DNA from: Eledone cirrhosa
Taxonomy: Eukaryota
Reading direction: 5' to 3'
DNA length: 64,000 nucleotides
Assembly (NCBI GenBank): GCA_964016885.1
Contig: CAXHJY010000462.1
Location: 164,963 to 228,962 of the forward strand
Within the stretch, counting starts at the first letter, position 1, and the number at the start of each line of letters is the position of its first letter. The translations under genes and the position numbers were made by a program. This document shows, piece by piece, positions 1 through 64,000 of the stretch. Below the pieces are notes generated by a model. It had not been told where the DNA came from, ran no database searches, and was given only the letters and a program-made list of their open reading frames with translations.

Positions 1-271
1 CTAATAAGCTAGAAACTAGTTCATCGTTCCTTTGTCAGTGATGACCAAAAGGGCAACGATGGTTGCAGAACACTGTACGGCTTAATTGGGGCTCTCTGTT
101 TACAAACAAACCGAACGTTATAATAAATGTTCGGTAAACCCATATGTACATATATATATATATATGTGCATGTATGTATCTATATACATACTACTGTACT
201 ATGTGTTCATGTATGTATGTATATACATACTACTGTACGTCTGTATACATATATGTATGTACGTATACATA

Positions 272-275
<4 letters not shown>
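1..275 (+). mobile_element. Dispersed, diverged copy of HHR-bearing repeat family A, truncated by the window edge and ending in (TA)n
   Basis: Bases 1-28 ctaataagcta-GAAA-ctagT-T-catcgtt match the 3' half of the HHR in the 29002-29982 array. Downstream sequence aligns with 41256-41480 and with the array unit. Confidence 0.75.
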
Positions 276-556
<281 letters not shown>

Positions 557-574
557 GATGTCAACATGAATATA

Positions 575-765
575 CCTTTTATTTTTATCTAAAGACATTT
601 TTTCCAATACCATACCGTCCATCTCTTATTTCTCATTCTTTCTTCTGATGAAGGACTAGCGTCTGAAACGTTATGACCTTCTTCCTGCTCTTTCAAGCGT
701 CAACCTAATATATCCCTTCCATATGCAGTACCGATTGTGTTATTATTTCTGTTTACCTTTTACAT
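575..765 (+). mobile_element. Short non-coding element, family C, with a minimal HHR motif (PLE pLTR-like)
   Basis: Aligns with 39628-39830. Contains tctt-CTGATGA-aggactagcgtct-GAAA-cg-T-T at 641-676. Confidence 0.7.
641..676 (+). ncRNA. Minimal type I hammerhead ribozyme motif with a stem I mismatch
   Basis: CUGAUGA core, stem II ggac/gtct, GAAA, palindromic ACGU stem III and GUU site. Stem I tctt/atga is imperfect. Confidence 0.5.
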
Positions 766-1004
766 ACATACATACATACATATGCAGTATCCCTCTAACA
801 AATTCCATTCATAAGTTATTGGTCGACCTGAGGCTATAGCAGAGGATCCATGCTGAAGTTAGCGCGGGTGTTCACTGTACCCATGACTGCTATATATGTC
901 TGTATGACATTTTAATTTTTTTTTTTATTTCAGTAATGCAGTATGCACACTTCATGAAAACGACTGTTTTCCTACGTAAGACGAATGACTGAATTGGGAG
1001 GAAG

Positions 1005-1285
1005 TTCGCTCAGCACTGATTAAGTATAGGATTCAAACCCTCGGCATGGCTACTTGGACAAGTGCCTTGTGAGTTAAATTAGTTTAATGGAAATTTTGCG
1101 GATGCTCGTCTGACGGACTGTAACTGTAATTCAAAGAGACAGAATGTCACAAAATATGGCCTGTTAAATTCCTCTGATAACAATGTTATCGTTACCCGTG
1201 TGTGGGGAATGTGTAGTCATGTCACATTAATTTCTTGAGTAGGTTGCTTCATTGATCAAACAACCGGAACGCTCATCGTCGAAAC
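1005..1285 (+). mobile_element. Degenerate tRNA-derived SINE (second family)
   Basis: B-box-like ggattcaaaccc followed by cttggacaagtgcc. Similar segments occur at 5880-6070 (-), 10600-10800 (-), 43105-43330 (+) and 60620-60950 (+). Confidence 0.45.
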
Positions 1286-2940
1286 CGACATATTTTCATT
1301 TCTGTTAAAATATGTAAGAATATAAGACTGTGTTTGTGTGCAATAACTTTGTCGTTCAACGCCACACCCACTCGCTAATATCATCTTTATGTAATTATCA
1401 TGTGTAAGATGGTTCGAGATAATGTAAATATATGGCACTTTTTTATAAATCTGATTTTTGCTGCTGCATATAGCAGATAACACGTAGTTTATATATTGAT
1501 TTCTTACACAGAGATCAAAGACATGTCAAACAATGTTTCATCTAAAGTTTTGTAGTCTGTGTACGTAAAATTGGTATGTTAAGCAAAAGTTTTCCTTTGA
1601 TAAATATGTGCCCAGAGAATGAATACGTGCAATTATTAATAATTAATTACTACATTATTCTAAGCAATAAAACCTTTGTCTACACACTAGATTACTGTGA
1701 TAACATTAATTTTCTTTTTATACTATGGCTACAGAGCATGTGCTCAGACTAGGATGGGTTGAAGCAGCTCCAGTAATTGCACTCGCATCATCGTCAATAG
1801 AGGTCACCAGCCATGCTCAACAGACACAGGCGTACGAAGTTTACACATTATGTTTTGAGCCAGCTCCATTAATTGCACTCAAAGCATCGTTAATATAGGT
1901 CAGCACCCATCACGAAAGTCAAAGACAAGACGGAGGGTTGAACCAGCTCTGCATTCACACAAGATGGGTGGATCCGACTCCAACCAGTGAATCAACAGCA
2001 TCAGTAACAATGACTAGTCACAATTGTCAGCTAGTCACAATTCCCACGGCGGACACTCAAGATATGTTGAGCAAGCTACAGCCACTGAATCCATAGAATA
2101 TCGAATTGAAGCCGCCCATGCACGGTGATTATAAATGTCCGATAAAGGTTTTATCTGCCAATCACGATTCCAATATATATATATTAGGTAGTAACATGTG
2201 CTTACGCCGTATTGGACTAAATAGAATCAGTCTGTTAGTTGATATTTTAAAAATCCCTCTGAATGAATAAAACGATGTGTATTGACGCACATGAGACACG
2301 AACACACATCTTGGGTTTGTCGAACCAATGTGTTATCATTAAGCTTGTATGATCAGCAAGCCCTTCAAGGATCTAGTGATATTTGCAGGGTGTGTAAAAT
2401 AGGTTACTACTCTTGGTAATGCTTTGGTAGAATTTATTGTAGTAGTAAGCTGAGCTGCTGGAGAAAGTGGGACGGGTGTCAGAGATGGTAAGTGCATCTG
2501 AACAGGCAATGGTTAAGAGAACGAAGTAGTGAAGGTTGGTGTATGAGTGGTTAGTCGATAGGAGTGGGATATGAGGAGTAGGACGGAATGTTTATAGGAA
2601 TACTAGTAAGACTATATATAGACAGGACTTATAGTTTGAAGGAGTACTTTATTGAAAAGAATAAAATAAAAAGTGAGTTTTATAGAAGTAAATGAGTAAG
2701 TGCTTAAATAAATATTATTTCATTTCTAAGTTTGTAACTATTAATGTGTGTGTGCGGTGCGGTAATTAAATATACACATATACTCCAGGTCCGAACTCGA
2801 AGGAACGAAACTCCCACTGTCACTGCCTCTCCTACTTAAAAACACCAAACATAGCACAGAGTATCGTTGCATCTAACAGGACCAAATGCAACCGACACAT
2901 ATCCTGCAGTCAACAAACATCCAACTCGACAATAGAACAA

Positions 2941-3260
2941 AACTGCAATTGCAGCTACCGGGAGGAGTGCACCCAGGAATCCAAAGGGCTGAAACCCAAT
3001 TTAGTATAGCACGCAGAGAGGATCATACATAGGTATGACTCCTAGCAGATTCATCTCCCGATTCACGAGGCACAAATAGTACTTCTACCTAGGGCGAAAA
3101 CATATCACAAGTCTCGGCAGACCACCTCTGGCAATTAGGTGAAAACAGAGTATCCTACCAAATACGCATGTCCACCATCATCAGGGTCGTACACTACAAA
3201 GGAAGAAGTTTTTGCAATTTGATAAAAAATCTGAACTGGTCACCAAATATATGCACCGAA
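2941..3260 (+). pseudogene. Penelope-like element GIY-YIG endonuclease remnant with frameshifts and stops
   Basis: Manual translation gives NCNCSYREEC..NLV*HA, then YIGMTPSRFISRFTRHK, then ADHLWQL..YQI. This matches the PLE CNC..C / VY.A / YIG.T..F..R...H / IW.LK motif series. Confidence 0.7.
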
Positions 3261-4808
3261 TACAAAAATCATACATATACCTCAAACTAACACATAATTC
3301 TGGAAGCTAATAATACACACCTACCAAACGCCGGAACGCCGAACTACCCGGCATTTAATCCCAAGCAATGATCTGCACTTCGAATTGGTTCCACCTTACA
3401 TTCTTGCACAACCACGCACACGTTTCCCGGAAACCACATGCAGAGACCCCGGGTCCACACCCCACTCTCCCTCTCCTCAACTATCGAAGTTCGCCTACAA
3501 TAAGCCATCGACCAACCACTACAACACACCACGTAAGATTCCTTTTACATACTAAACTTCCCATGTGTATACGTATAGATAGTTTTATCACCTCCCCTTC
3601 GCTGGTTTTGTATCAGTGTATGAATGTAACACGTACATATGTTTGCGCATGTGTATGACACACGTAGGCGTTTGTGTGCACACAATTTTACCACCTCCTC
3701 TCCTCATATGGACATGCAGCATGGACTTGTGTGAATGGTTGTGGGGCTGTGCGTAAATGTGCTTCCATATATATGTGTGTGTGTATATGTGTGTGTGTGT
3801 TTGTAAACATGTATGTAAATAATTGTGTACACACACATATGTGAATGTCCTTATATTTGTGTGTGTATGTATGTGTATGTGTGCATACGGGTATATATCT
3901 GTACATGTATGAATGTGCTTGTGTGTACATACTTTTTCTACTCGTCTATCCACCTAGTGTATGTAATTTACATACTTTACCCATACAAGTATTCACCTAC
4001 TCATTTGTTTTCTCTCTACGTTTTACTTCAACCCATTATTTCCATTAGAATTACAATTGCTTTACTTACGCACGCTTTTCTATTTCAAGCTTTATAAAAC
4101 TCCCCAGTATACATGCCGGCGCTGTAAACATTATCTGTGCATATATATATAATACACACACTTTAAACTTTTCAATTTTCCTTCAGCTTATTTCATTTTA
4201 TTTCATCCTATTCACTCATCTACTTATTAATTTATTGAAGTTATTACTCATCTAATTACTAATTTATTGAAGCATTTACTCATTTACTTCTATAAAACCC
4301 ACGTTTTATTTTATACCTTTCTTAAAAATACTCCTTCAAACTCTAACCCTGTATATACATAGTCTTACCTTCATCCCTTCCACCCCCTATTCCTATGACC
4401 ATCATACTACTTTTTCTCCTACTCCACACCTACCAACTAAATACACCTAGCCCCACCCACATTAATTCCTTCTCCTGACCTCTTGGATGTCCAAATATAC
4501 TTGCCATTCTCCGGCCCCTCACTTTCTTCATCAGCCCAAGTTACTACTACCATAAATTCCACGAAAGCACTAACAAGACTAGTAACATAGTTTTACACAC
4601 CTTGCAAATACTACTACAACCACGAGGAGGCTTGATGAACACACAAGAGGAAACCGCTAGGAGACTCGGTCCCTATTTTATACATCTCTATAACCACTTT
4701 GCATCTCCCCATGCATTGAGTACTCCCATGATGAGTGGTCTCCCCTGTCTCAGCACCTCATATATATATATAAATCTCTCTCTCCCTGCCTCTATCTCTC
4801 TCTTCATC

Positions 4809-4874
<66 letters not shown>

Positions 4875-6914
4875 GAGAGAGAGATATATATAAAGTGCGT
4901 ACACATACGAACACATACATAAGACACAAAAGTGTGTATATATGTGTATATGTATGTATGCATGTATGTATGTATTTCTGTGCGCATATACGTTTGAATG
5001 TATGTATGCACTCAGCTCATACTTCTGGGATTCATTTACTTCATAGTGTAGAATTCGACATAAAATCTAAATTCAACAAAAATGATTTATTTCCTCTACC
5101 CACTGAAATAAATATATAATGAGAATAAAATTGCATTGTACTTTTCTGTTATTTCTGTAGATTTGAGTAAATAACAAAATATTACATATTTTTCTTCATA
5201 AACTTAACACTGTTTCTTTCGCATTGTTTCTTTCTTTCTTTTCATCCATCTTCTTAATTTAAAGGTAGCTTGATTTTTTCCTGGTGGAATGATAATGGCA
5301 AAATTAAATTTATATATATTTCTAATCCGACTGAAAATCATTTTTTTAACACGAATCGAAAATGTACGATTGTTACCAAAGATTACTAATACATGAAAAT
5401 ATATGTTAAAATTGACTGCTTACAATTTTTTTTACAATTTTTTAAAGCATGTATTTCCACTTCACTTTTCTCAAACTGACTAAAATGTAATCTCTTTCTT
5501 AGTTTAGCCTGTGAATATTTAATATTAAAGTAGCGTTTAAAAAATAGAATTTTCATGGGCAGATTGATAATCGAGTACTGTCGAGAATGTATTGGACCTA
5601 AGGCTAAAGAAAAAGTATTTCTATATATAGTAGAGTTCAATGGCTCTTGAACTTCCTCACATTTAACCCACTGATTCTTGCACTTTTGAAGTACGTCTGG
5701 GATGTTTCTTCCGGTGTAGCTCTCAGTTACACCTTCGTAGTTCGTATGATTCCCTCCAAGATCTCAAAGCAGGAGAATTTTAATCATATACTTAATTTGT
5801 GAACAACCAGAAGAGAAAAGAATCCATGTATGTCGAGGAAGGATTTTGGAGAATGAATAAAATGCCTTTCTTTACCAAGAATCGTTGTATCATCTGACGC
5901 TGCGTGTTAATTGAGACCCACAGATCTGCTCTGTTTTTCCGAAATACTCCACGAATTACAGGTACAATGCATTTTTGCCAGCTAATTGGACTCGAGTTCG
6001 TGAAGTGAAATAAAGTATCTTTCCCAAGGGCACAACGCACGGCAGGAATGCAATCGTAAATGCAACGTCATAGAAGGTCTCGTGAGAATTTTAAAACCTA
6101 ACAGATCAAAATCCTCTCCATATCTGAACACAGCTCTTTTTTCCATGACCAGAGAGGACAGAGAGAGTGGGACAGAAAGGGAGGTGAGTGAAAAAGAGAG
6201 AGAAAGAGGAATCGCTGCCAGTAATAGGCCGGTATTTATTTGAATTTAAATAATATTCGCCTCGACAAGATTTGATGTCCGAGTGAAAAGCATTTCATCC
6301 AACTATGTAACAACTCAACACCTAGCAACTAATGCAATAATCAACAACGAAACAAGAAAAACATTAAAGAAAACCAATAGGGTGTCCTTTCTGCTATAGC
6401 GATCTGAAATCCATCTGTAATCTGTTCAGTGCTGCTAGCTGATTCCGGGGAAATTCCACGGTTTAATCAGAAACAACCCCCAAGTATTAAAGCTCAATAT
6501 GACATGTTATATCTTTCAGTTATTAGTTATATATAATATATTCTCATGTACTATAATGTTCGAGATTTAAAGAAATAATTTGCACACACACACTGTTGCT
6601 ACTCCCTTTCCAGAAAGGCTTGTTATATTGTGGAGTTTATAGAAATTACATCCACCTCTCTCTCTCTCTACATATCCCTCTATGACACACACAAACACGA
6701 CGCCGCCACCGCCAGCAAAACAACCACATTTCGAGTCTGACCAAAGTTTTACATGACATATACAACAGCTTAATATAATAGATGACAAAGTCTCAATACG
6801 CACCACATCTTCAAACAAGCAACACCAGTATCATCACAATAACAACCACGTTTACCGTCAACACTATCAATAAAATCACCACCATAATTACCACCAGCAC
6901 CACTATCGCATCAC

Positions 6915-7770
6915 CTCAATCAACACCATCAGTACCATCCCCCATCAACATCATCACCACTATCATTACTCCCACTATCCCCCCCATCCACAACACCATC
7001 AGTACCATCCCCCATCAACATCATCACCACTATCACTACTACCACTATCCCCCCCATCCACAACACCATCAGTACCACCCCCAACAACATCATCACCACT
7101 ATCACTACTACCACTATCCCCCCCATCACAACACCATCAGTACCATCCCCCATCAACACCATCACCAGTATCACTACTCCCACTACCTCCCCCCATCCAC
7201 AACACCATCAGTACCACCCCATCAACATCATCACCACTATCACTACTACCACTATCCCCCCCCCATCCACAACACCATCAGTACCATCCCCATCAACATC
7301 ATCACCACTATCACTACTACCACTATCCCCCCCCCCCATCCACAACACCATCAGTACCATCCCCCATCAACATCATCACCACTATCACTACTCCCACTAT
7401 CCCCCCCATCCACAACACCATCAGTACCATCCCCATCAACATCATCACCACTATCACTACTACCACTATCCCCCCCCCCATCCACAACACCATCAGTACC
7501 ACCCCATCAACATCATCACCACTATCACTACTACCACTATCCCCCCCCCCATCCACAACACCATCAGTACCACCCCATCAACACCATCACCAGTATCACT
7601 ACTACCACTATCCCCCCATCCACAACACCATCAGTGCCATCCCCATCAACACCATCACCGCTATCACTACTCCCACTATCCCCATCCACAACACCATCAG
7701 TGCCATCCCCATCAACACCATCACCGCTATCACTACTCCCACTATCCCCATCCACAACCCCCAACACTAC
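6915..7770. repeat. C-rich minisatellite, about 70-bp unit, about 12 copies
   Basis: acaccatcagtacc..ccatcaacatcatcaccactatcactactaccactatcccccc recurs at about 70-bp spacing (6923, 6993, 7063, 7131, 7202 ... 7692). Confidence 0.9.
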
Positions 7771-8321
7771 CATTACTAAAACCCAAGAGCACCAACACTG
7801 CCCCCTAACACACCCACCCACCCACCACAGCCGCATCTTATATGTTAACGACTATCATACAAAAATTACAATAACAAAACAACACTACCGCTAATCCCTC
7901 TACAACCACCATCACCACACCACCATTACTACACCCCCAACGCTACCAGCATTACCACCATCCACCACCGCAGCACCGCCACTGCCACTACCACCACCAC
8001 CTATAGGCTAACGACCATCACTCCAAGCATTAGAATAACACAACAACCTGTCACCTCGTTATGCATATAATCCTGTAGGTGAGGAAGGGGAAACAAGATT
8101 GGTTGTTATGTTACAGCAACCAGCTGCACCATACAAACATTACACACACAGATGCTCCCACATACACACACACACAAACACATACACATACACGGGAACA
8201 CATACTGACACAAATAAACACACACAAACAAAACACATGCACAAACACACACGCGCGTACACATACAGACACAAACAATCACACACACATACACACATAC
8301 ACACACATTCTCACACACACA

Positions 8322-8374
<53 letters not shown>

Positions 8375-9504
8375 AGACACGCCTGCAGAATCGCATAAAA
8401 GAAACACCCCCACCCAATACATACACACGAGATACATGCATACTAATATATAAAGAACCCAACAAATGCTGAAAAAAACGGTGTCAGGCAGCTAGAATGC
8501 GCTGGGTCAGATAACAAGAGGGATCAATGCTCGAGTTGTATTGCACACACCACTCGGCAGGTGTAGGATAATTGGCAACACACACGTCTTATCGACTTTG
8601 TATTGGATTACTACACCTGTCTCTAAATATATTTGGCTCTCAAGGATCTTGCTTGTATGTGACTCTGTGCGTGCGTATGTTTGGCGTATGAGTTTGTGTG
8701 GCTTGTATGTGTATGTGCGTTTTGACAACTGTGTGAATATATGATGTGGTGTGTGTGTGCGTATGTGTGAATGTTAGGGTTGATCACTGTGGGAGAGTGT
8801 CAAATATGATTGACTATGTGTAATTTTCTGTATTTGTGAGGGTTGATGACTGTGTGTATGAGTGTATTTATGTCTGCTTGTGTGTCCTTGTGTGTAATTA
8901 TAAGGTTTAGAGACTGTAATAGCGTGTGGATCGCGTGTGTGGAGAGAAAGGAATGTATGTGTGGTGTGTATATGAGAATCAGGAGTGTATGTATGTGTGT
9001 ATTGATGACTATGTGAAAGTGTGGAGTATGTGTGTGCGTGTGTGATTCGATGTGTGTGAGTGAGTGAAGTGTTCATATGATGGTTGATGAGTGTGTGAGA
9101 ATATTGGCGTGTAGTGAATATGAGAGTACGTGGAATGTGAGGTGGGTGAGTGTGTAGTTCTGTGTATACAAGGGTGTAATGATAACTGTTTGTGTGAGAA
9201 TGTGGCATGTGTGTATACGTGAGGAGATGACTGTGTGAGAGTGTGACGTGGTAAGGAGTGTGTGTGTTTGCCTGTTAATAGTGTATGATGAGGTGATTCT
9301 ATGAGAATGTGACGTGTGTGTCTGACATGTGTGTTTGAAATATGGGTGTGAAATATGTGTGTGAAATGTGTGTATGAGAATGCGAGGTGTGTGTATGAAG
9401 TGTGTGTGTGTGTGTGAGCGTGTGTATATATACATAGATAGGTAAATAGACAGAGAAACATAGACAGACATAGAGTCATAGAGACAATCTCGAAGATATA
9501 GCTA

Positions 9505-9549
9505 TAGATAGATAGACAGATAGATAGTTAGTTAGGTAGATAGATAGAC

Positions 9550-9622
<73 letters not shown>
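9505..9622. repeat. (GATA)n tetranucleotide microsatellite
   Basis: Direct inspection. Confidence 0.9.
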
Positions 9623-11016
9623 CACAAACCAACAGGCATGTATATATATACATCATACTTACCTTTTACATATCTATCTATCTGCCTTTCTCAATCTCTC
9701 TCTCTCTCTGTTTACACACACACACATACACACACACACATATATATATATATATGTAAACAGAGAGAGAGAGAGAGGCAGGTAGATAGATATGTAAAAG
9801 GTAAGTATGATGTAGGTAGATAAGTGTAATAGACAGTAAAGTAAGTTAAGTGATAGATTCAGGAGTAGATAGATTGTGTAAGATGACAACATTGCGTAAT
9901 ACAATTGTAAATTAAATTAAAATAAGTAGATTAAATTAAGTAAATTGAATTAATTAACAAGTAACATAGCTTCACCTATTTACTTAAATTTACTTCACTA
10001 TAGTATTGTATAATTCTGTCATATTTCTCTATCTGTCTTTGAATAGTGATTGCAATTATGGCTGAAAGTATAGCCTAGTGGTTACGGTATTTAACTCAGT
10101 TTTGTTCGCTGGTTTTCATGATAGGCAGCTGGCCTCTATTATTAAACTACCCAATAAATCTTTGAGACACAACCTCATTTGAAGTAAATTTAAATTACAT
10201 GTCTGAGCTGTAAATGACATGGCTTATTGTTTAATAATTATTTATAGAGTAAGTTAAATAATATGAGCGATGCAAAGAAGAGAGAAATGGGAGAAGAAAT
10301 AATACGACTTCATACATACACAGCAAAAACATATTAGAGTTCAGGAACTACTTATTGAGTCGTAGGGGGCGCCGTCCTTACATGACGCCTTTGACATTTT
10401 ATACCATATGGTGTCAATCCCTCTTAGTCGATTTCATACAGAGAAAGTGATGGAAATGTAGAGAAAATACTAAAATATTGGATACACGAAGAATCCTTTA
10501 TTTATCAACCTCAGCAGAATTAGAAGAAATGTTACCTTCGCCAAGAATGGCACTTTGATCACAGTAAACCGAAACAAATATAATGTGAATATTCAAGGAT
10601 GATAGAATGGAATGGACCTGCCTCTGTTTCGACGATGAGTTTTCCAGTTGATTCGGTCAATGGAACACCCAGCTCCTGAAATTAACGTGTAGTAGACTGA
10701 GCATTTCTTGGACATGTATACCCTTAAGGTAATTTTCGTGAAAGTTCAGCGTGAAAGTAAATGACTAGATTTGCCCCTTTAAATTATATTTACTATCTAG
10801 GCGAAAGGTGGGTGACGTTTTCTATCTACACAACATAATTGACAAGGCATTGGTCAACATGAGGCTATGATAACTGGCAATTGTCCAAGATATCAGGCAG
10901 TGGGATGTGGAATCTAATGATTGCAAAGGGAACCTCTTAAGCATTCTACCATGCTGAGTCTTGAGTGTTACAGAGAATAAGAGAGGGCTATGATATTGAC
11001 AGAAGAAGAAGAAAGT

Positions 11017-11203
11017 AATTGTTTCTATTGTTGTCACATGCCCATCAAATACCCCAGTGCATTACTGGTGCTTTATTTTATCGACCCCATAAGGATGACA
11101 GGCAAAGTTAACCTCGGCGGTATTTGAACTAAGAAGATCGTAGAGGGCTGTAACTCTATGCTGCAAAGCATGGTGTCTGACGCTCTATTGATACTGCCAA
11201 TCC
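11017..11203 (-). mobile_element. tRNA-derived SINE (octopod-type, main family)
   Basis: Minus strand reads tggcagtatc (A-box-like) ... agttcaaataccgccgaggttaactttgcc..tcatccttatggggtcgataaaataaag. Many copies in the window. Confidence 0.8.
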
Positions 11204-11257
11204 AGAGTGAAATAATATGAGTGCACAGATGTGACAGAATTGGTGAAAGGGATATAG

Positions 11258-11360
11258 AAAGAAGAAGAAGAAGAAGAAGAAGAAGAAGAAGAAGAAGAAG
11301 AAGAAGAAGAAGAAGAAGAAGAAGAAGAAGAAGAAGAAGAAGAAGAAGAAGAAGAAGAAG
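11258..11360. repeat. (GAA)n trinucleotide repeat
   Basis: Direct inspection. Confidence 0.95.
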
Positions 11361-11763
11361 CAGGAAGAAAGAAAGAAAGAGGGCAAAGAACATAATACCT
11401 ACAGACAGAATGAAATTATATGAGGGCCCAGGTGTGATAGAGTTGAGGAGGATGGATATAGAAATGAGAGAAGAAAAGAAATACTTCACGGAGAGTAAAA
11501 GAATTCCAACAAGCAGCACATTACCTGACAACGTTTAACCGAATTTTTATATATTTTTTCACATATATATGTGCGTATGTTTTTATTTTTACCATTAGCC
11601 TAGCTGCTATTGATCCATCGTTCACTCTTTTCGACTAGGTTATTGATTATCATCAATCGATCTTACTGTCTACTACAATTTTTCCACCGAGCTATCTATC
11701 AGTATTTTTAACAATCTACCAATCTGTACACCTTATTCCTCTCTAACCGTTTCTCTCTTTATT

Positions 11764-11839
<76 letters not shown>

Positions 11840-11988
11840 ATCTTTCTTTCTCACACTCTCTCTTATACATAAATATATGTGTGTGTATATATTTACATGT
11901 ATATGTGTGTGTATATATATATATGTATATGTATATATATATACATATATATATATATAAATATATATATATATTTATATATACATAT

Positions 11989-12023
<35 letters not shown>

Positions 12024-12032
12024 AATATATAC

Positions 12033-12084
<52 letters not shown>

Positions 12085-12284
12085 ATATATATATACACAC
12101 ATAAATATATACAAATACATACATGCGCACATACTTACACACAAACAAACATATATGTGTGTGTCTTTTTACCCGACTCCCTATGCTATTTTCTCAAAAT
12201 CTTTCTCTCGTTTATCCCTTCAACCCTGCCCTCCATTACTTGCGTTTTCTCCTCTCATTCACTATTTCATTACTTATTTCGTTA

Positions 12285-12475
12285 GATTGGCAGTATCGGT
12301 AGAGGGTTCGGCGCCATGCTTTGCAGCATGGAGTTACGGGCCTTTACGATCTAAGTTCAAATCCCGCCGAGGTTAAATTTGCCTTTCATCCTTACGGGGT
12401 CGATAAAATAAAGAACCAGTAATGCACTGGGATAATTGCCGGCCTTGTGCCAAAAGTAGAAACAATTATTTATTT
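12285..12475 (+). mobile_element. tRNA-derived SINE (main family)
   Basis: attggcagtatcggtagag...agttcaaatcccgccgaggttaaatttgcctttcatcc...ggccttgtgccaaaagtagaaacaattatt. Confidence 0.85.
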
Positions 12476-12584
12476 AACTGCTACTACTACTACTACTACT
12501 ACTACTGCTGCTGCTACTACTGCTACCACTACTGCTTTTATTACTACTGCTGCTACTACTGCTACTACTACTACTAATAATAAT

Positions 12585-12767
12585 AATAATTGTTTCTAAT
12601 TTTGGCACAAGGCCAGCAATAAACCAGTACATTACTGGTACTTTATTTTATCGACCCTGTAAGGATGAAAGGCAAAGTCAACCTCGGCGGGATTTGAACT
12701 CAGATCGTAAAGGGACGTAACTATGTTGGAAAGCATGGCTTCCGACCCTCTACCGATACTGCCAATC
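12585..12767 (-). mobile_element. tRNA-derived SINE (main family), inverted relative to 12285-12475
   Basis: Reverse complement of the same consensus, with a (TAA)n tail. Confidence 0.85.
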
Positions 12768-14245
12768 AATAATAATAATGATAATCATAATAATAATAAT
12801 AATAATAATGATTTCTTTATTAACCACAAGGGTTTACATAAAGTAGACATTAAGGACAGTGCAGGACAATACAGGACGGTACAAATGGGCATTTCTGCGT
12901 GTAAAAAACAAAAACAGAGGATGTAACAAAAAAAATAACAATGAAAAATTCCCCAATAGCGGGGAGACTTCGGAGGGACATTTGTGGAGAAAGCCAATTA
13001 AAAGGCCACAGTGACCCTGACCACCAAGGCAAGTGACTTCTCCCAGTTTTCCACCTTTAATTTACAGACACATACTCAGAGTAGACCCATTCACTCGGGC
13101 CATTCTTGCTTCTCTCACCCATCTTTCAACAAAATGATGGGAAGAGAGCACTTCCCTCTCTACTCTGATTTTCCTTTTAAAATGAAATTTGAAAAAGTCA
13201 ATCAGGGCATCACCGAAGAGGTAAGTGCTCGTCTTCAGCCATTTCAAACGTGTCCACCATACTATCTCTTTCGCCATGGCCACCAGACAGATAAAAACTG
13301 CCTGCCCTTCGCGGCTAAAGGAAGAGGGCGGGGCAGTCCTCACGATGGACTCAGCTGATAGCCGGATCCGTCCTACACCCGACAGAAGGTGTTCGACATA
13401 AACCCACAAGTCAGCGATGCTCGGACACTGGACGAGTGCATGCAGGACGGTTTCGTCGCCCTGCGCGCATCTCGGACATCCCGAACTGGCAAAGCTCCTC
13501 GGTAGCACTGCCATCCCAGGGATTTCTGGAAATTGTCCATAGGCCCCGGCCCGAAAGTTCTTCGGAAGTGATTGGCTAGTTGATTTTCGTCGACACCTAG
13601 AGTTTCCCCAAGTACGTCGTTTCTCTTCCCCTCCACTAATCCTCTATAGAACGCAAAGGTGGAGTTTTCACGATCAGATTGCCCGACTGGTCGAGGACCG
13701 TGAGCGCCTGAAGACATTCCAGTCTCCAAGTGCTCCCTCTCGGTCTTCGCTTGAGCCAGGACTGCAGCTCCGTCAAAGAGACGAGCTGGGGAAAGACGCA
13801 TCTAGCAAACGGCGACCAAACCTGATCACCGTCGAGGAAGAGGTGGAGATGTCGTAGCCTGAGCGCGTGTCTGCGCATCATCACCCACGGCATGCCCAGC
13901 CCTCCACGTAGCGGGTGTTGACAGCAGATGGACCGCCTGACCATCGGAGCGCGTCCCTTCCACAAAAAGCGAAAGAGCAAACGCTCCAGTGCAGTCATGC
14001 GAGGCTTAGGACAAGGCACGACGGTCAGGCGGTAGTAGATGACGGACGCGATATACGCATTCGCCACCTCCGCTCGACCTTTCAGGGATAGCTTCCTCTC
14101 TGCCCATTTCTGGGTGAGAGAAGCCACCCTGCTCGTCCGTAATCCCGTCACAGTTTTTGTCCGTCTGGAGGTCCGGACCGAACGAGACACCTAGCAATTT
14201 AACCGGTCCGTCCGTCTAGTGCCCGACGACGCTGTTGGACGGCAT
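12765..14245 (-). mobile_element. 5'-truncated L1/Tx1-like LINE: C-terminal ORF2 (post-RT region and zinc knuckle), 3' UTR and (TTA)n tail; frameshifted
   Basis: W..RKLSLKGRAEVANAYIAS...FLWKG...GGLG motif (13636-14190) and CPRC...ETVLHALVQCP zinc knuckle (13062-13514). Same 3' UTR at 31590-31840 and 57397-57570. Confidence 0.85.
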
Positions 14246-14249
14246 GGAA

Positions 14250-15400
14250 TAAAAATAGCATGAGAGAAGTAAAAAGTTTCATTCTATCTTGAAGGAGATC
14301 AAAAAATATGCTACTGATCTCATGATTGATACCCAGGCTGGACTGACTAAAGAAACTGTTGCGACTGATGCTACTAGGCACATAAAATCACTGGCAAAAG
14401 CAAAAGGGCAAGGACAATTAGCATCAATTTGGGAGCAGAAACCTCTGCATGGCAAATATGTGGCCCGTAGCAAACAAGCTGATGTTGACCAAAAGCACAG
14501 CCATCAATGGCTACGTAGTTCAGGGCTAAAGGCGGAGAGTGAAGGCTTCATCTTAGCTGCCCAAGATCAAAGCTTATTGACTCGTAGTTACCAGGCCAAT
14601 GTGATGAGAAACAGAATAAACCCAAAGTTCCGATTCTGCAATGCTGAGGTTGAAACGGTGGATCACTTAGTCTTTGGATGTAAAGTTTTAGCACCAGTAG
14701 AATACAAATATAGACATGAGAGTGTTGGCCAATATCTACACTGGGTAATAAGTCGGCATTACAAAATCAAAGCTGAAGACAAGTGGTACAATCATCACCC
14801 TGAGACTGTGACTGAAGGAGAAAAAGTAACAATTCTCTGGGACTTTCCTGTACATACTGACAGGACCATAAAAGCAAATAGACCTGACATCATTGTAAAA
14901 GATCAACATAAAAAGGTCTGTTTATTGATAGATATGAGCATCCCATGTGATCACAATATCGCGGCAAAAGAATTTGACAAGCTACGAAAATATAAAGATC
15001 TGCTTATTGAAATTGAGAAAATGTGGCACCTCAAGGCCCTTACAATACCAGTGATTGTGGGAGGACTGGGAATGATCAAGAAAGCAACAGAACAAGATTT
15101 GCGAATGATTCCTGGTTTACCCTCTTTGCACGAGATGCAAAAAATTGTTTTGACTGGTACTGCGCACGTATTGAGTAGAGCACTATCTCTGTAAGATTGA
15201 TATCCCTCCTTGTATTTACATATGAATATGCACATGTGTATATATGTATACTGTTTTTTTTGTTTTTGTTTTTTAATTATATTCAATGTGCTGTATTAAC
15301 TGGCTTACCAATGCACACTGTGAATTTATTTGCCCTAGGTGTCAGGAAGACACTCGTCATATATCGCAGAAACAATAATGAAAGAAAATAAAAACAATAA
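14250..15400 (+). mobile_element. 5'-truncated R4/Dong-like non-LTR retrotransposon; ORF 14289-15194 has a degenerate CCHC and a restriction-like endonuclease
   Basis: KPLHGKY, AAQDQSL.TR, (C)RFC..ETVDHLV.GC, KWY.H.PE, ILWDF...RPDI...IDMSIP...K..KY.DL and PVIVGGLG are typical RLE-clade C-terminal motifs. Confidence 0.85.
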
Positions 15401-15469
15401 TAACACATGACGGCTTTATGTCTAGGTATTTTCTTTTTAGATATATGGCGGTGATCTGGAGAGTAAGTG

Positions 15470-15585
15470 ATTTTCTCGGAAAATCTTAGGGCTTAGTTAT
15501 AATGGGGTCTGTCTCGTCACAGAATGCTTTGCTAGAATAGAGTTTGGATACCTTCTTACTGATGCTATTAATGAGATTAAGAAAA
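15470..15585 (-). pseudogene. Probable Penelope-like RT thumb remnant
   Basis: Minus-strand translation LINSISKKVSKLYSSKAFCDET.P.YN.AL resembles PLE ..SI..R.S.LSS....F....P.Y..AL. Confidence 0.4.
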
Positions 15586-16157
15586 AACTATAGTGTGCAG
15601 CTAGAGTCCTTATAAATGTAAGTTTTTCACTGTGTTTGTATGTGCGTGTCCGTGGGTCTAAATTAACGTCTAGGATGTTAACATTTGTGAGGTTCGTAGA
15701 GATTGTAAATTTTAGTCGCAGGCTGGTTTAACGTCCTGAAACACTCTATGAAGGTTACGTTCAAACAATTTAATATAGTTGACTTTTACTCTTCGATATC
15801 CTGACTGGATTAACTGAATTTATTTTCTTTGAGTTTTCAACTTAACCCTTGAGCTCCATGTGTAGCACAAGTTGCCTACCGTGTTTTTTTTTCTCATTTC
15901 ACTTACCTTATTCAAAGGATTTGTATATCTATAGGTAAATGCGTGATTACCTACCTTTAGTTCTCTCCTCTACTTTCTAAACTCTCCGTGGCTGGAAGCC
16001 ATTTCTATTTATATGACAGACTGAATAAGTTGTGGGGAATAACCAAAGGAAACGTAAGTACCTATACATGTCACTGTTGTAACTAATTCTACTTAACATG
16101 TACTATGGCTTGAGTGTTCTTACTCTTGGATATTTATACGAAATTTGTACTACAGTA

Positions 16158-16219
<62 letters not shown>

Positions 16220-16744
16220 TGTATGTATGTTAGTTTTTGCGTATTGTAAACTGGAGTAGTTTATGTACATGGCATCAATCGATATAGTAAGGAAACGTCT
16301 ACACTGAAGTTTGACTTCCTAGAAAGTATAGCAAATTACCAGCAAATCGAATCGTGGAGGAGTAAATAGAATATTATTCTTTCAATTAAACAATGATGCT
16401 CTTGTCCTTCTTCGTCGTTTTCTATAATGATCAGAATGTTTAAGTGGTTGAGTACACATTCTAATCTCAGATCGACTTTTCGTAACACTGTATATAACAA
16501 GATTGTGCATTTGAATGACAGAAATCTTCCCTATGGGTTTCTGTTCAGATGCCGTCTACCTAATTTTCATTCACAAATCTTGTTACCGCCGGAGTCTTTG
16601 ATAAGAAACACTTGCTCAAATTGCTGTACAATTTCTCAAGATTGCACAGCAGATATTTTAACTGATCAGCCATGTCTACAGGGATTGATACAATGTTAGC
16701 TTAACTGTGTTTTCATTTTCATAGAATTTGATGTGATATCTTAA

Positions 16745-17085
16745 CACCTTTCTTGCTCGGATAACAAAGAAGACAACTTTATAGCAAAGGGCATTTAGCA
16801 CCAAACGTTTACCGCAGGAAATAACATTGGTAGGACCTACTTATAAATAGCAAAAAGCACTACGATTTAAAGTCTTCACTCTTATATTGAAAATGTTAAC
16901 AACGCTTCATTCACTAATGAAGACACTATAAATATTTGAATTAACACACCAAAAGAAAATATATTAAGAACATATTGATCAAATATATAAAACTACAATA
17001 TAGCTACAACACATTCAAAAATAGTTTTACTCTAATATCGAAAATTTTCGCAACATGCTGACCATCAGCAACGAACCTAAAAAAT
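16745..17085 (+). pseudogene. Highly degraded Penelope-like RT-EN linker remnant
   Basis: NNIGRTYL*IAK/KHY resembles PLE TNIG..FL.L..KHF. The rest is very decayed. Confidence 0.35.
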
Positions 17086-17876
17086 ATATTGTGGTTGCGA
17101 AACCCATTTAGCCTTGATGTCATTGTCAGGGAGATTCAACAACACAGCCTATAACCAGATTGGCCTTTTCAATTACAGTTATAATCACTTCAACCCTCCT
17201 CAAGGCAACCTTCTGTCTAACCAATTTTTCTCATATCGAGGCTATGGCAGGGAGCAATTGCCCAAGATACCAAACAGTGAGATGTAACTTGAGACATAAG
17301 AATTGTGAAAAAAACATTGTTACCAATCAGCCATGCGGCCTCCATACTGACAGGTATATACACAATAAGACAGACACATAAATATACACTTGAATGCACT
17401 AATCACTGATACTTGTCAGTTGTAACATATACTTTATCTTTCACGAATCTTAATAATGATTTCGTATATTGGAACAAACTTTAGGAGGTTATTTTTTTAA
17501 ATGTTAGAATTCTATTTATGAGCATTAGTTAATGTTGATCACGGACGAATGTATCGGATCGATGATTTTGCCGATTCATCCCACATAATGTAAACTTATG
17601 TAACTCAGTATCATTTGTGTCCATGAATATTGTTGGCTCCATCACGTAACCTATATTTTACAACATCCCATCTTCAAATTGTTCTATTGGTTTCAATCGT
17701 CTGACAACGCAATTGCCAGGGGTAGAGTGCCATGTGACGCCGTGTCTTGTAGTATTTCATATCGATGTTATCAAAGCCCGACTTGGTGCTTTATACTCGT
17801 GCTTATATAATTCATCTTGCAAGAAATGTATTAGGTACGAAATTAAATGCAAACAAACGTACAAAGCACACGCACA

Positions 17877-17914
<38 letters not shown>

Positions 17915-17961
17915 CGTACACACACATACACATAAACACAGATACACACACTATATGTGTG

Positions 17962-18001
<40 letters not shown>

Positions 18002-18229
18002 TATATTATTGTCCACCGACATTCGCATTGGACGCCTACCTCTGGCTAGTTTTACGCTCTCGACTTCTTCATGGACACATGCCACCAAACCTTAAACCAC
18101 TTTCCGCAAGCTATGGCGTCGCAACGACTTTGTCGTTAAATTAGCCGACAAATGTGACGCGCAGCTTCAAAGGGGCTGAATTCCTCCGCCATCTTCACAA
18201 CCCCCTTGTTATCACTTTTTAGATTTACG

Positions 18230-18720
18230 TCCCCTCCCTATTGTAGCACTTCCACTCTTTTCCGCCTTACTGAGCTCATTCGCACCCTCAACGGTTTTTC
18301 TTTTCCTTTCCTTCTTTTGCCCTGTCTTTTCACCCCACCCTCACCTTAACCATCTCCGTCTCCGATTCTTCCGTTCAATTTCTGGACAACTCCCTCTCCA
18401 TTAAGCACTTTCACTAATCTCTCACATCTGCTTTCTATAAACACACTGACACACACTGCTACCTCAACTTCACACCAAACATCCTCTCCACCCACACAAA
18501 AGTCTCCATACCCTACTCACAATTCCTCTATCTTCGTCGGCTCTGTGGCCAGGACCGCGATTGCGAGAACGAATCCCAACACATGGCCTATCGCTTAATC
18601 CAGCGTGGATTCCCTCAACCTGATCCAAGATGTCTTCACCCGCGCCCGTGAAACCAACTGTATTACAGCTCTCACCCAACGAGCCCCCGAACCCCACATA
18701 CACCTTCCTCCTCCCTTCTC
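18230..18720 (+). pseudogene. Penelope-like reverse transcriptase C-terminal/thumb remnant
   Basis: Manual translation SVQFLDNSLSI..FYKHTDTHCYLNF..HP..TKVSIPYSQFLYLRRLC...QRGFP..LIQDVFTRAR is the diagnostic PLE FLD / YxKPTD / HP / IPYSQ.LR.RRIC / RGYP series. Confidence 0.8.
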
Positions 18721-19639
18721 TTACCACCCACCACTCAGCCTCTCCAGCAGCATATCCTCCTCTCTTTCCGAACCTTCTATTCTGACCTCCTCACTTCTTG
18801 CTTCATTGAACTTCATGCTCTTCTGTGTGTTTGAAACGAAAGAGTCACATCATCAATGTTTCCTATATTCTTCTCAATATGCTGTCTACTCCACACGTAG
18901 ATGGAAGTTTGAAATCAAAACGTACAGACCTGTAACATATACCACAAGGCCTCCCGTCAGATCCTTTAACAATTCTCTCATTTACCTACTACTAGACTTG
19001 TGTTTATTGACCACGAAAATACGAAAGATAAATTTGACCTGTATATTATTTGAACACATTGCACATACATTTTGAAGAAATTGTGTAATCCGATTATTCT
19101 GCTGATTCCCCTCTTCTCCACTATAAATCTCTGCGACAAACTTTCGTCTATTGTATATTGAAGAAGAACCAATATTGGTTTGTGGGGGGAAGAATGCAAT
19201 CGTATATTTCATGATAGAGAGATGAAATAAGTTTGTCTCAAGTTGCTGGTATTGAAAACGTTTGCTAAATGAATTCGTAGTAATATCCATACCCAAGATT
19301 GAAATTCTAGTCTCCAGTAAGCCGAGCCAATCAGTTAATATCTTATTAACTTCTAAAAAAAGATATGGATATATTAAAATCACGGAAAGAAAAATCAGAC
19401 CAGGGTCTCATCTTATGAATATCGGTCGATTCGTAAAGTTTTTGTCATTCACACACACATATATATATATAGATTTTTTTACATTTTTAACGAGTATCTC
19501 TTTGTAATATAAATATATATAATGTATCTAATGTATACAATGGTAATAAGAAAGATAAGAAAGATAAGAAATATAAATGTCGAGTCTAACATAAAAAGAA
19601 TAAGAATAATATTGTTGAAAGGGAACGTCGATTAAATCC

Positions 19640-19960
19640 ACCTAGTACATTACTGGTACATTATTCTATTCTATCCGGAAGGATGAAAGGGAATGCTGAA
19701 CTCCTCAGGATTTCAACCAAGAGCTCAAAAATCCGACTAAGAAAGGTATCTGATTTAGGCACAATGTCAACAATGGAGAAGGAAAATGTTTATTAAATTA
19801 AACCTAGTGCGTTACTAGTACTTTATTCTATCGACCCAAGAGGGATAAAAGGCAAAGCTAATTTCGACGGGATTTGAAGTCAGAACGTAAAGAATTCAAC
19901 TAAATAATCAAAATCATTTCATTCAACATTTAAAAGTTTCTACCAATTCACAGCCATTAT
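19640..19960 (-). mobile_element. Two degenerate main-family SINE copies
   Basis: ctagtacattactggtac..tatt...ggatgaaagg and gttactagtactttattctatcgaccc...ggcaaag..gggatttgaa. Confidence 0.6.
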
Positions 19961-20053
19961 ATCATGATTAAAAAAAACTAGTGACCCAAGGGCCAAGGGC
20001 CAATCGCCTCGTGTTTAACGGCAGTTGGATATGTAGTATAGTTTCACAGCTAC

Positions 20054-20172
<119 letters not shown>

Positions 20173-20207
20173 GCGCACACACACACACGCACACACACAC
20201 ACACACG

Positions 20208-20239
<32 letters not shown>

Positions 20240-20265
20240 ACCCGTAGAGTAAATATGTATTATTT

Positions 20266-20490
20266 GAACAGATGAAAGTTTAAGCAAAGAATCGCTGCTT
20301 TCACCCACCCTTTACGGGATCTTCCTTCTGAAACTGAGAAAAACCCAATCTGTAGATGCAGAAGTAAATATTTCAAACAACGTTACAACTGAAGGAAAAC
20401 AGGAAGACGATACGCTAGTTCGTGAAGACATTCTCTGGCGATCGACGGAAAATATGCGAGGATAATTACGTCAATATATGGAGCGAAAAG
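20266..20490. mobile_element. Unclassified short dispersed repeat (also 39990-40075 in the same orientation and 44580-44790 inverted)
   Basis: Shared aagtttaagcaaagaatcgctgctttcaccc..acgggatcttc..gaaact core. Copies adjoin TA-rich tracts. Confidence 0.75.
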
Positions 20491-21409
20491 AGCAATTTCT
20501 ATGAAAAAATAAAATCACATTTGTATTATCAAATGTTAGAATATTTGTCTAATGGTTTTTTTCCATAGAACAAATGAAAGGCAAAATTAACCTCTGCGGA
20601 GTAACTTTGCCTTTCATCCTTATGGGGTAGATAAAATAAAGCAGCTGTAATGCAATGGGGTAATTGCTGGCCTTGTGCCAAAAGTAGAAACAATAATTCT
20701 AGCTAAGATATCCTATCTACGCCGGTTTTGAAATCAGAAGGACCATTCTAGAGAGACGGCAAACTAAGATTAATTAATCATCCCTTCTTTGAACAATGAT
20801 GCGCGGGAACTCAGAAATACACCTGATTGGTGCCAGAGCGAGCAACAAGTTTATTTTGAGTGAAAGAACAACATTTTTCTACGAAAGGGGAAATTTTGAA
20901 GTCAAACCTGGGGTTTACATTATTACGGGTCATCTTACTTTGGCATTTCATCACATAATTATTTACTGAGTATTACAGAGCGGCACTCAGGTTATACAAG
21001 GGTGTGTCACTATAATCCATCTGTCACTCTATCTCTCCAGCCAATGGAGGCTAGGACTATGATTTCATGGCACCGTATAGAAAATTAGTTTATTGTTGCA
21101 GCTATTGGGGTGTCACGCCAAATTGTGCCCACGAAATACCACCACTCCTCTAGTTTCGAAACCTCGGGACATGGAGCATATTCATGAGCAGTCACCGCCT
21201 CATGTCATCTGTGCTGATGTGTCAATGCCTGTGCGATCAGGTATTAGTATTACATTTTGTTGCAGAATTGAAAAAAGTCTTCAGTGCACATTGGAGTGTT
21301 TAAACTTACAAGAATGACTGAGGTATGGTTGAGACGGCTACCATCTGACAAAATTAAGCAATCATTATTATGTATATATGTATTTATGTATGCATGCAAG
21401 CATATATGA

Positions 21410-21492
21410 ATGTATGTATGTATGTATGTATGTATGTATGTATGTATGTATGTATGTATGTATGTATGTATGTATGTATGTATGTATGTATG
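21410..21492. repeat. (TATG)n microsatellite
   Basis: Direct inspection. Confidence 0.9.
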
Positions 21493-22530
21493 CCCGGGAG
21501 AGATGACCCCTTAGCCTTTGTTAGGACAGAATTCTAGGAGAAGGAAAACTCTGATATAACACCTGCAACTCTGATGGTATCCAATGATGTTGACTTGTTC
21601 TTCTTTTTGGTAAATATCATCTTGGTTAAGAGAGTGGGACTGGCTTTGTGCAGTGCCTTTGCTCACTATAAAAGCTTCACGGCACAGGCATTGCTTTATA
21701 TCTGGAGATCTCTCTGCACTTGTCGTCACATGGTACCATGGGCCCAGCACTATGTGTCAATAATTGTCACAGGTGTAGTGTTTGTACCAGAGTTTTCAAG
21801 TCGCTGGCTGGATTAAAAAGTTACACTCGTTCAGCGCATCGGTAGGGTGCTCCTACATGGATATCAAGTAGTGGCCGTACTCGAAAACGAGTTGGCAGCC
21901 ACCATGTATGTATGTATGCAGGTATGTATGTTTGTATGGATGGATGGATGGGTTGGTGATTACTCACAAACGATTTCACAAGGTCAGACAAATCTTAGCC
22001 CAGTAAGTTCACAACATTACATAGATAGCGTCACATGATGTTCATATGGGTAGGTCACACCATCTATTGGTGGAGAATACTAGAAATGTCTCATGAACGT
22101 ATCAGTGTATGGAAAAAATGTGATCGCTTTACTAGCAATAAATATAAAATAATCATGGGTTTAAAATCATCGAAATAATAAATCAAATCCAAAATATTTT
22201 CAGAAAATGCTTACATTTAAAAATACCCTCTTCATTAATACACCAACAGAAATCCTGCAGCTCTAAACGTGCAAAGCCAGCTAAGAAATAACCTACAAGC
22301 TCAACATCGTTTATAACATATGAAGGAGAAAGAGGGGGAAGCAGACAGACTGTCAGTGTGAAAGGTAGACTGATAGACAGAAGGAGTACATACAGGAATA
22401 GCAAATACATGATTCTAAAAACCTTCGCTAAGTACAAACCACTACATTCCTACGGACAACAGACGCTGCACACCAGGTTCGAAAAGGGAAGAGCTAAACT
22501 CCCACTGTCATCGGCTCCATCTCGCTCGCC

Positions 22531-22845
22531 CTACCAATATCTCTGTATATGAGTAGATGGGGTCTCACCTGCTGGCCGTCCCACGGCCCCGGCGGACAGA
22601 ATGAAGAAGGCGTTTCCGCGGAGGATGGTAAGAGATATGCGCGGGAAGAGCCATTCCATCTCGAGAGGCTCACACCTGCGGCTAGCCACCTCAGCGCCAA
22701 CGGTGGTTAGTAGGGAGGTAGCTCTAGGGCCAAGGACACCAGAAGTCTCCATTGCTAGGGGCACGACCGCAAACCTTTCGGAGACCGACCTATACTTGGA
22801 GAGTTTGTCCTGCTCAGCCCGAAGTGCAGCAGAATACTGCATATT
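22531..22845 (-). mobile_element. 3' fragment of a CRE-clade-like non-LTR retrotransposon (RLE C-terminus)
   Basis: E..K..KY.....F.VVPLAMETSG.LGP.A..LL...G...L.PRIS..I.RGNA is characteristic of CRE-like ORF ends. Confidence 0.7.
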
Positions 22846-23473
22846 ACTACAATAATGGTACCCATAACTTCATCAGGCACATCTATCATCCACTTTATAA
22901 TTACGCCTCCATACTCAAGACGGGTTTAACATACATCATTTCTGAAAGCTCAAATGTACTTATATACTTTCGTGTTATCTAGATAGGGTCACATCTTGTA
23001 ACTCTAGGGATTATAACTTTTCCAAGCTTTCCCCGGTTAGTTTCAAAGCAAAAATAATTTTAATTCCGAAATATTTGTAGGCTAATTTACATTTTTCTCA
23101 TTTTCTCTCGTCATTTGTCTCGTTATATTTGTCACATGATCTAACAGATGATATGACAAAAGAAACAAAAAAAAATACAAAAAAAACATAGCTTGCACAA
23201 TGTTGATGACATACTTATTTGCAACGAATTATCGCGTAAACCAATCTTAATTAATAAGTCCTGCTCCTATATAGACCACATTTTCACCGTGTTCATGTAT
23301 CATTAAAATCACACATAAACACGCACAAACACACAACTATATATTTACTCACACACACACATACATAAATGTATATATATATATATATATATATATAAAT
23401 ACACATATATATATATATATATAAATACACATATAGATACGTATACATACATATATAAACGTATATATACAAT

Positions 23474-23556
<83 letters not shown>

Positions 23557-23819
23557 TATGTGTGTGTATTGTATATATACGTTTATATATGTATGTATAC
23601 GTATCTATATGTGCATTTATATATATATATATAAATATTATATCTGCGTGTATTATTAAATTTACGATATCATGTCTCTCTCTTTCTCTTTCTCTGTCTC
23701 TTCTAACCCTCTCTTTCATTCTCTCTCTCAATATATATATATATGTACATGTATATATATATATATATGCGTTTATATGTGTGTGTATATATATATATAT
23801 ATATACACACACATATAAA

Positions 23820-23900
<81 letters not shown>

Positions 23901-24017
23901 ATATTGAGAGAGAGAATGAAAGAGAAGGGGAGAAGAGACAGAGAGAGAGAAAGAGAGAGACATGATATCGTAAATTTAATAATACACGCATACATATATA
24001 TATTTTATATATGTGCA

Positions 24018-24198
<181 letters not shown>

Positions 24199-24651
24199 TT
24201 TACGTGCAAGTGTACTAAATGATGGCTAAGTGTTATCGGAATATATAATTATATGTCTAGACGTATTTTTAGATGTTTCCTTATGAATGTGTAAATAATG
24301 TTTGATTCACTTGAATGCGTGGCTGTATGTGTAGGTTTGTTTGTTTCAACGTTTCCGTGCGTGTGCACGCACGCGTGTGTGTGCGTGAGAGTGTATTTGT
24401 GTGTGTGCGTGAGAGTGTATATTTATATGGTTGTAAGAGTTAGTCCACCTATGCAGATTGATATATTGTGTCAAATTATCAAATACCGGAGAATTTCTAG
24501 CCGACTATTGCATTCTGATATCGCTAAGCTCATATATACACAGAGGGACATACATACAAGAGTGCGCGTACAAGCACACACACACACACGTATATATTTT
24601 TTCGTATAATCATCATCATCGTCAACATTTTCATAAGTATTACACTCACGA

Positions 24652-24820
<169 letters not shown>

Positions 24821-25175
24821 TATGTGAGTACGTCAGACATGTTTTTAGATTTTTACTCGTCATCAGTTATTTTACTCGGAACAGTCACGAAAATAAGCTA
24901 TAAATCATCGACATTTAAAATATAAAACATTTGGCTGGTGTTGCTCATTAGCATATAATGCGAGTTTGACTGGCTATTATTAATTAGAAGTACCACTAAC
25001 ATAGCGTGGTTCAGAATAAGGCTGTATAGGAAGGCAAATACGATTTGTCTATGAATAATAACAATACACGTTTCTTGCTATGAATATATTAACCTGTTAT
25101 GACACATGTATCTCACTCGGCTGCCATGTGTGTGGGAGTATGTGTGTGCGTGTGTACGTGTGTATGTGCATGTGC

Positions 25176-25240
<65 letters not shown>

Positions 25241-25396
25241 CGTGTGTGTGCGTGCGTGTGTGTCAGTGTTCGTGCTGCGTGTGGTGTTGCCTGTTTCTGT
25301 TTAGGTCATGCTGTATTCACTCACGTGGATAGCAACCATTATATATATATATATATATATATATACGAGTATATACAGTTTATATATATATATACA

Positions 25397-25458
<62 letters not shown>

Positions 25459-25499
25459 TATATATATATATATATACACATACATACATATATATATAT

Positions 25500-25900
25500 A
25501 ACACAGAAAGTGTGGTAAGGAACCAGGTTGACCATAACGCAACAGAGTACGCAATACTTAGGATAGTATAGTGGGTAATAGGAAAAGAGTCAGGACACCA
25601 ACAGTTGATCTCCTGCCGTTGCGACAGTTAGATCCAAACTAAACCAGTACTAGTAGGACGGCAGGTACATTGCTGAACTCATCAAGGGGTACAGTCTATA
25701 TATGGGCATGCAATCAAGACAGAGTAGATGTATCAAATCAAACGTGACAGACAAGAAAAACAACAACTTTTAGGGTTGTTTCATTTGATACAGCTACGCT
25801 GTCTTGATTGCATGCCCATATATGAACTGTACCCCTTGATAAGTTCAGCTAGCTGTCGTCGGCCGTAGCACAGCCGTCGATGTCCTGACTGTTTTCCTAT
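25500..25900. mobile_element. TA-flanked non-coding element (family E) with an internal inverted duplication and a degenerate HHR
   Basis: Arms 25672-25738 and 25783-25849 are reverse complements. 25500-25625 is homologous (inverted) to 49032-49152. Confidence 0.65.
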
Positions 25901-26055
25901 ATATATACTTGACTCCCATTGTCTGTATGTACCATGCACGCGTTAGGTTCCTATACGGTAACATTAAGTGCAGAAAAAGTGCATTTCCGATGGTGCCTGC
26001 AAGCCATGATGATCTCGGATTTTAGGTGAACCAAACTATGCTTTAATTTTACACT

Positions 26056-26090
<35 letters not shown>

Positions 26091-26159
26091 CATATATATA
26101 TATATAGTTTTAATATAGATGAGATTCTACAGGACTAGAACTGTTTCATTCTTTAGAAA

Positions 26160-26265
26160 TCATCAGCCTCTTCGCGGATGACCACAATAGAGTATTTACC
26201 CAACATTTCAACAGCATGTAGTAACTGACCAAATATATCGTCAACCATACACAATTAGGTATAAA

Positions 26266-26268
<3 letters not shown>
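26160..26268 (-). mobile_element. Fragment of HHR family B
   Basis: Aligns with 27262-27367. Confidence 0.75.
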
Positions 26269-26354
<86 letters not shown>

Positions 26355-27117
26355 AAAGAATAGAGGTGTAACACACAAGTTATTATATATTGGTAAACGG
26401 AATAGAAAATGCTGACAAATTGTTCACAGTTATCCGTTTTTGTTGGCATTTTCTGTATCTCTTGTGAGGATATGATAGTTAAAAGAATAGAGGTGTAAAT
26501 ACAAATACAGAATAGAGGTGTAAATACAGATACAGAAAATGCCAACAAAAACGGATAACTGTGAACAATTTGGATAAAGAAGAGAAAAGAAGTCCAACAC
26601 GTATTGCACATTATTCCTTCATCGTGACAGAACAAGTAAATAGATTACTAATCACGTGCAATGGGGCGGCCCTGCGTTTTTCTGAACACCTGAACCAACT
26701 TTTGGGTCCACTCTGCATGCATAAATTATTACTTAGTAAGCATACATACTTAGGAACTTTATTATGCTAGAACATAACATCTTACACAACGTAATACGCA
26801 CGCGTGAAGACACACACACACATATACAATCACAACATATGGGCACATATCCAACTTGTTCATACATCCTTGCTTTCGGAAAATTTCTTTTTGTCGTCGG
26901 TTATCTCATCGCTGCCGACAATCTACCAACCCTCCGGCGGATTCTGTTTGAAACAGCCTGAATTTTACTACACCTTTCGTATCTCCAACTGATCCATCTA
27001 TATTATCTAAAATAAAAATGTATTATGTTTTCATTCTAACACATTATTATGTTTGTATGATGTCCTTTACACATAATGGTGTCTGTGTGTGTGTATATAT
27101 AAATATATATATATATA

Positions 27118-27744
27118 TCATAAATCATGTCCCTAGAATTATTAGATGAAATATATACTATTTCCTCTCCCAATTAGCATAATTAACCATATAAAAAATC
27201 AATTTGACCAGGCTATAAGAATAATGGCTCCTATGAAGAAATATTTGATAAATAACCGAAAGCAGCCTCTTCGCGGTTGACCACAATAGAGTATTTACCC
27301 AACATTTCAACAGCATGTAGAAACTGACCAAATATACCGTCAACCATACACAATTAGGTATAAAATTAAAATTAGAAGAAATGCGTACATACCGTAATTA
27401 TATCCCTACCATGGTTTCGTTCGTATTTTGAGATATCCTATTAAGGATAAATCTCGAGTATCGAACTCATCAGGAGACAAACTCAATAGGACAGTTAATT
27501 TTTCCAAAGCGATCCCGCCAGAAGTAGATTTTAAAAATGGCTAAGAATCGTGACGTGGCAGTGGTCAAGTTAGAAAGAATGTGATTAGTTGCTTACGGCG
27601 AGTAGGCTGGTTGCTAGAAAGCGCAGCCCAATATCGCCCAAATTGCATCTCAACCCAACGGGAGATTATTAAATATAAAGATTTACATATACATAAAGTC
27701 ACAGATATATATGTGGCAACCGTTCACAATGTGGCTCAATGAAG

Positions 27745-27750
<6 letters not shown>
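27118..27750 (-). mobile_element. HHR-bearing non-coding element, family B (about 630 bp, in (TA)n)
   Basis: Homologous to 38690-39320. No ORF, flanked by TA tracts, contains a canonical HHR. Confidence 0.8.
27401..27479 (-). ncRNA. Type I hammerhead ribozyme with a canonical core
   Basis: Minus strand: tgtctc-CTGATGA-gttcg...cgaac-GAAA-ccatgg-T-A-gggata. Stem I 6 bp, extended stem II, palindromic ACCAUGGU stem III, GUA site. Confidence 0.85.
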
Positions 27751-27804
<54 letters not shown>

Positions 27805-28325
27805 GACGAGATGAGCATGGTTTTCACTGCTAGTACCGGTTGCACCTCAGCGTACTCAATAGGTAATATTAAGTAAACTCCCAGATTAGACACGTAGTTA
27901 TTCGCTTTAACACAAGATACGTAAATGGGTGCCTTCAATCTATAACCGTACTCGAGTTTCGGCAACAATCTGTCTGCATTTATGCAATACTGCACAATCG
28001 GTGCATGTGGGGTTATCACCGGGTTTCGCCTAATCAATAACCAATCGATCGACTGGATTCGATTCCTGTCTGTGACGGCTATGAGTAAATGTGACGGCCA
28101 ATACAGTAAAACATTAGCAACTGACATCCCTACGAGTTACCACAATGCAGTAAGTCGACTGGCCTTTGATTCGGAAATTTACGTGACGACAGGTGACGAA
28201 ATTCAAAATACTTCCGTCCCCGCCATAAGCTCTCAGCCAACGGATCTCAAACGCAAATGAACAAGAGAGAACGTTTTGGATTATGTTATTCACTAGCCTT
28301 CCATCTTCGATATATCTCTATCTAT

Positions 28326-28451
28326 CTAGGGCGGGTGAAATTCACGAGATCCATAGACGAGTTCTCTCCAACGGTCTCTGTCCCTCACCATCGTTACCAT
28401 GTCCTGCGTCTCCAAGAGACCGGTGTCTGTCCTTAGGGCATCAACATATGT

Positions 28452-28454
<3 letters not shown>
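28326..28454 (-). mobile_element. 3' tip of an RTE-like LINE (same family as 46584-46922)
   Basis: LTYVDALRTDTGLLETQDMVTMVRDRDRWRELVYGSREFHPP*. Confidence 0.8.
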
Positions 28455-28487
<33 letters not shown>

Positions 28488-28726
28488 GTAAGTATGCATG
28501 TATACGTACATACATATATGTATACAGACGTACAGTAGCATGCACATATATATATATATATACATATATATATACATATGCATACAGGTACACATACATA
28601 TATGCACGTATCAGTTTAGCGGCGCTAACGTCGCTTTGTTCGTTTGTAAACAAACTGAACAGCCTGAATTTATGCCATACGGTGTTAAGGCAACCACGTC
28701 ACCTTTTTGTTCAACACTGACACAGG

Positions 28727-28771
28727 AACGATGTACTAGTTTCAAGCTTGTTAGCTATCATCAGAACCGTT
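28727..28771 (-). ncRNA. Type I hammerhead ribozyme (inverted monomer; core-proximal stem I mismatch)
   Basis: Minus strand aacggtt-CTGATGA-tagctaacaagctt-GAAA-ctag-T-A-catcgtt. Confidence 0.7.
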
Positions 28772-29001
28772 TACCCCTCTGCCAGATAGTTGAACGTTCG
28801 AAAGTATATACTTTCCTTATGAAAATTAACGGCTGAGCAGCCTAATTTGCATATTGAGTGAGTTAAATCGGTCAGGCATACCGAAAACGATAAATTGAAA
28901 CAAAATGAAAACGAAATTTCATTTCTCACTCTTAGTATGGCACTTACTTTTCATAAGGAAAGTATATACTTTCGAACGTTCAACTATCTGGCAGATGGGT
29001 A

Positions 29002-29046
29002 AACGGTGCTGATGATAGCTAACAAGCTTGAAACTAGTACATCGTT
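29002..29046 (+). ncRNA. Minimal type I hammerhead ribozyme, unit 1
   Basis: aacggtg-CTGATGA-t-agct-aaca-agct-t-GAAA-ctag-T-A-catcgtt. 7-bp stem I, 4-bp stem II closed by U-U, palindromic ACUAGU stem III, GUA cleavage after 29039. Confidence 0.85.
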
Positions 29047-29467
29047 CCTGTGTCAGTGTTGAACAAAAAGGTGACGTGGTTGCCTTAACACCGTATGGCA
29101 TAAATTCAGGCTGTTCAGTTTGTTTACAAACGAACAAAGCGACGTTAGCGCCGCTAAACTGATACGTGCATATATGTATGTGTACCTGTATGCATATGTA
29201 TATATATATGTATATATATATATATATGTGCATGCTACTGTACGTCTGTATACATATATGTATGTACGTATACATGCATACTTACATTTAAGTAAGTGCC
29301 ATACTAAGAGTGAGAAATGAAATTTCGTTTTCATTTTGTTTCAATTTATCGTTTTCGGTATGCCTGACCGATTTAACTCACTCAATATGCAAATTAGGCT
29401 GCTCAGCCGTTAATTTTCATAAGGATAGTATATACTTTCGAACGTTCAACTATCTGGCAGATGGGTA

Positions 29468-29512
29468 AACGGTGCTGATGATAGCTAACAAGCTTGAAAC
29501 TAGTACATCGTT
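29468..29512 (+). ncRNA. Minimal type I hammerhead ribozyme, unit 2
   Basis: Identical to 29002-29046. Predicted cleavage after 29505. Confidence 0.85.
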
Positions 29513-29937
29513 CCTGTGTCAGTGTTGAACAAAAAGGTGACGTGGTTGCCTTAACACCGTATGGCATAAATTCAGGCTGTTCAGTTTGTTTACAAACGAA
29601 CAAAGCGACGTTAGCGCCGCTAAACTGATACGTGCATATATGTATGTGTACCTGTATGCATATGTATATATATATGTATATATATATATATATATATGTG
29701 CATGCTACTGTACGTCTGTATACATATATGTATGTACGTATACATGCATACTTACATTTAAGTAAGTGCCATACTAAGAGTGAGAAATGAAATTTCGTTT
29801 TCATTTTGTTTCAATTTATCGTTTTCGGTATGCCTGACCGATTTAACTCACTCAATATGCAAATTAGGCTGCTCAGCCGTTAATTTTCATAAGGAAAGTA
29901 TATACTTTCGAACGTTCAACTATCTGGCAGATGGGTA

Positions 29938-29982
29938 AACGGTGCTGATGATAGCTAACAAGCTTGAAACTAGTACATCGTT
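29938..29982 (+). ncRNA. Minimal type I hammerhead ribozyme, unit 3
   Basis: Identical to 29002-29046. Predicted cleavage after 29975. Confidence 0.85.
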
Positions 29983-30280
29983 CCTGTGTCATTGTTGAAC
30001 AAAAATGTGACGTGGTTGCCTTAACACCGTATGGCATAAATTCAGGCTGTTCAGTTTGTTTACAAACGAACAAAGCGACGTTAGCGCCGCTAAACTGATA
30101 CGTGCATATATGTATGTGTACCTGTATGCATATGTATATATATATGTATATATATATATATGTGCATGCTACTGTACGTCTGTATACATATATGTATGTA
30201 CGTATACATGCATACTTACATTTAAGTAAGTGCCATACTAAGAGTGAGAAATGAAATTTCGTTTTCATTTTGTTTCAATT

Positions 30281-30316
<36 letters not shown>

Positions 30317-30374
30317 TGTAATAAAATAAATACAGATTATCTATAGTAACTATCTTCTGTTTATTATTATTATT

Positions 30375-30755
30375 ATCGGTAGAGGGTCGGACACGATGCT
30401 TTGACACATAGAGTTACAGCCCTTGCCATTCTGAGTTCAAATCCCGCCGAGGTTAATTTGCCTTTCATCCTTACGGCGTCGATAAAATAAAGTAATTGCT
30501 GGGTAATTGCTGGCCTTGTGTCAAAGGTAGAAACAATTATTATTATTAAAGGGCGGTGGATTGGCAGTCTCGGTAGAGAGTCGGATACCATGCTTTGAAG
30601 CATAGAGTTACGTCCCTTTATGATCTGAGTTCAAATCCCGCCGAGGTTAACTTTGCCTTTCATCCTTATGGGGTTGATGAAATAAAGTACCAGTAATGTA
30701 CTGGTTAATTGCTGGCATTGTGCCAAAAATAGTAACAATTATTATTATTATTATT
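30375..30755 (+). mobile_element. Two tandem main-family SINEs (about 30375-30545 and 30549-30755)
   Basis: Two gagttcaaatcccgccgaggtta.tttgcctttcatcc cores, each ending in (TTA)n. Confidence 0.85.
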
Positions 30756-30990
30756 CTTTGAGTCTCAGTTTGTGCAAGTATGCCTTTTGAAGTGTTCCAA
30801 AAAAGGGGGTTGGCCTAATGTTCTTTAACCATCTTTGAAAACACTTTGAGATAGTGCTCCTATGACAATCGGGATGACCTCATGACAGTCCCAAGTCCTT
30901 TTTACCACGTTAAATCTTGGTATCGGTTGAATTTCTCCTTCTTTTCTTGCACTCTTGTGTGAAAGGGGCAAGCTACATCTACAATTATTA
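30755..30990 (-). mobile_element. Degenerate R4/Dong-like 3' fragment
   Basis: Aligns with 31920-32270, including the terminal ctcaaagaa(taa)n on the minus strand. Confidence 0.7.
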
Positions 30991-31002
30991 TTGTTATGCG
31001 CG

Positions 31003-31122
31003 GATCCCGCCGAGGTTAACTTTGCCTTTCATCCTTATGGGGTCGATAAAATAAAGTACCAGTAATGCATTGGTTAATTGCTGGCCTTGTGCCAAAAGTA
31101 GAAGCAATTATTATTATTATTA
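31003..31122 (+). mobile_element. 5'-truncated main-family SINE
   Basis: atcccgccgaggttaactttgcctttcatcc...gtagaagcaattatt. Confidence 0.8.
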
Positions 31123-31123
31123 T

Positions 31124-31837
31124 TTGAAAAATTAATCAGGGTATTGCCGAAGAGCTAAGTGCTCGCCTTCACCCCTTTCAAACGCTTCCACCACACTATT
31201 ACTTTCGCCATGGCCACAAGGCAGATAAACACTGCCTGCCACGTGGCTAAAGGAAGCCGGCGGGACAATCCTCATGATGGACTCAGCTGAGAGCCGAATC
31301 CGTCCTACACGCAACAGTAGATATTCGATATAAACCCACAAGTCAGCAATGCTCGGACACTGGACGAGTGCGTGCTGGACGGTTTTGTCGCCCTGGACAC
31401 GTTTAAAAGGGCTGAAGACGAGCATTTACCTCTTCGGTGATGCCCTGATTAACTTTTTCAAATTTCATTTGAAAAGGAAAATCAGGGTAGAAAGGGAAGT
31501 GCTCTCTTCCCAGCATTTTGTTGAAAGATGGGTGAGAGAGGCAACAATGGCCCGAGTGAATGGGCCTACTCTGAGTATGTGTCTGTAAATTAAAGGTGCA
31601 AAACTGGGAGAGGGCACTTGCCCTGGTGGTCAGGGTCACTGTGGCTTTTTACTGGGCTTTCTCCACGAATGTCCCTCGGAAGTCTCCCCCCTATTGGGGA
31701 AGTTTTTCATTGTTCTATTATTACATCCTCTGTTTCTTGTTTTTTACAGGCAGAAATGCCCATTTATACCGCCCTGTATTGTCCTGTACTCTCCTTAATG
31801 TCTACTTTATGTAGACCCTTGTGGTTAATAAAGAAAG

Positions 31838-31910
<73 letters not shown>

Positions 31911-31915
31911 GTTAT
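31124..31915. mobile_element. L1/Tx1-like LINE 3' end with an inverted upstream segment (31124-31401 minus, 31394-31915 plus, (TTA)n tail)
   Basis: Both parts align to 12810-13470, in opposite orientations. Confidence 0.85.
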
Positions 31916-31917
31916 TG

Positions 31918-32415
31918 TTCTTTGAGTCTTAGTCAGTGATGTTATTTAACTGGAAAGTTTGTTGAAATGAATATCAAGCCGCTACCTGTAGCCTCAGATA
32001 TTCAGGACGTATCGGAGGGTTCTTGCTGTTCCCAGCAAGCATGCCTTTTGAAGTGTTCCAAAAAGCGGGGCTGGAGTAACTTTCTTTAACCATCCTTGGA
32101 AACTCTTTGAGATAGAACCTAGTGCGCCTATGGCAATCGGGACGACTCTGACTTCATGGCAGTTCCAAATCCTTTTTACCTCCCACTTTAAGTCCTGGTA
32201 TCGGTTAATTTTCTCCCTCTCATCTTCTTGCACTCTCGTGTCAAATGGGCAGGCTACATCTACAATCAGGCACGATCTTTTTTTCCTTGTCCAAAACCAC
32301 CAGGTCAGGCCTATTGTGTTCCAGTTTCTTATCCGTCTGTATCCTAAAATCCAATAGCACCTTCACCTGATCGTTTTTTATCAGTGACTCTTGCTTATGC
32401 TCATACCACAATTGT
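31918..32415 (-). mobile_element. R4/Dong-like non-LTR 3' fragment (RLE domain) abutting (TAA)n
   Basis: WYEHKQES..VLLDFRIQTD..NRPDLVV..IVDVACPFD..EKINRYQDL..VVPIAIGALG...LGTARTLRYVL*. Confidence 0.85.
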
Positions 32416-33142
32416 TTCGTTGATCTGGTGAGTCTAGAGTTCGCTAATCGCTTGAGGTTGCGTCATTCGATCTCCAATACATTATTTACCTCTGGTCAAC
32501 ACATCAGAGTACGTAGATATGAAAGTAATTCACTCGAGGCAAGCCTTATATAGAAAAAAGCGTATAATCAAAACAATAACATAAATAATAAAACATATAT
32601 GGTAAATAGGTAAAGAAGTTACAGATGTAAAAAGTAAAAAGTAAAATATAAGATAGGGTACATTAAAAAATAGGAAAATGAGAAGATGGAAAGTATAAAT
32701 AAATAAATAAGTTAGAGCGTGTGAGTACATATTATGTTAGTAGTAGTTTTTAAGTAAGTGTTCTTATAAGGATTCGTTGGTGGGTTAAGTGCTAACATGT
32801 GAAACCAGATTCGAAATGTACATAGATACGTGTAGAGGGTCCGATGTAGTGACAGATAAAAGAAAAGACAATAAAATATAGATTAATTCGTGGATACATG
32901 TATGATATTTATGGGCTAGGGATGGCGGGACATTTGATAAACGTTTGTTGTAAATGTTTTCTGATTGTTCTATCATAATGGCGTTGATGCTCTTTCAGGG
33001 AGAGAGGGTGAAAGAAATGTTCAGAGATTTATGATCCAGTGACCAGTTGGCCGTTTAATAGCTAATAGCAGTGCGATGGTGTGTATTCTATATGTTAAAA
33101 TCTAGGTGGTTCAGTGCTAATTTTGGGATTGCTGGTTCAAAT

Positions 33143-33390
33143 CATGGTGGTTTGAAGTTTATGAATCTAGTACCTATTTTATGCCTACAGGAAATTGATC
33201 TTTCTATTTTGCTGTTAAGTAGCATCCCATCGTACCTTAAAATATGTAGTAGTTCTAAATTACAAAGCCCGCATTAGGACATTCCGTTGCTGTAAGCTTT
33301 TGCTACCGATAATTTTGACCAGCTAATCTTATATTCTAAGTTTTTGTCCTTAAGTTGCCAGATTTTATTGGCGAGCGTCTTAGAGTTTCC
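33143..33390 (-). pseudogene. Penelope-like GIY-YIG endonuclease C-terminal remnant
   Basis: TLANKIWQLKDKNLEYKISWS...AY, then CGLCNLELLHIL....LLNSKIE..ISCRHK, matching PLE C.LC..E...I...LN.R.E...CRH. Confidence 0.8.
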
Positions 33391-33616
33391 AGACCTCGGT
33401 TCTTCACGGCGTGTCTGTGGACGTACCAGCTTTTCTAGAACTCCCCAGCCGTGGAACCTATGTAGTGCCAGGTAGAGTTGCCAGAATTTACAGTACACAG
33501 GTATACCATACTCGAGTCCAGGCATCTATTCCGTAGTGGGCACTTATCCGGTAGGTGGCAATTACAATTTGAGGTTTTACTTTGGGCAACTTCATCGTTG
33601 TGGTTTTGTGTTATGT

Positions 33617-33797
<181 letters not shown>

Positions 33798-34000
33798 TAT
33801 ATATATAAAATAACAGGAAGCTAGACTGGTGTAATTTCAGTCCAGCCTCCTGTTGATTTATAATAATTAACTCCGTACTCGCACCACCAACTACACAAAC
33901 GAAGACGGGTGAGTTGCATTACGTTGAGTGCTCTCCATAATATTACATCGAGTTGACCATATGGAATGACCAGTTCTATCCAGTGGTAAACCAACAAACC

Positions 34001-34057
<57 letters not shown>

Positions 34058-34066
<9 letters not shown>

Positions 34067-34937
34067 AATGGCAATTTCTGTCTGTTTGTGTGTGTTTGTT
34101 TGTGGATTTGTTTGTGTGTTTGTTTGTGGACCTGAAACTCAAAAACTACCAGACCGATCTTGATGAAAGTTGCCACGCGTGTGGTTCTCATGTCTATTTG
34201 ATTTCTTACATATATTTTATTTTAATGAAAGGTTCTTCCGGGCGCTCAAACCCCTGTTGAAAACCCTCCTTGAAAATTTTCTCCCTTCCATTTATATGAA
34301 ATTTTAACCATAGGTAAAGGGCAAGATATGATGCTTATTCACAAAATTTCAGTAATATTAAGACACTCTAATGGGAGTTAAACCCCCTATCTATATACAT
34401 AAATGGCAATTTCTATCTGTTTGTGTGTTTGTTTGTTTGTGGATTTGTTTGTGAACCTAAAACTCAAAAACTACCAAACCGATCTTGATGAAACTTGACA
34501 CGTGTGTGGGGCTCATGCTCATTTCATTTCTTACGTACTTTGAAGTTCAAAAAAGTCGATAATTTCCAGTCTGCATCGCTTTTTTAAAAATGAATAGGAC
34601 ATTTGTATGCAAATGCTCATATGAATGTTATTTTCTGCCATAACTTTTATAGCTCTCAACCAATTCCCTTTAAACTTGAAACACAGATAGATTATGTGCT
34701 AAGGATGGCTTTTTGCTAAGGAGAATTATCCAGACCACTCGAGTAAAGCGTAAGCTGATTTTTTATTAACTGATGAGCGAAATTTGACTTCAGCTGTTGT
34801 GGGCTTAAAATATTCTCCATAAATCAACTTAATATTCTCTGCTTGCTGTAACATTTATGTTTGGTCTGAGAGGCATTGGGCATTTAATGGGAGCTGGGAA
34901 TACCCCCGCTCCCGGGTATTACCCGGTACCTCAGCTA
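34058..34937 (+). mobile_element. Non-autonomous Helitron-like element (34390-34937) preceded by a duplicated 5' portion (34058-34389)
   Basis: TC start (tctatatacataaatggc), (TTTG)n-like internal repeat and aaactacca.accgatcttgatgaaa motif. 3' GC hairpin ccgggtattacccgg is followed by ..cagCTA(T). Confidence 0.65.
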
Positions 34938-36416
34938 TATATATATATATACCTCAGCTATATATATATATATATATATAGCTGAGGTACCGGGTAATAC
35001 CCGGGAGCGGGGGTATTCCCAGCTCCCATTAAATGCCCAATGCCTCTCAGACCAAACATAAATGTTACAGCAAGCAGAGAATATTAAGTTGATTTATGGA
35101 GAATATTTTAAGCCCACAATATATATATATATATATAGTGCCACGTTAAAATACACACTACATACACCGTAGATCGTTTGTCGTTAGTATGATGGAGCCG
35201 CAATAATTACGTTTCAACATATATTTTGACCGACTGTTTATTCATCTTCCTCTCTCGATAACCTCAATCTTTCACTTGTTCCTTTATTCCGTGAATCATC
35301 GATTCCTTTATACTTTCAACCTGTCATTCTTTCCAACTATTTTACATACTTTTTCCGTTGATTTGATATTTGGATTTATGGATTCGATATAGAGTCATAA
35401 CAAATAATTTGCTGTATTCAGTAAAGTCCCTTTTCCTTCTGAGTTTAAACTCCCCCCAATGTCAGCGTTGTCTATCATGTTTGAGGTTCGATGAAGTAAA
35501 GTCCTGGGATCAATTCAATCAATGTTCGTCTCACCCCAAAACGTTGACCCCTGACTGAAATTAAAATATATAAATTATTCATTCTGTCGTGCACGTAGTA
35601 TGTCACAGGTGTTCGAAAGCCCAATTCGATATCATTAGTGCTTTGGTATAATTCCTCTTGATGAATTGTTGGACAAGGGGCGTGTACCATTGACCCGGGT
35701 CGACTTGAGGCTTGTGCAAGAAATTAGGTAGATAGAACTGTAGATAGAGTGTCGGGAAGACTGTACCAGTAATTGAAAAAGGCCACTTTTATCATACATT
35801 CTTTCACGCTGGAATTTCCTGAGAGATACAAAAAGCTTACAATTGTCTGTCGAAGTATCAGCAGCCACTTGCATGTTAATTTCACAAGCAGGCATTTCTG
35901 ACACACACCCAGAGATGGAGAGTTGAAATCGCGGAATAGATAAGGAAAGAGGGGAAAAGGATGGGAGAGAGAATTGAAGAAAGTAGAGTGAGAACGAGTA
36001 TAAGGACGCTGTAGAAGACTTTTGAAAAAATAGTTGGAGGGGTTGTAGGATCAAATTAAAATGATTAAAAGAAAATGGAAGGGGAAGGATACAAGGAAAA
36101 AGGAGAGGAGTCATGCAACAAAGTATATCATCTTTTAGTGGTGGGGGGAGGGGCTTAAAGTAAAGGGTTATGTTGGTAGTTACGATTTAACGCTTCCTTC
36201 CCCCATTTCTAATACAACACTATGATATTTAAATAATTTTGAAAATCATCAGGAATTTGGAGTGATTTAGTAACATAACTAACCCCCTCATGATTCAGTT
36301 GGGTTTGACATAAAATTATGATAGATTGCTTTTAGATAAACATTTTTATCCATTCATTACCATAAATATAACAGAGACACTGCCTTTGATTTTGAAATGA
36401 TTTTTCAAATAATCAA

Positions 36417-37057
36417 GATCATTAAGGAATTGGATATTGTAAATATTTTTCTCATTATTGAACTCATGTTTGGAACATAACTTAATTGTTCTTACTCTCT
36501 CCATATTATGGTGGACATGTTTTAGATAAATACAAACACTATAAAACAAGCATATTTATTGTAGAATCCAGTACCATATTAGGCGGTCTAGTGTCAACAG
36601 TGTTAGAGAATAATCGAGATCTCTACAGCAATTGTTGTCAAAATATTAAAAGTAGGTAGGAGGTAGATCTAACAATGAAGTAGCAAAGAAAGTCTCAACT
36701 ATTAAAATGATTTCTACTGTCACACATCCGAATAATCTAGATCATTAAGGAATTGAATATTAAATATTTTTCTCATCATTAAACGCATGTTTGGAACATA
36801 ACTTAATTGTTCTTACATAATATTATGGTGGACAGTTTTTAGATAAAACAAACATATTTATTGTAGAATCCAGTACCATATCAGGCGGTCTAGTGTCAAT
36901 AGTATTAGAGATAAAGCGAGATCTCTACAGCATTTGTTGTCAAAATAAGATTAAAAGTAGGTAGGGGTAGATCTAACAATGAAGTAGCAAACAAAGGCTC
37001 AACTATTCAAATGAATTCTACTCGCACACATCATAATCACAATTATCGGGATCATTA
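36417..37057. repeat. Diverged tandem duplication, about 320-bp unit, 2 copies
   Basis: gatcattaaggaattg at 36417 and 36741, with collinear internal sequence. Confidence 0.85.
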
Positions 37058-37059
37058 TC

Positions 37060-37350
37060 ATCTTGTGGCCTCGCTGGAAAGATACTCAACGATAGATATC
37101 TTCGTAGGTCTCTCACTCGTTGCATTATCTATGTTCTGAGCATCAATACTAGAGTCTGGATAGGAGAGCGTACCACCCTTTTGACAATAGACAGAGTTTG
37201 TTTCCACAGCATTAACTGACACAGCTTCATTTGGGGTGCTATAGCAATGGCTTGCAAACCTAACATTCCTCTTCCGCACTCTAAGAGAAAGACGAGAGAG
37301 TGTCTAAGCCGCTTATATTGCTTCCAGCTTATGTTTTGATCCCAACAAAG
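37060..37350 (-). mobile_element. Degenerate RTE-like LINE 3' fragment
   Basis: NISWKQ...R.RFASHCY..PNE.VS..L.W...L.YPD pattern, related to 46584-46922. Confidence 0.55.
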
Positions 37351-37632
37351 CAGTGAATGTTCTATCGAGTTGTTTTTGTTGTTTGACAGTAAGTGCCTAG
37401 GTTTACCTACCATAAAGTAGGATTTGTTATACTGCGATTTGGAAAAAATTGACTTTGGAGGTGTTTGATAGGCTGACGCCAGGGTTTTTTCTAGTGTTGA
37501 AATCTCCAAGAATATAGACACATCTATCCAGAGCATAACAGTTATACGCACACAAACACACACATACACACATACACACATACACACATACACACACATG
37601 CACACACACATGCACACACACACACACACACA

Positions 37633-37665
<33 letters not shown>

Positions 37666-37725
37666 GCGCGCGCACACAAACACACACACACGTACGTTTA
37701 TGTATATATATATATATATATATAT

Positions 37726-37783
<58 letters not shown>

Positions 37784-37886
37784 ATGTATATACATGCATA
37801 TATATTTGTGTGTGTGTAGACATATATATGTATATATACATGTAAATATATATATATGTGGATATATATATATGCATATATATGTG

Positions 37887-37929
<43 letters not shown>

Positions 37930-37936
<7 letters not shown>

Positions 37937-38191
37937 ATAAGAAACGGAGAATCAGTGGTACGACGAATTAACATTTATTAGACATATTACAATCGTTTCT
38001 CTGGTGACCAGCTCGAGGCACGATCGATGTGATGATTGATCCTGACTCTGAAATCGCAAGTTCCTCAGATACGTATCGATCATTCGAAGCAGAGTTTCTA
38101 AATGTATTAGACATATTACAAACTCTGTTAGTAATATTTATAATAAACTTTAATTCGTCGCACCACTGATTCTCCGTTTCTTATGTGATAT
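37930..38191. mobile_element. About 260-bp element with about 60-bp imperfect terminal inverted repeats and a degenerate HHR-like motif
   Basis: atatcacataagaaacggagaatcagtggt.cgacgaatta versus its reverse complement at 38151-38191. Minus strand acgtat-CTGAGGA...GAAA-cgattg-T-A-atatgt (37982-38074). Confidence 0.6.
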
Positions 38192-38264
38192 TATACTCGG
38201 CTCTGTAAGAGTATCGAGTGCTCAAGCGGCCTACTGCATACGGACGCTTTAAGCATCCCACACC

Positions 38265-38377
<113 letters not shown>

Positions 38378-38572
38378 CGTTTATGTAAGATCTGTGACTT
38401 GGTCGGTATGAGATGAGGCTACTAAGCCTATGTATACTTAAGAAAATACTATATATTTTCAACCGTTCTTGCAGGGATATACAGTCCTGATATATGTATA
38501 TATAAATATGTGTGTGTATATATGTGTGTTTGTGTGCATGTGCATACTTACATTTATATATATATAACAACA

Positions 38573-38689
<117 letters not shown>

Positions 38690-39604
38690 CTATAAAATAT
38701 GTCCATAGAATCATTTGCTAATATATATACACCCTTTCCTCTCCCAATTAGCATAATTAACCACACAAAAATTCAATTATACCAGGCTTTAAGATTAAAA
38801 GAAATAGTAGATAAATAGACGACAGCAATCTCTTCGCGGCCAACCGCCATAGAAATTTAGCCAACATTTCAACAGCATGTAGAAATCGATTAAATATACA
38901 GTCAACCATATAAAATTAAAGTTAGAAGAAATGCATATACACATACCAGGATTATGTTTCTACCCTCGGGTTTCGTTTGCATTTGGAAATATCCTATTAA
39001 GGATAAAATCTCGAGCTTCGAACTCATCAGGAAACAAACTCGTTAGGACAGATTATTTTCTTAAATGATCCACGTCAGAAACGAATTCAAAATGGCTAAT
39101 AATTGTGACGTGGCAGTGGTCAAGTCAGATATAATGTGATTGGTTGCTTACGGCGAGTGGGCTGGTTGCTAGAAAGCGCAGACCAATATTGCCCAAATTG
39201 CATCTAAACCTCATGGAAGATTATTAAATATAAAGATTTACATATACACAAACTAGACAAAGTCACAGATATATATATATGTGTTTTGGCAACCATTCAC
39301 GATGTGGCTCAATGATGAATTAATAAATTAAATAATCAGAGCAATATACTATAAAGTATGTCCATAGAATCATTTGATAATATATATACACCATTTCCTC
39401 TCCCAATTAGCATAATTATCCACACAAAAAATTAATTAGACCAGGCTATAAGATTAAAAGGCACCTATGAAGAAATAGTAGATAAATAAACGACAGCAAT
39501 CTCTTCGCGGCCAACCGCCATAGAACACAACATTTCAACAGCACGTGGAAATCGATTAAATATACCGTCAACCATACACAATTAGGTATAATTAGGTATA
39601 AAAT
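38690..39604 (-). mobile_element. HHR family B, about 1.4 head-to-tail units (period about 659 bp)
   Basis: gtccatagaatcatttg at 38701 and 39360. Homologous to 27118-27750. Confidence 0.8.
38955..39036 (-). ncRNA. Type I hammerhead ribozyme with a canonical core
   Basis: Minus strand tgtttc-CTGATGA-gttcg...caaac-GAAA-cccgaggg-T-A-gaaaca. Stem I is perfectly Watson-Crick. Confidence 0.8.
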
Positions 39605-39627
39605 GTCTTTGGATAAAAATAACAGGA

Positions 39628-39830
39628 CCTGTTATTTTTATCCAAAGACATTTTTTTCAGATTACAACCCACTCGTGCCTTCAATCTATTTTATTTCTCA
39701 TTCCTTCTTCTGATGAAGGACTAGCGTCTGAAACGTTAAGACGTTGTTCCTGCTATTTCAAGCGTTAACCTAATATATTCCTCACATATACTGTACCGAT
39801 TGTGTTGTTATTTCAGTTTACCTTTTACAC
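39628..39830 (+). mobile_element. Family C element with a minimal HHR at 39706-39741
   Basis: tctt-CTGATGA-aggactagcgtct-GAAA-cg-T-T-aaga. Homologous to 575-765. Confidence 0.7.
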
Positions 39831-39906
39831 ACAAACACACATATATACATACACACACGCACTCACAAACACACACACAGATATATATATATATACACAA
39901 ACACAA

Positions 39907-39937
<31 letters not shown>

Positions 39938-39944
39938 TATATAT

Positions 39945-39979
<35 letters not shown>

Positions 39980-40189
39980 TTTATTTATTAAAATAACAGA
40001 TTAAAGTTTAAGCAAAGAATCGCTGCTTTCACCCTTAACGGGATCTTCTGAAACTAAAAGAGTCAATCTGTGAACGGCGGTTTTTTGCTAGCATAAGTAG
40101 TGTGGGTATTGGTTTTATAAGCAAATATACATGATTATAGACATATGTAATTTGAAAGTAAATTGGCAATATCTTCTTCGCCCACTTAT

Positions 40190-40760
40190 TTCTGAGTTGG
40201 TCGTGAGGGCAGCATCCTCCTCAAACAACCTTTCCAGCGACTCTGTCAGTAGCAAACATCTCTATCTGATCCAGCTGGATCCCAAAGCGTGACCAGCCAA
40301 GCTCACGGATGTTATCTAACAATCTTGCTCGGGGTCTACCTCTGGGTCTCTTGCTGGTTGGTTTTGCCTGTAGAATCTGTCGAGCGATTCTTTCCTGATG
40401 CATTCTAACATGCTCATAGTATCGGATCTGTGATCTCTTAATCCAGAGAAGTAGCGGTTCTACCAGGAGTGAGGGTCTGATCCCTGAGCTCAGCCCTTTA
40501 TCGAGTAACGTTACTCCAAAGACCCTTCGGAGGAATCCCATTTCTGCCGTTTCTATCTGCAATTCATGAGCCTCGGTAAGGGTTGGCAGAAATACCAGGA
40601 AGATAGCGAGTTTGGCTTTTACACCTACGTCCCTTCTTCCGATTACTGAGTGCTAAAGCTGGCGCATTAATTCAGCCTCCTACCTTTCATCACTCGTGAA
40701 CATGGCCCTGGGATACTTGAACTTCTCCAGCTGCTTCAGTGGAACTCCATTCACATGTAT
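40190..40760 (-). mobile_element. RTE-clade LINE 3' fragment
   Basis: NGVPLKQLEKFKY...IETAEMGFLRRVFGVTLLDK...RM..ERIARQIL...KRPRGRPR.R.LD. Confidence 0.8.
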
Positions 40761-40945
40761 ATAATTTTAAGCGACTTCTGTCCATCAGTCCGTCACAAAA
40801 TGTGTGTGTGTTTGTGTGAATGTATGCGTGTGTTAAAGTAAGGAAGGGGACACACACATATATGTCTCAAACTTAAAACAGTGACACACACACACACACA
40901 TATATGTCTCAAACTTAAAACGGTGACACACACACACACACACAT

Positions 40946-41025
<80 letters not shown>

Positions 41026-41239
41026 CACGTCTCTAATTTAAGAATGCCGGCAAACTCACGCGCGCGCACATAAACACACTGTCCTATTACAACTGAAGAG
41101 CTTTGGCCCGGGTAAACAATCCATCAATTTTGAAACCGTCTGGAGTGTCCAGAATTGATGGGAAAAGACCTGACGTTCTTACCCTGTACCCCTAGTCAAG
41201 AGGCAGATGCCTTGTCTGGGACAGCACAGTTAATGACTC

Positions 41240-41531
41240 CAGTTTATAATGAGAACTAATAAGCTAGAAACTAGTTCATCGTTCCTTTGTCAGTGTTGAA
41301 CAAAATGGCAACGATGGTTGCCGACCACTGTACGGCTAATAATTCGGGTGTTTGTTTACAAAACAAACAAACCGAGCATTATAATAAATGTTCGGTAAAC
41401 CCATAGTACATATATATATGTATGTATATACATACAACTGTACTTCTGTATTCATATATGTATGTAGTTATTCATACTTATATTTAAGTATCAACCGTAC
41501 TAAGAGTTAGAAATGAAATTTCATTTTTTCC

Positions 41532-41534
<3 letters not shown>
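41240..41534 (+). mobile_element. Diverged family A copy with a decayed HHR core
   Basis: ATAATGA-gaactaataagcta-GAAA-ctagT-T-catcgtt. Collinear with 1-275 and with the array unit through tactaagagt.agaaatgaaatttc. Confidence 0.75.
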
Positions 41535-41599
<65 letters not shown>

Positions 41600-41848
41600 A
41601 ATGGAAAAAATGAAATTTCATTTCTAAAGGTATGTATATCTCCTCTGATAATTTGAAATATTTTTTTACATAGATCTTTAATATGATATACATACCAACG
41701 CACATATATATATATCCCAGAAACGATCGTAAAATGATGATTTTTTTCAATATAAGGAACCTGTTCTTTGTTTTTATTTCATTGTTTTTATTAATTTATC
41801 ATGACTCTATTTTCCTATGATTTTATCGTTAAATTTTGATAGATTTAT

Positions 41849-41946
<98 letters not shown>

Positions 41947-42169
41947 TCAATCATATTTCAATCACATCTCATTCTGTTTGACTCACTTAGCTTGCTCGCT
42001 TTTTTGGCTTAGGTGGTTAATGGCTTCTTAACCATCGTATCAGTTTTGTATGGCCTTTTTAAAGTTATGTTTATAGCTCTGGTATCTTCATATCCATTGA
42101 GCGCTTGCCAACACAATTCAGAATTTGCGTTTCGCTAATTTCTACTCGCCGAAATGCGATTCTCGCTAG

Positions 42170-42243
<74 letters not shown>

Positions 42244-43104
42244 ATGACCTTTCGTAAATAGATATGAAACAATCTACGTTATGAATTCCTCAGGATTTTC
42301 TCATTAATGTGTCGCCCGGAGTTTAAATAAGAGAGGCGGTTTTATTCGTACATCTTCATCGCATTTGCTGCAGGCATTTCACATTTAATTTTGTTGGCAT
42401 ACATATTTCACGCCTAAGCTTTATATATATTTAGACATTTCAGGGGTCTCACACGCAGTAGGCAACCTACTTTCTATGGCCAGCAGCAAGACAATTATCG
42501 CGACTAATAATTTCCTAAAGGTTGATAATTTGTCATAAATTTTACTTTCACATTCAATTTGTTTCCTGATTTGGATTAAAAGAAATTTAATTTGTTTTGA
42601 AGATATCTGCTATTTCTTTAACTGTGATAACATTTTGAATTAGGCGTTTTGTATTTTTTTTCATTTTTCCTGTTTCAATAGTATTGTATAATTTACTGCA
42701 ATTTACCAATGAAATACAATAAAATGGAAAAAACGGAATTGATCAAAAGTACAAATGACAAAAGATAATTTACCAAAAGTGAAAACGGAATGAAGGAAAA
42801 TTTTAAACGGAAAATATGTCTCCGTACATGTTTATTCATTTTGATGAAAGAATAAATAGCAGTCAATCAGCCCTATAGCTGATTAGCTTTATAACTGATG
42901 GAAATTAGGCCGATCGCTCATCTCACTCTTGCCACGCTGTGCCTCTTCCACAGGACGTAATGTCGAATTTGAGACACTTTTTCTAGTTTAAACCATTTAC
43001 TTAATGAATATATTTCGCTGGTGTTCTGATGAGATCAAGGCATGTTCGCGGCCTTCACCAGGTTGGCATATAGACCATTGATTAAAATTGTTTCAAATAT
43101 ACTA

Positions 43105-43330
43105 TGAGCATATGCTTGGCTTTTTGGTTAAAGTGTTGGATTCACAATCGAGAGGTTGTGAGTTCGATTCTCGGTCCGGGCGCTGCGTTCTGTCCTTGAA
43201 TAAGTCACTTTATTTCATGTTGCGTCAGGTCACACAGCTGTAGAAATTAGGTGCGACGTCACTAGTGCCAAGCTCTATCGGACTTTAAGGTTCCTTTGGA
43301 GGACATGGGTGGCCTTTGTCGTGACAAGCC
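43105..43330 (+). mobile_element. tRNA-derived SINE (second family)
   Basis: tggttaaagtgttggattcacaatcgagaggttgtgagttcgattctc tRNA-like head, then tgtccttgaataagtcactttatttca. Confidence 0.7.
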
Positions 43331-43783
43331 CAGCAAGCCAGTGATGGAAAATAAACCTGCTTACAAAAAACAAACAATGCTTCGTTCAGGAGGAACTACT
43401 GGACTGACAGGCCAAAGCCCTAAAGGGTGGTAGATGAATATGAAGACACTGAGGTTATAGGAGATATCACCCTAGACTGTTTGCCATCATGTGAACGACA
43501 ATGTAATGAGAGATTCAGGCTTGTAATTATTAGGATTGCGTCAGATCATTGATGTTTTTGTCCCAAATCTGGTACCTATTTTATCGCTTTATCTTGTCAA
43601 ACCGCTAGACTGTGAAATAGAGACACACACACACACACACACTACACACACACACACACGCACACACACAAGATATATTCGTCCAATGGTACAACAATGG
43701 TTTTTTTTCTTTTTCGTATGGGCTTGCGGAATCCCAGATGTTTGTATATAAATATATATACACACTCATACACACACACAGAC

Positions 43784-43832
<49 letters not shown>

Positions 43833-44818
43833 TACACGACGAGATTCTGCAGTATTAATCCACCTAATTCCCCTCACATGTCGTCGGCCAACGCCTGTCT
43901 ATATTAGAACAGCCCGTGGAAAGAGTCTGAACTATTTTTTAACCACACAGATATTCCTGCATAAAACATTTAACAGAATTTCATTTTTTCAGTGATATTT
44001 CTATGTAGATGTCTCGGCATATCTTCAAAATGTCCGTTGTTGCATTTCTCTATCTCGAGATTTTGGTGTATCGTTCAGCTGATGTACAATTGTGTATAAA
44101 TGCATATATATATATATATTATAAAGTTGACGGCTGTGGCTGGACAAAAAATCAGCAAATTTGCACCATAGATGTAACTTTTTCCAAGAAAGTGAGGTTA
44201 TTTTTATCTTCTAAATTTCGTTAAAAGATTAAAGATATTTTATTGTTTATTTAAATATTCACTTCTTTAAAATGTTCAAATATAAACACTTCTGCTTATA
44301 CAACATTCCTCTCTCTTTTTTAGTCTGTCTTTTTAGATAGATACATAGCTATAACGTCGCACGCTTATAATATCTGTCTGTCTGACTGCCTGTCTGCATT
44401 GACGTCGCTTCTAACCAACTTTTAATTAATTCAGTGCAAAGATACCGTACACCCTCTCAATAATTAATTATATATATATAATTAGTAATAATAATAAATG
44501 TGAAGACTAAAATCCAAAGAGGGCTCGATAAGGATAAATATATTTCAAATATATAAGAACCCTAGAGCAAATATTGTTCTCATTGCTGACGTATTATCTT
44601 CGCTTTTTTCCCGTTCATTGCCAGGGAACGTCTTCACGAACCAAAGTATCGTCTTCCTGTTTTCCTTCGGTTGCAACGTTTTTCGAAATATTTAGTTCTG
44701 CGTTCACAGATTGATGTTTTTAGTTTCAGAAGATCCCGTTAAGGATGAAAGCAACGATTCTTTGCTTAAACTTTAATCTGTTATTTTAATGTATGTATAT
44801 ATATATATATATATAGAA

Positions 44819-45720
44819 ACAGAGATGAAATCGAACATGCAACTGGAGTCTTATTTTTTTTTTAAATATATATATTTATTTGGTTCCTTTACCGGTTTCG
44901 CAGTTCTTCTGCTTTTCAAAAGTAGAGTTGAGATGGATGGTCTGTGGTTTTTCTCACATCTGGTTGGTCTCTGAATGTTACTTGTTTTATATGGAAAAAG
45001 TGGCTCGAAATGCCAGGTTTTTCGAGAAGTAATTTGATTGGTTGGTCAATATTTATAACAAATTTCGCGCCAGTTCGCGTTACAATTTCTGACACCCCAG
45101 CGAACTAACCATATTCACTGAACCAGAACAATTCTCCCATCCCATTTCTCTTGACCATTATCTTTTACTTATCATAAAATTCTCTAAAAAGGCTACAGAA
45201 TGGATTTCCAAATAAGGGCGCGAAAATTTAATGAAAACTTGTTATCGTGACAGCCATCATTTCATTTATAACCAATCAAAAAAAAAAAAAAAAAAAAAAA
45301 AAAAAAGCCTTCGTGACCCCTTTTTTCAAGTAAAAACAAATTCAAACACTCATATATATAAAAAAACAACCTGTGACAACCCCCCCCCTCTTATTTGAAG
45401 AACTATTGTAACGTGAACTGGCGCGAAATTTATTATAATTATTGACCAACCAATCAAATTACTTCTCGAAAAACCTGGCATTTCGAGCCACTTTTTCCAT
45501 ATAAAACAAGTAACATTCAGAGACCAACCAGATGTGAGAAAAACCACAGACCCTCCATCTCAACTCTACTTTTGAAAAGCAGAAGAACTGCGAAACCGGT
45601 AAAGGAACCAAATAAATATATATATATTTTTTTAAAATAAGACTCCAGTTGCATTTTCGATTTCATCTCTTTTTCTTTATACTTTCACTCGTGTAGGACA
45701 CCTCGGTTATTTTTCAATTT
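44819..45720. mobile_element. Element with about 265-bp inverted arms (44819-45085, 45406-45670), each carrying an HHR-like motif (family D)
   Basis: Arms are near-perfect reverse complements. tactt-TTGAAAA-gcag-aagaa-ctgc-GAAA-ccgg-T-A-aagga at 45567-45606 (+) and 44885-44924 (-), followed by AATAAA. Confidence 0.75.
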
Positions 45721-45736
45721 GTAAAAAAAACCTCAC

Positions 45737-45791
<55 letters not shown>

Positions 45792-45968
45792 TATATTTGT
45801 GTACACATATTTTTGCATACACAAAAACAAAATATAAACAAACGTATTTATTTCACGAAAGCACAGACGGCCTATCGTCATTGTTACTGCCGATATGCCA
45901 CCTAAAGGTCCCAGCCTGGCCGCAAGATCAGATTTTCTAGAAGAAAAAATGTTACTAGAGAAACAGAG

Positions 45969-46506
45969 AGACTAAGCTTCGCAATTACCATCAACAAAGC
46001 TCAGGGTCAAACCCTAAATGTGGCTGGCCTTCATCTGTGAAAACCATGCTTCTCCCATGGTCTATTGTATGTAGCATGCTCTAGGGTGAGCTCGCCAAAC
46101 AATCTCTACATCTTTGCTCCCGATGGCCGTAGAAAAAATATTGTATACTCTGAGGCTCTATCAATTTAATTTATGTATTTTCTGTTACTTGGAATTTCCA
46201 TCATGGTTGTACAAATTATTGTAAAATTTGTGGAAAAAATGTGTTCTCTGTTCAGCCTTTATTGTTGTAATTATCAATTTTCTTTAACGTACTGGCTGCT
46301 GAACTGGGGAATCCTGAAAAACTATTCAAACCCAACATCAGAGCACGTTACCTGACCCCCCCCCCACACACACACACACACATACACACACACACGCTGA
46401 CTTGAGAGGGCCTGCGGTATCTTTGCACTGAAGTGGAGGGAATAAATCCTGAAAAGATAAAATGTCGGTATACCTACCGGGAGGTAGCAGGACGCGGGCC
46501 GGTTAG
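45969..46506 (+). mobile_element. Helitron 3' fragment: PIF1-like helicase C-terminus (45969-46169, one stop) and probable 3' terminus
   Basis: RLSFAITINKAQGQTL..AGL.L*.PCFSHGLLYVACSRV....L......KNIVY.EAL (helicase motifs V and VI). GC-rich terminal segment ends ..TTAG|T. Confidence 0.85.
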
Positions 46507-46542
46507 TATATATTTATATATGTCCGTACATAGGCACTATCC

Positions 46543-46583
<41 letters not shown>

Positions 46584-46585
<2 letters not shown>

Positions 46586-47539
46586 AGGGGGGATAAAATT
46601 CCCGAGATCCATGGATGAGTTCTCTCCAGCGGTCTCTATCCCTCATTATCGCTGCCATGACCTGCGTCTCCAACAGACCAGTGTCTGCCCTTAGGGCATC
46701 AACATACGTTAACCTTGGTCTTCCTCTTTCAGTGTGTCCATGTAGGAGCTCCCACAGGAGCACTGAGTGCAGTGTCAACTCTGGATGTCGGTGAGCATGT
46801 CCAGCTCACCTCAGTCTCCGCTGTGTCACATTTGAGCTGACTTTTGGGAGGCTCCCATACAGCTCTGAGTTTTTCATCCTCAGTGTATATTGATTAATGT
46901 TCAGAGCCATCCTCAGCATTCTACTGATGGAATGACAGAGTTCTTTGAGATACTGGCTGGAGTGCTCCAGGGAGGTACATTGGCTCCCTACCTTTTTATC
47001 ATCGTAGTGGACAATTGTATGCGCCTTGCACTGGAGAAACACCAGGACTCTGGCTTTACTGTAACACCGGCTCAAAGTAGGAGAGTTAAGGCGAAAAAGG
47101 TATCGGATGCGGAATTTGCCGACGAAATAGTTCTGGTGACAAATACAGTGAAGGAGGCAGATGATTTGAGGTAGGAGGTTGAAACTCTTTCGATGAGTGG
47201 GGCTGAGAATGAATGAGACTAAGACAAAAGATCTGGTAGAGAATGTTGAGAAGCCAGAGGGGATTACTAATGTAGGCGGGAAGCCGCTAGAATTGGTTGA
47301 GGACTTCCTGTATTTGGGAGCAAAGAGTGGGAATACGGAAGATGTTGTGGTTGAGAGGAATAGCAAAGCGTGGGCGGCGTGCCACAGCTTGAGATCGGTG
47401 TGGAAGTCGCACCTTCGTAAAGACCTGAAAATCTGCCTCTTCATGGCTGTAGTGGAGTCTGTGCTGCTGTACGGGTCTGAGACTTCGACACTGACCAAGA
47501 AACTCACTCAGATGGTGGATGGGTGCTACACGAGAATGC
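46584..47539. mobile_element. RTE-like LINE split into an inverted pair: 3' end on minus (46584-46922) and RT domain on plus (46918-47539)
   Basis: Plus: GVLQGGTLAPYLFIIVVD..FADEI..GLRMNETKT..DFLYLG..ESVLLYGSET..GCYTRM. Minus continues RMLRMALN..RRLRLAGH..GRPRLTYVD..RDRWR. Confidence 0.9.
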
Positions 47540-47576
47540 ATATATATATATGCAGGATAGTGCCTATGTACGGACA

Positions 47577-47614
<38 letters not shown>

Positions 47615-47744
47615 AAAGCAAAAAGGGTATTTAATTTGTTGGTAATTCAACAAATATATATATTTATAACTGATTCGAGGCACTCGACAGATTTCTGGGG
47701 TATAATATGATTTTATAAATATAGTTTCCATTTATTAATATTAT

Positions 47745-47796
<52 letters not shown>

Positions 47797-47883
47797 ATGA
47801 GCAAAGTTCACAGTTAGACACGAACACTGAAAAAACATTCATGCATAAACATCCATATATAAATATATGGATGTGTATATATT

Positions 47884-47929
<46 letters not shown>

Positions 47930-48244
47930 TATATACACTCGTGTATGTGTGTTTATGCATGAATGTTTTTCAGTGTTCGTGTCTAACTGTGAACTTTGCT
48001 CTACTATAGACATGTAGCAGCAGACGCTGCAGCATCATCATCATCAACATCATCATCGGCAGCAACAGTAGCAGTGGTGGTAGTAGTAGTAGTAGTAGTT
48101 GTTGTTGTTGTTGTTGTAGCTGGTGTTGGTGTTGTAGCTGGTGTTGGTGTTTGTATGTTGTCATGATACGTGCGTTAGAAACAGCAAGAGCATTAGCTGC
48201 AGGTTTTATGTTGAAAGAAGTACTAGTAGTGGTAGCAGCATTAA

Positions 48245-48297
<53 letters not shown>

Positions 48298-48904
48298 ATT
48301 TGTATCATGGTGTTGTTGTTGTTGCTGCTGTTACTGCAACAGCACAACAACCACCAGCACCATCACCACCACAGTTAAATACATTTACGGGTGTATATTC
48401 TTCGATGTTTCTCATATTGATGTGGCTGCTTTTTGCTGCTGCTGAGACTTTTTGCTGTTATTGCTGTTGTTTCCCTTGTTACTCATAGTTGTTTTTATTA
48501 CTGTTGGTGTTGTTGTTGCTGTTGTTACTAATGTTGTTCTTCTTGTTTAGGTTGTAAGAACAACACCGCCACAGATTGTCTTCATGCAAATGAGTTTGTC
48601 GATGTTACTGGTGCTGCTGTTGTTGTTGTTGTTGTTGTTTTTTGTTGCTGCTGCTGTTGTGACTCTAAGTGACTCAATTTAAAGTTGAAGCCTGTTGATG
48701 CTGCGATGTGTGTTATTGTTGTTCTTGCTGTAGCTGCTAGTTTTGAAGGGTGAGTGATTATGATAGCGCTGTTGTTGTTTGTAATAAAGGGATAGTAGAT
48801 AGTTGTAATAAAGGAATAGTAGATAGCACAAATGTTTAGTGGTTGTCGTGGTAGTAGTAGTAATTGCCTCGGTATATGAGTTGTTGGGTAGTATATATAT
48901 ATAT

Positions 48905-48968
<64 letters not shown>

Positions 48969-48973
<5 letters not shown>

Positions 48974-49152
48974 AACAAGTAAGACCCCGACGGCTGAGCT
49001 CAAGCCGTTTCGACGGCTAATTCTGGACGCAGAAATGGCTTGAGCTCAGCCGTCGGGGTCTTACTTGTTCCTATTACCCACTCTACAACTCTAAGTATTG
49101 AGTACTTTGGTGCGTTATGGTCCACCTGGTTCCTTACCACATTTCCTTCGTT
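48969..49152. mobile_element. Family E fragment: 43-bp fold-back in which each arm includes an HHR 3' half, within (TA)n
   Basis: Arms 48969-49011 and 49032-49074. Each reads GAAA-yggct-tgagctc-agccg-T-C-ggggt. Confidence 0.65.
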
Positions 49153-49334
49153 ATATATATATATATATATATATTTGATATGTCTCATATGAAATAATAC
49201 AGCCAATTTTCCACACAATACAATTAGTTAGCACCCCGAACGTTTAATTAGGAATATACTCACTTATTTCCTAATGTTCGTTGAGGGAGTTGGGATTTGG
49301 TCGGAGTATCGCTGAAAAGCTTTCTCCGATAATG

Positions 49335-49411
<77 letters not shown>

Positions 49412-49447
49412 AAAGATCAAAAGATGGTTAAAAGAGTTCCAAGTATT

Positions 49448-49510
49448 TTACTATGCGCATTTCAAAAACAAATATCATCATGAGATGATATCTGCATTTA
49501 CATCAGATAA
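49448..49510 (-). ncRNA. Type I hammerhead-like motif with an A9U core variant
   Basis: Minus strand ttat-CTGATGT-aaatgcagatatcatc-tcat-gatgatatttgttttt-GAAA-tgcgca-T-A-gtaa. About 15-bp stem II and palindromic AUGCGCAU stem III. Confidence 0.6.
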
Positions 49511-49576
49511 ACTAGGGATACATGATATGAAGGTTAAAAAACACTTGTGAATAGTGAAGTTTTAAATCATACATAC

Positions 49577-49665
<89 letters not shown>

Positions 49666-49779
49666 TTTATCTCGGGTTGAATCGGGGGTGACCACAGTAA
49701 GTACTCAATACATAACAGTACTCAATAAATAGCAGAGTATAAATATTATATATATATATATATATTAAATATGTATATA

Positions 49780-49817
<38 letters not shown>

Positions 49818-50129
49818 GAGAGAGAGAGAGAGAAGAAGAAGAAGAAGAAGAAGAAGAAGAAGAAGAAGAAGAAGAAGAAGAAGAAGAAGAAGAAAGTACT
49901 GGACTATATATGAACAACAAATATATAATTCCAACAACCACCACAGACCCGTAGCTTTATATAGGGCTGTAGTTAGATGGTTCACAATATGCCGGTTGTC
50001 GGAATGGCTGGGTGTATACTGAATTGGAAGTATGGTACTAGTGGCGCTAAAGAGAGAAATACGGTTTAGAGACACAGTGAGGTAGAGAATGAGGGAGCGG
50101 GTAAGTCAGAGAGTGTGTAAGACAGATAC

Positions 50130-50178
<49 letters not shown>

Positions 50179-50299
50179 CTGGGAGAAGTTGATTGATAGC
50201 AGTGAGAGATTAGAGGTTAGAGAGGAGAATAATATACAAAATCTATGGACACATATACACACATACACATACACACACACATAAACATACACACACACA

Positions 50300-50376
<77 letters not shown>

Positions 50377-50489
50377 ATGTATATGAAAGGTATAAATCCG
50401 CTGTAGTCTTTCATGGTAATCCGGTTGCGTAATCCGTGGTGCGGCAATTCATCGGATCCAGGAATGCACAGAATCCAAGGATTGGTACC

Positions 50490-50531
<42 letters not shown>

Positions 50532-50553
50532 TGTGCGTGTGTGTGTGTTTGTA

Positions 50554-50586
<33 letters not shown>

Positions 50587-50842
50587 GTGTGTGTGTGTGT
50601 GTGTGTGTTTGTGTGTGATTATGATATAACTAATTTTACATGCTTAACAATTCGCCTTCCGACAATCCAGTTCCTACACAAAATAGCCTACAGAATGAAA
50701 TGATTTGAAGTGAGAAGGATGTATGTATATATAAACATATATACCGTTGAGTGCTTGGCATCAGTTATATAAAAGTTGGCTGAGATCTAAACCAACTAAC
50801 TTCTCTTTAATTGAACAATATATATACATATATATGTACATA

Positions 50843-50932
<90 letters not shown>

Positions 50933-51214
50933 TATACATATATACATTATATATATATATATACATATATATGTGTGTGTGTGCGTGTGCATAAAACATA
51001 TATATATAAACATGTATATATATATATATATATATAAAATATATTTATGCGTGTTTGTGTTTGTGAGAGTAATTTTGTGTGTTATATCAAATATGAGGAG
51101 AGTTAAATAAATATATATATTATATTGATAGTTAGATAGATATATAGATATATAGATATGGGATAAGAAAGAGAAAGTGAGAGGGTAATAGAGCAAGAAA
51201 TTGTTGGAGCGAAA

Positions 51215-54530
<3,316 letters not shown>

Positions 54531-54898
54531 TTAATACAGATAGTAAGAAAGGTAAAAATTAAAAAAATATAGCAATTGATTCGATAGCGTAGTAAATGAT
54601 GAAGGAGGGATAAAAGGGTGAAAGGAGGCGGAGCTAGGCTTCCAAGAAGGGGAGGAAGAAGAAGACTCCGACAGACGCTAATGGGAAGTAAACGTTACAG
54701 TTGATGATGGATACAACAAGCGGAGGCCGCGGGAGCTGTACGTTAAGGGATAATATACAGGCCAAATTTACCACCATGTGAATAAAAAATAATACCCAAT
54801 ATAAAAAAAAGGGGAAATTAACAACAATAATACCAACCGCAACAACAACAACAGCTACTACTACTACTATTACTACTACTACTACTACTACTATTACA

Positions 54899-54966
<68 letters not shown>

Positions 54967-55082
54967 CATAAAGGAATATATATATATTTACACATATATA
55001 TTACATTTATATACATACATATATTATATATATTATACATATATATTACATACTTATATACATACACGCATATACATATATT

Positions 55083-55122
<40 letters not shown>

Positions 55123-55361
55123 ATATATATATTTATGTGCATATCGAAAAAATAATAAAACGAAAAAAAAAAAAAAAAGAATATCACATATAGCGATACG
55201 TACACACATACACATACACACGCACACCTTCATACATACACTTGCGTATATATTACCTTACACTCATACATAACGAAACATACGCACGCACAAACAATCA
55301 AACGCATACCGCGACATATATATATATATATACATACACATATATATATATATATACATAT

Positions 55362-55438
<77 letters not shown>

Positions 55439-55442
55439 TATA

Positions 55443-55474
<32 letters not shown>

Positions 55475-55493
55475 CACATACATATATATACAT

Positions 55494-55539
<46 letters not shown>

Positions 55540-55545
55540 GTACAT

Positions 55546-55592
<47 letters not shown>

Positions 55593-56039
55593 TGCCTACA
55601 CACATGCACACACACACACAGACAACGCACGACACATATACAAACGCAATCAAGAATACCGCAAAAAATACATATATAAATTAAAAATTCCCCTCCTGCC
55701 CTTATGTTGCAAAATGAATAAATATCTATAAATATAATATTAATAATAATAATATCAACAATAATGATAATTATGATGATGATGATGATGTAAAAAAAAC
55801 AACGAATTTAACAACAACAACATAAGCAGCAGCAGCATTGAATCACGGACATACGTACATACAAATAGGCTTATAAGACAGGCGAGGTAAGAAATATTAC
55901 TTTTTTTACGTTTTCCCTCATCTTTTTCATTATTTAAATCGTTAGAGTACCAGTAATACACTGTGGTGAATTGCTGGCCTTGTGCCTAACGTAGAAACAA
56001 TTATTTAAATCGTTAGAAATATTAAATGAATGACATTTT

Positions 56040-56112
56040 AGCGCTATCGTCGTCGTTATCATCATCATCATCAGCAGCATCAGCAGCAGTATCGTTAGCA
56101 TTGTCGTCGTTT

Positions 56113-56168
<56 letters not shown>

Positions 56169-57000
56169 GTCGTTTTCATTGCTTGTCATCGTCACCGTTT
56201 TCGTCACCGTTTTCGTCACCCTCTGGTCGTCATTATAATCGCTTTCATCATCATCATCATCATCGTCATCGTCGTCATCATCATCATCATAATTATCATA
56301 CTCGTCGTCGTCATCATCATCATCATAATCATCATCATCATCAGCATCAGCAGCATCAGCATCATCATCATCATCGTTATCATCATACTCGTCGTCCTCG
56401 TTATTATCATCGTCATCGCCATCATCATCATCATCATCATCATCGTCATCATCATCATACTCGTCGTCGTCGTCGTCATCATCATCATCATCATTATTAT
56501 CGCCGCTCTCTTTGGCTTCATCATCATCATCATCATCATTATTATCGCCGCTCTCTTTGGCTTCATCATCATCACCACCATCATCATCATCGTTATCATC
56601 AGCATCTTCATGAAAGTCGTCATCATCAGCAGCATTGTTATCGACCTCATCATCATCATCATCATCATCATCACCATTGTTGTCTTCATCCTGCTCATCA
56701 TCATCGTAATCATCAATCTTGTTATCATGATCATCATCATCGTTGTCTTTATGATGACAAACACCATCATCATCATCATCTCCATCGTTGCCTTCATTAC
56801 CTTCATCATCTTCACAAACATCATAAACATTGTCACAATCCTTATTATCATTATTAAAATCTTTGATATAAACATCATCATCATCACCGACCCTATCATC
56901 ATTATACATGTTACCACCACCACTCTTACCATCATCATCATCACCATCACTATCATCGCGTCGACGCCGTCATTGTCGCCGTCACCACCGCTAACATCAT
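56040..57000. repeat. Compound (TCA)n/(TCG)n trinucleotide low-complexity tract
   Basis: Direct inspection. It generates Asp-, Met- and His-rich ORFs in several frames. Confidence 0.9.
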
Positions 57001-57396
57001 CCCCACCATCACCTTACCATCATCAGTCTATTACTATCATTATTATTTATTATTATTTAATAAAGAAATCATCGTTATTGTTATTGTCATTAATATTATC
57101 ATCATGACCATCATCATCGTTGTCAGCACGATTATCATTGTCATTGCTTTTGACATCACCGTTTGTAAAGAAAGGTGTTATCAAACTCACGTTTTCATCT
57201 CCCATCCCCAATCGAATACAACTAGCTCTGCTATGCTATCGATATAAAATCAATTTTAATATTTTGAAATCATTATTCTTCTATATAAACCCCCACACTT
57301 CATGTAATATGTAATATGTATCAGTAATATACCCCCTAATTTCGTTGTCCCGTGGTAAATGAATGAATGAATGAAATCATCGTCATCGTCTTCGAT

Positions 57397-57573
57397 GGCC
57401 CTCGGAAGTCTCCCCCTATTGGGGAATTTTTCATTGTTCTTTTATTACATCCTCTGTTTTGGGGTTTTTTTTTACACGCAGAAATGCCCATTTGTACCGT
57501 CCTGTATTGTCCTGCACTGTCCTTAATGTCTACTTTATGTAAACCCTTGTGGTTAATAAAGAAATCATTATTA

Positions 57574-57620
<47 letters not shown>
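57397..57620 (+). mobile_element. 3' UTR fragment of the L1/Tx1-like LINE with a (TTA)n tail
   Basis: Matches 31672-31840 and the reverse complement of 12810-12980. Confidence 0.85.
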
Positions 57621-57624
<4 letters not shown>

Positions 57625-58394
57625 TGTTGACATTATAGTTTGTTGCCTAATCATTTCTATATAACCAACACTCCTTATCTCACAGTTTGGCTATCGTTAC
57701 CGCCAACGTCAACACACAGCCGACAAGACAACTCCCAACTCTACCACCACATAAACCACAAAAACTAACACACCCCTCATCGCAACCACCAATAAAACCA
57801 CCACAGAAACCATTAACAAATCCACCAAAACCTCCGTCACAAAACTCTCCACCAACTATACATACACCAACAACACACCCGTTAGAACCAACCACCTAAA
57901 AAAGAAACAACAAAAAAAAACAATATTAGACCTCCAACAACAACAACAACATCAATGCTAACACCACCATCAAGACCACCAGCGCCACCATCAACATCCC
58001 CCACTAACACCTCTGCCATCAACACCATCAATACCATAAACACCAACAGCACCAATTCGACCAACACAAGCACCACTACAAATCTACCACCAACACCAAC
58101 CGCAACATTAACACTTCCAAAACCAACAACATCAATATCACTACCACCAACATCAACATTACCATCATCACCAACACCAAAACCATCACCACCAACACTA
58201 ACCACACACATACCACCGACATCAACAACGCTAACATCAATACCACCACCACTAACATCACCATTACCATCACAATCACCAACATCATCAACAACAGTAA
58301 CACTACCCAACACCAGTGCTACCATTTTCACTATTTGTCTTTTTGCTATGCAATACATCCGTTGCCCCTGTGTCAAATAAATAAAACAACTATT

Positions 58395-58615
58395 ATTAGC
58401 AGTAATGTACTGGGTAATTGCTGGCCTTGTGCCAACAGTAGAAACAATTATTACTATTTTCAAATCCCACCGAGGTTAGCTTTGCCTTTCATCCTTACAG
58501 GATCGATAAAATAAACTACCAGTCACGCACTGGGGTCAATTTAAACGGTACCCCCTCCGCTTCATATTGCTGGCTTTGTGCCTAAAGTAGAAACAATTAT
58601 TATTATTAATATTAA
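58395..58615 (+). mobile_element. Main-family SINE fragments (tail plus truncated copy)
   Basis: ttcaaatcccaccgaggttagctttgcctttcatcc...gtagaaacaattatt. Confidence 0.75.
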
Positions 58616-58616
58616 T

Positions 58617-58647
<31 letters not shown>

Positions 58648-58944
58648 TCATTCACTCACTGCATGAGCATATTAGGAAATTTGAAAAGGGTATTTGCCCG
58701 CGGAGATCAGTGAGAGAGAAGTGTTGTGGGGTACATATATGTTGCATATTTTGAGCTCCCCTTGAATCTGGAGGTCTGTTTGCCATTATCATGTATATCA
58801 TCTATACTTTTTTTCTCATCCAATTTTTATATAAGACACCCCTACCTCCAGCATATCTTTTTTAACCTGTCTTTGTAATCCTCCCTTCTATATGTGCCCT
58901 TGAGGCAAATAAAATCATTTTATTATTATTATCATCTTTGATGT

Positions 58945-59017
<73 letters not shown>

Positions 59018-59438
59018 ATTCCTCTTGTTGCTGCTGTAATTGTTGTTATCGTCATCGTACGAGTCAAGTGCTGATGTGAATTTACTCGGCAACTTACCCC
59101 TTCACATAAATTGCTGGCGTTCTGCCTAAATTAGAAGCCATTAATGTTGATTAATTGTTATTGATGTTGCTGTTGTTGTCGTTGATATTCATATTAAGGT
59201 AGAGCAGTGACAGAAAGTGGTAGAGCACCGAGTACAACATAGTTTTCTGTATTTATTTAGGTCCAAATAAAAAAGTGAGTTCAAATCAAACAGAGGTCGG
59301 CTTTCCTTTTCCTCTATGTATCTATATACCTGCGTGGATCACATAAAAATTATATGACACCAGTAAATTATATGATACCAGTCATAAATCAACTTCTTTA
59401 GCGTACACATTTGTTGTGGTGTTGAATTTTGAATACAT

Positions 59439-59480
<42 letters not shown>

Positions 59481-60126
59481 GCGCACGCACACACACACAC
59501 ATACACATATATATATTTATAAATATATATAACTCCATTCGATGTTTATATAACTCAACATATGCCCACTCACCCCACACAATCTCCCGCACAATTATTT
59601 TAAAACCTGTACCTCTATCATCCGCCCTCCTTCCCTTGACCCGTGTATGAATGATAACAAATCGATATGGCTTTATTGTTATTTCTTTATTACATCGAAT
59701 TTTTTGCCATATAAATCTATATCCACTCACATCTCCTCTATCCCTTACCCTCTCATCCATACCTATATCTACCTAACCCCTCCTTCACCCCACCATATTA
59801 CATAAATCTACCCATTATCGTTATAACCCCTTCTCTCTCCCACTACCACTCCATCCCCATCTATTCACCATCTCCTCAATACCCACACTCACCCACCTGT
59901 TTGGCTTGGTTTCCTTTTCTATTTCGACATTTTACTTTCATCAAATTCTTGGCCACCTGAGGCCAATAAAATGGAAAAAATCAAATCAACATCACCACCA
60001 TCGTCACCATACACAATATCATCATGACCACCATCATATTTAACATTATCATTATCATCTCCATCGTCAACACCATTATCAGCTACATCTTCGTCACCAC
60101 TTCCACAATCCTCATCATAATTACCG

Positions 60127-60265
60127 ATCCCGCCGAGGTTAGCTTTGCTTTTTACTCATTACGGGGTCGATAAAAAGATACCAGTAACGCACTGGCGTCG
60201 ATTTAACCGATATTCTGCTCTCCCCAAATTGTTGGACTTTTCCCTAAATCAGAAACCATTATTAT
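60127..60265 (+). mobile_element. Truncated main-family SINE
   Basis: atcccgccgaggttagctttgc...ggggtcgataaaa. Confidence 0.7.
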
Positions 60266-60389
60266 CATTATCCTCATCATCATTCTTATCATCATCATCA
60301 ACATCATCATCATCATCGTCCTCGTCATCATCATCCTTATCATCATCATCAACATCATCATCATCGTCGTCCTCATCATCATCATCCTT

Positions 60390-60435
<46 letters not shown>

Positions 60436-61429
60436 CCATACTTATTTATCTTGTTGACTGGCAGAATCGTTAGAGTATCGGAACAAATTTCATGGAATGC
60501 CTTGCTTTATTTATTTACAGCCACTTACGTTCTTGGGGTTTGTGCTGAAATTTCGCCGGGGTCATCATTCATGATTACATACATACTAGGGTGTCAGTGA
60601 GTAAATGCATTAGAAGTATCCTTGTTTATAGCTTGGCTGACTAATTAAAAGCTTTGTTTCTTAATCATTGTTTCGGGTTCAATCCCACAGCGTGATATAT
60701 TCCGTAAGTAACACTTTCCATAACTTTCGGTCGATGAAAGTCTTGTGAGCGAAACTAGTTAAACGAAAACTGCTTGGAAGCAGAGGGCTAGCATCGATTG
60801 TCACTTTTTGTGTCATGACAAATCTCCCTGAGAATTAATTTAAAATACACATAGTTGTGCAATGTTCAGCGACATACACGTTAATCTTACTTGCAAGCTA
60901 TTCCTAGAACAAGAGGAACACTCATCGTTTTAACCGACGGAGGTCCATCCTCGTGTAGCAATTGTTCTAGTACTGGCGTGGATATATAATACATTGACTG
61001 ATACTGGGTATATTCACCTAGTTGTTTTGTTTAATTTGAGGCCTTGTGCAGGATCTGATTGGTTCCTTGATATTTGCCACTGGACCTTACTGGGGCATCC
61101 TTGCAGCAGCGTTCTCACGGCTACTCAATACAAATGCAAAAATGAAAAACGTAAAATGTTTTCTTAAAATGTTGAAAATGGAGGAAAAAGTTATATGAAC
61201 AACTGCCTAATTTTTTATTCTCTTTAACTCAAATGGCGTTACAATAGACAAGGTAAAGGTGTGATTGCCCTATTCTCATGTTTTATCCACACCAAAGTCG
61301 GTCTGTTGAAAGAAAGCCGCATTAAAATATTTATGGACTAAACGCGCCGCGCCATAGTATTTGAGTAACTATTACTACTGCTGCTGTTGCTTTTACTACT
61401 ACTACTACCACTACTACTACTACTACTAG

Positions 61430-61495
<66 letters not shown>

Positions 61496-61626
61496 CAGTG
61501 TTGAAAATGACCACGATGTCCATGACGTTCATGAAAATAGGGTTGACGATGATGGTAATTTTCTTAAGAATATACCCACTGACGCACATATCTATTTCAA
61601 TTCTCCTGTAGTATATGTATATACAT

Positions 61627-61659
<33 letters not shown>

Positions 61660-61744
61660 GGGGGGGGGGGTGCGTGGATTATAATACATCACGTAATTAA
61701 TATTAAACATTTTTTGAAAACATATTAATTTCATGACGAGGTAG

Positions 61745-61872
61745 CATTGAGTTCAAATCCCGTCGAGTTTATTTTTGCCTTTCATCTTTACGGGGTCGAT
61801 AGATAAAGCACCAGTAATGGTCGATTTAATCAATTTTCCCTTGCCTCCAAATTCGCTGACCTTGTGCCTATA
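61745..61872 (+). mobile_element. Truncated main-family SINE
   Basis: gagttcaaatcccgtcgag...gcctttcatc..acggggtcgat. Confidence 0.7.
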
Positions 61873-61938
61873 TTAATATCTATTCATATATATATATGTG
61901 TGTGTGTGTATGTATTTGTGTGTGCCTAAATATTATGT

Positions 61939-62014
<76 letters not shown>

Positions 62015-62809
62015 GGAGAGAGAGAAAGCGAGAAGGGGAGAGAGAGACAAACAGTCAGACAGTCAGACAGTTAGACAGCTTGATCAATAAATTGATACGT
62101 CTATCATCACTCTGTCATAGACCTTACTTAGTTAACTACTGAAAATAGCAGGCAACCCGCTGAAATCACCTCTACCTCATACTTTCCATAAGCCACACAT
62201 TGTTGACACCTCCAGTCTGACCTAATATCGAACCCGTTACACAGTAATATCACCTCTTTACCCGCATCACCTCGACCCACTAAACTACCGTTTTCACAAG
62301 CCAATGACAGAGCCTGCAGATGGTCTACTTGTCTAGCTAGTTGTAGCAAACAAATCTGTCATAAAACGGTATACCTCCATCTGGAGATGAACATTTGATT
62401 AAGTATCCAGATCTGGAACAACTCAATTAAATCACACAAATTGCTGAAAATAACAGCCATATCTCCCTCACATCATACCCTCCCTATTGTAGTCTTAGAG
62501 AAAGGAAATGCTGGTTAATGAGGTGCTGAGCTTTCCTATTATATAAGGAGGGAGAGAAGGAGAAACAGGATTATACACAACTGGAATACCTCTGATCGAG
62601 GAACGTTGACTTGGCTCAAAACAACTACAACAACAATAACTACTACTGTTACTGCTACTTTTACGATGACGGCGATTACTGTGATGACCGTGGTTACGAT
62701 TTGACATGAGCCAGACAAGTAAACCACCAACCTCTACCTACCTGACCTAACATCGTTTTCTTTTAATCTACCAAAACCAATAGCAACACCACACCACAAA
62801 CAAATACAT

Positions 62810-62874
<65 letters not shown>

Positions 62875-62951
62875 TATGTATGTATCTATATGTATATATA
62901 TTTATATATATTTATCTGGTTATTTTATTTTTTCCATTTTTCTTACTCATT

Positions 62952-63012
<61 letters not shown>

Positions 63013-63226
63013 TTTATTTGTTTGTGGTGTGGTGTTGCTATTGGTTTTGGTAGATTAAAAGAAAACATATATATATAAATATATATATGTATATACATAT
63101 ATATATACATATATATATGTATATTTGTATATACATATATATATGGTTTTGGTAGATTAAAAGAAAACATATATATATAAATATATATTATAAATATATA
63201 TATGTATATACATATATATAAATATA

Positions 63227-63518
<292 letters not shown>

Positions 63519-63543
63519 GTGTATATATATATATATATGTATA

Positions 63544-63602
<59 letters not shown>

Positions 63603-63743
63603 CATAAGCAGAAACAATCAAATTGATTCCAAACCTATATAAGACTATCCATGGACCAAACAATTCAGGTGTCAAAACATATAATCGCGACCTGATCTAC
63701 TAGACTCATGCCACATAATACATAACCCCCTGCCAAGCATATC

Positions 63744-63950
<207 letters not shown>

Positions 63951-64000
63951 AACCCTCACTCCCACTTACAAGTACAAGCTACCAACAAGTTACCTATTTT

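Follow-up and report, generated by a model that had tools for sequence, protein, structure and literature searches.

A retrozyme-like hammerhead repeat with a Penelope-type inverted insertion structure in Eledone cirrhosa

Within the window (the whole 64,000-nt stretch of Eledone cirrhosa DNA analyzed here), a short tandem repeat with hammerhead motifs stands head to head with an inverted copy of itself that is one unit long. By its features the locus would fall into the retrozyme/non-autonomous PLE class, combining the sequence characters of a non-LTR retrozyme with the textbook inverted structure of Penelope. We somewhat favor an origin as one young PLE-style insertion, in which a PLE enzyme would have primed both target strands and the two truncated cDNAs would have been joined by microhomology. 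Both the type of element and the inverted layout are already known.

Structure and age of the insertion

The insertion and its target comprise the following parts.

28454–28482, no strand: left (TA)n target flank, assigned by sequence; its phase overlaps the last 1–2 nt of the arm
28483–28949, minus strand: inverted arm of one unit plus 1 nt, with its 5′ and 3′ ends at site A (28949 and 28483) and no tail
28944–28951, no strand: head-to-head junction, with TT at 28948–28949 and a 5/6 match over 28944–28949
28948–30283, plus strand: direct array of ~2.86 units, 5′-truncated at unit position 125
28959–28972, no strand: perfect 14-bp palindrome holding TATATA (unit positions 136–149), present in each unit
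30281–30317, no strand: right (TA)n target flank

The whole insertion, one reversed unit and ~2.86 forward units, sits inside (TA)n, which flanks it on both sides and is absent between arm and array, that is, at the junction. The unit is 466 nt long with a GC content of ~0.36 and no LTR/PBS/PPT layout, and its coding potential is confined to minus-strand stop-to-stop frames of 120–135 aa through the TA tract. The direct array (tandem-repeat period 470, 2.9 copies, 98%) extends from unit position 125 (28948) to position 60 (30283); it is made up of a 342-nt first piece, two full units (d1, 470 nt, and d2, 464 nt, whose length difference is due solely to the TA run), and 60 nt from a fourth. The TATA palindrome, in which one base is changed in the second unit, is a possible basal promoter.

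The reverse complement of the arm (467 nt) aligns end to end with 29290–29760. Read on the minus strand, the arm starts with AAGTAAGTGCC and ends with CTTACATTTA. In the direct unit these two sequences adjoin between 29289 and 29290, a point that we call site A. This alignment confirmed the original prediction that the arm is one full circularly permuted unit, within ~2 nt per end: the arm exceeds the unit by 1 base, the outermost 2 nt could equally belong to the (TA)n flank, and the TT at the inner end is common to the array, so that "exactly one turn" holds to that precision. As also predicted, the arm opens at a point (A) that differs both from the array start (position 125) and from the predicted ribozyme cut, which follows 29039 (unit position 216). 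The junction had been said to share only TT; the TT at 28948–28949 is indeed exact, and an imperfect 5/6 match (TTACTT vs TTAATT) accompanies it.

The arm is 98.5–98.7% identical to the direct units. Private substitutions number two in the arm, one in the second unit, and two in the third, 5 in total over ~1800 nt; because this amounts to only ~0.28%, all pieces are taken to be of a single young age. The private change of the second unit is missing from nearly all family reads. As a separate observation, all five private substitutions in 28483–30283 are transversions, four of them between G and T, while about half of the substitutions across the family are transitions; this bias may reflect copying errors, damage, or consensus errors. 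The family itself is very abundant (4472 contigs of run X1, 3741 contigs of another run from that sample, and 118,980 reads of run X22 match a 401-nt query), and its members diverge by 1–10%.

The abundance of the family, together with several inverted duplications around (TA)n elsewhere in the window, brings up two separate insertions into a shared (TA)n tract, or an inverted duplication that later copied part of the array at the DNA level, as ways to obtain the same arrangement. Either would be very improbable: no (TA)n separates arm and array, the units are equally young (0.28%) against the 1–10% found among family members, and the window inversions centered on (TA)n are tail-to-tail rather than head-to-head.

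Outer ends at two fixed sites

The features below define the outer ends of the family.

29279–29298, plus strand: 7-bp hairpin with site A in its loop (predicted −6.3 kcal/mol)
30224–30283, plus strand: 60-nt stretch between site A and site B, found at the direct end alone and resembling a Penelope-type tail
1–272, plus strand: diverged relative (73%) that the window start cuts off; it ends 2–6 nt short of A and runs into (TA)n
38518–38556, plus strand: short fragment ending at site A exactly as the arm does, followed by (TA)n; a weak family member (38 nt, E 5.8e-4)
41249–41537, plus strand: diverged relative (~78% over its best stretch), ending at site B and running into (TA)n

At each outer boundary of the insertion lies a 3′ end of the element: that of the arm at site A, that of the array 60 nt further on at site B. 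Sites A and B, which lie ~60 nt apart, each consist of ATTTA followed by (TA)n. Across the window, 5/5 family 3′ ends fall at site A (3) or site B (2) and all run into (TA)n, a count that excludes three weak BLAST matches (41607–41625, 52688–52792, and 26952–26965), which are short or of low complexity. The end of the extension at site B matches the end of the older copy at 41249–41537, where the extension is ~52 nt; that copy is 5′-truncated inside its hammerhead core, and a 7-bp hairpin is predicted at the same place in it (−4.6 kcal/mol). In the comparison with reads and contigs, which masked 3′ ends at site A, loose ends turning into AT repeats were found at site B in 1 contig of run X8. 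They were also found at 29330, alongside other continuations, in 17 contigs of X1 and in 25 of X2.

The outer ends are therefore not free permutation points: the 3′ ends are fixed at A and B, and the array start at position 125 is a 5′ truncation. The original prediction had taken the different permutation points within one insertion as a sign of a circular template. That step is not supported: the 3′ ends are fixed (5/5), and the variable ends are ordinary 5′ truncations, for which a linear multimeric transcript accounts equally well. It had also been proposed that fixed ends shared by all copies would speak against a circle; 3′ ends share fixed sites in all five cases in the window, which is half of that pattern, and 5′ ends vary.

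Hammerhead motifs and RNA potential

Four type I hammerhead motifs were located in the insertion.

29002–29046, plus strand: motif 1, with CUGAUGA at 29009, GAAA at 29030, and a predicted cut after GUA at 29039
29468–29512, plus strand: motif 2, core at 29475
29938–29982, plus strand: motif 3, core at 29945
28727–28771, minus strand: motif of the arm, with the core-adjacent pair of stem I broken

A pattern and pairing check found an intact core and a 7-bp stem I in the three consecutive motifs of the direct array (29009, 29475, and 29945); motif 1 pairs with a 7-bp stem I, a 4-bp stem II, and a short palindromic helix III. An Rfam scan at the gathering score returned 0 matches in the window. 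Metazoan type I hammerheads are reported to work as dimers (PMC4209133). When two cores were co-folded, the minimum-energy form, a predicted fold only, was not a dimeric hammerhead.

The motif of the arm is the sole copy on the minus strand of the locus and carries a private G>T in the core-adjacent pair of stem I, so that U-C replaces G-C. Of the predicted hammerheads on both strands, a motif is thus present on each strand, and the minus-strand ribozyme is probably impaired or weak. The anticipated dsRNA of ~460 bp likewise survives as a prediction: a transcript of 28483–29760 would form a 464-bp helix between the arm and the second unit (347 bp for the nearest inverted pairing). Double-stranded RNA and two-strand ribozymes are potentials of the sequence only, and sequencing runs on record as RNA hold a 0.04 share of the query words.

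Head-to-head junctions elsewhere in the family

Reads or contigs of 4 of the 24 listed runs were compared with 29236–29636 (401 nt). Run X22 consists of reduced-representation raw reads from another individual in another study. Among the 15 of 86 X22 joints listed, 13 change strand, and a head-to-head geometry accounts for 12; the microhomology reported for them equals the prediction in 11 and is within 1 nt of it in the other. The thirteenth was ruled out as a chimera at the library cut site AATT. A further 29 joints near repeats were dropped, nine joint rows (eight of X22 and one of X1, most without a stated orientation) were left uncounted, and the visible breakpoints are those that the reduced-representation library permits. 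Each head-to-head joint is supported by 44–119 reads from 1–4 start places; since the reads come from so few start places, each joint probably represents one locus, and any single one of them may be a PCR jackpot. Microhomology at these junctions is 0–4 nt and reaches at least 2 nt in 6/12, compared with 18% for the background (p ~0.013). The original view of the locus as a reverse-transcribed hammerhead repeat with the layout of inverted Penelope pLTRs, a layout described in PMC8557442, PMC3846280, and PMC2377424, thus gained 12 further junctions of the same kind.

Several candidate termini were rejected. The X22 read pile-ups at 29321, 29343, 29395, 29412, and 29572 each lie on one of the five AATT sites of the unit, and the loose ends at 29324–29326 and 29568–29569 (~57,000 and 26,000 reads) are also on AATT and of library origin; we attribute the pile-ups to library cut sites and ligation chimeras because they stand on AATT and the reads start beside CATG, presumably the sites of the enzymes used. 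Joints 29320–29572 and 29320–29412 were dropped as AATT library artefacts, and joint 29444–29532 proved to be a skip rather than an inversion.

The 24 breakpoints of the 12 joints are scattered, and 0/24 fall 5 nt or less from A, B, or the ribozyme cut. Four of the 24 lie 8–14 nt inside site A (unit positions 8, 9, 13, and 14). Twelve fall in 29416–29552, and 10 of these are 21–46 nt downstream of the TATA palindrome, a count in which 7 of the 10 possibly reflect size selection. Both clusters, just inside A and past the palindrome, are leads only. The 5′ breakpoints of other copies cluster at 29450–29486, 21–57 nt downstream of the palindrome, and the start of the older copy at 41249 corresponds to ~29478. 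Transcription of a linear RNA may begin in the interval 29450–29486, a reading that size selection of the library confounds.

In the frame of the reads, the junction of the present locus would read 29290/29416. It rests on the assembly (28948–28949), is absent among the 15 of 86 joints listed, and is spanned by no piece in the rows listed, as would be seen if it were a fold-back artefact of assembly or library preparation. Such an artefact would hardly have given the arm two substitutions of its own relative to every direct unit, nor an outer end at a natural terminus of the family, and the 12 like junctions were found in independent raw reads away from library cut sites; we regard it as extremely improbable.

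The one-turn arm and the RNA template

With the 3′ end fixed at A, the chance that a 5′ end falls within 2 nt of A is 1.1% for this one landmark and 6.3% when two 5′ ends and three landmarks are considered. Site A (position 1) is 1 of 39 unit positions that give 2 exact nt with the end of the array and 1 of only 5 that also give the 5/6 match. The microhomology there makes a stop at A more probable than computed, and the very many copies of the family give ample occasion for noticing such a case. The array cDNA in the same insertion ran past site A twice. Only the return of the inner end of the arm to site A is special at this locus, and it was not repeated in the 24 other breakpoints.

One explanation of this length is a one-turn stop on circular RNA, in which reverse transcription primed at A on a 466-nt circle would have halted at its own primer. 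It would account for an arm that matches one unit within 2 nt (~1.1% by chance for one landmark) and reads through the ribozyme site, and for the finding that none of the 24 other breakpoints is at the cut site, as expected of a template that has no cleaved 5′ end; the four breakpoints 8–14 nt short of A keep this reading alive, and retrozyme circRNAs and multimeric cDNA made from circles are in print (PMC7229834, PMC7761336, PMC4209133). It has more difficulty with the second cDNA of the insertion, which passed A twice without stopping, and with the 0/24 breakpoints within 5 nt of A, and its statistical appeal drops to a chance of ~6% once two ends and three landmarks are allowed. Moreover, the dominant in vitro template of the PLE studied is uncleaved linear RNA (PMC11167929), 10 of the 12 breakpoints in 29416–29552 fit a linear transcript start 21–46 nt past the TATA palindrome (in part confounded by size selection), and the runs on record as RNA, at a word share of 0.04, include none shown to contain the unit. 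On balance we consider a one-turn stop on a circle unlikely. The exact one-turn length is suggestive of a circle, no more, and a stop at A would also be expected from stalling or cutting at the A hairpin on a linear multimer. The length itself is real and likely results from a fixed start plus a chance or hairpin-guided stop, without being proof of a circular template; such a template is possible, and the locus is compatible with both a linear multimer and a circle.

A different origin of the arm would be fold-back self-priming, in which the 3′ end of the array cDNA folds back beside A, copies one unit, and is cut or joined at the next A. Self-priming has been proposed for head-to-head palindromes of PLEs (PMC3846280), the 5/6 match at the junction is available at only 5 places in the unit, and a palindrome with 27-bp arms (39600–39654) stands 5′ of another hammerhead family in the window. 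An arm copied in this way would need a 340-nt loop. The observed arm lacks the substitutions private to the second and third units, the length of its TA run is that of the first unit, its 3′ end is the site where simple non-inverted copies end, and 6/12 family junctions show no microhomology. Fold-back self-priming therefore appears quite unlikely.

A PLE-type mechanism

Our favored account, a single PLE-style insertion, would proceed as follows. A PLE endonuclease acting in trans would nick both strands of the self-complementary (TA)n. One 3′-OH would start a cDNA at the distal site B, generating the 60-nt tail, and copy 2.86 units; the other 3′-OH would start a cDNA at the proximal site A and copy one unit; and TT, within the match of 5 of 6 nt, would link the two cDNA 3′ ends. 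Unit length would then follow from a start fixed at A and a stop at the next A, reached by chance with the help of microhomology or because the enzyme stalls or cuts at this hairpin. Of this account, the ends, target, and junction type are observed, and the enzyme, the double priming, and the joining are modeled on related systems.

PLEs typically show an inverted 5′-truncated copy, a tail confined to one end, and (TA)n targets (PMC8557442; PMC2377424). A purified PLE protein has been reported to cleave and extend both target strands and to start at two internal RNA sites, located in a stem-loop, that define the tail (PMC11167929). That study found ribozyme cleavage dispensable and uncleaved linear RNA to predominate as template in vitro, with a start that did not involve target homology (PMC11167929); the ends here, by contrast, abut (TA)n at AT-rich sites. 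Retrozymes are described as related to pLTRs (10.64898/2026.07.22.740005), and non-autonomous PLEs as 5′-truncated elements with microsatellite targets (PMC9977147). Against the favored account, the tail measures 60 nt compared with 30–40 in print, and the 4/24 breakpoints near A hint at a stop short of a full turn.

An autonomous PLE for the family was not recognized among the window ORFs, read by eye, and the locus itself was rejected as one, as an RT plus GIY-YIG ORF cannot fit in 1.8 kb. By eye, the frames at 13062–15194, 31994–32362, 40221–40652, and 47197–47634 resemble decayed proteins of non-LTR retrotransposons.

Other repeats in the window

A second hammerhead family occupies 574–782 and 39600–39847 (cores at 645 and 39710, 83% alike), and its copy at 39710 is preceded by the perfect palindrome with 27-bp arms, like the 5′ palindromes at inverted junctions of PLEs. 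A third repeat family lies on the minus strand at 27094–27754 and 38666–39591, with a fragment at 26164–26268; its members are 79–82% alike and form a partial tandem of ~680 nt. By eye they hold a hammerhead-like motif with a very long stem II (~27475–27400 and 39020–38960), which minimum-energy folds lacked, and a separate hammerhead core-like match is found at 26166 on the minus strand.

Inverted duplications centered on microsatellites are present at 34797–35119, 41507–41627, 23427–24199, 12285–12767, 47799–48001, and 62755–63066. The one at 34797–35119 consists of 155-nt arms with 100% complementarity on either side of (TA)n and includes a short internal duplication; in the one at 41507–41627 the tail of the present family is duplicated tail-to-tail across (TA)n, and the weak match at 41607–41625 is part of this duplication. 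There is also an inverted pair at 44810–45086 and 45405–45681 (277 nt, 95%) with a 318-nt spacer holding poly(A), and shorter palindromic elements next to (TA)n occur at 48969–49074 and 25672–25849.

Runs X4–X7 and X9–X14, which carry nine other organism labels and one wastewater metagenome label, contain 0.20–0.39 of the query words, close to what the unit by itself would contribute; these words may stem from cross-contamination by a high-copy repeat, from close kin, or from horizontal transfer. Motif scans for other loci gave 0 matches in metagenome, genome, and viral contigs of the prokaryote and viral collections.

Comparison with known systems

L1 elements provide an analogy in twin priming, in which a cDNA is primed on each of two target strands and microhomology joins the cDNA ends, giving a 5′ inversion. 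L1 primes on poly(A) and on an arbitrary internal site, with target duplications, whereas both primers here would use fixed sites of the element and a microsatellite target.

Non-LTR retrozymes of animals resemble the present repeat as non-coding, AT-rich tandem elements of a few hundred bases with one type I hammerhead and a short palindromic helix III per unit, dispersed at high copy number in arrays of 2–3 units (PMC7229834, 10.64898/2026.07.22.740005), a likeness at the level of sequence. The words "inverted" and "opposite" are absent from the main text of PMC7229834, and "inverted" occurs in the preprint 10.64898/2026.07.22.740005 only in a reference; a head-to-head arm with a tail is therefore not described in these parts of the two sources. 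Inverted arms, fixed 3′ start sites, or unit-length arms in retrozymes were also not found among the matches listed in a literature search that mostly covered material other than subscription journals and supplements.

Insertions of EN+ PLEs (Penelope/Poseidon, Neptune, and Naiad; PMC8557442, PMC3846280, PMC2377424, PMC11167929) share with the locus a partial tandem with an inverted 5′-truncated copy, a one-end extension apparently from two 3′ start sites, a hammerhead in the repeat, a TATA-like palindrome, and a (TA)n target with no discernible target duplication. They differ in that the present unit has no RT or GIY-YIG ORF, in that its inverted copy is a whole unit, and in that its tail is 60 nt (~52 in the older copy) compared with 30–40. 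In Penelope, partial tandems with inverted repeats vary in size (PMC2377424), and the PLE tail is described as an optional 30–40 bp at one end (PMC8557442). Circular templates giving more-than-unit cDNA are a standing proposal for retrozymes (PMC7761336, PMC4209133).

The two models could also be combined, with a PLE-type enzyme priming at the fixed hairpin on circular RNA from both (TA)n strands and one cDNA stopping at a full turn or slightly before it, which we put forward as a speculative and rather doubtful scenario. If it were true, a genome-wide excess of inverted arms of 450–466 nt would be direct genomic evidence both for a circRNA transposition intermediate and for PLEs in the role of retrozyme mobilizer.

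Implications

What is new here is a retrozyme-type repeat with the full Penelope insertion signature, namely two-site 3′ ends, an inversion, and a (TA)n target. This signature offers structural support for mobilization by PLEs, for which the case made in the published texts rests on shared ribozymes and phylogeny. A single arm of exactly one turn does not answer the question of the template. The unit is short and very abundant and so supplies many junctions, which makes the choice between a circular and a linear template testable from the assembly alone.
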